DNA of 64,000 nt from Tetramitus jugosus (GCA_937625935.1 OW569348.1:62001-126000); one strand, 5' to 3'; positions 1 to 64,000 are shown, counted from the first letter of the stretch. Made by a program: numbers and translations. The notes: a model not told the origin generated them from the letters alone.

Positions 1-278
1 CAAAGGCCAATGTAATTGATGTGCCAGTTCCAAAGATGACCATGGAAATTCGTGAAAGTGTGGTGAAGATGATGAAACGTAATGCAGAGAATGCAAAGGA
101 GAGAATCAGAGGTGTGAGAAGAGATGGCATGAATGCCATCAAAAAGATTAAGAATGCACCAAAGGACGATGTGTTCAAGCTAGAGAAGGAGATGCAAATT
201 GTGACAGACGAGTACATTAAGAAGATTGATGACTTGTTGGCCGCAAAGGAAAAGGAAATTTTGCAAAACTCTCAATAA
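1..278 (+). CDS. Ribosome recycling factor (organellar/mitochondrial), C-terminal part; 5' end outside window
   Basis: VPVPKMTMEIR...AENAKERIRGVRRDGMNAIKK...DDVFKLEKEMQIVTDEYIKKIDDLLAAKEKEIL matches the RRF C-terminal helices; frame open to window start. Confidence 0.9.
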   Translation, partial: KANVIDVPVPKMTMEIRESVVKMMKRNAENAKERIRGVRRDGMNAIKKIKNAPKDDVFKLEKEMQIVTDEYIKKIDDLLAAKEKEILQNSQ

Positions 279-494
279 AACAAACTCTTACCACATGTGA
301 TGCCAGTCAAAAACAGTAGTTTCCGGCGATTCATGAACCGTCGCAATAATACCATTCAACGAATCAATGCATTTTTCCGCATTTTAATTTCAAATGTCAT
401 CTGGCCATTCGTCTTGTGTTGTTGATTGAGCTCAACAGTCATAAAAACAAACGACGACGAACGACATCAACAACATCAACAATATCCACCAACA

Positions 495-1187
495 ATGTAC
501 GACAACGAAGGTGCTCTCGTTCTATCGACCAAACAAAAACGAATCCGATTGGCCATCTGTTGCTCTCTGTTCCTCGCGTTTGCATTCGTCATCTGTGTCA
601 TCATTGTCATCTTGGTGTTGTTTATTCCACGTGCTCCAACCTTGAACATCGCAGCTGGTAATGTTCAAGTCGACTCGTTCAATATACAGTACTGTCCCAG
701 TGCCGATGGAAACGACTGTTGTGCCGATATTAACACTTGTCAATTCGACGTGCTCAATGCGACAAATAGTTTGTCGTTTCATCAAGTGTTTTATGTCAAG
801 GTCCAGAATCCAAATCTTCTCTACCTGAAAGTCAATAATATTCAAGTGACAGTGACATTGGATGGTGGTGAAGTTGCGAGTGGTACGATACCTGATCAGA
901 GAGTGAAACAGAGGACGACTCAAGATTTAAAAGTGCCTGTTGACTGGGGAGCTGCCGTATTGAGTGAAAATTGGAAGAGTCTCATGTGCAAGTTGAGCGA
1001 TTCGGCGAATGCTGACAAGTCAGTGGAAGTAGGTGTGAAATTGTCCGCCAAGGTCAAGTACTTTGCTGTTCCGTTGAGAACGAGCTTCTCTACGGAGATG
1101 AGAATTATGGATTTGAAGACTCTTTGTGAAAAGATGCCCAACGGTTGTGCTATCACACCTACCTATAGGCCAACGATCTGTACATAA
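495..1187 (+). CDS. Single-pass membrane protein with LEA_2 (NDR1/HIN1-like) domain
   Basis: First ATG at 495; N-terminal TM helix ending in PRAP; V-x-NPN motif (VKVQNPNLL); beta-rich Cys-containing ectodomain. Confidence 0.7.
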   Translation: MYDNEGALVLSTKQKRIRLAICCSLFLAFAFVICVIIVILVLFIPRAPTLNIAAGNVQVDSFNIQYCPSADGNDCCADINTCQFDVLNATNSLSFHQVFYVKVQNPNLLYLKVNNIQVTVTLDGGEVASGTIPDQRVKQRTTQDLKVPVDWGAAVLSENWKSLMCKLSDSANADKSVEVGVKLSAKVKYFAVPLRTSFSTEMRIMDLKTLCEKMPNGCAITPTYRPTICT

Positions 1188-1427
1188 TAAAAATGGAAAG
1201 CATGTGTTTTTTGAAGGTTTTCGTGTGACAGCGTTATGGCTGTATCTTGATAAATGGAAGGGATCTGTTATTCTATGCACAAAGCCAATCATTTTCCATT
1301 CCAAGCTCTGAAATCACACGTTGAAGAACCTCAATGTGCCAATACATCTGATCTGTCGTAGAACTAGAAACTTTTTTCTCCGCGTTCACTGAAATAATTG
1401 AACACACAAAACAAACAATTGAAAAAA

Positions 1428-2252
1428 ATGAAACGAAACCTTGATGGTAGGAATTGGGAGAAACAAGTTCTCGCAGAAAAGTTAAAATCACTCACTGATA
1501 AATCCAAGAACAACAAGCTTCTGTTCTCTCAGTTTGATGAAGCTTCATCTTTTCGCCCATTCGACAATAAGCGCCAAAAAAATTTCCGAAACGATGATCC
1601 CGCCAAAAATCTTTACGAAAAGTATGGTCACATGTGGAAGCGAAGTGCGCGCGACACTGAAGACAAGATTTTTGGATGGAATGGTGGCGGTCAAGACAAT
1701 CAACAACATGGTGAACAACAAGAGGAAGACGAAGAGGATGCCTTCTTCTTGGATCCCACAAAGGAAACACACAAAAAAGTGTTAGCTCAAAACCAAAAGC
1801 TTGTCAAGCAAGATTTCAAGTCTTTCCATTCCTATAGGTCATCCAACAGGCAACAAACACAAGAGCTACAGCAACAAGAACAAAAGCCAAATCAACAGCA
1901 TAAGCGCTTTGACAAACCAGGAACGAGTGATGCATCCACTCCATCGTCATCAGTGTCTTCATCTGCTGCGACAACCGTGACGAATACCTTCATGCCCTAC
2001 GACAACAAGAACTTTTGGGGTGCTGGTGGTGAGTATCAACCTCACTTTGAGAAGCGTGAAAAGGTAAAGTATGGAAGAGCGGTATGCACACCTAAATATG
2101 CTGAAATGGTAGCTCTGGATCCAAAGAATTGGAGGAGCAATGTCAACTTTTTACCGATCCCGAACAGCAAGAACAAGTTTCTTCAAGTGATTGCAAAGAA
2201 GAAGCGAAAAATGGCTCAACAAAAGAATCAGCAATCAACAAATAGAAAATAA
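1428..2252 (+). CDS. Hypothetical basic, low-complexity protein (possibly nucleolar)
   Basis: 274-aa ORF after an A-rich leader; AATAAA at the stop; K-rich NLS-like C-terminus; family not recognised. Confidence 0.55.
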   Translation: MKRNLDGRNWEKQVLAEKLKSLTDKSKNNKLLFSQFDEASSFRPFDNKRQKNFRNDDPAKNLYEKYGHMWKRSARDTEDKIFGWNGGGQDNQQHGEQQEEDEEDAFFLDPTKETHKKVLAQNQKLVKQDFKSFHSYRSSNRQQTQELQQQEQKPNQQHKRFDKPGTSDASTPSSSVSSSAATTVTNTFMPYDNKNFWGAGGEYQPHFEKREKVKYGRAVCTPKYAEMVALDPKNWRSNVNFLPIPNSKNKFLQVIAKKKRKMAQQKNQQSTNRK

Positions 2253-2466
2253 ATATTTATTTGCCATCGACTCTCATACTTTTCGAAGTCTTTTGTGAAC
2301 ATGAAAATACAAAGGTTATTTTGTAATGATTTTTCTTGATGGAACTTGAAGTGAACAGTAGATCTGTCAGGAGCGGAGTAATCAACCTGTCAGCAGTTGG
2401 CATGATCAGAAGTGTTCGGAGTCATGAAACAACAATCAACTCACAGCTCAAGAAAACAATCAGAGA

Positions 2467-4536
2467 ATGCACACGGAAGAGGAAGAGATTGCTCCATCAC
2501 ACGAGTACGTGATACTCATGTTACCCAACGACATCAAGAGAGAAATTTTGAGTTTTATGCCCAGTCTGAGCCTGAATCGCTTCCAGAATGGATTCTTGAA
2601 CAGAAACGCACTGTTTCCTCCTGATCCTTGCATTACACCGGCAGCCGAGATGGAAACGATCATGTCTCCAGCCAATTATTCTGTAAATTATCACCGGCTC
2701 ATTCGCTTATTGTACGGCTACTTTGCTGATGAATCTGCTCTGTTGTTGGATGACCAAAGCCAAAAAGAAGAAGGAACAGCAGCAGTACCTCGTCGTCAAA
2801 AGAACTTTTTTCTCATCTTTCCGAGTATTGATCTCACAGTCTACAATGGCAAGGGAGACTTCATGACCATTTTCACCGATGAATACGTGCAACGAGTGGT
2901 TCCATGGTACCAGATCAAGAGTCTCACTGTAGCACCAGGTCATCACCAACATCATGAACGTCTCACAAGTCATTGCTTGGGCAGGAGGCGATCCGATAGC
3001 AATACTTGGCCCATCTTCCCTCATCTCCATCACTTGTCACTGCTCGGCAATGCTAATGTCAATGATCAGATTATTGATTCAATCATTTACCAGTTTCCCA
3101 ATCTGAAACATGTGAATATATCAGGTACTGGATGTTCCTATCGTTCGGTTGTCAGCTTGTTGCAACTCAACAGATACAAATCTGTTCAATCAAATGCTAT
3201 ATGGGGCATGTCCGTCAAGGAGCATCACATGGAAGAGTTGTTGTTGTTGAATGAGGACTCAACAATCGAAACCTCCTCGGTCAGTTCAGGTCCGCACTAC
3301 TCACTGTTGAATGAACAACAGCAGGAACCTATTTTGACAGATCTAGAGTTGCACAGAAATCAAGTTGGAGGTGGAGTCGCTCACATCTTGAACAAGTTCC
3401 GCAATTTGAAAACGTTGAGAATAGGTCATAACCAATTAACGGATCTCGATTTGGAAAAGGCCACAGTTGTAGAGCCGCGTGACGACAAGAATTCTCTGAA
3501 ATTGTTGGACTTGGGAGAAAATGGATCAATTGGAGATCGAGGCATTGAAATGATCATGGCATCTCCCATCTTCCTCAATCTGACTTCTCTGAGTGTGGCA
3601 GAGTGCTCAATCTCTGACTCATCTGTTGGGCTGTTGCTCTCTGGATTGAAGAAATTGAAGAGAATAGACATCTCGAGCAACGAACTTCTCACGTACAAGA
3701 GTATTTTGGAGTTGGACAATTGCCACAATCGAAATCTTTCTTATTTCAATGCTTCTTGCAATCCCAACATTTTCGCCAACACTCACCACATTCCAGATAT
3801 TGCGAAGAGCATGTTTAACATTCAAATTGAGCAATACATTCTACTCGGAAGTGAATTGGACGATAATTTGTTTATCGAGCTCAATAGACTCAGTTCTCTT
3901 CATAATAACAAGAAACTCCAAATTGGACAATTGCACTTGGACGATAACCCTGGTTTGACAATTAGAGGAGTATCTGAATTGTTGAATGTGTGTGATCCAT
4001 CAAGTTTGAGTAGTTTGCTGTTAGATGGTTGCAAGGATGCCCTGACACCCGATGACATGATTTCAACCCAAATGATTGCTCGACAATTTAATTCAATGAC
4101 CAGACTAAGTCACCTGGATCTAACAAGAGTCAGAGGATGTACCGACGAGTTCGCGACATTGATCATTCTGAATAATCACAAGCTAAAAGCTCTAGGAATG
4201 TCACACACAAGAGTGGGAGACGCTTTCCTTAGAGCATTGGCACATCTGGAACGACAAAGCTCTCAATCACTATCGCTCGATCGCCTCAATCTAAAGTTCA
4301 ACAGAAAGATCACATCTGACGCTGTCTGTGATCTCATTCAATCTAACCGAACGCTAAATCTCATTGATATCGAAGGTATGATGATGGATCAGGATGTTCT
4401 AGAAACCTTGAGTGAAAACCAGAACGAGAATCGGTTTGTCACAATCGATGGCTCAGTCAAGTTCGAAACAGCACAAACATTCAGACAACTGATTGAGAAC
4501 AACTTTTGCTTCCGCAGATGCAGTATCTTTTATTAA
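2467..4536 (+). CDS. F-box-like/leucine-rich repeat (RNI-like) protein
   Basis: N-terminal LPNDIKREILSFM resembles an F-box start; many LxxLxLxxN repeats (LKTLRIGHNQL, LKLLDLGENGSI, LKRIDISSNELL). Confidence 0.8.
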   Translation: MHTEEEEIAPSHEYVILMLPNDIKREILSFMPSLSLNRFQNGFLNRNALFPPDPCITPAAEMETIMSPANYSVNYHRLIRLLYGYFADESALLLDDQSQKEEGTAAVPRRQKNFFLIFPSIDLTVYNGKGDFMTIFTDEYVQRVVPWYQIKSLTVAPGHHQHHERLTSHCLGRRRSDSNTWPIFPHLHHLSLLGNANVNDQIIDSIIYQFPNLKHVNISGTGCSYRSVVSLLQLNRYKSVQSNAIWGMSVKEHHMEELLLLNEDSTIETSSVSSGPHYSLLNEQQQEPILTDLELHRNQVGGGVAHILNKFRNLKTLRIGHNQLTDLDLEKATVVEPRDDKNSLKLLDLGENGSIGDRGIEMIMASPIFLNLTSLSVAECSISDSSVGLLLSGLKKLKRIDISSNELLTYKSILELDNCHNRNLSYFNASCNPNIFANTHHIPDIAKSMFNIQIEQYILLGSELDDNLFIELNRLSSLHNNKKLQIGQLHLDDNPGLTIRGVSELLNVCDPSSLSSLLLDGCKDALTPDDMISTQMIARQFNSMTRLSHLDLTRVRGCTDEFATLIILNNHKLKALGMSHTRVGDAFLRALAHLERQSSQSLSLDRLNLKFNRKITSDAVCDLIQSNRTLNLIDIEGMMMDQDVLETLSENQNENRFVTIDGSVKFETAQTFRQLIENNFCFRRCSIFY

Positions 4537-4584
4537 GAATAAAAAATGCATTCAACTTTCAAGCATTACTTTACAATTCCTTTG

Positions 4585-5013
4585 TTAAAGTGCCTCTTCA
4601 ACTATCATTTTTGGCGCACGATACGCAGTGACACACAATGAAAGTGCAATTCCAAGAGCTCCAAAAGCAATCAGAGGACTAGCCTTTGTTCTCTTTGAAC
4701 ACAACAGCATCCAGCCAATCACAATCAATAGACCCAAATTTTCTCTGCCATACTCTGTCGAGCTGTCAAACGTCATCTGAGCCACAAGGCGCGAAACCAA
4801 AAAGAGTGAGCAGAGAGCGGCGACCAGCAAACTGCTGATACGAGATTTCCCGTCCGCTACCGAGAACACGACTCTGCCAAAGCACGAAACACCTGCGAGC
4901 AAATAAACAGACAACCACAGTAGCATATCGTTGTCATTCAATTGAAGATATGCAGCATAGGCAAAGAAACCTGTCATGACAATATTGGCCAAGGATAGAA
5001 CGTTCATGGTCAT
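4585..5013 (-). CDS. TMEM220-like membrane protein
   Basis: AAYLQLNDND..LW..VY and E.GRENLGL.I...W motifs; four hydrophobic segments; ATG at 5013. Confidence 0.7.
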   Translation of the reverse strand: MTMNVLSLANIVMTGFFAYAAYLQLNDNDMLLWLSVYLLAGVSCFGRVVFSVADGKSRISSLLVAALCSLFLVSRLVAQMTFDSSTEYGRENLGLLIVIGWMLLCSKRTKASPLIAFGALGIALSLCVTAYRAPKMIVEEAL

Positions 5014-5352
5014 AATATGTGAGTTCTGGTAGTGAGTGAGTGATGGGTAGTCGTTGTTTTTTAGTGAGTTGGTTTTGGTTGGTGGTTTTTTGTGAGGGAT
5101 TTTCACCAGGCGGGATTTTATGATTCAGTCCAGATTTGGTTTGACAGCCAAGCACACCACAACTAGTTTCAATGGAAGTGTGAAACAGAGTAGAAATGGA
5201 CGGATAATGGAGTGTATATGATTGTTTGAATCTCCAGTTGTCTACTTGGTTTGGTTGCCCAACAATAGAGATGAAACATGCAGTTCAGGGGTCCCCTGAA
5301 CAATCTACGATAAAACGCCAAAAACGAAGACACACATTTTCCTTGACATCAA

Positions 5353-5781
5353 ATGTATTTCTATGTTACTAGATTTCCAGGTGATCCCAATGTGGCTATG
5401 TTCAACAGTCATTGTCAAAATGTGATCTTACTGGACAAGATGAAACAGAGCTTGAATTTGATCGAGTTTGATATCATTGACTTGATCAATGTTCAAACAA
5501 AGGAGTGCTACATGCTTCAGACTAACCAAACGGGGTATGCAAACGAGGTATTGAATACAGGTGGAGAATACCTAGTGTGCAGCGTCAAGTATGAGAGAAC
5601 AAAAGTTGACGAAGAAGAGCTAAAGAAGAAGAAGAAGAAGCTACCAGACACCGTTGTTGACGGTTATGAGGTAAAGATTGTGTTTGAGTCTGCTGATTTA
5701 CTTCACCCTGACTCGATCGACTTCTCAAAGATCGTGCCCTACAATCCCACGGGAAGAAAGAGCAGAAGCAACAAGAAGTGA
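5353..5781 (+). CDS. Small hypothetical protein, weakly CXorf65/C22orf15-like
   Basis: 142-aa ORF; N-terminal F..N..C...ILLD.MK followed by IDL resembles that family; poly-Lys tract. Confidence 0.4.
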   Translation: MYFYVTRFPGDPNVAMFNSHCQNVILLDKMKQSLNLIEFDIIDLINVQTKECYMLQTNQTGYANEVLNTGGEYLVCSVKYERTKVDEEELKKKKKKLPDTVVDGYEVKIVFESADLLHPDSIDFSKIVPYNPTGRKSRSNKK

Positions 5782-6043
5782 ACGGAGAAATATCAGCTAT
5801 TCTTGGTGCAATTTTTCAGATTCTGCGAAAAAGTGAAAGTTCCTCCATCACAATAAAAACGCGGACAGCTGAACACTTTATCAAAAGGCAAATAAAAAAA
5901 ATTGTCATAAAACACAACAACAACGAAAATCGCTTTTTTTTCGATTGCTGTCTGTTTATGATCTTTTAGCGCTAAAACAACAACAACCAACAAACCAACG
6001 AAATAATATAAAAAAACGATAATTGTGAATACAGAAAAACATC

Positions 6044-8520
6044 ATGTCCATTTTCTACAAATTCAAAGCAGCAAAAAATTATGATACCATCAGCTTTGAT
6101 GGCGCAACCAGTGGTCTCATTCTATCATCACTCAAATCTGCAATTTTACAACAGAAAAAAGTCAAGAGCTCTGATTTTGACCTTGTGATCGAAAATGCTC
6201 AAACAGGTATGTTGACAAACACACTAGTTTTTTTTTGGTATACACAAAACACATTGACTCACACTTTTATTTTTTTATTCCATCTCAATAGGCTCTATTT
6301 ATCAAGAAAGTGAAATTGTTCCCAAGAACACATCAGTCATTGTCAAGCGTGTTCCAGCAGCCAGTAAACCACTTGGTAGTCAACAACAAGCAGCATTGAA
6401 CGCTGCCAATGCCAGTGGATCTATGCCTCCGAAACCAAGGTCATTTACACTGATCAACAATCACAACAATAACTCCTCTTCTGGTGGTGGTGGTGGTGGT
6501 GCAATGGGCGCAAGTGGAGGTGGTGGTGGCGAAGGAGATGATGAAGATTCGAGATTGAATGCAATGATGTACGGTGGAATGAACGATTGGATTCCAGAGA
6601 CTCAAAAATCAATGATTATTCAATCAAATTTCAACAAAATGATACCGAACAAACCACCTCCATCCAACTACCTGTGTCATCGTTGTGGAAAACCAGGTCA
6701 CTATATTCAGAATTGTCCAACGAATGGAGATCCTCGATTCAATATTGCGAGAGGCACCAATGGTATTCCAACGAGCATGTTGAAGCGAGTGGAGGGACCA
6801 GGTGGCACAGAAAAGGGTGTCCTAAAGACAAAGGGAGGTGATTATGTCGTGATGCAGGCAAGTGAGAGTGATTTCGAGAAGGCACTGTCTGGTGATAAGT
6901 TGTCTGCAGTTGACGCTGTTGCTCAGACACCAAAGATTTTATTGTGCAATATTTGTGGTAAAATTATGGAGAATGCTGTTACGATTCCATGTTGTAAGAC
7001 CAATTTTTGTGATTCATGTATGTAATTGACTATTTTTTAGCATGTGTGAGATGTTTTGGTGTTTTTCGTTTGATTTGAATAATATATTGACTCATTTGTT
7101 GCTTTTTCACATCTACTTAGGTATCACTCATAAGCTGATTGATGAAACTCGCCGTGTGTGCCCAGTTTGCGAGACACCAAACGTTCTATTGGATGAAATC
7201 AAGGCCAACAAACTGATTCGAAATGCAGTTGACGAATGGAAGATGAATGGCTCCATTTCTAATCCTGCTGTGCTTCAGTTAATGCGAGAATCCAACGCAT
7301 CTGAACAAAAAAAGGACGAAGATCAATCCATGACAGATATTCCAGGAGATTCCTCTGCTGCAATCCAACAACAGTCAAATGTGGTACCTAATGGACAGGA
7401 GACATTTGGTCAACCAATTCCTACCGGAGAAATCGATGTCGATCGATACCAAAATAAGCCATCTCAACAGCGTTCATACAAAGGAAAAGATCAGCAAAAG
7501 AGAAAGAGAGGCAACGGCGGTGCTGGTAGCAGAGACTCCCACCAGGACTATCAACCTGACTCCAAACGCAGAAGATCGAGCCCTGATGATAGAAAATACA
7601 GAGATGATGACTATAGAAGAGGACGGTCACCAGAATCTGCGAGAAGAGATGATCGCAGCGGTCGATCTTCCAGAAAAGATGGCTACAATGATGATGAGAG
7701 AAGAGGAGACAAGTATGCTGACAAATCCTCATCTAGAGGAGACAGACATAGAGAAAGATCACCATATGAAGACAGATATTATAGTCGTGACAGGTATGAT
7801 GATAGATATTCTTCTAGTAGATATAGGGACGATAGATCGAGAGTCGATGAAAGAAGAAGCGATAGAAGAGATGACAGAAGAGACGAGAGAAAGGATGAGA
7901 GAAAGAGTGATCGAAGAGACGATACAAGAGATGAGGAAAGAAGAGATAGAAGAAGAGATGACGCCAAAGACGAGAGAGGAGGAAATGATGATCACAGAAG
8001 TGAAAGGAGAAGCGAGCACAAGGATGAAGAAAGAAAAAGTGAAGAAAAACCGGAAGAGCGAAAGGAAGTTAGATTATCATCATCCTCCTCTGATCAAAAA
8101 GAAGTCCAAAAATTGCCTTCACCTGAAAGTAGAGATGAACGCCGTAGAGACTCCTCTCGCGACAATGGCAATAGAGGTAGTAAAGGTGGTGATAAAGCCT
8201 CTTCTTCCAATGAAAGTCGCCAATCGGACAAGAGGGGCGATAACAAACAGAGGGCATCCAAATCCGATCGAGGTGAAAGTTCATTCATCATCCGAACTGA
8301 TGCCAGTAGATCTTCATCTTCTAATTCTCGTCGCGTTGTAGAAGTCATGGACAAGAATACCCCTAAATCTAACAGCAAGAACAACAGAAGAAACAGAGGA
8401 GGAAATGCAAACACCGACCAGAGCACCAACAATAAAAACGAGATCACCAGAAAAGTGTTTGTTGTACAGGATGGTAGCAATGGTGGTGGTAACAACAACA
8501 AGAAGGGTAGAAGACACTGA
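6044..8520 (+). CDS. RBBP6: RBBP6/Mpe1-like E3 ligase and 3'-end processing factor (DWNN, zinc knuckle, RING, RD/RS-rich tail); exons 6044-6206, 6292-7017, 7121-8520
   Basis: SIFYKFKAAK...IVPKNTSVIVKRVP DWNN; YLCHRCGKPGHYIQNCPTNGD knuckle; CNIC...PCC...FCDSC...CPVC RING; both GTATGT..AG introns restore the frame. Confidence 0.93.
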
Positions 8521-8825
8521 AGATGCATTGGAACTCCAAAGGTATAGTATGATACAAACAAGGCAATCAATATTTTGTAAATAAAAAATTTTTCGCCCTA
8601 AAAAATCGAGTGGCCAACTCCTGGAGAAACAATTTTTTGGTCTATCAAAGAGTCATAGCCAAGCTCCCAAGATAACAGGAATTCTCAAACTCACTCTATC
8701 ACCTGTGCAATAGTAAGCACCTGTATCAATTCTTGATAAATAAAAAGCGAGAAACCAGTTATTGTTTTTGTTGCTTGATACAACCATTATTCGCTACCAG
8801 GTGTCGTCAACTACGCATTTATTTC

Positions 8826-9362
8826 ATGACTGACAGCTGTAGTTACGAAAATTCATTCGAGAATGGCGATGGAGAGTCGGTCAGGGAACCAAGAAACGAA
8901 TCGTCACACTCCGAAACACCAGTCAACCAGAACACCAGAAGTTCGAGCGTTGATACAGTAAAGTCAATCAGGATTCGGGTAAAATCTCTGAAAACTACTC
9001 CAGATACACCTAGTACTTCGTGTTGGTCACCTTTCAGTAGTATGGATTCTTCCTCGTTGTCAAACGGATCTCTCGGATCTGTTACGTCGGTTGGTCAATT
9101 CATATCTAGTTCCTCCTCGAATCACACATTTAGTCCCAGTCACATCAAGCGTTTTGGAGGAGTTCTCACTCCTTCACCACACTCGCGACTCGATAGAGTT
9201 TCTAGGAAAGAGAAACTTCGTAAGAAGATGACGAGAATGAAGCCAAATGTCATGGTTTCCAAAGTGAAGGAAAGAATGAACGACTTCTTTGAAACTGTAG
9301 AAGACTTGGTCAAGTACAGATTCACTTTGCGAGCAGCCACATCCCCCACATCCAATACCTAA
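8826..9362 (+). CDS. Hypothetical Ser-rich protein
   Basis: 178-aa ORF from ATG 8826; low complexity; no recognised domain. Confidence 0.4.
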   Translation: MTDSCSYENSFENGDGESVREPRNESSHSETPVNQNTRSSSVDTVKSIRIRVKSLKTTPDTPSTSCWSPFSSMDSSSLSNGSLGSVTSVGQFISSSSSNHTFSPSHIKRFGGVLTPSPHSRLDRVSRKEKLRKKMTRMKPNVMVSKVKERMNDFFETVEDLVKYRFTLRAATSPTSNT

Positions 9363-9597
9363 GAATTATTCCGCGAAAGATTTTTGAGGCGCCTACAACT
9401 GTTGTAAGAAACATCATCTGTCAAAACGTGCACCTGTCACTTGACCATGATGGCCCATATTTTTTGTCCCGATTCGTTGCATCGTTCTCTGGCCCATCTT
9501 CTGCTCAGCATCACCTAAAACCGACTCTTCTAGTGCAGCAAAACAAACAAACAAACAACACCAACATCACCTACTCCTCACTCGTGTGATCACACAG

Positions 9598-12500
9598 ATG
9601 TCTCAACAAGAATTATTTGAGAGATATAAGCGAGACTTGCGTCAGGAGTCTTGTGATGATTTGATTGTGTTGAAAGAACCAACAGACACAAACATTACTG
9701 ATATTCTAAAGAACAGGTTCGACAATGACAACATCTATGTACGTTTCTTACAACTACGATGAGAACAAAAAACAGCTCATTGTTTTTTTGTGTGTGTGTA
9801 TGTGTTGAGAAAAACAGTTGACTGACTCGCAACAACAATAACAATTTTTTTTTTCGATGACACATGAATTATAACAAACAACAAACGAATCACATATGAT
9901 TGTGTAGACATACTTGGGCTCCACACTTGTCAGTGTGAATCCATACAAGAAGACGCATCACTATGGAGCTGATGTCGTCAACTTTTTTCACACGCATCAA
10001 CCATTCAGCGTAGCTCCTCACTTGTATTCTTTGGCTGAAGATGCGTTCCGTACCATGAAGGAAACCGGTATTGGTCAAACAATTATCATTAGTGGTGAGA
10101 GTGGTGCTGGTAAAACAGAGGCCGCTAGAATCATGATGGACTATTTGGCCAAGGTGTCTGTCAGTGGTTTGCTCACTGAGAACATTAAGAGAATTATTTT
10201 GGGAAGTAATGATGTGTTGGAAGCTTTTGGTAACGCAAAGACATTACGTAACGATAACTCTTCTCGTTTTGGTCGATTTGTTGACATGTATGTGTTTGTT
10301 TGTCTGTTTGTCTGTTTAGCTCTGTGAGGCTCTTGAGCTTTTTTGTATTGGATGGGGTGCAAAGCTTTTTGGTGTTGCTTTTTGCCGTTGACTTTTTTCT
10401 TTGGTGTGGTGATTGCATATGCTAACATTTGACTGTCTCTTCCTGAACCTGCCTGTAGGTTTTATAATTTCAAGGGACACATGGAGGGTGCTCACATTAC
10501 AACTTCTTTGCTCGAAAAGAGCAGAGTTGTTTCCCAGAGGGACGGCGAGCGAAACTTTCACATTTTTTATCAAATGTGCGAAGGTGCGGATGATTTGCTG
10601 AGGAAACAGTTGCACCTTGAACCAGCAAAGAACTTCAAGTATCTGTGCCCTAGAAAGGGTGCTGATATCAGCATCAAGGGAGCAACGGATAGAGACGGAT
10701 TCCGCATCACTCAAAACTCAATGACTGAAGCAGGTATCTCCATGAACGAACGTATTGAGATTTATCGTTTGTTGGCCGGTATTTTGCACTTGGGTAATTT
10801 GGAGTTCAAGGAGGAACTCAAGGAGAACAAGGAGTGTTCCGTGATTACGAACAGTGAAACTTCATTAAAGTATGCTGCTCAGTGCCTTCAAGTCGAAGCC
10901 GATACACTGAGAGATTGCATCTTGTACAGAACAGTGAAGATTGGTAAGGAAGTGATCAAGCAGACACAGCCTCCAGCAAAGGCCATTTTCAACAGAGATG
11001 CTCTCGCCAAGGGTATTTATGAACGTTTGTTCCAATGGTTGATCCGTAGAATCAACGCTGCGGTCAAGAGACCGGATGACGCGCGATTTACGATTGGTTT
11101 GTTGGATCTGTACGGATTTGAGATTTATAATAAGCCAGATATCAATTCGTTGGATCAATTGAATATTAATTATGTGAATGAAAAGCTTCAGGAACAGATT
11201 CAGAGATGGCTCATGAATGAACAACACGAGTATGTGAATGAAGATGTGCCATGGAAGATGAAGAACTTTGACATGTCGAGTGTTGAGGAGTGCTTGAGAG
11301 TCATTGAAGCGAAGCCACTTGGTCTCTATTCCCTGTTGGATGAAGAATCGTTGATGCCAAAGGGTACAGATGAGAATTACTTGAACAAGGTGAAGCAGGC
11401 ATTCCATGAAAAGTCTTCTGCATTTGAGTCATCCAGATTCAAGGGCAGTAACTTCAACATCAATCACTTTGCATGTAAAGTAACATATGATGTCACCGAT
11501 TGGGTCGAAAAGAATCGTGACACATTATTTGAGGACTTGATCTTGGGCATGAGATCCTCAAACAGTGAATTGTTGAAGCAACTGTTTCCAAAGGACGAGA
11601 GAATTGCACTCGGTGGTAGGATGCAAACAACAACTTCTCAACACTTCCAATCCGATGTGAGAGGATTGATTGGTAAGTTGGCCAACAAGAAGCACTTGTA
11701 TGTCAAGTGTGTCAAACCAAATCACAACAAGTCTAATCAATTTGATGAATCTGTTGTGATGGATCAGGTGAGATACCTTGGTGTCAGTGGAAACGTGTTT
11801 GTCAGAAAGGCTGGTTATCACTTCAAGATGCCTTATGAGGAATTCTTGGATCGATACAAGTTGTGCTGTGATGCCACATGGCCTACATGGAGAGGTACTT
11901 CAAAGGCTGGCTGTCAAGAGATTCTAAAGGAAATGAAGGTGCCAAAGCACATGTACGCACTTGGTAAGAATAAGATTTTCTTGAGATCGCCTATCCAGTT
12001 GGCTGCGTTGGACGAGAAGGTTGAGTCCAGAAAGGTCGAAATGGCTACACTTATCCAAAAGAATTATAGAAAGTACAAAACCAAGCAGACAACAATGGCA
12101 CAGCAGCACTTGGCTAAAGCGCTCGGTATTACCTTCAACGAGAAGGATTTCTTGTTCAAGGAGACTGTCAGTACCATTAATTTGCATGGTCAACGAGAGA
12201 AGCGTCTATTTGTTCTAACTAAGGACGCTGCTTATGTCTTGTGTCCAAGAACATTTGCCGTACTCAGAAGAATTCCATACAACAAGATGAATAAGTTGTG
12301 CTGCTCTGCACTGAACGACGGTGTGTTCAACATTGAAATTCCAAAGACTTACGATTGCTTAATTGAAGCAGACAACAAGCATCAGGTGATGAAAGCCATC
12401 AGAGAGGCCTATGAAGGAAGCATGAAGAAGCAGATGAAGGTTGAAATCTCAGAACAATTCAAGTTCAGACCAACTGCAACCAAGCTCAAGACCTTGAAGT

Positions 12501-14731
12501 TCGCCAAGAATGATGACATCAAGGTAGCAATGATCGAATCATCTCCAGATGGTCTCGTCATTTCTATCAAACCATCTGACGATGCATTCGATGGCAAGAA
12601 GCTGAGAAGAAAGAACTCCATCCATAAGAAATACTATGGTGATTACGTTCACTTGCAAAACTCTGATTGGTTCAAGCAGATGCAAGCAGATTACGGTGAT
12701 CAATATGTCAGCTTCAGTTCTGTTGTCAGCAAGTACAACAAGAACTATAGAAAGCAAGAGCGTTTGCTAGTTGTCACCGATCGTGCCATTTACAATCTCG
12801 ATCCTAATGGATACATCACAAAGAGAAGAATTGAGATGAGAAGAGTCAAGGGTCTCACTGTAAGTCCTTTGACCGATGGTTTCTTCATTCTGAGAATTCC
12901 AGACGAGTATGACTACCTGTTCGAGAGTTCCAAGAAGACTGAAATTCTTAAGGTATTGCAAGACAATTTTGCCAATGCCACAAGAAGTACATTGCCTTGC
13001 GACATTAAGGAAGAAATTATATACAAGGCTGACAAGAAGGCTGTCTCTGAACAGACCATCAAGTTCAGAAGCGAGAAGGGTATCACCCAGACATCCATCA
13101 TGAAGAAGCCTTATGGTGCTGATGTTCTTGTCAAGATGGAAGAAACAATTACAAACGACATGACAAGAGAAGTTGTTCAAGATATTTATCAAGGACAGAA
13201 GCTTCGTCGTCGTGAGTCTCTTCTTGCATCACAAGTTGGTGATTACTTGCACATTGGTAGCTCCAAGCACTTTACCAAATTGTGTCAAAAGCATGGTGAT
13301 ACTCAACTTGTCTACTCTGGAGGTGTCAGTAAGATCAACCACAGATATCAAGTGCAAGAAAGAAAGATCATTATCACGAATGATGCACTGTACAATATGG
13401 ATAAGGAAGCCAAGGAGGTGAAGAGAAGAATTCCTATTAAGAAGATTGCTGGTATCTCTGTCAGTACCATGAGAGATGGTTTCTTCATTGTCAGAGTTCC
13501 TGATGAGTACGATTACTTCTTCGAATCTCCAAACAAATCTGAGATTATTAAGGCTTTGCTCGATCAATACAAACTATTGAAGGGTACAAACTTGGATTTG
13601 CAAGTGGATGATAAGCAGTTCTACTCAGCATTTAAGGTTTCAAAGGGCAAGGGTGTTCGTACCATTGATTTCCAAGAGGATAACACTGTACTTCAATCAA
13701 CCTTGTATCCAACTGGAACTGGTCTAATGATTAAGGTGAACAACAAGGAAGAAACAGAGGAACGTTTGCAACAACAAGAATTCGATATTGTCACACAAGA
13801 TGCTGATATTTATCAGGGAAGAAAGATTAGAAGAAAGGAATCTGCAAGCAAGGAACGCTTGGGTAATTATGCCCTTGATATTGAACATGCTGATATTAAG
13901 AAGCTGTTCAGACAAAACGGTGATAAGCAACTGCTGTTTAGTGCTGAGATGAACAAGATTAATAAGAAGTTCACCTCACAAAAACGTATTGTGGTTGTCA
14001 CTGATAAGAACGTGTACAACTTGGATCCAAAGGACTTTAAGGTTAAGAGAAAGATTGCTTTGGATGAGATTGATGCTGTGTCTGTCAGTACTCTTCCTGA
14101 TGGTATGTTCTGTATGCACATGCCTGAATCATACGATTATGTATTCGAATCAGATAAGAAGACTGAGATGATTGATGTTTTGGCTACTGCTGTTCAAAAG
14201 AAGGCACAAAAGAGAATGACTGTCAATGTGGCCGATAAGTTCGAATTCTGTCCTACAAAGGGTGAATTCCAGTCTATTAACTTTGTGCTCGATGATTCTG
14301 CAGGTCAAACAACGATTGAAGGTGCTACAAACGGCTTGGTTGTTCACGTGCAACATGATGAACCAGCAGTTACACTGGAAGCTGCCTATGTCTACTACAA
14401 CGACAACCAACAGAATCCAATTGAAGTGAAACCAGAACCAATTCTCATCAAGTTCAAGAAGAGATGGAAGTACAAGCTAGAAATTCGTTTCTATGTTAAT
14501 GAACATTTGCAAGGATGTTCCTTCCATGAGAAGATTGACACCGTGACAAGCAGACAAGAGTTCGTTTCTCAAGTTGCTGATCTGAAGCCTCGTGATGAAC
14601 GTTACATTGTGACGCTACCAGAAAGAAGAGTCATCTTCTCCTTGTTGTCCAAGACTCAAGTCAAGGCAAAGTTGGTGGATCCAGTAGGAAAGACCCTCCT
14701 TGCCATTCGTTTCGTCTACGATGTCAGATAA
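9598..14731 (+). CDS. Class I-type myosin heavy chain (about 1597 aa): motor, 1 IQ, four TH1 repeats, C-terminal RhoGDI-like domain; exons 9598-9738, 9908-10287, 10459-14731
   Basis: GESGAGKT P-loop, LEAFGNAKTLRNDNSSRFG, DLYGFE, RDALAK, IQKNYR; repeated GxKxRR..S...GDY and SxxxDGFF...YDYxFES TH1 signatures; introns checked for frame. Confidence 0.95.
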
Positions 14732-14999
14732 ACAATAACGACAATAAAAACCAACATCTATCCCATTTTACAAACTTGGTCGGCGTCATTCGCGAATATT
14801 ATCCCGTAAGGTCCCTCTCTTGCTTTCCACATCCAGAAGACACGACACGTTCTCGCAGCGGACGTCCGCTGGACAAGAGGTGTTGCCAGCAATTTTGTGG
14901 AGAACAAACGACGTTCGATTCGTTTACACAGACAAACAACAACAACAATTAAACAAACAACAAACAAAAACCACCAACAAACCAAAACAACAAAACAAA

Positions 15000-16568
15000 A
15001 TGGCTAGGTTAAAGTTACCCACACTCACAGTGAACAAATGGTTCACATTTGTGTTTGGCCTTCTCATGTGCTCGGTCAGTGGTGTAGCTTACATGTTTTC
15101 TGCAATTGCTCCCTCACTCAAGGAACAAATGGGTTACACACAATACGAAATTAACATGGTGGGAACCATGGCCAACATTGGCGGTAACTTGGGTATAATC
15201 GGTTCGTTATTTTATAATTTCGCGGGAACGAGGCCTAGTTGTCTTTTGGCGGGATTTTTGATTTTTATCGGGTATTTTATGATTTACTGTGGCGCCATGC
15301 AGTGGATCTCGGTGAATTTTGTGGTCATGGGTCTGTTTTTCATGGTGATGCAAAATGGTACTTCGACATCATACACTGCTGCACTCTCCACCAACATTTT
15401 GAACTTTAGTCAAATGAGCAGAGGAAGAGTTGTGGGAATCATGGCATCTGCTCTTGCCATCTCCTCTGCTATTTTTACTGGCATTTTTGCTTATGTGTTC
15501 AAGAGAAACTTAAACTTGTTCATTTTGTTCATGGCGGTTGCTTGTGGTGCTATCCCTACTGTCTCTACCATTTTCATGAACGTTGTGCCTCAAGATGGCT
15601 CCTTCCGAGGACTGTTCAAGTTTCGCCTTGGGTCCAAAGAAGAGGATGAAGATTCATGGAAACCATTGAACATTCAAGGAGGCGAAAAACCCCGCCACTA
15701 CGACAGCGCTTCAGACTCTGACTTGGAAGCTTCTCAGCCAGTGCTCTATCAATCAGGCTCTTATGGAACAGAGGTCTCTCCGCTCATCACTGAGCACTCT
15801 GAGCTTGCAGTGTTTCCGATCGAGGGATCAGCCGTTGGCATCCAAAAAGTGGTGATTACCAAGGATATGATCTTTAGAGAGGTGAATCCAATACGCATGT
15901 TGCTCACCTTGGACTTTTGGTTGCTGTTTGTTGTGTTTTTCGCTGGTGTTGGTAGTGCGTATGTGATTAATAACAATTTGGGATCGATTGTGCTGTCATT
16001 GGGTGCAAAGAAGGGATCACAGAACGTTATGGTTCTCCTCTTTTCATTCTCCAACTGTGCTGGTAGAATTATTACTGGTTTGGTGAGTGATAAGATTGCA
16101 AATCATGTGACACGTATGACTGTGTTGAACATGTCTTCCTTGTGCATTGGATTGGTGCACTATGGATTTTCATTTGCTACCATTGGAATGATGTATCCAT
16201 TGATTATTTGCTTGGGCTTGGTGTATGGTGCTCTGTATGCTATGATCCCTAGCTACATTTCTGAACGTTTCGGGCAAAAGTATTTCTCGATTAACTTTAG
16301 TGTTGCTTGTTTGGCGCCATCTCTCGGCTCCTATCTGTTGGCCACATTGCTTTCAAGTGCCATTTACAAGGCAAATTCAAAGGAAGGATCAAAGAGTTGC
16401 TACGGAAAGGCATGCTACCAAGCAACCTACCTCATTTGTACAGGTTTGTGCCTGCTTGCATTTATCATTGGACTTTTTCTGATGCACAGAAGCAGCAAAA
16501 TGTACACCCGTATCAGGGCATACAACAAGAAGTTCAGCGAAAGCCAATCGGGAGGTGCCGCTCACTAA
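15000..16568 (+). CDS. MFS transporter, nodulin-like (NFD4/Mch1-like)
   Basis: About 12 TM segments; SGVAYMFS...LK..MGY.Q; DFWLLF; NCAGRI..G.VSD; central hydrophilic loop. Confidence 0.88.
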   Translation: MARLKLPTLTVNKWFTFVFGLLMCSVSGVAYMFSAIAPSLKEQMGYTQYEINMVGTMANIGGNLGIIGSLFYNFAGTRPSCLLAGFLIFIGYFMIYCGAMQWISVNFVVMGLFFMVMQNGTSTSYTAALSTNILNFSQMSRGRVVGIMASALAISSAIFTGIFAYVFKRNLNLFILFMAVACGAIPTVSTIFMNVVPQDGSFRGLFKFRLGSKEEDEDSWKPLNIQGGEKPRHYDSASDSDLEASQPVLYQSGSYGTEVSPLITEHSELAVFPIEGSAVGIQKVVITKDMIFREVNPIRMLLTLDFWLLFVVFFAGVGSAYVINNNLGSIVLSLGAKKGSQNVMVLLFSFSNCAGRIITGLVSDKIANHVTRMTVLNMSSLCIGLVHYGFSFATIGMMYPLIICLGLVYGALYAMIPSYISERFGQKYFSINFSVACLAPSLGSYLLATLLSSAIYKANSKEGSKSCYGKACYQATYLICTGLCLLAFIIGLFLMHRSSKMYTRIRAYNKKFSESQSGGAAH

Positions 16569-16683
16569 CGTCGGTGCTTCAACTTCGTCATAAAATGTTC
16601 GTACAAAGTTTCAGGATTTATTATTATATTACTAACTCTTGTTTGTTTTTCTTGTGAACAAAATGAGACAAAATGATGTGCAC

Positions 16684-18969
16684 TTAAGCCAAGTATCGGT
16701 AGGTCGAAGTAGATGTGCTATCACGCTCGAGGTAATCTCTTGAGATCAAATCTTCGATTCTCTGCTTGATGACCTTTGGGTCAGGTCTAAAGTGAGCCAT
16801 CAATTGCTTAGAAGTTTCAAGCACCAGCTCTTGATGTTGCATTTGCTTTCTTGCCTTCATCAAACGAACAATAGCGGCTTCAATAGCATGCTTTCTGTCT
16901 TCCTTTGTGCTGGCATCGATTTCATCACGCTCCTTCTCAGTAATCTTCAACACCAAGTTTGGAATCTTGATTCTTCTGTTCTTGTTGCTGAATTCAACAT
17001 GCACAGTGAACTTGTCAGTAGTTTCAACCTTCTTTGGATTGGCACCATCCTTCTTCAAGATTTGAGCAGTCTTAGAGACGCTCAATGACAACAAATTCTT
17101 CTTGATGTCATCGAATGGCAGAGTAAGGGTTTGTTGGATGTCTCCAGCAGTGATCTCTTCCTGGGAGTTGAATAGGACTAGGATACAGGCTTGATAGGTG
17201 GACATGACCAAATCCTTTTCTCCAGCTGAGAAACGACCCAAAACAGTACATGTGCCCAGTGAGTGGACCCATTTTAGGGTTCTGCTCTCTGTTCTTGAAT
17301 CATAAAAGTCCTTGAATGCAGTGAGACATGAATTGAAATCTTCACTAATGGTGAGTTGATCAATCTTGAATGATGGCCAGAAACCAGTGGTCAACACTTG
17401 AGGTGAGAAACTGATCGGGAGTACCTTCTTTTTGCCGTCGCAATAGGTTTCAAAGTCCTTTTGCAAATCATCGGACAGAGATTGATCCTTGATCATACCT
17501 TCCAATTTGCTGGTGAATGAGGCTCCTTGTCTCATCTTGAGCTTTGAGATCAAGGATCTTTCAGCATCAGTGTTCGACTTGGCAACCAACAATCTCTTGG
17601 ACAATTGACGTCTGTAGAACTCTTGGAACATATCCTTATCGGAAATGTAGCCAAAGAGACGAACAATCTTCTCCAATAGTTCATCCAACTTGTCTTCACC
17701 GACCTTATCAGTTGACTTCATAATGGTGTCGCAATAAGTGGACAACAGTTCAGCAGTAGATGATTTGACAGTGTTGGAGGAGTCCTTTGGCGTATGAACG
17801 AGATCAGTGTTGACAAATGCAGTGAAGGCATCCTTCAATGCCTCCAAAAACAAATTGTCCTTCTCGAATTGAACATTGACCAATTGAGAGTACTTTTCGT
17901 GCAAACTGAGCAATGCATCAATGAACGCTGTTGTGTCCAACTCTGGTTTCGATTGATGTGACTGAACAACAGCCATACCCTCATCTCTAATATAATCTCT
18001 CATCATGTCTGACATGGGTTTCAAGTGACCCACACGCTTAAACAGACGATACATTCTGCTCAAGTCCTCCACCTTGTAGTCCTTTAGCAATGGAATGAAA
18101 CCAGAGTTATCATTCTCCAACAGTCTGCTCTGATGCGCCGATATGACCTCTTGTTCCACCTTCTTGATCAAACTGGCTTCTGTGCTGCTGTGCAAGTAGG
18201 CTTGAGCTCTTGCTTGTTCCAAATCCAATCTGTCTTCAGCCTTCTTCATATAATCAGGAACACTGTCTTGATTGATCCACAGAGATGATTCTCTCTTGTA
18301 GAATGTGGATGTCTCATAGGCCAATGGAGCCTCAAAGTCCTTCTCATAGGCATTCAATGAATTCAAGCCCATTTCAATAAACAGATTGACACCGTCCTTC
18401 ATCATGGATCGATCAATCATCTCACCTGTTCTCTCCTTGTAAATCTTGTCCAAGAGTGCACTGGCCATGTCCTTCTTTATTGACTCGTACACCAATTGTT
18501 GATAACACTTGAGACCAACATCCTTCAATGAGTCTCTATTGTTGTGCTTTGTGTAATAACGGTCCAAATAGTTGAACAGTTTTCCCATGTAGCGAACAAC
18601 AATTTGATGATCTCTCCATCTCTTGACAGCTTCCATCAATAGGACTTCACCTTGTTTTTCCTTGAGTGATGGCACAACTCTCTCAACCAGATAATTCTTT
18701 ATACAGGTGCTGTATCGTCCGTAGAGCAACTCAGTAGGTCCACCGCTCAATTTTCCAGTATCAACCTTTTGTGTACACAGATTGTAGACAGTAGAGTACA
18801 GAGTGGCATATTCATTGAAATCAAATGGTTTTTTGGCGTTGGAATCAAGGAAATCAATCAGTTTGGTCACACCCTCTTGCAGCAACTGCCATTTCTCTTC
18901 AAAGTTGGCCTGTGGTTGTGGTGTTGTGCTCGTTTTTGGTTTGGCTGATGGTCGAGAACTGAAAAACAT
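16684..18969 (-). CDS. CUL1: Cullin-1
   Basis: YATLYSTVYNLCTQK, FNYLDRYY, DKDMFQEFYRRQLSKRLL, FTSKLEGM, neddylation motif AAIVRLMK, IEDLISRDYLER. Confidence 0.95.
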   Translation of the reverse strand: MFFSSRPSAKPKTSTTPQPQANFEEKWQLLQEGVTKLIDFLDSNAKKPFDFNEYATLYSTVYNLCTQKVDTGKLSGGPTELLYGRYSTCIKNYLVERVVPSLKEKQGEVLLMEAVKRWRDHQIVVRYMGKLFNYLDRYYTKHNNRDSLKDVGLKCYQQLVYESIKKDMASALLDKIYKERTGEMIDRSMMKDGVNLFIEMGLNSLNAYEKDFEAPLAYETSTFYKRESSLWINQDSVPDYMKKAEDRLDLEQARAQAYLHSSTEASLIKKVEQEVISAHQSRLLENDNSGFIPLLKDYKVEDLSRMYRLFKRVGHLKPMSDMMRDYIRDEGMAVVQSHQSKPELDTTAFIDALLSLHEKYSQLVNVQFEKDNLFLEALKDAFTAFVNTDLVHTPKDSSNTVKSSTAELLSTYCDTIMKSTDKVGEDKLDELLEKIVRLFGYISDKDMFQEFYRRQLSKRLLVAKSNTDAERSLISKLKMRQGASFTSKLEGMIKDQSLSDDLQKDFETYCDGKKKVLPISFSPQVLTTGFWPSFKIDQLTISEDFNSCLTAFKDFYDSRTESRTLKWVHSLGTCTVLGRFSAGEKDLVMSTYQACILVLFNSQEEITAGDIQQTLTLPFDDIKKNLLSLSVSKTAQILKKDGANPKKVETTDKFTVHVEFSNKNRRIKIPNLVLKITEKERDEIDASTKEDRKHAIEAAIVRLMKARKQMQHQELVLETSKQLMAHFRPDPKVIKQRIEDLISRDYLERDSTSTSTYRYLA

Positions 18970-19373
18970 GTTTCTTAGTTGTCGTAGTAGTAAGTTGTTG
19001 TTGAGAAAAAAATGGAAAAAGCTTTTTTTTGAGTTGTTATTGTAGTAGGTTTTTTTCTCCTTTTGTGTATGTCAGAGTGAGTTTACAAAGGGGGATGGAA
19101 GAAAAAAGACCAGAGAGGTTATGCTGTGTGTTTTGATTTTTTTGTTGTTGGGAAATGGAGTGCAAAAATTCAAAACGAAGCTAAGCTATTGTTTGTTTTT
19201 TGTTGTTGGTTTCCGCTGTGAGGAACATCATCACCAAGTGATTGTTGTTCGATCATGAACTTCAACTTTACAATGAATCCCCATGTTCTTCGCTTCAAGT
19301 TCAACGGAGTTTTATGATGATTCCGATTTGACAGTCAAAAAAAAAAACGCGTCAAGGAGACCGGTAGCGACAA

Positions 19374-21359
19374 ATGGGTATAATGAAGGATTGCTTGGGT
19401 GATGTTTTTGTTTTGTCATGTCTGTGTCCGAGTGAAGGCCACCATACACCACCACCATCCAATCCTGAGCTATTGACCACCTTTCCTGATATTCAAAATC
19501 AGCAAGGAGCGGACAAGGGTCAATGGTGGATACTGTCATCTCTCAAACAAGCTGCTTTACACGTTAGTGTTTTGGATGAGTCCCTGAGTGAGAGTAAACA
19601 AAGATTTGCTCAAGATTTAGAGACATTTTGGCTTGATATGAATGGTTCGAAGTCACAACTTGTGGAGCACTTGGACTCACTCATTATTACATATATGGAG
19701 GGTTATAAGACAAAGTTAAAGAAGGAGTATCACATACTGTGTCATTTGCCAATCATTCGTTCGAATGTTTCAAGTGAAATAGCTTCAAAGATCGTATCAA
19801 TGGAGGAGAACAGGGGATCGACACAATTTAGGTTATGTATTGATGATGTACTTTGCTCTGAAGTTGTTTTGAATGTGATTATTCGAGCCATGTACACAGG
19901 ACAAGTAAGATGTAACTATTTTGGTCACATACACTTTGATGTTTCTCAGTTGTCCGAGAATGATACAGTTTTCGATTCATTGTGCTTGTCAGAAGAGGGT
20001 AAAATCAAGCTCAATGCTTGGATTTGTGTTTTATTTGAGACATTTGCTGTTTATCACCATTTGAAGATGCGAAACCAAGTGATAGAATCATTCATCTTTC
20101 TTCAACTTGATGAATTGATTCGTCACGGATACTCCCAGGATATCATCACTCAAAACCAGATATTAGGTCAATCATTGTTTGGCACATTGATATCGGACAT
20201 ATCTATCACAAAAGGATTCAATTCTCTTCTCTCTGTAGATACTCCTGAGTGTAACTTATTCGACCAGAAAGAAAGTAATGGGGATCTTAAATTGAGTTTG
20301 GATGTAGATGACAATGAGGAATCATGTAACATGCATATTGTCTTGCACAAGGTGGTGCTAATGGCCCGTAGTGAGTATTTCAGGAACATGTTCTTGTCAC
20401 AGATGAGTGAATCGAGCATGTTGCAAGTCAAGCTTCCACTTTGCCAAAACTATTCTGTGCTGAAGTCGTATGTGTTTTACTTGTATCATGGATATATTCA
20501 CAGGAACGAGATTGGGGAGATCAGTGTTGAATTACTTGGTATTGCCAAGTTGATGGATGATCTTCATTTGATATCTCTCTGTGAAGAAGCGATTGCTTGC
20601 AGACTTGATTCAACCAACATCATTGACTTGTACAACATTGGAAAGAATATGTCACTCAGCGGGTTACTATTGAGATGTGAAAAGATGTTGGTGTACTTTC
20701 GAGAAACGGGAGAGATGAATGAAATACCCGAGTTTGACATGAATGACATCAGGGAAAGATATTATCTTTCGTATAGGTTTCAACAGACTGATTGTTTTTT
20801 GAAGGATACTGGCAGATCATCCTTGTATGTACGATGTGTGGTTGTTATTGACGACAACTATGACTTTTTGAAGGTGCTTCACTCATTCTTGGTCCGGAAT
20901 TGCATCGACGAGGACAAAGAGTATGTTTCTGGCAAATACTATACCATTCGATTCTTGGACTCGAGTGGACTCAAGTTTCTGGTTTCTGTAGCGTTTGATA
21001 CTGCACTCTCCGATGATACCGCTGCTATTCAGAACTTTCGTTGCTTCCAACCAGGTTATTTGCTTTTTGCTACCTCAGCTACTGGCGCCACAACAGAGAC
21101 AGTACAGCAAGCAATAGTATCGAGCCAAACGATCGTTCCTAGATATGTAGCTGGGATGTCCTCCTTCACATTGCTTGTGGGCGATCGGCATCGTGGTCAA
21201 TCTGATTGTCAAATACCTTCAAGTTTGGTCAATTATTGCGAGTTGGGCCCAATAGAAGAATCTGCTGAAGTAATAGATCGTATGTTCTTCTCAGCGATTC
21301 GAGTGGGGCTTTACAATTATATGCACTACAATATTCCTCTACAATACTGGAGGGAATGA
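19374..21359 (+). CDS. BTB/POZ (plus BACK-like) protein with a C-terminal degenerate Rho/Rac-like domain
   Basis: HKVVLMARSEYFRNMF...MSES BTB; YLYHG; LCEEAI...N.IDLY BACK-like helix; C-terminal RCVVV / FDTA / LLVGDR / MFFSAIRVGL; start codon uncertain. Confidence 0.75.
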   Translation: MGIMKDCLGDVFVLSCLCPSEGHHTPPPSNPELLTTFPDIQNQQGADKGQWWILSSLKQAALHVSVLDESLSESKQRFAQDLETFWLDMNGSKSQLVEHLDSLIITYMEGYKTKLKKEYHILCHLPIIRSNVSSEIASKIVSMEENRGSTQFRLCIDDVLCSEVVLNVIIRAMYTGQVRCNYFGHIHFDVSQLSENDTVFDSLCLSEEGKIKLNAWICVLFETFAVYHHLKMRNQVIESFIFLQLDELIRHGYSQDIITQNQILGQSLFGTLISDISITKGFNSLLSVDTPECNLFDQKESNGDLKLSLDVDDNEESCNMHIVLHKVVLMARSEYFRNMFLSQMSESSMLQVKLPLCQNYSVLKSYVFYLYHGYIHRNEIGEISVELLGIAKLMDDLHLISLCEEAIACRLDSTNIIDLYNIGKNMSLSGLLLRCEKMLVYFRETGEMNEIPEFDMNDIRERYYLSYRFQQTDCFLKDTGRSSLYVRCVVVIDDNYDFLKVLHSFLVRNCIDEDKEYVSGKYYTIRFLDSSGLKFLVSVAFDTALSDDTAAIQNFRCFQPGYLLFATSATGATTETVQQAIVSSQTIVPRYVAGMSSFTLLVGDRHRGQSDCQIPSSLVNYCELGPIEESAEVIDRMFFSAIRVGLYNYMHYNIPLQYWRE

Positions 21360-21446
21360 CAACAAGGAGTGAATTGACCATTGTTGATTAATCCTTAACG
21401 ACAACATATTTATGATACTATACAAACTCTTTATTTTACAAACTGC

Positions 21447-22190
21447 TTACTTCTTGTCGCCGAAGATTACACGATCAAACTCACTCTTAAACTGAGAATA
21501 ACGTTCATTTTCTTCACCACCATGATTATCGGATTCATCACTCTTCTTCGTCTTGCAACTGCACTCCTCTTCTTTGCCGCTTCTCCTAAATGTTGAAAAA
21601 TCGCTCTTGATCTCTTTTTCGAAGTTATCCAAGAATCGATGCAATTCTTTTTGACCATTTTCCCAGAAATTGTTCCACCAGGCATCATCCACCTTGTTAC
21701 GGTTGATCGCCACATTTTCATTTTCTTGATCTTCATCCTCCAATCTCGTTCTAGACAATGTCCTGCGCCCATCATCTCTCATGATCAATGAATCGAACCA
21801 GTCCATCAATGATGGTGCCCCTCTTTGCATGAATACTACGTTTGATGGAGATGACAAAAGCGAGCTTCTACTCGAAACATCCACACTTATACCATACTCT
21901 CTCTTCATCTGCTCCAATGTCAAATCATTCTTCTTTTCCACAGTTTGTGGAATGAGAAATTGACCCTTTCGAATATTGTCCACAGAATTGGACAGTGTTG
22001 TCTTTTCAATGTTGCACAACATTTCACTTGGTTGGTCTTCTTGTTGATCTTGTTGTTCGACTTCTTTTGTCGTCATTCTTGGTTTTGTAAAGCAATTGTA
22101 AAAGAGTTGATGACGGATAATGGTTTGACCGTCATCAGTGGTCTGAGTAGAGCTGGTACTACCGGATAAAGTTTCTCTCGATTCGTGCAT
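21447..22190 (-). CDS. Hypothetical acidic protein
   Basis: Long ORF; start ATG 22190 or 22076; no recognised family. Confidence 0.5.
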   Translation of the reverse strand: MHESRETLSGSTSSTQTTDDGQTIIRHQLFYNCFTKPRMTTKEVEQQDQQEDQPSEMLCNIEKTTLSNSVDNIRKGQFLIPQTVEKKNDLTLEQMKREYGISVDVSSRSSLLSSPSNVVFMQRGAPSLMDWFDSLIMRDDGRRTLSRTRLEDEDQENENVAINRNKVDDAWWNNFWENGQKELHRFLDNFEKEIKSDFSTFRRSGKEEECSCKTKKSDESDNHGGEENERYSQFKSEFDRVIFGDKK

Positions 22191-22442
22191 GTGCTTATCA
22201 ATGCTCCTTCTAAACAACACTATTTGATTTTGTTTTTCAAGTTGGTTGAAGATCAAAGATTAGTTTTTCCATTTTATCCGATGCCACTCTCCGCTCCGAT
22301 AATTACGACGTGTGACACTTTGAACATTCTAGGTGTGAAGAGGCCCCTTCCCCAAATCAAAAAAAAATCGCAACAGACACAAACACAAAACACAAAGCTC
22401 ATACCACATATTGTACAACAACCAACAACAACAACAACAACA

Positions 22443-22952
22443 ATGGCTTCCACAACCCTTACCCAAGACCCAGTCATCATTGCCTCACTCTTTAAAAAAT
22501 ACGATGCAGACAACAGTCAAACCATTGACACATCCGAACTCGAATCACTATTGTCCGATTTGGGTGTCACTCTGCAAGATGAGCATCAGAAACGTGCCAT
22601 CTTAATGTTGGTAGACAAGGACGGAAGTGGTACCGTATCATTGGATGAATTCCTGTCTTGGTGGAGCAAAATGGTCAAGGATTCAAGTTTTGCAAGATTT
22701 GAGAAGAATATGGCCATGGCAGCATATGTCTGTTGGTTGTTTGTTCAGGCAAATTGCACGGCCAATGGTAGTTTACCCAATTCCAAGTTTGCTCAAGTGT
22801 ATCAACAATTGTATGACATGTATCATGCCATGTGGCCCAGTGTGTACGGTCAGGCCATGTATACGACAGAGCAAGCAGTGAAGCATTTGGATATTGATGG
22901 GGATGGAAATATAATCTTTTATGAGTTGATGCATTGGTTGAACTGGGTGTAA
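22443..22952 (+). CDS. EF-hand calcium-binding protein (three intact loops, one degenerate)
   Basis: DADNSQTIDTSE, DKDGSGTVSLDE and DIDGDGNIIFYE loops; third loop NCTANGSLPNSK degenerate; ATG after a CAA repeat. Confidence 0.88.
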   Translation: MASTTLTQDPVIIASLFKKYDADNSQTIDTSELESLLSDLGVTLQDEHQKRAILMLVDKDGSGTVSLDEFLSWWSKMVKDSSFARFEKNMAMAAYVCWLFVQANCTANGSLPNSKFAQVYQQLYDMYHAMWPSVYGQAMYTTEQAVKHLDIDGDGNIIFYELMHWLNWV

Positions 22953-23036
22953 ATAAATACGTTGTTCACTGTTTCTTCTTTCGAGTCTGACGAAAAACAA
23001 CAATATGACCGAGTTCAACTCCTAACCACCTAAAGA

Positions 23037-23225
23037 ATGCAGAGCAGTGTGATCCTATATCTTGTTGAAACATAAAGAAATGACATGCATTTCAATATCC
23101 GGCTCGTGTCAGGGGAACCCGTGCGCAACATCATTGCGCACATGGCAATATTCCATAGAACCCAGGTTCCGCACTTCTCGCACAGTGCTGTCATGAAACT
23201 GCTGAAGCAACAATACCCCCGCATC
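23037..23225. ncRNA. Candidate structured non-coding RNA or cis-element (unassigned)
   Basis: Six mutually compatible nested helices read directly from the sequence (see findings); no convincing ORF. Confidence 0.3.
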
Positions 23226-23319
23226 AGGTCAATAAAACTCGCTCTTCTTTCTTGAAAACACGTTATTCAGTGGATCTCAAACAAAAACACAATCAAACAC
23301 AACCAAACTCAAAAAAGAT

Positions 23320-24477
23320 ATGCAAGCTTCTTCATCTCCATCCACTCTGTTGCAACTCGTGGGTAACACCCCTCTCGTATGTTCAATCAACTTGTCTTTT
23401 TTTTCTTTCGTTGTGTGCATTGCTGAGCTAATAACCATGATCATCATGTGATTTCGCTTTCTCGTATAGATTAAGCTTGAAAGCATTTCCAAGCTGACTG
23501 GCAACAACATTTACTTGAAATGTGAAAACAAGAATTACACTGGTTCGATCAAGGACCGTGCTGCTAAGCAAATGATCTTGGATGCTATTGAACAAGGTGT
23601 GCTGAGACCTGGTATGACCATTGTGGAGGGAACAGCTGGAAATACGGGCATTGGATTGGCAATGATTGCAAAAGCTCTCGGATATCAAATGTTGGTCGTC
23701 ATGCCCAACGATCAAGCCAAGGAGAAGATGGATATGGTGAAATTGTATGGTGCAGAATTGTTGTTGGTCAATGCAGTGCCATTCACTGATCCAGCACACT
23801 TTTTCCATACGGCCAAGCGTATTGCACAGGAGAATCCAGAACAGTATTGGCATGCCAATCAATTTGACAATTTGAGCAATTTCAAGGCTCATTATGAGAA
23901 TACGGCACCAGAGATTTTGAGACAATTGGAGGGAAAGGTTGATATTTTGGTGAGTGCTGCCGGAACAGGTGGAACCATTGCCGGTTGTTCCCAATACATG
24001 AAGGACCAGTTGGGTAATCAAGTGAGAACAGTGTTGGTAGATCCAGGTGGTTCTGGACTGGCAAACTTTATAAAAACAGGAGAGTTTGCCAAGGATAGCT
24101 CATCAATCACTGAGGGCATTGGTATTATGCGTCTTGTTCCCAACTTTGCACAAGGAAAGAGCTCGATTGATGAGGCATTTAACCTTCCGGATACACATGT
24201 CGTCAGAATTGCACAATATGTGCGAGATCATGATGGTATTCCACTGGGATCGAGTGCGGCACTGAATGTGTGCGGTGCACTAAGGAAAGCCATTGGAATC
24301 AAGAACCAGAACAAAAATATTGTCACATTTTTATGTGATGGCGGCGAACGTACCTTGAGCAAGTTGTACAATGATGAATTCTTGGCCTCCAAACAACTGT
24401 CAGAAGAGCATTTACCATCGATTGAACAACTGATTCAACAGTATGAGTCAGATGAAGCCACGGTCCGATCACAATGA
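23320..24477 (+). CDS. cysK: Cysteine synthase (O-acetylserine sulfhydrylase, PLP-dependent); exons 23320-23376, 23470-24477
   Basis: VGNTPL|IKL, GSIKDRAA (PLP Lys), EGTAGNTGIGLA, NQFDNLSN, GTGGTIAG, ITEGIG, LCDGGER. Confidence 0.93.
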
Positions 24478-24762
24478 ATGAGAGAATAAACCTCGTGTAT
24501 TTTATTATCAGGTCCTGATTCGTCATTCCAAGTTAAACATTCTTATGTGTCGACTGTAGTTGGTATGCTCGCTCGGGAAAGATTTGGTATTTTAGTCATG
24601 TTAACTGTAATCGGTTGACTCTTACAAACTCCCGAAATGGAATCAAGATAAAGTCCCCAGTTTCGAAGAGATCTCACCCAAACATAAGGATCACTAGAGG
24701 TTCGTGGCTGTAGCTAATGTTTTACTACTCAAAAATAATTCAAGTAACACAACCAGAGCGAC

Positions 24763-25329
24763 ATGAGTTTCAAACCAATCAAAGACGGATTAGCTTTCCT
24801 TATCAAAGACCATAGAAAGGTGGATTCTTTGTTCCAGCACTTCAAGTCAACTCAACTTCTCAGTGAGAGACGTCGCATCGTCGGTGATCTCGTCAAGGAA
24901 CTATCGACTCATGCTGCCATCGAAGAACAAGTGTTGTATCCCATTGTCAGACACAACATAACTCCCAATCAGGAAGGAAATGCTTTGGCAGATCAATCCC
25001 TCAAAGAGCACCAGGAAGTGAAGGACAAGTTGTACGAATTGGAGAATATGTCAGAAACGGATCCACAGTATGAATCCAAGGTGCTCTCACTCGAAGAAAC
25101 GGTCACTCATCATGTCAATGAGGAAGAGAATGAAATATTTCCAAAATTGAGGCACGTCCTGTCCGAGAATGATCTCAAGGACATGTACACCATCTTGTCT
25201 GCTGCGAGTCAGTTTGCTCCCACACACGCACATCCCGGAGTACCCAACACTCCTCCGGCCAATCTCTTCACCGGACCTCTCGCAGGAGTATGGGATCGTC
25301 TCAGAGACACCCTCCACAAATCATCATAA
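24763..25329 (+). CDS. Hemerythrin-like (HHE cation-binding) protein
   Basis: DHRKV, HAAIEEQVLYP, EHQEVK, HHVNEEENEIFP; C-terminal APTHAHPGVPNTPP...GPLAGVWDRLRD tail. Confidence 0.9.
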   Translation: MSFKPIKDGLAFLIKDHRKVDSLFQHFKSTQLLSERRRIVGDLVKELSTHAAIEEQVLYPIVRHNITPNQEGNALADQSLKEHQEVKDKLYELENMSETDPQYESKVLSLEETVTHHVNEEENEIFPKLRHVLSENDLKDMYTILSAASQFAPTHAHPGVPNTPPANLFTGPLAGVWDRLRDTLHKSS

Positions 25330-25472
25330 CAATATCAGATAACCTGTGTACATAGCCATCACTCTGTTGTATTGCCTCGTAATGACGGAATATCTCCACC
25401 AATTATCCGACCATCGCAAAAACAAAAAAAGCAAAAAATAAAACACCAACAACGAATAACGAAATTGATAAA

Positions 25473-26243
25473 ATGAGAGTACTTGTAGGCGTGAAGCGTG
25501 TCATTGACTATGCAGTCAACATTCGTGTCAAACCAGATCTCACTGGTGTAGTCACTGAAAATGTCAAGCACAGCATGAATCCATTCTGTGAGATTGCAGT
25601 GGAAGAAGCTGTTCAATTGAAGGAGAAGGGTATTGTCAAGGAGGTCATCTCCATCAGTATTGGTGATGAATCTGCAAAGGACACTCTGCGTACTTCACTT
25701 GCCAAGGGAGTCGATCGTGCCATTCACATTCAAGCTCCAGCCAATCATCAGAGTGAACCATTGCAGGTTGCCAAATTGATCAAGGCCTACATTGCTCAAA
25801 AGGAACAAAACAATATTGATATGGTCATTTTGGGAAAGCAGAGCATTGATTCTGATTTTGGTGTAACTGCACAAATGTTGGGTCAAATGCTCCAGTGGAA
25901 CACTGTGACTTATGCGAGCAAGATTGATCAGAGTGAGGGCAAGTGGACCATTACGAGAGAAGTTGACGGTGGTCTAGAGACATTGTCCACTGGTCAACCA
26001 TTGGTTGTCAGCACTGATTTGAGACTGAACACACCTCGTTATGCCAATTTGAAGGCGATTATGGCTGCAAAGAAGAAGACAATTGAGACGATCAAGGCAG
26101 AGGATTTGGCATCAGATGCTCTCCAAAGCAGACTCAAGGTCTTGAAGGTTGAAGAACCAAAGAAGCGTTCTGCTGGAACAATGGTGCAAAGCGTGGACGA
26201 GTTGATTGATAAACTGAGAAATGAAGCCAAGGTCATCTCATAA
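25473..26243 (+). CDS. ETFB: Electron transfer flavoprotein beta subunit
   Basis: [48 protein letters not shown]. Confidence 0.97.
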
Positions 26244-26349
26244 ATAAAGAACTAAGGGCATATGTGTGTAAACAATATCAAGTACATTTTTTAATCATCA
26301 AGAAAGGCTTGCTGTATGTGGAATCATGGTGGTTGACTTAAGTCGTTCC

Positions 26350-27251
26350 TTAATCCCTGGAGAATCCATCACTGTGCTTGTCCAATATCATCTCAAAGCT
26401 CAGGAACAGCTCTCCGTGATCATCTCCGAATATTTGTTTCACATTCCTCAACGTTTCATCCTTTGATAACATCTTGGAGTTGAATTTTTTTATACAGTTA
26501 AGGAAGGCATTGAATGCTTCATGAGACAACTCTATTTTAGCCTTCTTGAAGAATTGCTTTCCTTCTAAAAGACCATTGTATGATGTATTGGGTGTGTTGG
26601 TTGGGGCATTGGATGGATATGACTTCTGTGGGGAAGATGACGAGAGAACACTGCTGTTGTTCAACACAGAGGCAGAAGGACTGTTGATTGATGATCGAGT
26701 CGTGTTCAAGGTGGAATTCATTCTATTTGATGTGTTGAAGGATGTCCCAGGAGTATACTATTGAAATGAATGAGGAAGAGAATTTTCTCTTTATTAGTAC
26801 ATCTGATAATAGTATGTAAGCCATATCGAACAAAGTAATAATATCACAGCTACTATACTTGTTTACTTACACTGCCAATATTCTCTCCTGTTTGATACTC
26901 GTCTTCGTTTATACTTGCAATTATAGACTTCTTGAATTGCTGAAGCTTAGACAGCTCCCTTGTGAGCCGCTTCACTTGCTCCAACAAATTTTCCTTTTCA
27001 GATCGCGTTTTCATCAGGGTTTCTTCCATTATTCTAACCTTATCCTCTCGGTCTTTCATCTCTCTTCTCATTTCGTTCATTTGAGTTCTCAGCTCAGCGT
27101 TCTCATCTGTCTTTTGCTTCACATAATTCCTCAGTTGAGTGACTTCAGAATTGTACTGGTTTTGCTTGGATGAAAAAGCTTTTTGAACAAGATTCAATCC
27201 CACTGTGAACTGTTCATCAGGAGAGGAAATGTGTTGCAGAATTTCGGACAT
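26350..27251 (-). CDS. At4g15545-like coiled-coil protein with C-terminal PAH-like domain; intron 26758-26870
   Basis: N-terminal coiled coil ending LSKLQQFKKSIIASI; C-terminal GKQFFKKAK..LS.E.F.AFL..IK.FN......ETL.....IFG. Confidence 0.75.
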
Positions 27252-27619
27252 GTGTGCTGTAGTTGTGTTCCTTTTTCCAAAGAAGAGCTATGGAATAGAG
27301 TGAAAACGAGTACACAAATTTTCAGTTAGAAAACAGGAATGAAAGCATCCGGATCAGAAGAGTTTAACAGTCACAAGAAGCGCCAAAAACTGTAGATCTC
27401 GCAAATAATCCGAGGAAACGGCTGGTTACACTTCACAAATAGAAGTTCAATGAGTCGGGAGAACTTGAAAGATTGGTTCTCTGGCCGCTCGTGCCACGAC
27501 ATTGCCTTGAAATCACATACAGATCGCTTGCGTCATACTTGCTCCCCCAAGCCACAAACAACAATCATCACAAAAAACTTTCACTTTCGTCGATTGACAA
27601 CTGTTATAACAACATCACG

Positions 27620-29366
27620 ATGATCTCACTATCATTGATTGTTCTATTATCAAGTGCATTTTTGGTGCATTTAATAACAGATCGTATCCTATTGCCGGAA
27701 CAGTGGCTATTGGGACTCAAGTGGTGCCTGCCTCCCCAGATTGACACATCACAAGCGAGAGAAGCGGAAGATGAGGATCAAAAACGAATTTCAGCTGTCA
27801 AAAGAAAGAAAAAGTCATCATCAGCATCATCGAACACAAACAGTAGCAACAGCACAAGCAAGAGAAGATTTAGTGCAGCAAGTGAACTGTATATTCGTTT
27901 AGAATCGGTATGTTTATGTTTGTGAATACTTGGTGTAATTGATGATGGATGGAATTTGTGTTGTTAACACTGTTGTTATTGTTATTGTTTGGAATGGAAC
28001 GAACTTGTAGATACAACAAGATGTGTTGCCTCACCTCTACTACTTTAAGGAATTTGATCGATTGATTAGCATCATGCTCATGCTCGTTCTCAATTACTTG
28101 TTCTGTATCGTCTACGCCTTTTTCCACGGAGAATATAATTATTTTTTCGCGCTTTTTTCATCCGATGGGAAAGCATCTACTATTAATGATGCTCACGTGT
28201 TTGAATCATTGATGAAGAGCTCGACCTATACACTGTGGTGTAGCATCATGCTGATTGCTCTCGTGTGCTACTCTAGCAGTCAATCAACAATCATTGGACT
28301 CAAGAAGACGCTGCGTTCACTGACAATTGTCAACAGAGAAGACCTTTTATTTATTTTGTGCTTTGTGTCTGGTGTTCTCTCATTTTTGCTATCGTTTACG
28401 ATCCTGGGCAGCCACAGCGGAGACTCCAAGTTCATCTTCTCAATGAGCGTGGCCGGTGATCACCTCAAGAGTGGACTTCAACAGGTGTGCAAGGACAATT
28501 CATGGGAGAGATGCGTTCACTTCATGGACAATAACAACAAGATGAGCAATCGTTTGTTATGGATTGTTTTACGATCTTCGTGTGCAGTGTTGAGCTCCTA
28601 TGTGATTTTTGCTGTTTTTATGCCCATTGTGAGAGTTGTTCGGTGTCATGTGCACTTGGGGTCAACACTCATGAACCAACATTATCATTCTTCGCCCGAT
28701 GGCACCAATTCATCTGCCAAGAAGAGCATGTACAGTTGGCTCAACATTCTGTTGCCATTGTTGATTGTCATGTGCTATTATGAGCCATTTATGAGTCAAG
28801 TGTTGGGCATTGAGAGCAGAGAACATCAATTGGCCACCTTGTTCCTATTGACCATTACATCAAGTCTCTTGGGATTCTTTGGTGTGAGAGCCTATGTTCA
28901 GAGCTACTTGTTCTACACAGTGCAGTACGCAGTGGAAGACGCAACAGAGGAAGCCGATGCTGTCAAGCAACTGGAATCGAGCAAGCACGGTAAGCACAGC
29001 ACAACAAATCGATTGCTCATTCGTAACAGCATCCTGCAACAAAAGCTGCTCACCTACTTCAAGTATGTGCTTCTGGTTGCACTTCAAGCCACAGCACTGC
29101 CCATCCTTCAATTCTCATCCGCTGTCCTGCTGCATGTCAGAGGAGGATTCTCACTAGCTCAAATGATCCTCCAACCCAACTCCACACTCACAAGATCTCA
29201 AGCTGGAAGCACTGTGGATCACTGGGGACAGTTTTTGATTCACATTTGTGGTTTTGTATGCTTCTGGGCCAATCTATGCGCTTTCCTCATTGGAGTGTTG
29301 TGCTTGTTCTGGTATGGCTCGTCCTCCACTAAGAAGAAGGAACCAACAACCACTCACAACAAGTAA
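27620..29366 (+). CDS. TMEM161-like multi-pass membrane protein; intron 27908-28010
   Basis: WLLGLKWCLPP, LYYFKEF, YVQSYL and ALQ...P...LL..RGG motifs in TMEM161 order; intron keeps the frame. Confidence 0.65.
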
Positions 29367-29452
29367 GATATTATGAACAACAGCAGCTACAACAAGAACA
29401 ACAACAAAAAACAATAAAGATAGGTCGTTTCAATAAAAAATTTTAGTGTTGT

Positions 29453-29872
29453 TTATCTCTTGCCCAGTCTCTTTCTCTCAGCTCTGGTGTCCTTGAGACG
29501 TTTTCTGTACTTGTGTCTCTTAATCTTCTTGTGTCGCTTTCTCTTGACACTGTCCATTTCGAGTGTTTCATTGTTTCTGGACGATTCTTCACCATCAATC
29601 AACAACGATGCCAATGCTTGATTCAAGCTTTGAACTTCTTCATTCAAATCAATGGAGGAGACTGAAGAAGGGGATGGCACAAAAAAGTTCTTCTTGTTGT
29701 TGTTCACGATCAGCGATTGGGATGATGGCATTTGAGCCAATGTCGTGTTTGTGTCGAATGTTGTGTGATGAGCAAAGCTACGGAATTGAGTGGATGCAAA
29801 CACGCATCCTCTCAACACTGAATAGTTCCTTTGTTGAAGTAGTGTTTTGCACGACGATGATAGTAGCATCAT
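29453..29872 (-). CDS. Mitoribosomal protein mS38 (COX24/AURKAIP1-like)
   Basis: C-terminal MDSVKRKRHKKIKRHKYRKRLKDTR; N-terminus resembles a mitochondrial presequence. Confidence 0.85.
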   Translation of the reverse strand: MMLLSSSCKTLLQQRNYSVLRGCVFASTQFRSFAHHTTFDTNTTLAQMPSSQSLIVNNNKKNFFVPSPSSVSSIDLNEEVQSLNQALASLLIDGEESSRNNETLEMDSVKRKRHKKIKRHKYRKRLKDTRAERKRLGKR

Positions 29873-30342
29873 TTTCTATCGTTCAAAAAACCAAGAGCTA
29901 TGTTCGAATGAAGTGGGAAAAAAGAGTGATGAAAAATTTGTGTTTGTGTGTAAAGGAGAAATTTGTTTTTGCGCGTCGTGGAATTGCGAAAAGGTCATCG
30001 AAATGATTGAACCTGGTGAGGTAGTCATGGCAGGAGTTCGATGAGAGAACGCAAGATCAGGTGATGAACTGAAGTTTTTGGTGGAATGGATAGAATACAA
30101 TGATTGTGATCTAAGAACTTCTAGAAGAAGATTCCTCTGTGGTTCGGAAAGACTAAAACCTTGGTCAAATTTCTCCCAAGCCAGAATCAGCGGAATTTTT
30201 CAATTCGCATCAAATTCATCCCACCTGGTCATTCCCGCAGCGAGATATTGCCCAAGGACAACAATTCCCACAACAACAACGAGAAACACAAAGCAACACA
30301 TCGCCAAACACTATATCCTTCCTTTGAAGAACCAAACCAAAC

Positions 30343-30930
30343 ATGACCGTCCAAAAGTACTACATCTCCTACAATTCTGTTCACAAGGTCTGCCAAAACG
30401 GAGCCTCTCGCATCATGCAAGACGGATTTCAACCCGATGTCATTCTGGCCATTGGTGGCGGAGGATTTGTTCCCGCCAGAATGTTGCGGACACATTTACG
30501 AGTAAACATGAAGGCAGTGTCATTGGAGCTATATGATGATAAGACGGATCAAATCAATGCTGATGGAGTCAAGACGATTCAATGGATCAACGAAAAGGAC
30601 GTTGTTGGAAAGAATGTTCTCATTGTTGATGAGATTGACGATACGAGAACAACCTTGTCTCATTGTGTGAGAGAAGTGCGAAAGATGAACCCAGGTAAGA
30701 TTGGAGTCTTTGTCTTGCACAACAAGAAGAAGGAGAAGAGAGAGTGTGGTCATTGGACGAACACTGGCTTTGAACAAGATCAAGTGGAAGCTAACGGTGA
30801 AGACATTCATAATATCGACTATTACAGTGCTGGAGAGGACATCAATGATGTGTGGATTGTATATCCATGGGAATCAACTGATATTGATCAGCATGAAGTG
30901 TTGTCTGCCTCAACAAGCAACAACAAATAA
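30343..30930 (+). CDS. Hypoxanthine/xanthine-guanine phosphoribosyltransferase (Hpt1/Xpt1-like)
   Basis: ISYNSVH, AIGGGGFVPARMLRT, VLIVDEIDDTRTTL PRPP loop, LHNKKK, WIVYPWE. Confidence 0.92.
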   Translation: MTVQKYYISYNSVHKVCQNGASRIMQDGFQPDVILAIGGGGFVPARMLRTHLRVNMKAVSLELYDDKTDQINADGVKTIQWINEKDVVGKNVLIVDEIDDTRTTLSHCVREVRKMNPGKIGVFVLHNKKKEKRECGHWTNTGFEQDQVEANGEDIHNIDYYSAGEDINDVWIVYPWESTDIDQHEVLSASTSNNK

Positions 30931-31071
30931 AAAACAAGCCCACCCAAAAGCTAAAAGTTTTCAAGGCCGCTCTCATTTCTCCTCCTTCAAAAAATTTATT
31001 TGGCTTCCGTCCAATCAAAAAGAAACCGAAAAAACACAAACTCTATTCTGATTGGAACCATCTGACCAACA

Positions 31072-32175
31072 ATGAGTTGCTGTTCCTGTTCATCAACAAC
31101 ACATCAAAGCTCTTGCAGCAGTAGTAGCAAGGGTAAAATTGATATTCATACCCATATTCTTCCTGAAACATGGCCCAATTTGCAAGAAATGTTTGGCTAT
31201 GGAGGTTTTGTTCAATTGGACCACAGCAGTAGTAGCAACACTTGCACAACGAATGACCCTCAACAGAAAAAGACTGCCAAAATGATAAAGGACGGTGTTT
31301 GCTTTAGAGAGATTGAATCCAATTGTTGGGATCCAAAGGTTCGAATCGAAGAAATGAGACAAACAGGAGTGACGATGCAAGTGTTGAGCACTGTTCCCGT
31401 CATGTTCAACTACTGGGCCAAACCAAAAGACACTCTCAAAATCTCTCAACTGCTCAATGATCACATCTCCACCGTGTGCCACTCACATGAAGAAGAGTTT
31501 GTTGGATTGGGCACAGTGCCCATGCAGGCACCAGAGCTCGCATGCAAGGAAATTAGAAGGTGCGTCGAAGAGTTGGGACTCAAGGGCATCCAGATCGGAA
31601 CTCACATCAATAAGCAGACATTGGACGATGAGAAATTGTTTCCCATTTTTGAAACGTGTGCAGAGTTGGGCTGCTCCGTGTTTGTTCATCCGTGGGACAT
31701 GATGGGCAAGGATCTAATGAAAAAATATTGGACACCGTGGTTGGTCGGTATGCCAGCAGAGACATCATTGGCCATGTGTAGTCTCATGATGGGTGGCGTC
31801 ATGGAAAAGTTGCCCAATTTGAAGCTCTGTTTTGCTCACGGAGGTGGTTCTTTTCCATTTACAGTGGGCAGAATTGATCATGGATACCAAGTGAGACCTG
31901 ATTTGTGTGCAGTGGATTGTCGTGTGAGTCCAAAGGACTTTATTGGAAAGTTCTGGGTTGACTCGTTGACACATGATCCATTGGCCATGGAATTCCTGAC
32001 AAGGGTCATTGGTGATGACCGAGTGATACTGGGAAGTGATTATCCTTTCCCATTGGGCGAGCACCACCCAGGAGCTCTGATTGAAGGAATGGACAATGTG
32101 TTCACTCAGGAACAAAAGGAGAAGATGCTTTATTACAATGCATTGGACTTTTTGGGCATGAACAATAAAAAGTAA
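31072..32175 (+). CDS. ACMSD: 2-amino-3-carboxymuconate-6-semialdehyde decarboxylase
   Basis: [55 protein letters not shown]. Confidence 0.96.
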
Positions 32176-32377
32176 CACTCTCCCATTGACGATGATTCAT
32201 TCAGGCCAATACAACTAAATTTGTCCTTTAAAGAATCGGTCCATTGTGATATACTGTATCGGTTTACGAGGATCGTTTTATTAATTGACCTCTTGAGCCG
32301 AACTGTATTTTCCGCTACTCCTACTAACAATTTCATTGTTCTTCCCCGAGTTACTCAAGAAACCAAGTTAACCAATC

Positions 32378-32854
32378 ATGAGCCAAAAGAAGACAGAATA
32401 CCAACAGAAAACTGAGAACAATATCAAGGAAGTGATAGGAGAAGCCCCTTATCTTATCGGAGGAACTATTGCTTGGTACACTTGTGGTGCTGACCTCGAC
32501 CAAACCGTCATGTTTGCTCTTACATGGGTTTACAACAGCAAAATAGAAGGATGTTTCAATATTAATGGAAGTAGGTACAGATTCAAGCTTGTGAGTTTCC
32601 CAGAGGTTCAAACAAAAGAATTTTGGATGATTGATCAACTCAATCACGTCATCTACATGAGCATGTCAATTGGTGAAGTAGTCTCGAAACTAGAGAGGCA
32701 CATTAGTAATGGTACACTGGACAAGGAACGATTACTTCAAGAGTGTGAGAAGTATGGAACATACTCTACTAAATTATTGCTACACCGGGTGGTGAGTGGC
32801 GCTAGTCTATCAAACGATTTTTATGATGAATATCGTCGATCGACCCTTCTATAA
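32378..32854 (+). CDS. Small protein resembling the C-terminal domain of bacterial AbiEi-like (type IV toxin-antitoxin) antitoxins
   Basis: YLIGG..W, VYNSKIEG.F...G.RY.F, FPE....EF..ID.LN, D.ERL...C..YGT..T; resemblance from memory, not searched. Confidence 0.5.
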   Translation: MSQKKTEYQQKTENNIKEVIGEAPYLIGGTIAWYTCGADLDQTVMFALTWVYNSKIEGCFNINGSRYRFKLVSFPEVQTKEFWMIDQLNHVIYMSMSIGEVVSKLERHISNGTLDKERLLQECEKYGTYSTKLLLHRVVSGASLSNDFYDEYRRSTLL

Positions 32855-33008
32855 GCCAAAGTTCATTCAGCTCTGAAACAAACACTTGTCAGTTAGTTTC
32901 ATCACAATAAAAAAAGATTGGTTGAGACATGGTGAGAAGTCAACCATCGGAGCAGAACTTCCAGTTTTTACAGAAATGCAGTGAGATGTCCAATCTCTCG
33001 TTCAAAAG

Positions 33009-36000
33009 ATGGACAAATCTCACTCATCAAAAGCCAACAACAAAACACAACAACAAACACTGACTCACAACAAAAACATGGAAACCAGTAGTTCCACCAC
33101 CACCAACACAACTAATGGCAACAACTCACGCACCACCTACAATCTCAGACAACGAAAACCCAAAAAAACAACGACTACAACAGCAAAAAGAACTGGCAGT
33201 ATTAGTAGAACAACAAGAACAGCATCTGCTGCTGCTGCTGGTGATGATGACTTCATTACGTACAAGGTGGATGGTGTGACTCATGTGATCCAAAGCACTG
33301 CCAGGCAACAACAGAAACACAAGAGTCAAACATTGACATCTCGACGTCATCCTGGAGTCGTGCACAGGCAGGTCAAGGGTGATGATGATGACGATGATGA
33401 TGATGATGATGTGAGTGATGCAGAATACAGGGAACCATTGTCCAAAAGGGCAAAACGCAAGCTAAAGAAGCAAAGTCAAGCTGAAGTATTGAATTTGTTG
33501 AAACCGTTGGACCAAGTGGATTTTACACCTTATTCTCAGAGTCATATGATTGATTGGGATGATTATTGTTGTGATGATAATGATCAAGTTGAGGGAAATA
33601 GAGTAGAAGAAGCTAACCATGTGGTTGATCATGGTGAAAATGATGGTGATTTTCAATCCTCATCATCCGACAAGGGAATCAAGTTGCATCAGATACCACC
33701 CGAACTATGGGAGATCATGTTCAGTTTTTGGAGCAATTATCAGGCAGATATGGTGAATTTAGTGCTAACGTCTCGTTCCATGAAAAATGCACTCATGTCA
33801 TGCGGTTCCATCTGGAGAAACATCAAATTGAGTGATTTTAGGGTGAAGAATGACCCCTATTGCATATTTTTGTTCTTTAACAACTTTGTTAGGGCATCTC
33901 AGGTGAGGAGTCTCGATATTTTAGCGTATAACATTGATAGAGATGATATAGAGCAATTGGTAGCGTTGATGCCCTATGTTACACGGTTTTCTGTAACGAA
34001 CAATCCACATTTCAGCGCAGCGGCATGTTCTTCTCTGGTAGGGTGGAGATATTTGGAGGAGGCTAGCTTTACTTCGGTGCCTATCACTCCTCAATCACTC
34101 AAAAAAATTGCAGACAGTTGTCCAAACTTTTCTTCTATTTCTTTGTTCGATTGCAAGAGGGTCAAGGATTCACATGCTCTTTCGGATTTCTTCTCCAAGG
34201 CGAAGAGTCTACGCAAATTGAAGTTTCGACATCCAAAATGGGTGACCGTGAAATTGGATAATGTATCTCAAGAGTTGACTGATCTTGAACTTCACATGAG
34301 AAATATGGATTTGGATCAAGTGATTCAGAAATTCCCAAGGTTAAGGTATGTCTATTGATCTATATTTGTGACACGAAGTTCATACTAATGATTATCTACT
34401 GACAGATATGCACAATTACTCGGGGGAAATGAAATGAGAGGCAGGCTGAATCATGATAACTTGGAGGTTTTGATCATAGATCGTCCCTTACGAAATGGGT
34501 CCATCAATTGTTCCAAGCTAAAGGAGTTACAAATGAGTGACTTTGATGACGCATGTATAAAGAAATTACCCGAGCTTGAGATTCTTAAGATATCTACTTC
34601 TGGGAACCAACGGCAAGTTGACACAATCTTACAGCAGTGCAAAAAGGTGAGTACTTCATTATTCTATGTTTAATTCAGCTGGACGAGCCATAACACATCA
34701 TCTTAGTTAAAAGAGCTACACTTTACATATCATTGGACAAACGAATCGTCATTAACAATTCGCAGCGATACTTTGGAATATTTTCGGGGAAGTGCCGGAA
34801 ACATTAAGATTGAATCAAATAGTATGAAGTCATTGGAGGTTTCACCCAGTTCAGTTTTGATTCTTGACTGTCCCAACCTCTCTCACTTAACACTGGGGAA
34901 ATACCCATCAAGTATGTCAATTAGTAGCTTAAAGTTAAAGGAGCTTGATGTGAGAGGAGCAATGTCTGTTGAACTAGATCTTCCGAATCTGATACGTTTG
35001 CATGTTTCGAACAGTGGAACCGTTAAGTTTGACGTTCGCGCAACGAAACTTAGAACAATGGATGTTGAAATCGCCCATGGACCCTATCCCTCCAAAGTTA
35101 AGGTGCCAGACGGAGTAGAGAGTTTGGAGACGTTGAACATTAGAGATACGCAACCGATAGAGCTTGCATCCTTACTCAATAATGTTAAGAGAATTTCTAA
35201 TTTGAATATCAGTGGATGTCATACAGTGAAAGGATTAGAGTGTTTGTCTAAGGTTGAACACCTCATGCTGGCTTCGATGATTTCGTTACCTGCGGCGATT
35301 ACTTCCTCTCTCAAAAGCTTGAGTGTCAATAGTTTACATCTCACCCTTGAAAATCCAAGCTATTTGGATGAAATATCGGCATGTGAGAATCTGGAATCTC
35401 TTTCAGTTATTGTGCATACAGAACATGGTTTGAAGAAGCCTCTCAATATTGGTAATGCGAAGTTGAAAGAGATGAACTTCGTTTCACGATCTCCAAATGC
35501 TTTTTACTTCGATTGTAAACAGTTAGAAGTGCTAAAGTTTGGAGCATCTGGAGACCCTTTACTTCCATCTCTCTTGAACAAGTGCGAGATTTCGCACTTA
35601 AAAGAACTAGAAATCGATATGAATGGGTGTGAGTTGCCATCTGATGGATTTGATATGCCATCGTTGACCCGACTGGAGGTAACAGGATCACAAGGGGCTA
35701 TGGTATTGACGCATCTGCCAATGTTAAAAACATTAGTAATGCGCCGCTGTCATAAGCTTTCAATTGACATGAAAAACGATGAAAGCAACATCTATAATGA
35801 AGCACTCACTGACATAGAGCTTTTCGAATGTGAGATGAATGAGGCTTCACATCTGCTATTCTCGTCTTCTTCAGTGAAGAACATCAGGGTTCGTGAGTGC
35901 ACACTCGGCGTTTGCCCCATCCTGCTTCACGACCTGCCATATTTCTCCAAGCTTTCAATTGAACTTTGTCACGCCAAACTACGATGCATTGGTAATGTGG

Positions 36001-36092
36001 CGCATTGTCATGATATTTTCTTTGAGACGCGCGAAAAACCAGTGGAAAACAACCAACCCAGAGGACGACGTCGCTATCGCTATCGCTATTAG
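33009..36092 (+). CDS. F-box/LRR protein with low-complexity N-terminus; introns 34346-34405 and 34647-34706
   Basis: F-box LHQIPPELWEIMFSF...LTSR...IWR; long array of LxxLxL repeats; two 60-nt introns join three ORFs; start may be 33078. Confidence 0.85.
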
Positions 36093-36194
36093 ATTTCTTG
36101 ATTGGCGCCTCACGATTCTTTACTGTTAACGGTTTAATCCGCGATCATAACACCGCAGGTCATATTTGAGAGATCATATTGTACAATAAAGAGC

Positions 36195-38093
36195 ATGCAT
36201 TCATTGAAGAGGAAGAGTTCCTCACCTTCCATCTTGTCAGTTAATAATAACAAAAAAGAAGCGATCAGCTCAACAGGTTTACCAAGAACCCCTCCTCGTA
36301 ATTCGCGATCTACATTGAAAGGCACGAGCGAGTCACCTCTTCGACAGAGCAGATCGTTGGTCTCCAGTCCGAGTCATCGGGCAAGTGGTGCAGCAGGCAA
36401 GCATAGAGCTTCCTTTTCGAACTTGAAAGAAGTCATTTCAAGGAGCGAGGGAGTGAATGAAAACGAGGGACATATCCAAGAGGTACTTGAATCGAGGTTG
36501 TCCTCCATGATGAAGCTCAGAATGCAAATGGAACAACTAACAGATATGCAGAAAAGAGAAGAGAGCAATTACATGGATATGATGAAGGAGTTTATCAAGA
36601 AGAATTATGTTGATAGGTACATCCGTTTCATCCAACTGTGGTGATCATGTTTCACTTTCTAACCACTTGTTTTCAGGGATAAGAGAACATCGTCAGAATG
36701 GACATTAAAACAGAGAGTGGATGAACTAGAGAGGAAATTGAAAGAGGAAGTTGAGGAAAGAGTTCAGACACAGAAAATGTTCTCTACTTTTAGAGCCGAA
36801 GGCAGCTCCATCATACATCGACTAAGAGACTCACTGACGCGAATCTCCCAAAAGTATCGAGAAACAAGCGAACGACTCAATTCAACAGAGCACGAACTCG
36901 TCGAACAGAAACAAAAGAACGAGCAGCTTGGCCAATTGTATGGTGAAGCAGTCGAAACATTGAAGAGAAGTGCGAACTCCAGTGTTGCAAGCTCTGATCC
37001 ATCTGAGACAGAAAATTATCAGGATCAAATTGCATACATGAAACGATCATTGGGGAGAGCCAAGAGAGAGATTCGGAAACTAAGAGGTAATGAGAAGGGT
37101 CAAACAGATGGAGAAACAGAGGAGGACACTCATTGGGATTCAATGGAGGTTAACCGTTTAAAATCAAAGTTAAAAACAGAAAAAGAATTGAGAATGAAAA
37201 CAGAGAGAGGAGTGGAGGAGAAGTTTATGCAATTTCAATTGTTAGTGGAAGAAGAAGAAGAGGTAATAGAAGCTCTCAAAAAGAGGATTCAGGCTGTTGA
37301 ATCGGAAAATGACAAACTCAAACAACAAGTTCAAACATTACTCTCATCGAAAGAAAGAGAGGCAAGTTGTATAGCAGATGGAAATGATATTCCACAAGAG
37401 TTTGTTGATATTTATACAGAGTTGAAGAGCTTGCTCGATCCAGAAGACAATCAAAATCTTCAGGCTCCTCTTGATCAAAAAATTAATCCTTACGATAAAA
37501 TTAAGGCTCAGGACCGATTAATTAAACTCCTATTGGCCAAGTTGAAGGCAGAAGAGAAGGAGAGATTAACAACTGAGGAGCAAACTGCAAAGATGGTTGC
37601 CGAGGAAGAGAAAACAATATTCTTCCTTGAGAAAAAGATAAAGGATCTCGAAGATATTGTCACTCAGCAGAAAGAGGAGGCTGCAAAAGAAAGGTCGAAG
37701 CTGAATCGGTTGGTTGCCAGCGACAAATTAAAGTATTTTGAGTTGGTTGGGGACGAGGAGAGAATAAAGGCTCTGGATGAAGAACTTCAACGAATAACCC
37801 AAGACCTCAACGATGAGATTGCTGCCAATCCCCAGATAGATGACAGCATGGATAGAAGTGGTTGCGAGTTTAGGGTGGTCAAGAATAATGATTCAAGTTT
37901 GAGTGGATACGCCAATAATAGTCTTGATGAAAGCACCACCAACGATCTTGATGATAGTAAGTACGAAAGTGTTGATGCTGGAGGGATGACTGTTCTTGAC
38001 ACTACCAGTCCAATCGAGGAGTCCAATAGAAATAGTTTCGCAGAAAACACGGAGAATTGTGACTTACCATCGAGCTCTCAGTTTCTTTCATAA
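36195..38093 (+). CDS. Long coiled-coil protein; intron 36617-36676
   Basis: E/K/L heptad-rich; Ser/Pro-rich N-terminus; 60-nt GT-AG intron with CTAAC. Confidence 0.7.
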
Positions 38094-38157
38094 TAAAAGT
38101 CAACCTGAGTCTTCTAGTTTTGGTTGCTCACAAACACAATTCACCAGAAACCAAACA

Positions 38158-40365
38158 ATGAGTAAATTCCAGAGAGCGAAGTCGGTCAGGATTCTACCTC
38201 CTACAGTCAAGTTCACATCCAAAACACTAGAAGAAAATTGGAAAACCATTCAGTGCGGACTTGAAGCGATTTATGAAGAGAAGAACTCAGAGATCAGTTA
38301 CGAACTTCTTCATCGGAGTACTTATCATTTGGTGATAGGAAAAAAAGGAAAAGTACTCTATGATAATCTCATGGAGAGTGTTACCAAGCAGGTACAGAGG
38401 ATGGCTTTGCCTTTGTTTCATCCAGACCCTTCCTATGTGGTGGGCACTGGGGATGATTTTTCTATCTTAACTACCTACTCCAAGTTCAAAACAAGTTCAC
38501 TTCTCCTCTCTACAGTGTTGAGTTACTTAAACAACTTCTTATCAATAGTAAACCACTGTACTGTGATCGAGGGAGCTCTACACTTGTTTCGAAAGGTAGT
38601 GATCGAAGCTGAACCTGGCGTGCGAATCAAGAGATACTTCCTGAATTCCTTGAACAAAGAGGGTTTAGCCTACGATAACGCCCTAGTTCAGCAAATCTCT
38701 TCGATGTTCACAGACTTGGGTTGTTACGACGAGATGGAAGACGATATTCTGAAGGTGAAAATTCAGAACTTTAGAGAAAGGAACCAAATTCATTTGTCTC
38801 GCCAGTACTTGAGGGAAGCAGCTCGTTTCTACCAGAATGAATTACGGAGAGATTTTTCATTCTTGAGGCTATCCACGATTGACAAATTGCATGCTTTATT
38901 TCGGCAAATCGTTGTGAAAGATCGACTGATCACTGATCAAGAGACCTGTTTCTCAATTCTACTTGAGATCATAGAAGAGAAAAAGTATGATGAATTAGAA
39001 AGATTCTACCCTTTGATATTCGATGATAAAGAATCATTAAGTTGTCTCTCGTCTCGACTTGGGGAGTACATCGTGCGAAGAGGGACAGAGTATGTTCTCG
39101 ACGAACATAATTTATCTGATCCGAACACTTTTATTCGGGGATTACTGGACTTCCGGAGAACACTTCAAGCAGTTAAATCGAGCTTTGGATATGAGTCTCT
39201 CATTGACAAGGCTATTGAATCCGCATTTGAGTTAATTGCTAACGGTGTAACACAGAGTCGAATAGGAGAAATGTTATCACTCTACGTTCATGGGTATCTC
39301 CTAAAATCAAAGGACATCATGGAAGGAATGGAGGCTTTATTTGATGAGGTGATGCTCATGTTTGAGTACCTGAGAGATAAGGATGTTTTTCAAGCTTATT
39401 ACAAACACCACCTATCGAAACGATTGCTCCATTCCGGGAAATCATCTGTCTTTTTTGAAGAAGCAGAAAGAAGCTTCATTGGGAAGATGAAAAGGAGGTG
39501 TGGATATGGATTCACTTCAAACTTAGAGGGTATGCTCAATGATGTTTCGATTAGTCAGAAATTAAACTCGAAATATCAAGAAGAGCAACAACATCAGGGA
39601 GATTCGCTCTATGTCAATGTGATTACCCTCTGCCATTGGCCTACATACCACAGGCATACTGTCCAGCTGAAATCTGACATGAAATCAATGTGCGAGAGAT
39701 TCGCAACATTCTATGAAACTCTTCATTCGGGGAAGCTGATCTGGAACTATCACCTAGGAGAGGGTGTTCTCATGGCCTACTTTGATTACTCCAAGCATGA
39801 ACTTTATGTCACAACGAGTCAGATGATACTTCTTCTACTGTTTAACGTCAAAACACAGTATTCAGTTGCTGAATTATGCTCAGAAACTGGTTACAACGAG
39901 AGTGTAGTAGAATCGAATATGAAGCAGTTAGTGAAGAAGAAACTTCTCATTGACAGGTCAGATAACTTTGTCTTGAATACAAAGTTTTCATCTCCTCGTA
40001 TGAAAGTCAAAATTGCTATGCTTCGAATGTCAACACAAACTACTACCAACAAGATTACGTCAAAGGTTGTACTTGAACGAAAACCTCTAATCGAATCAGC
40101 TATTGTGAGGTATGTACACAACAACTCTATCATTTTGTCATAGTGACCTTGATTCTCATGTAGTTTTCTCTGTCAATGTGCAAGGATAATGAAATCTCGA
40201 AAAACACTGAGGCATCATGAGTTAGTCCAGGAGACTATCAAACAATTGACCCCTAGGTACACACCATCATTGCCAGAGGTTAAGAAGAGGATAGATGAGT
40301 TGATTGCCCGAGAATACATGGAGAGAGATGAGCTAGACCGTAAGGTTTATAAGTACATTGCATAA
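38158..40365 (+). CDS. Divergent cullin, CUL3-like; intron 40110-40184
   Basis: SYELLHRSTYHLV..KKG..LY resembles CUL3 helix 2; DKDVFQAYYKHHLSKRLL; CGYGFTSNLEGMLND; after splicing SAIVRIMKSRK...KKRIDELIAREYMER...YKYIA. Confidence 0.88.
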
Positions 40366-40366
40366 A

Positions 40367-42223
40367 TCAGTGAGTTGAATGAACCTTCAGTAAATGAGCT
40401 TCAGTTGTCAGGACCCATTCATTGAGAGGGTAAGGTTGCTTGTCAGTAAAAAGCAAGTATAAATATTTTAGAGTTTCTGCCAAGAAGAAACTTTGCATGC
40501 TATTGTTCTGTTCTGCAGTTTTAACGCTCTTCAAGCCGCTATATGCTGTTGGCGTCTTGCAATGCTTTTGGATCGCGGTGAAGATATGCCATCCTTGTTC
40601 TCGGTACATTTCGTCTTTTGTAACCTGATATAAAATAAATATTGATTCGATAGTCTCTGGACGAAGAAGATACTTTGGATCGAGTACCTCTAACCGATCC
40701 ACTTCGAATGAAACCGTGTCCGGACCTAGGTTTGAGGGTTGATCCTGGTACAAGTACACACATGTCTTCATCAATTCCTTTGCTAAATCCAACATATTTT
40801 CACGTGAAACAAGGTTTCTATCCTCCTTGGTCAAGTGTTTTGAATGAGCGTCAATTTCAGACTGTGCCAATTGTTGATATCCAAGTGCAAGCATTCCTGG
40901 CACAAAACAAGTCAAATGTTCAAACTTGTTATTTTTTCTATTGTTTTGGAGTTCGGCAGGAAATAGTAAGTACTTGTTTGTCTCTGGTATCTTCCACTTT
41001 GAAATCAAATGTTTCTGAATTCCAACCACACTGTCTAAATACAACCGTAAAAACTTGGGTTCCTTCTTATTGCTCAATAGATATTGCTTCAACAGATATT
41101 CATAAGTCGAGTCCGCTAGACCGCCCAGAGTAATATGGGTGTTGGAGGAGAACTCGGCTTGTGGACTCAACAGCACCGGATAGAGACCAATGAGACGATC
41201 AGGGTTCTTTGCATGTGCATCAACCACCACATTCAATGCATGATTTACCTTGTTCGCATACGTGGAATCTCCCGTCAAATGTGACAAGTGCTGAAACTCT
41301 AATTGAACACTTGCGACTTCACTCAGAATGAATCCATCACCCGTCCATCGGGCATTGGCAGCTTCTCCCGTTTTCAAATTGACTTCATGATACGGCAATT
41401 CAACAGTATTGTCGAACGCCATCAACAACCGATCTGCCAATTGCTTTGCCTTGTTCAACAGTACCTTGTTTCCACTGAGATCATATGCCGATAACAATCC
41501 ACCCAAATACCGTATCGTCGTCTCAAAGAAACTCACTTTTCGATCCATTTGATTCACATTCATGTGACGTTCAATGTGAACAACAGCCTTCTCAAAATCA
41601 GATTTTAGTCCCATCAGGTACATGGTGTCCAGGGAGTCGACCAGTGTAGCTCCCATGGCACCCCAACTGTCATTGGTTTCATTGGTAATGGGCCGTACTT
41701 CATCATGACCATATGCATACTTTTCATAACCAGTCCATGCGTGCTTGAATGCCTGTTTGACTTGATTTCTCTTTGATTCCAATGATAACGATGAGAACAA
41801 TGATGATGATAATGATGATGGTACTTGTTGTTGTTCTTCTTTTTGTGGTACTTGTTCATTGAGAGATGCAGTAGTCTTGGAAGTAGTAGTAGATGGTGAT
41901 GGTGATGCAGATACTGATGATGATGATGATGATGAACCTGAACCATACATGGAATCATACGTTCGAAACAAAAGCACATAAAACACAATGACACAACAAA
42001 GAACGAACCAGTAGAGCCATGTGCCTGTTTTTGATGTTTGTGATGATTGTTTGGATTGTGGAGATGCTAGTGATAATGGTGATGACAATTGTTGTTGAAT
42101 CTTGGTCTTGTTTCGTTGTCTTCTCGTGTAATCATCTTCGATAAAGAGAGATCGTAAGCTAAAGGGACGATTTGCACTGGAGCTGTTGTTGGAGGAGCTC
42201 GACGGATTCGTCAGTGGTAGCAT
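40367..42223 (-). CDS. Class I alpha-1,2-mannosidase (GH47), type II membrane protein
   Basis: HAWTGY..YA.GHDE, TLVDSLDTM, FETTIRYLGGLLSAY, DSTYEYLLK, LRPETIES, SFFLAETLKYLYLLF, TEAH. Confidence 0.96.
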   Translation of the reverse strand: MLPLTNPSSSSNNSSSANRPFSLRSLFIEDDYTRRQRNKTKIQQQLSSPLSLASPQSKQSSQTSKTGTWLYWFVLCCVIVFYVLLFRTYDSMYGSGSSSSSSSVSASPSPSTTTSKTTASLNEQVPQKEEQQQVPSSLSSSLFSSLSLESKRNQVKQAFKHAWTGYEKYAYGHDEVRPITNETNDSWGAMGATLVDSLDTMYLMGLKSDFEKAVVHIERHMNVNQMDRKVSFFETTIRYLGGLLSAYDLSGNKVLLNKAKQLADRLLMAFDNTVELPYHEVNLKTGEAANARWTGDGFILSEVASVQLEFQHLSHLTGDSTYANKVNHALNVVVDAHAKNPDRLIGLYPVLLSPQAEFSSNTHITLGGLADSTYEYLLKQYLLSNKKEPKFLRLYLDSVVGIQKHLISKWKIPETNKYLLFPAELQNNRKNNKFEHLTCFVPGMLALGYQQLAQSEIDAHSKHLTKEDRNLVSRENMLDLAKELMKTCVYLYQDQPSNLGPDTVSFEVDRLEVLDPKYLLRPETIESIFILYQVTKDEMYREQGWHIFTAIQKHCKTPTAYSGLKSVKTAEQNNSMQSFFLAETLKYLYLLFTDKQPYPLNEWVLTTEAHLLKVHSTH

Positions 42224-42384
42224 GCTTGTCGTTTGGTTGAGATTGTTTCACGATTGTGCAAAAAATTAACTTGGCAAAAAGCAGATCAGGAAAACGTGTT
42301 CCTGACCTCTTTGGAACCCTTCATTTTGGCGCGTTAAAATCAGGAGGAGAATTTACGGCAGAAGCTCAAAGTTCGACAAAAGAA

Positions 42385-44005
42385 ATGAGTAAAAATCAGG
42401 CACATGGTAACAATCCTTCCTGGAGTAAGCACGCCCTGGAGGGTGATGGGAACTTGACTAACTTGTTTCATTACTTGTTCAAGAAGAATAAGAATCTCGA
42501 GAGTTGCCCGGTTCGAATTCCTGATACCATAGTGTACGAGCACAATTTTCCCACTGGGTGGTTCTATTTTAGAGACAAGGAGTTGAGAAAGAAAACTGGT
42601 AGAGAGCTGGAAACAAAAACGATAATGGACGAATTCTCAAAGAATGAAGAGAAGAGTCATGGGATAGTTGCAACATTCTTGTCCATGTGTGAAGATGTAG
42701 AGACTGGTGAATTAGTCAATACTATTGAATTCTTGGATCAGGAGGGGTTGGACGAATTCTTGTTCAAGAGGAAGAAGAGAGAGAAGGGGATTTTACAAAA
42801 GTTTATCACTCCAAAGGGAATCCATAACTGTAAGTACTATCATCATTTGCTGAACTACTACTATTTAAACCGAAGATACGAACTGAGTGTGATATGTTGC
42901 AATAGTTACCATACAGGCAATCTGGTCTCCTAATGTTATTCTAACTGAGAGAAGATTGAACATTCATAAGCTGACCGACCGAAAGAATTTCAATAGTTTT
43001 GAAAGAGGAGTCACGTATGAGGGACCAAGTCATTATAGTCAAGAGAGTTTATGCTCTCCCCATTTAGAGAAGGACATTAAGAAAATTTGTGATCAAATTG
43101 CTTCTCACTTTTACAACGTAGAGCACAAACATATTACGAGAATGGTCTTGTATTTTAAAGTGGATGTTCAAAGTACACTGTGGTTGCAATGGGCCAGCTC
43201 CATACGAATCGCTTCTGGGACTGAGAAACCTCTGGAACTTTCTCCAAAATTTACCAAGCCCCACGATGATAGTGGAGAGAAGACGATGCAAGAGGTGGAA
43301 CGTTTAGACGAACAGATAGAAGCAATCTCGCAATTAATGGTTTCGAAGAGTTTTCATGGCGGTATAGAACTAGGAAATGTCAATGCATCTCAAGATGCTC
43401 AACTAACGGCTAGAGCCATGGCTAGATTGGAACAGATTGCTAAGAATCGTGAGAATAATGGATCTTCACCCCTTCCTCAGCCTCGACCAAGAAGTCAACA
43501 TGATGTAACAGAAAACCATAGAGCAACCATCGAGGAGAATGAAGAATTTGTTTCCTCTCGAGAAGAAGTGGCAGAGTTATTAGATGATCTGTTGTACCAA
43601 GCATACAGTCACTTTTTACATCAGATAGATGCCCCATTCTACTTTAAACTTCCCCTTAAACTAAAAGAAGCATTCACAGAAGATATTTTGATGAGTTTAA
43701 TGTCTCAACTCAACGCTCACAAAGATGAGGACTCGGAGGACCAGTATGCGATACCATTCGCGAAGAGTCTGAGTAAAATTCAGCATGAGTACAATCAATT
43801 TAAGGATTTAGTCTTGGATGAATTCATATATCAGTATGAACAGAGGGAATACGAAAAATCTATTGCACGAGTACCTAGTAAGGCAGGGCTAGTTGATGCC
43901 AAGAAGGAAATAAGCGGAGAAAGTGCAACTCCAGAAAAGTCTTTCCAACCAACCCCTGTTGCACAAGAAGATGACGATAAGGTCCTATTCGCAGAAGATG
44001 AATAA
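42385..44005 (+). CDS. Conserved hypothetical protein (possible ATP-grasp-like N-terminal half); intron 42830-42905
   Basis: Intron restores the frame (PKGIHN|FTIQAIWSP); IPDTIV, GILQKFI, RMVLYFKVD..LWL. Confidence 0.6.
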
Positions 44006-44440
44006 ACTTCGTGTTTCCGGTGTCACTGTTTGTTATCCGATGAATCTTGAGGAGGTCCAGTTTCAGGATTCTTTGTAAAAGATTCACATACAATCTTTTC
44101 TCCGTTCGACGATTTGATATGTTCTCTCATCGCGGTGCAAGGAACCTGAGAGCTGTTGTCGAGTGACAGGTCTCCTCTCAAAGAACAACAACAAACAACA
44201 AACGTGTAAGAGTTTTTCAAGAAGAGAACACCACAACCAAACACATCACTACTCCACATACACTCCAATCAAAGGTTTGTCGAGTGAAACCCGAGTCGGA
44301 ACAAATTTATCTGAAGAACTTACGTGCTGCTTTCTCAGCCAAGAAAAGAAGCTTTTGCGATCCGCTCCACAACAACAAACACCCTGCGAGCACACTATTT
44401 TTGACCAATACATATCTCTCTTCAAATCATCGAACACAAA

Positions 44441-47400
44441 ATGCCACTCGCTTCATCATCAGCACCTCCACCAGTGTCCATACCACCAACAGCAACAGCA
44501 ACAACCAAGATTCATTCAACACCAAGCAGCATGATCCATAATAGTATAGGAACAGATCCGCATCATCATCATCATCAAACAACAGCTGATGCGAGTCAAG
44601 ACGACGAAGATGAAGACAGTGTCATGTCATCCTGTGGATGCGGTTCTTCTCATCATCAAAGTCAAAAACCAGAGTACATGCTACCGGATCACATTACACC
44701 CTATCACTATGATCTCAGTATTTGTTGTGAACAAGTGTCTAGTACGAAAATGCAGTTGGATGAACAAGGTGAATGCACAACTTCATCATCAGAGTCATCA
44801 TCGAATGCATCAGAAGAGGAAGCCATCGAAGATGAGGATGAAGATGAAGCTGAAGAAGAAGAAGAAGAAAGCAGTAGTGTAGACAATGGTGGAAATTGTG
44901 GAATTATACAAGGTGTGGCCAACATTTATTGTCATGTGAATCGCATGACAGATCATGTCAAGTTACACGCTGTTGATCTCGAGATTTCAAAGTCAGAGTG
45001 TCATTTGATTCAAGCGGTGACTTCCTCACCACTTTCGTCTTCTCCTGCATCTGGACGGAATTTCACCTTGTCACCAATGTCATCATCATCGTCCTCGTCG
45101 TCCTCCCACCACCATCATAGTCACAATAACAATAGTCATTTATTGTCGGTGTCCTCTCCAGTGACACCGACGAGTCGATCCAGTAGAAGTTGGTTGCCCG
45201 GCAGTGGCAGTGAAGAAGATTATGATCATTTTGCATCTGGCTTATCCAATTGCATCCGTGGTCAATTGATTCAACCAATCGCAATCAAGGAGTTGACATT
45301 TGATAAGGAAAATCAGACAATGACTGTTCATTTCAATCAATGTGTGCCACATGGAAAAACACTGCTGTTGCACTTCCAGTACAAGACGTATATTCACAGT
45401 ACGAACTTTAGAGGAATCTATGCATGTAAATTTAAGAGGAGGAAGACTGATTCACAGCAGCAGCAACCACAGTCAAACAACAACAACAACAACAATGATA
45501 ATGCTAACAACAACCATCACAGTAATCACAGTGATTTTGATCATGATGTGTTGGCACAGGACGCTCAAAGCAGAGCGCAGCAACAACAGGAAGAGACAGT
45601 CAATGGATTCGTGACGCATTTCGAACCATGTGATGCCAGACGAGCATTCCCGTGCTTTGATGAACCTGCTACGAAAGCAACGTTTCAATTGCAGCTCATT
45701 GTTCCATCTCATCTCGATGCCTTGTCCAACACACCCATGCTATTTCAAGATTATGTTCAAATCAAGTGTGCCAGCAATGGAAAAAACTTGAACATGAAGA
45801 GATTTACGTTTGATAAGACTCCAGTCATGAGTTGCTATCTGATTGCGTGGTTCGTGGGTCTGTTCGATTACATTGAAGATTTTGTGGAGTTGGATAACTC
45901 ATTGTCGGCTGACATGATGGCAACTACGCCTGAATCTCCAATGTTCAGCACAGACAAGAGCAAAAAGGTGCGAAGGTTGCCAATTCGTGTCTACACACCG
46001 GTAGGCATGGCAGAACAGGGCCGATTTGCTCTCAAGGTGGCCATGGACGCCGTGAAGCTCTACTCTGAAAAGTTTAATTCACCATTCTGTATGCCAAAGC
46101 TCGATCTTGTCAGTGTCTCCATTTTGGATGCTCTGGCAATGGAGAACTTTGGTCTGCTCGTGTTTAGAGAAAAGTACTTGCTGGTGAACGAGAGGACTCC
46201 TATTCGATTGAAGCAGCGTATTGCTCGTTTGATTTGTCACGAGATTGGTCATCAATGGTTTGGTAATTTGGTGTCTATTCTGTGGTGGAAGTATCTGTGG
46301 CTCAAGGAGGGTTTCGCTCGCTTTCTAGAGTATGCTCTTGTCACAACGTTTTATCCTCATTGGAACTATTGGACTCATTTTGCCAGTGACATTTACGTTC
46401 GGGCGCTTGAGATGGATGAGGAAAGTTACACACATCCTGTGGAGTGTCTCGTCACGAATGCCTCTGAAATTCAAACAATTTTTGATTCCATCAGTTACGG
46501 CAAAGGGGCTTCCATCTTCAGAATGCTGATTCACTTTATTGGTGAAGATATCATGTGGAAGGGATTGGAACACTTCCTTCACACGCACCAATACGGTCAC
46601 GCTCAAACTGAAGACTTATGGAACTCTTTCTCTCACGTATCAAAGTTGGATATTACGGATCTGATGGACAGTTGGGTCAAGTTCTCTGGTCACCCCGTAG
46701 TTGTGGTTTCAGAGATGCAGGAGGATGGATCAGAGTCAACGAACCGCTTCCGAATTCAACAATATCTCTGCTCGAAGAATGGTACTAGTGAGATCAAGGA
46801 TACAAAAGTTGTAGATGAGAATACGGGTCACTGCGAGTACAATATACCGATTCGAATCAAGGGCAACAATGACAACCGTGTTCATTCTGTCATTATGAAG
46901 AAATCGATGGTGATACTTGAGCTGCCATTTGAAATGCAACTCGAGAAACCTAGTTCCTGGATTAAGTTTAACTATGGTCACACAGGTTTCTACAGAGTCA
47001 ATTATTCTGCACGTTTATGGAAGAAGTTGGCAGATGCCGTTCAAAGAAATGAGCTATCAGTGGATGATTCACTGGGACTCTTGCTAGATGCATTTGCTCT
47101 GATTCGTTATCCCATTGGACATGATGCACACTTGTCAATTGATACTCTGTTCTATCTGTTGATGTCGTTCAGGTCTTGCGCCGACTACCAAATATGGTTG
47201 TACATTACTCAACAGCTTCAATCATTGTTGCCACTGATGAATGAGCAGGGATATATTCAGTCCATGAAGTCATTCGTCTGTGATTTGTACAGAGATGTGA
47301 GTCAAAGATTGAAGTTGTTCGACGCAAATAACTATTCAATCGAATTCTTGGAACACAAGAAGAATCACAAGGATTCGGGTGAAGGTGTGGATGAGGAGTT

Positions 47401-48172
47401 GTCAGGTGATTATCTTCGCAGTTTAATCATCAACTTGCTGTCTGTTTGTGATCACCAATCGACAATCGCTTTGTGTTTGCATCACTTCACTCACCACATT
47501 CAGCCATTGCAGGAGCACACAGATCATAACTTATTGGTTGAATTGAAAAAGTTCAATTTTGATAATTTTATAACTTCGTTGGGTGTAGCTGTTCGACAAG
47601 GTTCAAAACCAGAGTACGAACTTGCACGCAGGCTGTTCCATGTCACCAAACCGGATTCGGAGCTACAAAAGCAATGCTTCAAAGTGTTATGGGAAACAAG
47701 AGAACGCGATCTGATCCAACAAACGATTCACTTATTATTCAACCATTCAGATATGGTTGATGAATATGTGTACAGTGTTGGTTGTCTCATGGCGCGTAAT
47801 GAAGCTGCAAGAACTGAAGTTTGGCAAGAAATTATCGATATTGCTAAACGTGAAGTAGCGAGATATCGTCAAGGCGTACAGATATCTCCATTGGCCAAAG
47901 ATCAAAATTCAATTCGAACAAGTCGTCATCCAATGTTCTATCCTATGACTGTCACTTTGCTGTCGAACCTCAAGTTTAACTGCGGCAACTTACAATTCCT
48001 GCAAGTTCAACTCATCACCGAAATTGACATTCTCAGACATTTCATTAATGAGAAGGGACTTACGGCCATGCTGCAAACAGTTCACCAGAATTGCAAGTGG
48101 GTCTACGAGAATACTGTCATTGTATCGAACTACCTTAGTTCGCTCACTCAACCCATACAGTATGCAGCATAA
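44441..48172 (+). CDS. M1 family zinc aminopeptidase (puromycin-sensitive/ERAP-like) with low-complexity insertions
   Basis: [37 protein letters not shown]...WLKEGFA, SYGKG, GFYRVNY. Confidence 0.95.
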
Positions 48173-48204
48173 ATAAACTCCAATTAATTTGTACTTGGTT
48201 GCAT

Positions 48205-50755
48205 TTATTTGCCCATGGGCAGAGGAACGGTAACATGCTTTCGGTAACCTTCTGAATTACTAATAACAGCCCACTCCAGTCTGAATACACTCCAGCTGCA
48301 TCTTCTCATTAATTCAATACTTCCAAATATAATTTTCAAAAAGTCTTTTCGCTCTTCGAAGAATGTACTGATTGTTCCAGCCCATGCGAAACGTGCCACA
48401 AAGTTCACAACTGAGACTATCAAATACACGTAATTTGCAAAGAATCTTCGGTCTCGCAATCTTGGCTTAAATGTGTTCTTCCATGAAATCTTTTGTTTCT
48501 TCTTTCTCTTCGTCGAAGTTTTCTTGTTTGCAATGTTTGGATAGGTGATTGGTTGAGTTATCTCAACAGCCGAATTCGGAGAGTTGTCAGATGAACTGTT
48601 CGTTGATAAAAGTCGAGATGTTTCGGTTGCTTCCAATGACGAGCCCGTGGTCTTGACACTTTCAGTAGCTTGACTCTTGGACTTGGAGGGTCTTCCATAA
48701 TTTAGCAATCCCCAATCCATTTGAATGTCCCATGAATAGGAGAAAAGAGTAGAGAAGACAACTGCCACTAACCAAATCCATCGAATAGGACCCCACGCCT
48801 TCTCCTCCTCCAAATTCACATGCAAAGTATTGAGAATAATCACGGTGATTGCACTCGCGTACTTCAATGCGTTCATCAAATGAGAGGTAACACGAGTTTC
48901 ATAATACTTCTTCAAACATTGACCCAATCGCCATGCATACGGCAAAAATGTCAAGCAAGGACCAGCATATCGATTAATCTTGTGACACTTGTTGTTGTTA
49001 TCGTATGGATTGTTGAACCAGGTGTTGGAGAAGAAGAAGCAGAACATGTACATTGTGTCCGTTATAGGAATGACCATACTTGTGAGAATATCAGCCACAA
49101 AGCACTCACGAAAATCAGCACGTCCAAACGGTGTCAACAACAAATTTCCCATCACTTTCAGCAAAGTGAGTCGAGAATTCAAATGGAATGCATGGAATGG
49201 GAAAAGAACTATGAGAATCAATGTGAGAGCAAGAGCCAGAGGATAGTACTTGGCATCAATCGGTATCAGATTGATACTTCCTTTTGCAGCACCCAGATAC
49301 AAGAAGAAATAAAACACCCAGATCACAGTTAAAACAGAAGCAGTCTAAAAGGTTCCATTCGTGTGAATAATTCAAGCTTCACTTGACTAACATGTACTTC
49401 AACAAAAGCATATATACATAAATACAAATAAAAACACGTACCTTAAACATTCGAATGTGGTTCAAACTCGTTGTCGGATCGAACTCAAAAATAAATACGT
49501 GATTGATCCGCCTACGACGGAAGATGTACAGATTGACTCCCCAGAGCCAAGTGTACAGAATGTAGAGCAATGTACCTCTAAACACTGGGAACACTGCAAA
49601 GAATCCTTGGATACTAGTTGTGGCAGGACTCTTCAACCACATGACAATAATCATAACAACAATGGGCACGATGACTCCCACTGTAAATGCAAACTTGAAC
49701 GTGTCACTGTGGCTGTGCTTGTCATGTGGTTCACGCAATTGACTCATGGCAGCCTGATGGTCATTTGCACTAAACACCAGAGCATAGAGATTCTCAGTGC
49801 TCTCCATCAACTCTTTCACAAGTGAACTATCACAGAACAGAGGAGCAGAACAAAACTCATCATGCAACACATTGTACAGTGATGATCCCACAGGTAAATA
49901 GGTTTCCATCACAGATGCAGTGTCCAACACAGGTATGCACTCTGAAAACTTGCGAACAATGTGACTAATGGCCAATCGATTCACATGCAAAAACGAATAC
50001 AGAAACTCACTACAACAACAATACACACAATATAAAATCACATGTATCATAAACACACACACATATTGTTTTGTCAACAAAGTCCATTCAACAATCAACA
50101 AACATATACATCAATTGAAGTAAATCATATCATATCCATACAGTCTTCGATAGAGTGCAACCATGTCATTCTCCAGTGCATTTCTCGCTCTACTCTTCAA
50201 CTCTCGCTTCATTTGCCAATTCTCCTCTCTTGCTCTATGCTCCAATTGTTTCAACACTTGTTCATTCTCCAATATACTCTCATTGTAGAAATCGTGAACT
50301 GTTTGAACATCGCTGTACAACATGTCAAAGAATGTTTGTGCACATTGATGAATCTCCCAATAGTCACTATCATCATCACCTATAGTCGTAACTGCAGTTA
50401 TACTAGTCGTAGGAACAGTCACAATAGTACTTGATTGCTCTTGTTGTTGTTGTTGTTGTTGTTGAGAAAAGTGAAGTGATTTGATCATGTTCAATAAATC
50501 AACAAGGATACGTTGAACAGCATCATCGTTCAGAGAAGAATGATTCATGACTTCATTTTCATTGCCATATAGCATGTTGTTGTTGTTGTTGTTAACATGA
50601 TGATTGTCCACATGATGAGAATGTGTTCTGGAGGCATTCACGAGCAATTGTTTGAGAGATTGCACTTGTTTTCGCAATTCCTTGTACGACACATAGTAAT
50701 CCTTCCATTTTGGTTTCAAAGAGGAATGATAATCAAAATATTGAGAAAATGTCAT
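48205..50755 (-). CDS. SPX-EXS phosphate exporter (XPR1/PHO1/SYG1 family); introns 50010-50141 and 49345-49441
   Basis: N-terminal W...Y..YK.L.K SPX; INHVFIFEF; F.ADILTS; WRLGQC; HLMNALKY; WDIQMDWGL; ELMRR..W..FRLE. Confidence 0.9.
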
Positions 50756-50990
50756 TTTCCAATCAGAATAAGTCTGTCAGACACCCTTACACGTTTAACT
50801 AGAGAGACACGTTGGAATACAACAACCGTTATATGTTGTGATGATGAGGGGCAGCAGATGAAAAGATGGCTTCGGGTGACAGAAGTGTTGCGTGTTTTTT
50901 CAGTTTTGGCGCGGCGATGAAACAGCGGAATAATATCCAATCGGGAGATTGAGATATTTACGGTATATCTTACGTGTGGAAGAAAATAAA

Positions 50991-53195
50991 ATGAATCATA
51001 GTTTCCAACAATCAGGCCAACAACTCATTGGAAATGCAGCCAATGGACTGAAATCCTTCTCCATTCAAGTCAAGTTTCCTACTCCTTTTGAAGTAGAACC
51101 TATTGTCCATGTGACAATGTGTGGTGATGGTTTCTTTGATGATGCTTGTGTAACGACTGTGCACTCCAGTGACAAGAATGGATTCTCAGTTTCGATTACA
51201 AGAGTCTTTGATGAAATTCAAAGTGTTCATTGGACACAGGACTTGAGTATATTCTGGATTGCAAGAGCTATGGATGAGATGAATGGACGTATGATGTTCT
51301 GCGATGTCGAAGAGAATGAGGAAACTGTGCTTCTTGAGATACCTATCGAATCAAATCTCTATGCCGAGCATGAATCTCTACCCCGAGTAATGGTATCTCC
51401 CTATGCTAGGAATGAATTTGAGGTCCCTTACGCTGTGTTGCAAGTGAGAGAGATTCGACGTGATAGAATTATAGTGTCCACTAGGCTCTTACAGTGTCCT
51501 CAAAAGAACTTTGAGATCAATTATAGCTTCTTTCACCACAATCAACCAACCATTAAAGGAAAGTCCAACATTGTCCTCCTAGGGGATGTAGTTACGGAGA
51601 ACGAGATCACTAAGAGAACGGTGAGATTTTCCACTGCTTTCCCAGTTCCTCCTCATATCATCGCAATTCCAGTTTGTGATCCCCACTATCTATCTAGCCA
51701 GATTGTTGTTGTTAATGTTCAGAATGTGACGCCATCCTCGTTTACAGTAATTATTAGAAAGATGCAGAGATCGGAGTCAAACCACAAGTTATATCTACAC
51801 TACTACGCACAGATTCCACTCGAATATGAGAATGCCATTGATACTTCAGAACTGTTCACATCGATTACCAGCTCGTGGAGTCGCCCAAGTCTTGCTATTC
51901 GAACCATTTCACCTTCCAAGAATTCATTGTTGCAAGAACAATCAACAGCATCTTTCGCTCTCGATTCATCAGAAATTGAAAATTCGAAGATGTTAGAAGA
52001 ATTGGGAATCTTTCTGGAAGATCAAAACATCCCAGATGTTGAGATCAACCTTGGAGAGGATCATGAGGGAGTGGAGAAAAATAGAGAAGAAACGGCTACC
52101 TTCAATGATATCACTCTTCAAGAGGTCATTCATTCTCCCATTATTCGAGAGTTAGAGTACTATCCCTCCCCAATTAGCAATCAGGTGACCTACAAATATG
52201 TGACTACTACCGTCACAACACTCCCACCAACAAAAGAGATAGATTTTGTAAATGGGACGTTAAACTTAGAAGTCGCTCTCTCCGAAACTTGCGAACCTGA
52301 TGAATGTGTGGAATCAACAACACAAGATGAAAGACAAGAAGAGAATGACAACCAAAATTTTAGAAAATTGATTGATACCATTGCTGAAGGAAACGCACCA
52401 CAAGTGTCGAGAATAGTTGAGCTTTCAGATATGAAAGAGATCCTAGCAGACGAATATACTCCTGAACATCCAACGCCTTCCAACGATACTTCAGAAACTT
52501 ATGATTCTTTTCAGAATCATACGTCATCTCTTGAAGAGACTACAGTCCCTAATCAAACAACTCCTGTGAAAAGCTCCCGGAATTCTAGCCTCTTCTCCTC
52601 ACCTAGATCCGAAGAGAGGCGTTGTAGACACGTCGATCTGATATTTTCATCACCCAGAGGAACCCCAAGCGGAACACCACCAATTAGTTCTCCAGTCAGA
52701 TCAATTATTACTCGATTAAGAGCTGAAACCTTCGGTTCTAATCAGGTAGAGATAGTGAGAGAGTACATGGGCAGTAACATAATTCTCTTAACTGGAACAC
52801 GAATGATAGATATCCTTCAAGCAATATCTCTGGAGAGTAATCGATTCTTAATCCTCGGTATAATCATTGATTCGAACAACTACCTAATTGATGGTTTTGA
52901 TATTACCCGAATTCTGAAACTCTTCGTGCTTGCATCAAGGAAGAGAGAGGTGTTGAACAAGATCTTTTCAAATTCCAAGATTACACCAACAAGATTGAAC
53001 TGTGGCTCATCAGTTACACAAATTCTCCAGCAAATACCACTAGAATCTCATAAACTGGAAGTTCTACAGTTGATGGCTGACTGTGTTTCCGAAAAAACGA
53101 ACTTGTCCTTGAGTGGAATATATTCACAATTCACTATCAAGGCAAATGCATTGAAAGCTCAGATAATTCTTGAAAGGAAAGATTTTGAACTCTAG
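50991..53195 (+). CDS. Protein with N-terminal H-type-lectin-like repeats, Ser/Thr-rich linker and C-terminal DUF4476-like helical repeats
   Basis: VKFPTPFEVEPIV...NGFSV...WIA and VRFSTAFPVPPHI...NVTPSSFTV...YYA repeats; C-terminal L.AETF...V.I...T...I.IL..I..ES.R pattern. Confidence 0.55.
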   Translation: MNHSFQQSGQQLIGNAANGLKSFSIQVKFPTPFEVEPIVHVTMCGDGFFDDACVTTVHSSDKNGFSVSITRVFDEIQSVHWTQDLSIFWIARAMDEMNGRMMFCDVEENEETVLLEIPIESNLYAEHESLPRVMVSPYARNEFEVPYAVLQVREIRRDRIIVSTRLLQCPQKNFEINYSFFHHNQPTIKGKSNIVLLGDVVTENEITKRTVRFSTAFPVPPHIIAIPVCDPHYLSSQIVVVNVQNVTPSSFTVIIRKMQRSESNHKLYLHYYAQIPLEYENAIDTSELFTSITSSWSRPSLAIRTISPSKNSLLQEQSTASFALDSSEIENSKMLEELGIFLEDQNIPDVEINLGEDHEGVEKNREETATFNDITLQEVIHSPIIRELEYYPSPISNQVTYKYVTTTVTTLPPTKEIDFVNGTLNLEVALSETCEPDECVESTTQDERQEENDNQNFRKLIDTIAEGNAPQVSRIVELSDMKEILADEYTPEHPTPSNDTSETYDSFQNHTSSLEETTVPNQTTPVKSSRNSSLFSSPRSEERRCRHVDLIFSSPRGTPSGTPPISSPVRSIITRLRAETFGSNQVEIVREYMGSNIILLTGTRMIDILQAISLESNRFLILGIIIDSNNYLIDGFDITRILKLFVLASRKREVLNKIFSNSKITPTRLNCGSSVTQILQQIPLESHKLEVLQLMADCVSEKTNLSLSGIYSQFTIKANALKAQIILERKDFEL

Positions 53196-53587
53196 AACCT
53201 TCAATCAACCAGGTATTCCTTCAAAACTAATTCAATAAAAACCTGCAGGATCGAAAAACACAGAAATATCTAAAACCAAGAAAAGACAAAAACCAGTTAT
53301 GAGATGATGGGAATGTAGTGTCTTGAGCATAGAAAAAATATTCTTCCTTGCTCCATACTCTTCATTTCTGTCATCTCCTAACTTCACACATGTCGTTCCC
53401 ATTAACCCTGAATCAACCAAAAAGGTAAATTGCATCGCAGGCCAAAAGATAGTTTTCTCTCGTCAATCGGCCAATTCTCCTCTTGACACTTGACACCCGG
53501 CGACATTCACAAACTCCAACAAAAAAAACAAGAGAAGAACTCTGACTCGACAACACAAGCAACAAACAAGTAATCAACATCATCAAC

Positions 53588-55236
53588 ATGGGCTGTGGAC
53601 CAAGCAAGAGTGGAGACGGAAATGACTCGGGTAACAACCCAAACAACAACAATACCTCCAACAGCAACAATTCAAATAACAACAACAATAACAACAGTAG
53701 CAGTAGCAACAACAACAATAGTAGTGAAAATGAGGACAGTATGATAACAACAAACAAGGCAAATGGAAAGAAGGTTGTAAAAGTGTTGCTACTGGGTTCG
53801 GGAGACACTGGTAAAAGGTAAGCATCCACACATGATGAAAGAAGTTGGACAAACAACATTCGGGTGGTCGTGGTCCACCACTCTCTCTTTTTTTTTTTAT
53901 TCTTCTGCTTCTATTCGAATCAGATGTAGTGATTGATGACTGACACATTTGATGATGGCTTTTTTCGACAAAAAACAACAAACAACAACATCGTACGCCT
54001 CAATGTTGTTGTTCTCTTACTCTCTCTCTCTGAACGCAATAATAACAATCATAATAATAATAATAATAATAATAACAACAACAAACAACCCATAACATCA
54101 AAAACATAATCATAATAACATAACAGTACATGTTTCAAACAAATGAACATTATTCACAACGAGGGTTTCGATGAAAAGATCATCTCTGATTACAAGGACG
54201 CTGTTCGTGCCAGTGCACTCAAGGCAATGAAGTCACTCATTACGGCATGTCAGGACTTTGAATACCCCATTGATGAGAATTTGATATCGGCTGCAGAGAC
54301 GTTGGACGACTTGGGTGAAGAAGTCTATCTCAAGATTAACAAAGTGTGGAACACACAAATTGCACAGCACATCAAGACACTGTGGACAGATGAGTCCATT
54401 CGTAAGGCCTACGAGAGAAATAATGAATTTCAGGTATGTGTGTGTTTGTGTGATGATGATGATGATGATGACGATGGTTTTTATTTGTAGTTGTTGTTAC
54501 CTGGCGTTATTTTGTTGTTGTATGTTGCTACAACATGACGGTTATCATGGAAACAGAGCTCTGACACTTATTTTTTTTGGCGCCAAAAAATGAATTACAG
54601 TTGATTGAAAATGCAAAGTACTATTTTGAGCACATTGATCGTATCAGTGAAGAGGGATACAGGCCAACACCTGTCGATATTCTCTCCACGAGAACAAAGA
54701 CGGTTGGTGTCGTCGAAAAGAACATTACCATTGATGATCAATTGGAGTTTAAGCTCATTGATGTCGGTGGTCAGAGAAGTGAGAGAAGAAAGTGGTTCTC
54801 ACTGTTCAAGGGCATCACACTGGTTGTCTTCTTGGCTGCTGCCTCTGATTTTAACAAGTTGTGCTATGAGGATGACGAGACCAATCGAATGCTCGAAAAC
54901 TATACACTGTTCAAGGAAATTGTGAACAATCCATTGTTTGCTCAGACTCCGTTTGTCATTCTGTTCAACAAGATGGACATTTTCAAGGAGAAGCTACAGG
55001 CAGGTCAAAAGATTTCAGCAGCGTTCAGCGATTATGATGGATCGCAGAACACGGATGAAGCCATTGATTTCATCAAGGAAAAGTACAAGCATGCAAGAAG
55101 CAACTTTGTGCGAGTGGATTGCTTTGAGACAATGGCAACTGATACAGAAGAGTTGAGCAAGGTGTTTGATGAGATTAAGACGATCATTGCTGGCCTAATT
55201 ACTGCTTATGAAGCTAAAACGAACCAAACGCAATAG
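53588..55236 (+). CDS. Heterotrimeric G-protein alpha subunit; exons 53588-53817, 54127-54433, 54601-55236
   Basis: MGC lipidation start; KVLLLGSGDTGKST; RTKTVG; DVGGQRSERRKW; NKMD; TMATDT. Confidence 0.95.
54039..54085. repeat. (AAT)n/(AAC)n microsatellite in G-alpha intron 1
   Basis: aataataacaatcataataataataataataataataacaacaac. Confidence 0.8.
54452..54476. repeat. (GAT)n microsatellite in G-alpha intron 2
   Basis: gatgatgatgatgatgatgacgat. Confidence 0.8.
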
Positions 55237-55315
55237 GTTTTCGATCAATAGAGAGTGAGTTGTAGTTTATTTAATGCTTCTTGTTCTTGTTGTTGGTGTC
55301 GTTGTGTAAATGTGT

Positions 55316-55993
55316 TCATGTTTTGGGGATAGTGTCCAGGAAGAGTCCTTCACAGTTCGGAACAAGTGTTTTCATCAGATATACAATCAGTTGTTCAAAT
55401 CCCTCGCCAGTGTATGAACTGCATGTTAACAGTTTCAGTTTCGACCTGTTGTGAAGAGTATCTGAATTGATGAGATCGTCCCATCGCGTGGTTCTTAAGA
55501 AATCACCCACTGGAAAACAACAGGGAGCGTCCACCTTGTTCAACAACACCAAAATATATTTATCATCCCTTTGCATTCGATTGATTAAGTTCAACAATTC
55601 AATGCAAGATGCTGCCAGTTGAGACTTACTGGACATATCAACTACGTAAATGACCATTCGACAATCATTTGTATACTTGTGCCACCCAAGCAACATTCCT
55701 CCTCCAACTTCACGAATACGGATAGAGATAGGTGCCATTTTCTTGGGATACCTCGCAACTTGATCCCTATTGAGCAATGTGGGGCTGAGTATTGAGGCCA
55801 ATACTTGAGTACTGATGTTGATATCGTCCAAGTTGACACCAAAGGACGGAATCAAATCAAAATGATTCTTAGAAATGTCATTTCCTTTCACAAAGCTTTG
55901 TAGTTGTTTGACCAGAAAGGATTTCCCGGTGCTCTGTAAACCTAGTAAAACTATATCACAGCCATGTTGATTGTGTACTTGATTCTTGGACAT
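55316..55993 (-). CDS. ARL16: ARF-like small GTPase, ARL16-like
   Basis: LLGLQSTGKS; the G3 box reads REVGG, as in ARL16 (RELGG) rather than DxGG; IYVVDMS; LNKVD; CSSYTGEG. Confidence 0.75.
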   Translation of the reverse strand: MSKNQVHNQHGCDIVLLGLQSTGKSFLVKQLQSFVKGNDISKNHFDLIPSFGVNLDDINISTQVLASILSPTLLNRDQVARYPKKMAPISIRIREVGGGMLLGWHKYTNDCRMVIYVVDMSSKSQLAASCIELLNLINRMQRDDKYILVLLNKVDAPCCFPVGDFLRTTRWDDLINSDTLHNRSKLKLLTCSSYTGEGFEQLIVYLMKTLVPNCEGLFLDTIPKT

Positions 55994-56099
55994 TCACATA
56001 CACATGAAACACAGGAAGAAAAAAGTGTCTTCTCGACTACGAATTGTGCTTTATTTGTAGGGGTTTTTGCTGCAGTAGTTGGTGACTACGCGATACTCA

Positions 56100-57341
56100 T
56101 CAATACTCCAACAATTTCATCTGTTTGGCCGCCACGACACGATGTAGCTCATCGTGTTCTATTTCCTTATCATTCCAGTAACAGGAGAAGACGACCTTGA
56201 TGTCATGAGTGTTCTCCTTTCGATCGACCGGAACCTTTAGAGCTTCCTGGACAACGGTATCCCAAGAGGGAGTTTTTGCCAACAATTGAGCATCGAGATT
56301 AGATTTGCTGTAATCAATTTCTGGTGCTTTGACTGCAATGAATGACATTATGAAAGATCTCCACAGATGCAAGAGACTCTTTCTCTTGTCTTCAACAGAT
56401 TCCAACTGATCGAATATCTGTTGGAATGCTCTCGTGCCTGTTACACAGTGCAACACAAAAAAGTTCATTCCAGAGCCTGCATAGACTCTCAAGATTTGCT
56501 TCCAGATACTGTACAACTGTTTCTTCAAGTCCTCTTCACTCCATTCACCGGTTAGCAATGGAAGATTGTCATACTCTGCAATCAAATCCCTGCAGTGTTG
56601 TTCAATGTGACGAACACGACCAAGGAATCTGCTGTTTTGAAACCTTTGGTCGTTCAACACATCTTGAACTCTTTGTTCCCCTCTCAATCGATCCAATACT
56701 TGGTGAAGATCCCAATCATTGACGTTGATACTATTCCGATCCTTCTCTCTCTGAATGGCCAATGGTGCCTTCATGGGTTGATACACACTGGCTAGGAAGG
56801 CCAATCCTTCAACGACACACGACTCATTCATCACTTCCAATCCATAGCCCAACTGAATCATACCATGGAAAGCATGTTCAATAATACCGTCCATCATCTC
56901 TGGAAAGAACTTGGAGACGATAGCTTTGCAAACAGCCTTGTTCAATTCGTCTCTTCTGTCAAGTTGAGTGTGCTTCTTCTTGACATCTTCCTTGATGCCT
57001 TTCCATTCATTCTGGAAGAACAGTTTCAAATCTGTAAAATTTTCCTTATTGCCACAGAGAGTCTTCCACTTGAAACTGTGATCATTCATCTCCTGCAGTG
57101 TCACAGAGTAGTGAGGTGCATGTGTGGGTTGCAGTGCACTCTGAGCACAACAATTGTCATAGAATTGTTGAAGTCGATCACTGGAGGCACCGAGTTTGTA
57201 GAGAGCAATGAGACCGTGGCTGATATGGTTGGCCTTGAATCCGTCATAGATGATGTGCCAAACAGATGTATTGTTTCTGAGCAATTCTTCAAGCATCAGG
57301 GTAGCTTCCCTATCTGGAGTAAAACTCTTTTCTTTTTCCAT
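56100..57341 (-). CDS. Questin oxidase-like (DUF4243/AflY-type) oxidoreductase
   Basis: NHISHGLIALYKLGAS, HAFHGMIQLGYGLE, EGLA, FFVLHCVTG, HDIK. Confidence 0.8.
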   Translation of the reverse strand: MEKEKSFTPDREATLMLEELLRNNTSVWHIIYDGFKANHISHGLIALYKLGASSDRLQQFYDNCCAQSALQPTHAPHYSVTLQEMNDHSFKWKTLCGNKENFTDLKLFFQNEWKGIKEDVKKKHTQLDRRDELNKAVCKAIVSKFFPEMMDGIIEHAFHGMIQLGYGLEVMNESCVVEGLAFLASVYQPMKAPLAIQREKDRNSINVNDWDLHQVLDRLRGEQRVQDVLNDQRFQNSRFLGRVRHIEQHCRDLIAEYDNLPLLTGEWSEEDLKKQLYSIWKQILRVYAGSGMNFFVLHCVTGTRAFQQIFDQLESVEDKRKSLLHLWRSFIMSFIAVKAPEIDYSKSNLDAQLLAKTPSWDTVVQEALKVPVDRKENTHDIKVVFSCYWNDKEIEHDELHRVVAAKQMKLLEY

Positions 57342-57511
57342 TGCACTTGTTGTATTACTTCTTGTTCTTGTTGCTGGTTACTACTTTGTAAGTCTTCAAT
57401 CTTCCGGGGTAGTCTTTGAACGTGATCATTAAAACGTAACCACAATCAGATCAACTCATTTTTATACAACGAGTCTATTTTTGTTCATTTGATCTAAATG
57501 GAAGATTGTTT

Positions 57512-59960
57512 TTACCATTCCTTATACTCTACAACTGAACAATCTGGAGCCGAAATGGAGAATCCTAGGTATTTGGGTGGCACCATGCGACCTTGCTCGA
57601 GTCGCTGTTTTGTCATTGCCAAAAAGTAAGAAGCCCGCTCTTCGGTGGCTTGCTTGTCCAGATATTGATTGAACATCTCGACAGCCTTCTCCAAGTTCTT
57701 ATCAGAGAGAAGCAGTTTGACGCCTATTATCATTGATTCATACAGTTCGTTGCTTTGTTTTTGCTCCATCTCGTACATCCACTCATCAGATTGAAGGTCT
57801 TTGCTTCTGAGCAATTCATAGGCAATGATTGGCGCGGACTGTGGCTCATAGTTTACAATATCAATTGGACGGTACACGTAAGAATGGTAGATAGCAGACT
57901 CGGGTATTGAAGTATCAAACAAAACTCCACAACCCGTTGTCTTTGCGTACAATTGTAATTTCTTTGCTCGACTCTTACACTCGCCCAGAATTGAATAAAT
58001 TCTTTGGTTCTTCGTACCAGTGATCCCAACTTGAGCAGGTCCACTCGAAATTCCAATGCTCACCTTTGCATTTTCATCCACATCTCGAAGAGATTTCAGT
58101 AAAATTAATGCCGTCTTACATGCTTTTGAATGGTGATCAATGCAGTGGATAGTGGTGTTCCAAGACAGGATGTACTTGAAAGGATCAATGACCTGCATGT
58201 TTCCTCGACCAATGAAAGCAGAATTGCTCACCCTATCCAAATAGGAGGAACAAATGTTGGACGAGATATCTTCATCTCTATGACCATCAATCTCAATGGA
58301 CAGTACAGTAATTAGCTTCGATGAGAGTCCCATGTCGAACTTGTGTTTCTTTTTCTCTATTGATCCTACAGATGGATCACTGGAGTAATCGGTGACCTTG
58401 TTGCTTCTCTTTTGGTGAGATCTAGCAGTTGTGGAGTCAGTTTTATCGTCCTCTGCCTCTTCTCTTTCATCTTGATCCTTGCCAGGAAATAGAACTGACG
58501 CAGGAAGGTACATTTTATATTCTTTGAGCCACCTCACCATATCGTTAAAGGTACTGTATATGTGGTATAGTTCGAATACAGGAGAACTGAGCGCTTTCAC
58601 ACCCTCAAAATCCATCTCGGCAATTTTCTCGAACTCTCTCTTCAGGGTAATGAAAGGAATAGATAAGACATACCCACTTACGACACTCAACGTTATAGAC
58701 AACACCACGAGAAAGAGAGCAATTCCCAAGATGATAAATGTTGATTGATACATGCTCCACATGACATCTCTAACACTCACTACTAGAATCAGAGTCCACC
58801 TTATATTATCGAATCGAAAGGGAGTAATTGATACTACCAATCTCTTCCCGTCTACGTCAATGAGGCCAACCACCTCTTTGTTAATTGCAAGAGATCCACC
58901 AAGAAACTCCCTGATTTTGGTTGTGATAATTCCTACTCTCCCATCTTTAATGTCATACACTTTAACCCTTGAAGTAGAACTAACGATTTCATCAGATATA
59001 TAAGAAGAAGCAATCAGGTTTCCATTCTCTTCAGCAATAGTGATAAATCCGGATCCTGGAAGTTCCAAACGACTGAGAAAACCATTAAAATTTCTGAGTG
59101 ATGAATTGATTTTGGCAACTCCAATCCTCGTTCGAGTTCCATTCGTCATTCCATAAATTGGTTTGATGTAGTAAATAGATAAAAATTCTAATCACTTCAT
59201 TAGTACTTTAGGAATAACAACCAAACAAAGAGAAAAGTTACTTCATACCTGATTGAAGGGTCATATACACTTTTCCCCAAAGTCCTTCCTCTCCTTCAAT
59301 AGTCATACCGACTTGATACCAATCTCTGGAAAGGACATTATAATTAGGAAGCACTCGAACTGGCAAAGAGCTGTTGTATGTTCCCCTCTCAGGATCCGAG
59401 ACAGAATAAAAGTGCAGGTCAGGATCTCCCTCCAGTTGTTCATAAATTAGGTAGCTTATGGTTCCATTAGGATTCTCTGTTCTTTCAGTTCCATAGTAAA
59501 TAGATCGGGTTCCATTATCAGCAAATGCTACTGTACCCAGTGTTCTTTCAAATATTTTTGTTTTACCAAACAACACTGTCTGTACGTTGTCTGGGTTGAT
59601 TACCTCATTGTCCCAACCAAACAGTATTTCATTTACACAAACCCTATCGATATGCAATCTCTCTTGTACATATTCAGTTACACGATCCGTGTGACCTGAG
59701 AGCAAAAGAGCAGAAGTTTTGGCAATACTGGCTCGGCCAGAGAGAAACGAAGTTAACCAAATAAAGAAGCAAGCAAACACTACTTGCGTAAGGACAAGCG
59801 ATACGACAATGATCCGAATGGATAAGAATGAAGAAAGACACTTGTAAAAGCGATCACGTCGCGCATTATTTTCACCATTCTGAATGTCTTGCACATCTTC
59901 TTGAACCTTTGGAGTCGATTGAAGCACATCAACCTTCTCAGTGCGCTTTATCAACTTCAT
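57512..59960 (-). CDS. Receptor-type class III nucleotide cyclase-like protein (TM, Cache-like, TM, HAMP-like, cyclase), catalytic site degenerate; intron 59188-59248
   Basis: Two TM helices; RDWY...WGKVY Cache motif; LKEYKMYLP; IGISSG....G..G; YRPID; DEWMYEME. Confidence 0.8.
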
Positions 59961-60502
59961 AATAATCTATGCCTTTTCTTTTGAGTCCTTTCGAAATCTC
60001 TGTTAAACACTGTGAACGTTAAAACTCCTGAGTGTAGGGTTGTGCCGGTACAGTCTCGACCGTCCATCTTGCGAGATTGAAGGATCATTGGCTATCCTTT
60101 GCCCGATTGCACTCTTCGTGCTTTGAGAAGAAGCTAAAGTTATCTGTTTTTGAATAAGGAAGTGACTTTTATGTGTCGGACATTCCAATTTCGCTCGTTT
60201 AGCAGGGCAAATATCATCGCTGTGCACTTCTTGGGGTCTCATCCTTTTTTCTGTAGATTGAGTAGCGCTCGTTCAACCAGAATCGGAAAAAATATCTTGA
60301 TTTGAACGGGTAGTGGATTTCGTCACTGCATAACAGTAGTCGTACGGTGCTTGGGTTGCTGGTGGTGTCATGCTGCAGTGTCGTGTGTTTGTCCAATGGG
60401 GTAGCTTTTTTTGGTATTCTGTATGAATCTTTTTTCACAAAAGAATTGCATCACAGAAGCAAGACAAAACAACAACCATGGAGAGGATTCGCTCAACAAC
60501 CC

Positions 60503-61591
60503 CTATTGCTCATCCGTTTGAGTTTGTGTCAACAACAACTTTTGAAAGTGCGAATCAATCTTCTCCAATGCACTCAAGCTCGAATCATGAATAGGCAAGT
60601 GATACTCTGCCAATGTTGTGTCATCCAAGTGCTCTGCATCACTCTTGGATGCATTGATGCGAATGAGCATAGATTTGCCACGTGTGTCACGCACGACATT
60701 CTCACACTCTAGGCGCACTTCAGGCACTCTCTGTCCACATCCCATCTCCAACACAATGAATGGATAGGTAGTAGTAACAGCAGCATCATCATCCGTATTA
60801 GAAGTAGTCGTATTCATGTTCATTCGAATGCTATTCTCTACGACGCACTCCCATGCGACATAAGTGTCCTCTTCTCTCTTGTGCAACCTCCACTGTTCAT
60901 CACCAAAGAGCAGAACATTGGGTCGAGTCCACTTGTTGCAACATTTGCACTTGAAAACAGAGTCATGAAACTGGAGTTCGTTCTCAATGGTCATTGTATC
61001 CATGTTTAACTGCATTTGATTCAATGTGTCGATGGGAAAGTTCCACACACCACTGTCATTGGCACAATCGATATCAGAGCACTGCCATTGAAACACATTG
61101 CCATGAATTTCATACAGTTGTTCTGGTGAGAACTCTTTGGTGAAATGGGCATCCACATTGCTCGTGTACACAAATGTGCTCTGAGCAACCTTTGGGGATG
61201 CACTGTCTTGGTGATAGGCAGAAAGAAACTCTCGTTGACGATTCTCAAAATTTGGATGCACAGTGCCATTGCTCATGGACTTGAGCTTGTTTGTCAAGTA
61301 TTGATCCCATTTCTTCAAAATGTGATAGCCCTTGTGATGCGCCGTTGAATGGTATTGCTTCATGCATGATACCCAAAAACCATAGAACAGCGAAACATCT
61401 TCCAATGATCCGTCCAAGAGAGTTGGACGTGCGAGATCATGATACGACAACTGCTTTTGCTGATAGACACCAATTTTGGCAATGTCATTATAAACTGGCA
61501 ATCCACTGCATGCTGAGAAGCCTGCACCGGTAGCAATCAACAAAAAACTACCATTAAAAATATGTTGAGCAGCTTGTTCAAACGCGTTCAT
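60503..61591 (-). CDS. Sir2-family NAD-dependent deacylase
   Basis: TGAGFSACSGLP, TSNVDAHF, EIHGN, Cys pairs (CSDIDC, CKCC), RPNVLLFGD, EMGCG, RIN. Confidence 0.88.
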   Translation of the reverse strand: MNAFEQAAQHIFNGSFLLIATGAGFSACSGLPVYNDIAKIGVYQQKQLSYHDLARPTLLDGSLEDVSLFYGFWVSCMKQYHSTAHHKGYHILKKWDQYLTNKLKSMSNGTVHPNFENRQREFLSAYHQDSASPKVAQSTFVYTSNVDAHFTKEFSPEQLYEIHGNVFQWQCSDIDCANDSGVWNFPIDTLNQMQLNMDTMTIENELQFHDSVFKCKCCNKWTRPNVLLFGDEQWRLHKREEDTYVAWECVVENSIRMNMNTTTSNTDDDAAVTTTYPFIVLEMGCGQRVPEVRLECENVVRDTRGKSMLIRINASKSDAEHLDDTTLAEYHLPIHDSSLSALEKIDSHFQKLLLTQTQTDEQ

Positions 61592-61673
61592 GGTGAACAG
61601 TCTCTTTTCTCTTTTTGTGTTGTTGTTTTTCACAATCAAAATATTTTATTCCAAACAAATGATAGCCCAGCAA

Positions 61674-64000
61674 TTATGGATTGTTGTGCTCTTTTGAGAT
61701 TGCACGTCCACTTCTTAATTCCGTGTTCACTCCCTCATCTGTTGTCGTCACGGTTCTCAAATAGGTCAAGAACTCTTCTACTTGATCAGGTTGCTCACAG
61801 TTCAATCGATTGAATCTTCGTACAATCTCCATGTCTCTCTCGTGTCTCCATTGATCATTGGCACTCTCTAGTTTCTGAACTGGTTGGTTGTGTCTCATCT
61901 GGTGAGACACGTATCTGGCTCTGTTCAGAATCTCCTTGGGCACTCCAGCCATCTGTGCACACAAGATACCATACTAAGTGTGGTGGTTGTAAGTAACATT
62001 GATCACACAAACAGATAACAATTGTCCGAGTATTGATACAATAAGAATGAACAAGTACATACTGATGGTGTAATTCTGCCCGGTACTAGCTTGTACAGGA
62101 ATACGATGTCATCGGCATCGATTTCGTTGCTCAGTTGTTTCTCATCCGTCACCTCTTCATTGTCATCGTCATGAACATTCACATCCTTTCCATTGTGTTG
62201 AACCACTGCGTCCATGGTCCAAAATTTGACTCTGAGATTCGAATCGATACTTTGAGTTCCCGTTTTGTTGGATGAAACAGGTTCCCAATTGATCAATTGA
62301 TACTCCAGTAACTCAGTATAGTGAGTGGATACGAACACTCGGGGACACTTGTCCTTCATCTGGACCAAGTAGGAGAGAGTGGACGCAAGCAATGACAATC
62401 CATCGAGTGCCAATGTACCCTTACCAAACTCATCAATCAACAGTAGAGATCTCTCTGTGCACGCTGTGGTCATGTGATTCATTTGTAGTAAATCGACAGC
62501 AAATGTGGATTGGTGAACAGAGACACTGTCATGACTTTGTATTCGAGTCATGATTTGATCTGTGAGACCAATCACTGCCCTTTGTGCAGGCACAAACGAT
62601 CCTATATGAGCCATGTATACAATGAGACCCACTTGCTTCAGATATACTGTTTTGCCTGAATTATTGGCACCGGTAATAAGGTTGACTCTATCAGAAGAAA
62701 TGTCTTCCTGTTCATCATGATCATTCGCGTTATCGTCATCCATAAGGTTGAGGTAATGCTGGTTCTTGGAGGAAGATGGGGGAGATATGACAATATGAGT
62801 ATCATTAGGAATAAATGTGCTCACAGTAAGTTCTTGCAATGGATGTCTCCCCTGTTCAATCTCTAAATGGTTGGACTTGGTGATGCTTGGTCTCACATAG
62901 CAATTTTCCTTGGCAACAATCGCGAGTGATATTAAGCAGTCCAATTCAGCACATACTTCACTCACTCTTGCCACTGATTCACTCGAATTCAAAACATATT
63001 TTTCAATATTTCTCACGATGCAACTCTCAATCTCCAATATCTGTCCATGAACATCTCCCACTTCTTCATCCAGATCATGCATTGTTTTATTCTTGTAATA
63101 GAGACACTCTGACGACATAAACTAAAGGAAACTGTGTTAGAATTTGTGAAATACACACGGAATTGCGTGACAACTTACACTAAATTCGACACCAGGGATC
63201 TCTGGACTTGTTTCATTGGTTTCAGTCCTTTGTATTGCAATCAGATACCCTAACTGAGGATAGTAAACAATGTTAAAGGGAGGAAAATCATCTGGCAGTA
63301 GACCAGCTTCTTGATCAGCAACTAAACTGAGAAATCTATCCAATCCATTATATGTTTCCTTCTTTTCATCAAGTTCTTCATCGATTCCTGGTAATATTAC
63401 AATTCGGTTCACTGCTTTTGATTCTTTAAAATCGATAGCAGTTGACATCACTTGTAAATTTCCCAAGATATCTTGATTCATGGCCTTCACTAGCCTATGA
63501 ATTGCAGGTACTTGACTCAACAAATTGTCATCCACAGAACACAGCTCATAGATAGTCTTGAAACAATACAAGGTCTTATACAAATTTGACCAATCATTCA
63601 CTGAAGCTTTCACCTCCTTGATTCGCTTCAACATGGCCTTTGTGTTCTTCATGTGTTTTAAGCTATCTCTCAACTCATTGGTCAGTTCAGTATTGTATGG
63701 TTGAGAGAAAAACTGAACACCATTCATACGTTGATTAATCTCTTCCACATCCATCAATGGTTGCAAAAACCATTGTCTCAACAAGTCTCTTCCAATCTTT
63801 GACTTGGTTTTATTGAGAATACCAAAGAGAGAGTGGCCCTCCTTGGAAACACCGATTTTTCGTGCCATAGATGGATGTCGTTCAATGTGAAACACACCGA
63901 GAGACTTAAGAGTGCTCATATCAACTTGCATAAAACCAGAGCTACAAACAGATTCAGTACATCTATGGTACAATATGTATCACACTATAAGCTACTGCAT
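61674..64000 (-). CDS. MSH5: MutS homolog 5 (meiotic), 5'-partial; introns 61974-62062, 63122-63178 and another beginning near 63942
   Basis: TLKSLGVF...HPS....G.SKEG.SLFGILN; GRHPLQEL; TGANNSGKTVYLKQVGLI; STFAVDL; IDEFGKGT; STH; SYG..CA..AG. Confidence 0.92.

What the first reader, a model, noticed from the sequence alone, without database searches (positions are those of the whole stretch)
12040..14731. Myosin I with four tandem TH1 domains capped by a RhoGDI-like domain
Seen: after a single IQ motif the tail has four TH1-type repeats (about 12130-12570, 12580-13140, 13180-13745, 13800-14350). Repeats 2-4 each begin (F/Y)xGxKxRR..S...G(D/N)Y and contain SxxxDG(F/M)F...YDYxFES. Known: class I myosins normally carry one TH1 (PH-like, binds anionic lipids), with or without GPA/SH3. 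Seen and inferred: the last ~120 aa (IKFKKRWKYKLEIRFYV...QGCSF...LKPRDERYIVTLPE...KAKLVDPVGKTLLAIRFVYDVR) align by eye with the RhoGDI Ig-like fold (LKEG..Y.LKI.F.V...GL.Y...P....Y....PE...KSKF.D......L.....I.K). Hypothesis: a high-avidity membrane motor that binds or carries prenylated Rho/Rac, coupling GTPase extraction to actin-based transport. Multi-TH1 myosins may already be known in Naegleria relatives; the GDI-like cap is the part most likely to be undescribed.
Basis: partly seen in the sequence, partly recalled or inferred. Interest (0 to 1): 0.8.

Follow-up and report, generated by a model that had tools for sequence, protein, structure and literature searches.

The report
Myosin-I tail ending in RhoGDI-like domain
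An expressed amoeba class-I myosin has four lipid-binding TH1 domains and ends in a diverged copy of the lipid-anchor-binding half of RhoGDI; the same TH1-plus-GDI-like pair sits on two RhoGEFs in this genome, so it probably acts in Rho GTPase signalling.

Summary
A three-exon gene (9598-14731, + strand, about 1597 aa) encodes a class-I myosin motor, one IQ-like motif and four Pfam Myosin_TH1 domains. Each TH1 scores 70-125 bits alone against a cut-off of 31.1. A 121-aa C-terminal domain has no Pfam hit.

That domain folds confidently (pLDDT 88.8) into the RhoGDI Ig-like sandwich:
- Foldseek: the top 31 hits are all RhoGDI, E about 1e-8.
- VIA-align: Z 13.2; the next fold scores 10.5.
- Family profile against 24 canonical RhoGDIs: hhalign 93.7%, E 1.9e-7, over the whole Ig domain.

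It lacks the N-terminal switch-binding arm and RhoGDI's conserved APSGLLARGSY loop. It is therefore a RhoGDI-derived domain, not a GDI.

A spliced soil-metatranscriptome contig confirms both introns. Against that strain, 37 of 38 differences are synonymous.

The four-TH1 tail is ancient, because repeats cluster by position across genera. It is already published (Kollmar & Mühlhausen 2017). I found no description of the GDI-like cap.

New here: a TH1 plus GDI-like cassette recurs in this genome in two RhoGEF proteins and two motorless proteins. The scan had flagged such genes on other DNA. In metagenomes it occurs with RhoGEF, CH and RING domains.

Binding of prenylated Rho/Rac remains inferred; the complex prediction gave no answer.

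The parts
9598..9738 (+). Exon 1: start codon and the first 47 codons of the motor domain
   Evidence: The ATG and a GTACGT donor were read. The RNA contig in run X2 joins 9738 to 9908, skipping 169 bases with GT..AG ends.
9908..10287 (+). Exon 2: motor domain with the P-loop (GESGAGKT)
   Evidence: Pfam Myosin_head scores 158.7 bits on profile positions 33-158. The RNA contig covers 9908-10282, holds 5 more letters, then resumes at 10459. A GTATGT donor starts at 10288.
10459..14731 (+). Exon 3: rest of the motor, the IQ-like motif, four TH1 domains, the GDI-like domain and the stop codon (14729-14731)
   Evidence: The open frame is shown. The RNA contig covers 10459-14758. Of 38 differences to the soil strains, 37 are synonymous.
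10484..11986 (+). Motor domain, the part in exon 3 (class I type)
   Evidence: Pfam Myosin_head scores 475.9 bits on frame aa 2-502. The seven best solved-structure matches are class I myosins: Dictyostelium myosin IE 357 bits, Myo1b 345, Myo1c 317. Myosin II follows at 309.
12044..12106 (+). Single IQ-like motif
   Evidence: The only match is weak: IQ_SCN5A_C, 14.4-16.9 bits, below its cut-off. An IQxxxRxxxxK pattern is visible in the translation.
12095..12571 (+). TH1 domain 1. It is the most diverged and follows the IQ motif directly, as in ordinary myosin I.
   Evidence: Pfam Myosin_TH1 scores 70.3 bits alone. Its position clade has 100/100 support.
12605..13138 (+). TH1 domain 2
   Evidence: Pfam Myosin_TH1 scores 118.6 bits alone. 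Its position clade has 100/99 support.
13205..13753 (+). TH1 domain 3
   Evidence: Pfam Myosin_TH1 scores 118.5 bits alone; PH_3 scores 20.5 bits. Its position clade has 99/94 support.
13829..14365 (+). TH1 domain 4
   Evidence: Pfam Myosin_TH1 scores 124.5 bits alone and covers profile positions 1-185 of 185.
14366..14728 (+). C-terminal RhoGDI-like Ig domain ('GDIL'), about 6 residues after TH1-4
   Evidence: AF2 gives pLDDT 88.8 and pTM 0.81. The Foldseek top 31 hits are all RhoGDI, E about 1e-8, TM 0.73-0.80. VIA-align gives Z 13.2, rmsd 2.6 over 122 aa. hhalign against 24 RhoGDIs gives 93.7%, E 1.9e-7. A family profile hits only RhoGDI chains in the PDB.

Best explanation
Shown:
- This is an expressed, selectively constrained class-I myosin of a heterolobosean amoeba. 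The nearest named relative in the searches is Acrasis kona.
- Its tail has four anciently duplicated TH1 (PH-like, lipid-binding) domains. It ends in a diverged homologue of the C-terminal, geranylgeranyl-binding Ig domain of RhoGDI.
- That domain has no N-terminal switch-binding arm, so it cannot be a nucleotide-dissociation inhibitor in the RhoGDI sense.
- TH1 followed by this GDI-like domain is a reusable cassette. In the same genome it also ends two RhoGEF proteins and two motorless proteins.

Inferred:
- The four TH1 domains hold the tail on acidic membranes with high avidity.
- The GDI-like sandwich, about 6 residues behind the last TH1, takes up the lipid anchor of a membrane-bound lipidated protein. 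The most likely client is the prenylated C-terminal tail of a Rho-family GTPase.
- It would then work like an arm-less lipid-anchor receptor (as PDE6-delta and UNC119 do). It would tie Rho/Rac to an actin motor, or to the exchange factor in the RhoGEF versions, rather than extract and silence it.
For: Architecture:
- Pfam finds the motor plus 4 TH1 domains.
- The motor's best solved matches are class I myosins.

Expression and selection:
- A spliced 4712-nt RNA contig from a soil metatranscriptome matches both introns exactly.
- Nine RNA runs hold the gene.
- 37 synonymous against 1 non-synonymous difference.

Antiquity:
- All 12 full-length homologues (Naegleria, Willaertia, Acrasis and unnamed) have 4 TH1 plus a terminal GDIL.
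- Repeats cluster by position, not by species, with 99-100% support.

RhoGDI homology:
- AF2 model pLDDT 88.8.
- Foldseek top 31 hits are all RhoGDI, then PDE6D and UNC119.
- VIA-align Z 13.2 against 10.5 for the next fold.
- ESM Atlas features score 0.93 to a Rho_GDI cluster. Atlas shape gives TM 0.80 to a cluster in which 55% of members carry Rho_GDI.
- The family profile hits only RhoGDI in the PDB: E 6.6e-7, and 1.2e-3 without the bridging sequences.
- hhalign gives 93.7%, E 1.9e-7 over 126 columns. The match starts exactly where RhoGDI's arm ends.
- Family member P0028 also gives a weak Pfam Rho_GDI hit.

Link to Rho signalling:
- Two uninterrupted ORFs in this genome read RhoGEF, 2 TH1, GDIL.
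- Metagenome contigs carry LRR-RhoGEF, then TH1, then GDIL as adjacent same-strand pieces.
- The genome has at least 16 Rho-type genes, several ending in a polybasic stretch and a CAAX box.
Against: - No binding was shown. The predicted complex of the domain with a Rac-like GTPase of this genome gave no answer (this is not evidence either way).
- The canonical RhoGDI loop APSGLLARGSY, nearly invariant in 24 RhoGDIs, is not conserved in GDIL.
- GDIL is more basic (pI 9.2-9.9, net +5 to +10) than the Ig part of this organism's own RhoGDI (pI 8.05). That sits poorly with gripping polybasic Rho tails.
- The residues aligned to human E109, D140, E163 and E164 (listed in PMC8622166) are K, Q, R and R by the HMMER register. 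This organism's own RhoGDI also lacks two of those four, so the argument is weak.
- The organism keeps a normal RhoGDI, so the GDI job is already covered.
- Other fusion partners (CH, RING, RGS) are not Rho-specific.
- The two-domain model has pTM 0.56, so a fixed TH1-GDIL geometry is not supported.
Confidence: 0.45

Rival explanations
1. The GDI-like domain has kept only the Ig-like sandwich of its RhoGDI ancestor and no longer binds a lipid anchor. It would act as a basic membrane-contact or protein-protein interaction domain that extends the TH1 membrane platform. The myosin would then be an unusually avid membrane-actin linker with no Rho cargo.
For: - The domain is basic in all 12 homologues (pI 9.2-9.9), like TH1 domains 1-3 (pI 9.35-9.57; TH1-4 is about neutral, pI 7.09).
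- The RhoGDI loop invariants are lost.
- Pfam Rho_GDI does not detect it.
- Many Ig-like sandwiches with no lipid role score Z 9-10 against the model.
- It follows a TH1 domain in most members whose full architecture could be read.
Against: - RhoGDI stands well above all other sandwiches in two aligners. The next best Foldseek group (PDE6D, UNC119, NPC2) are all lipid-pocket proteins.
- The very high conservation of the domain (mean column identity 77%) fits a specific ligand.
- The RhoGEF fusions point to a Rho-related role.
Confidence: 0.3
2. The domain is a lipid-pocket module for a ligand other than a Rho prenyl tail. Candidates are the acyl or prenyl anchor of another G protein (as UNC119 does for myristoylated G-alpha, or PDE6-delta for farnesylated Ras-type proteins) or a membrane lipid. 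The myosin would carry or sense that ligand.
For: - Foldseek also matches PDE6D, UNC119 and NPC2 at E about 4e-5 to 7e-5.
- One family member carries an RGS domain, a G-alpha regulator (P0025).
- Residues of RhoGDI near the prenyl-Cys are not conserved.
- Like PDE6-delta and UNC119, the domain has no switch-binding arm.
Against: - By sequence profile the family is related to RhoGDI and to no other PDB family. 24 of 24 and 21 of 22 hits are RhoGDI.
- The fusion partner seen most often apart from the myosin motor is RhoGEF: three independent cases.
Confidence: 0.2
3. The resemblance to RhoGDI is a modelling or chance artefact, and the C-terminal stretch is just an extension of the last TH1 domain.
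For: - There is no Pfam hit.
- A profile of the 12 myosins alone finds nothing in the PDB by sequence.
- The alignment behind the structure prediction was shallow: 12 sequences.
Against: - Pfam TH1 is complete (profile positions 1-185 of 185) before the domain starts.
- Three kinds of test agree: fold, language-model features and profile-profile sequence comparison.
- The domain also occurs without any detectable TH1 (P0025 and P0017).
Confidence: 0.03

Closest known systems
Heterolobosean class-1 myosins with tandemly duplicated TH1 domains (Kollmar & Mühlhausen 2017, PMC5583752, Additional file 1 and Fig. S5; e.g. Naegleria gruberi D2V147)
   Same: It is the same protein family. P0007 (N. 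gruberi 'myosin', D2V147) is a full-length homologue with 4 TH1 and the same C-terminal domain at 68% identity.
   Different: Nothing differs in architecture. What is added here is the identity of the previously unassigned C-terminal region. The word RhoGDI does not occur in that paper or in its held supplements.
RhoGDI (Pfam Rho_GDI, PF02115), C-terminal geranylgeranyl-binding Ig domain
   Same: - The fold matches: Foldseek E about 1e-8, TM 0.73-0.80; VIA-align Z 13.2.
- Profile homology covers the whole Ig domain.
- Shared sequence landmarks include the Tyr aligned to human Y110 and the P-R-x-E-x-Y...P stretch.
   Different: - There is no N-terminal arm that binds switch I/II.
- It is not detected by the Pfam model.
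- The APSGLLARGSY loop is not conserved.
- It is more basic.
- It is embedded at the end of large multidomain proteins instead of standing alone at about 200 aa.
- The organism has a separate normal RhoGDI.
PDE6-delta (PrBP/delta) and UNC119
   Same: These are arm-less beta-sandwich lipid-anchor receptors of the same fold group. They are the next Foldseek group (E about 4e-5) and also score in VIA-align (Z 9.0-9.2). Functionally they are the best analogy for an arm-less GDI-like domain.
   Different: No sequence-level relationship was detected. They are free-standing soluble shuttles released by Arl2/3 (established knowledge), not parts of a motor.
Ordinary short-tailed myosin I (e.g. Myo1c, tail structure 4R8G)
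   Same: The motor is class I type. It has an IQ motif followed by TH1. The TH1 profile hits only the Myo1c tail in the PDB (E 1.3e-10).
   Different: It has four TH1 domains instead of one, plus the extra GDI-like domain. No GPA/SH3 region is present.
Class IX myosins (RhoGAP in the tail; from established knowledge, not tested here)
   Same: Both are actin motors that carry a domain of the Rho regulatory system in the tail.
   Different: Myosin IX carries a catalytic GAP domain. Here the domain is a non-catalytic, RhoGDI-derived sandwich. The motor classes and lineages also differ.

Membership tests
Class I myosin | Myosin motor domain most similar to class I motors | tested here: met
   Pfam Myosin_head scores 476 and 159 bits on exons 3 and 2. 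The top seven solved-structure matches are myosin IE, Ib and Ic (357-312 bits), above myosin II at 309. No full class phylogeny was run. PMC5583752 places heterolobosean homologues in class 1.
Class I myosin | Tail with IQ motif(s) followed by a TH1 domain | tested here: met
   An IQ-like motif is present (weak). TH1-1 begins directly after it. Four TH1 domains score above the gathering cut-off.
RhoGDI (PF02115) | Match to the family's curated sequence model above its cut-off (26.5 bits) | tested here: not met
   There is no Rho_GDI hit at E<=10 on the C-terminal 129-162 aa. PF02115 searched over the whole genome finds only the canonical gene on contig 29.
RhoGDI (PF02115) | C-terminal Ig-like beta-sandwich of the RhoGDI type | tested here: met
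   AF2 model pLDDT 88.8. Foldseek top 31 hits are all RhoGDI. VIA-align Z 13.2, rmsd 2.6 over 122 aa. hhalign 93.7% against 24 RhoGDIs.
RhoGDI (PF02115) | N-terminal regulatory arm (helix-turn-helix) that binds switch I/II and inhibits GDP release (PMC8622166; bioRxiv 10.1101/2023.05.10.540210) | tested here: not met
   The profile alignment starts at residue ~56 of the organism's own RhoGDI, just after the arm. In the myosin the preceding residues are the complete TH1-4 domain (profile positions 1-185 of 185), with a linker of about 6 residues.
RhoGDI (PF02115) | Hydrophobic cavity that takes up the geranylgeranyl group | not testable with these tools
   Model coordinates cannot be read, and no prenyl ligand is offered for complex prediction. 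The nearby conserved loop APSGLLARGSY of canonical RhoGDIs is not kept.
RhoGDI (PF02115) | Binding of a Rho-family GTPase | tested here: inconclusive
   The complex prediction with a Rac-like protein of the genome gave no answer. The only indirect support is the fusion of the cassette to RhoGEF domains.
PDE6-delta / UNC119 lipid-binding sandwiches | Sequence or fold membership | tested here: not met
   Fold similarity is weaker than to RhoGDI (Foldseek E about 4e-5, TM about 0.6; VIA-align Z 9.0-9.2). The family profiles give no sequence match. They are an analogy for the mode of action only.

The most novel reading that the evidence does not exclude
TH1 plus the GDI-like domain would be a previously unrecognised membrane-proximal receptor module for prenylated Rho GTPases. 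It arose from RhoGDI by loss of the inhibitory arm. Heterolobosea then bolted it onto an actin motor, onto RhoGEFs and onto other scaffolds. Rho/Rac proteins would be held by their lipid tail while being transported (on the myosin) or activated (on the GEF). This would be a way of organising Rho signalling with no known counterpart in animals, fungi or Dictyostelium.
Probability: 0.3. Interest if true: 0.75.

Novelty: new variant of a known kind. Interest (0 to 1): 0.55.

Why it matters
Class I myosins link membranes to actin. How they choose cargo beyond acidic lipids is poorly known outside animals and yeasts.

Here a motor family conserved across Heterolobosea, including Naegleria, carries a domain descended from the lipid-anchor-binding half of RhoGDI. 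The same cassette sits on RhoGEFs. This gives a concrete, testable link between Rho GTPase lipid tails, an actin motor and exchange factors in a lineage far from the usual models.

It also assigns a fold and an ancestry to a conserved, previously unlabelled region. It defines a small new domain family: only 22 representatives among 1.84 billion clusters.

The multi-TH1 tail itself is not new.

Tried and rejected
- **Pfam on the C-terminal domain.** No hit at E<=10.
- **PDB sequence search with the 12 myosins only.** Nothing found. It became informative only after distant family members were added.
- **BLAST-level or single-sequence comparison with the organism's own RhoGDI.** Not significant: hhalign E 0.08, then 0.003.
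- **Complex prediction** of the domain with a Rac-like GTPase of the genome (L013). Verdict 'no answer', score 0.00. This is evidence neither for nor against binding.
- **Rigid TH1-GDIL supradomain.** The two-domain model has good local confidence (pLDDT 84) but pTM 0.56, so a fixed geometry is not supported.
- **'GDIL is always preceded by TH1'.** Rejected. No TH1 was detected in P0025 (RGS plus GDIL) or P0017, nor by Pfam in the C22 paralogue.
- **Acidic 'pincer' residues as a test** (PMC8622166). They align to K/Q/R/R here. The organism's own canonical RhoGDI also lacks two of the four, so I downgraded the argument.
- **Taxon of the metagenome contig carrying RhoGEF/TH1/GDIL.** A search with its SYF1 neighbour did not resolve it.
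- **PF26659**, listed among precomputed hits for the three closest homologues. It is not in the local Pfam copy. It is absent from the other nine homologues, which share the domain, so it is unlikely to describe it.
- **Literature searches** for tandem TH1 or RhoGDI in myosins. Apart from the supplement sentence in PMC5583752, nothing turned up. Only the open-access library was searched.
- **Joined three-exon protein.** Exons were handled separately by reference.


Full report
**Gene and observation**

The finding lies in one long open frame, 10481-14731 on the + strand (1416 aa). Two upstream exons belong to the same gene:
- 9598-9738 holds the start codon and is followed by a GTACGT donor.
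- 9908-10287 holds the P-loop and is followed by a GTATGT donor.
- Exon 3 starts at 10459.

The product is about 1597 aa. A public protein of 1596 aa (P0001) is 100% identical over the tail.

Pfam finds Myosin_head on exon 2 (159 bits) and exon 3 (476 bits). It also finds four Myosin_TH1 stretches. Scanned as separate pieces they score 70.3, 118.6, 118.5 and 124.5 bits against a cut-off of 31.1. The four repeats are 23-36% identical to each other. The IQ motif is only IQ-like by score. The last 121-131 aa have no Pfam match at E<=10.

**Is the gene real and used?**

Nine RNA runs from soil metatranscriptomes hold most of the stretch. In one of them a 4712-nt contig lies on 9709-9738, 9908-10282 (plus 5 letters) and 10459-14758. 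Both predicted introns are therefore removed exactly. The first is reported as a GT..AG joint skipping 169 bases. An oligo-dT library has a 3.7-kb contig over 11024-14735. These contigs come from slightly different strains. Of the 38 listed differences in exon 3, 37 are synonymous, which shows strong purifying selection.

**What kind of myosin?**

The best solved-structure matches of the motor are class I: Dictyostelium myosin IE 357 bits, Myo1b 345, Myo1c 317. These stand ahead of myosin II at 309. A profile of the TH1 repeats hits only the Myo1c tail (4R8G, E 1.3e-10).

A word search with the C-terminal region found 12 full-length homologues. The named ones are all Heterolobosea: Acrasis kona at 75% identity, Willaertia magna, Naegleria gruberi D2V147 and N. 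lovaniensis. In all 12 the C-terminal domain is terminal, and all 12 have four TH1 domains.

A maximum-likelihood tree was built from 32 TH1 repeats of eight proteins. P0001, P0002, P0006, P0010 and P0011 were left out as near-duplicates or for size.
- Repeats 1, 2 and 3 each form one clade, with 99-100% support.
- Repeat 4 is unresolved at the base of the repeat 2-4 group, but a single origin is not ruled out.
- In total 3 label changes are needed, which is the minimum possible; the shuffled mean is 18.3.

The four-TH1 tail therefore predates the split of these genera. [quoted passage not shown]

**The C-terminal domain: fold**

The 12 sequences are highly conserved (mean column identity 77%). 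AlphaFold2 on this alignment gives a confident all-beta model (pLDDT 88.8, pTM 0.81).
- Foldseek against the PDB lists RhoGDI1/2 chains as the top 31 hits (E 1.2e-8 to 5e-7, TM 0.70-0.80, 16-18% identity). PDE6D, UNC119 and NPC2 follow at about 4e-5 to 7e-5.
- An aligner that does not depend on Foldseek puts RhoGDI2 and RhoGDI1 first at Z 13.2 (rmsd 2.6 over 122 residues). The next fold, the Wzt carbohydrate-binding domain, scores 10.5.
- The ESM Atlas points the same way by language-model features (0.93 to a Rho_GDI cluster). By shape the best match is TM 0.80 to a cluster in which 55% of members carry Rho_GDI.

**The C-terminal domain: sequence homology**

An exhaustive profile search of 1.84 billion cluster representatives found only 22 proteins at E<=1e-3. 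Some are distant. One of them, P0028, also gives a weak Pfam Rho_GDI hit (20.6 bits).
- A profile of 19 family members finds 24 PDB sequences at E<=10. All are RhoGDI, the best at 6.6e-7.
- Without the three most distant members, 21 of 22 hits are still RhoGDI, the best at 1.2e-3, in the same register.
- A profile-profile comparison with 24 canonical RhoGDIs from many eukaryotic groups gives 93.7% probability and E 1.9e-7 over 126 columns.
- With the 12 myosin sequences alone it gives 76% and E 2.2e-5.

The aligned region begins at about residue 56 of this organism's own RhoGDI. That is exactly after the N-terminal arm, and it covers the whole Ig domain.

**How it differs from a GDI**

- The arm that binds the switch regions and blocks GDP release (PMC8622166; bioRxiv 10.1101/2023.05.10.540210) is absent. 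The complete TH1-4 domain sits directly in front, about 6 residues away.
- The loop APSGLLARGSY, nearly invariant in canonical RhoGDIs, is not kept.
- The domain is basic in all homologues (pI 9.2-9.9). The Ig part of the organism's own RhoGDI has pI 8.05.
- The genome has a normal RhoGDI gene (193 bits, contig 29).

I therefore call the domain RhoGDI-derived ('GDIL') and not a GDI.

**A recurring cassette**

A profile search of the window's own 26.35-Mb genome found three more GDIL loci.
- Two are single open frames with one TH1 directly before GDIL (715 aa on C12, 520 aa on C6).
- One (467 aa on C22) has no Pfam-detectable TH1.

The scan's notes mentioned a RhoGEF with tandem TH1 and a GDI-like end elsewhere in this genome, so I checked this. 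RhoGEF and TH1 matches share one open frame on C16 and another on C34.
- C16, 1302 aa: SH3, RhoGEF (140.7 bits), two TH1 (143.6 bits).
- C34, 1275 aa: RhoGEF (135.6 bits), two TH1 (149.3 bits).
- Their C-terminal 148 and 183 aa match the GDIL profile at 84.6% (E 6.8e-6) and 93.7% (E 1.9e-7).

The apparently free-standing metagenomic GDIL proteins are probably last exons.
- On one set of contigs the preceding same-strand calls are LRR plus RhoGEF (84 bits), then TH1 (72 bits). A GTAAGA..AG intron joins the first two frames without a stop. Joining TH1 to GDIL would need a 25-nt GT..AG intron that I read only by eye, so a single gene is not established.
- On another contig the preceding call is CH plus TH1.
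- Others are RING plus TH1 plus GDIL (P0026), 3 TH1 plus GDIL from Willaertia (P0029), and RGS plus GDIL without a detectable TH1 (P0025).

**Mechanism**

Shown: the identity, expression, conservation and ancestry of the parts, and the reuse of the cassette on RhoGEFs.

Inferred:
- The four TH1 domains give multivalent binding to acidic membranes. Three of them keep both basic residues at the position of the PH-like signature. This is read from the alignment together with my own knowledge of Myo1c.
- GDIL takes up a lipid anchor, most likely the prenylated tail of a Rho-family GTPase.
- The genome has at least 16 Rho-type genes. Several end in a polybasic stretch and a CAAX box.
- Without the arm, the domain should behave like PDE6-delta or UNC119: a receptor for the lipid tail, not an inhibitor of the G domain.

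I give the full reading 0.45. Its identity part I put at about 0.9.

The main rivals are:
- a sandwich that has lost lipid binding and serves as a basic membrane or protein contact (0.3);
- a pocket for a different lipid or lipidated protein (0.2).

**Limits**

- The single complex prediction gave no answer.
- A fixed TH1-GDIL geometry is not supported (pTM 0.56).
- The literature check covers only the open-access library. Domain databases such as InterPro or Gene3D could not be consulted, so an automatic E-set or RhoGDI-superfamily label on D2V147 may already exist.

**Verdict**

The multi-TH1 part is known. The GDI-like cap appears undescribed, as does the TH1-GDIL cassette with its RhoGEF fusions. 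The scan had flagged the RhoGEF and motorless versions on other DNA of this genome. Together they make a new variant of a known kind, of moderate interest.

Noticed in passing
L019 (G000:C29:355972-358992) and L001 (G000:C29:358152-361712): A Rho-type GTPase domain heads a long open frame whose tail looks BTB-like by eye, so it resembles RhoBTB. It lies about 2 kb from the genome's only canonical RhoGDI gene, on the opposite strand.
   Followed up: no
L017, L018, L020 and L016 (G000 contigs C23, C27, C30): This is a multi-copy family. Long open frames (over 660 aa where complete) end in a Rho-type GTPase domain with a CAAX-like CIVC or CVVC end. An N-terminal region before it looks like Kelch-type repeats and an F-box by eye. 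No Pfam scan was run.
   Followed up: no
whole genome G000: Rho signalling is large for a 26.35-Mb genome. There are 40 RhoGEF matches and at least 16 loci encoding the Rho switch-I motif PTVFDNY, against 0 for the reversed control pattern. There is only one RhoGDI.
   Followed up: partly
L021 4063-6462 and L022 (JGI metagenome contigs): An AT-rich protist contig carries LRR-RhoGEF, TH1 and GDIL pieces. Its introns seem very short: possible GTAAGA..AG introns of 29-71 nt, and a 25-nt one needed at the second junction. A search with its SYF1 neighbour did not resolve its taxon.
   Followed up: partly
window 9875-9892 and 14238-14261: In all four runs laid, two short stretches of the gene region also lie on an unrelated, abundant contig of about 2.8 kb, with loose ends on either side. 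This is probably a short shared or low-complexity word. It was not examined.
   Followed up: no
window 9590: The soil-strain transcript has a CACA insertion in the CA-rich 5' leader, just before the start codon. It is a microsatellite-type length difference.
   Followed up: no
L007 3717-6473 (-), G000:C6: A 918-aa open frame with only a weak IQ hit lies 160 bases upstream of the 520-aa TH1-GDIL frame, on the same strand. It could be an upstream exon of the same gene.
   Followed up: no
window 19374-21359: A 661-aa open frame lies about 5 kb downstream of the myosin. Another note of the scan describes it as a BTB protein with a dead Rho-like end. It was too diverged to use as a Rho query. No link to the myosin was tested.
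   Followed up: no
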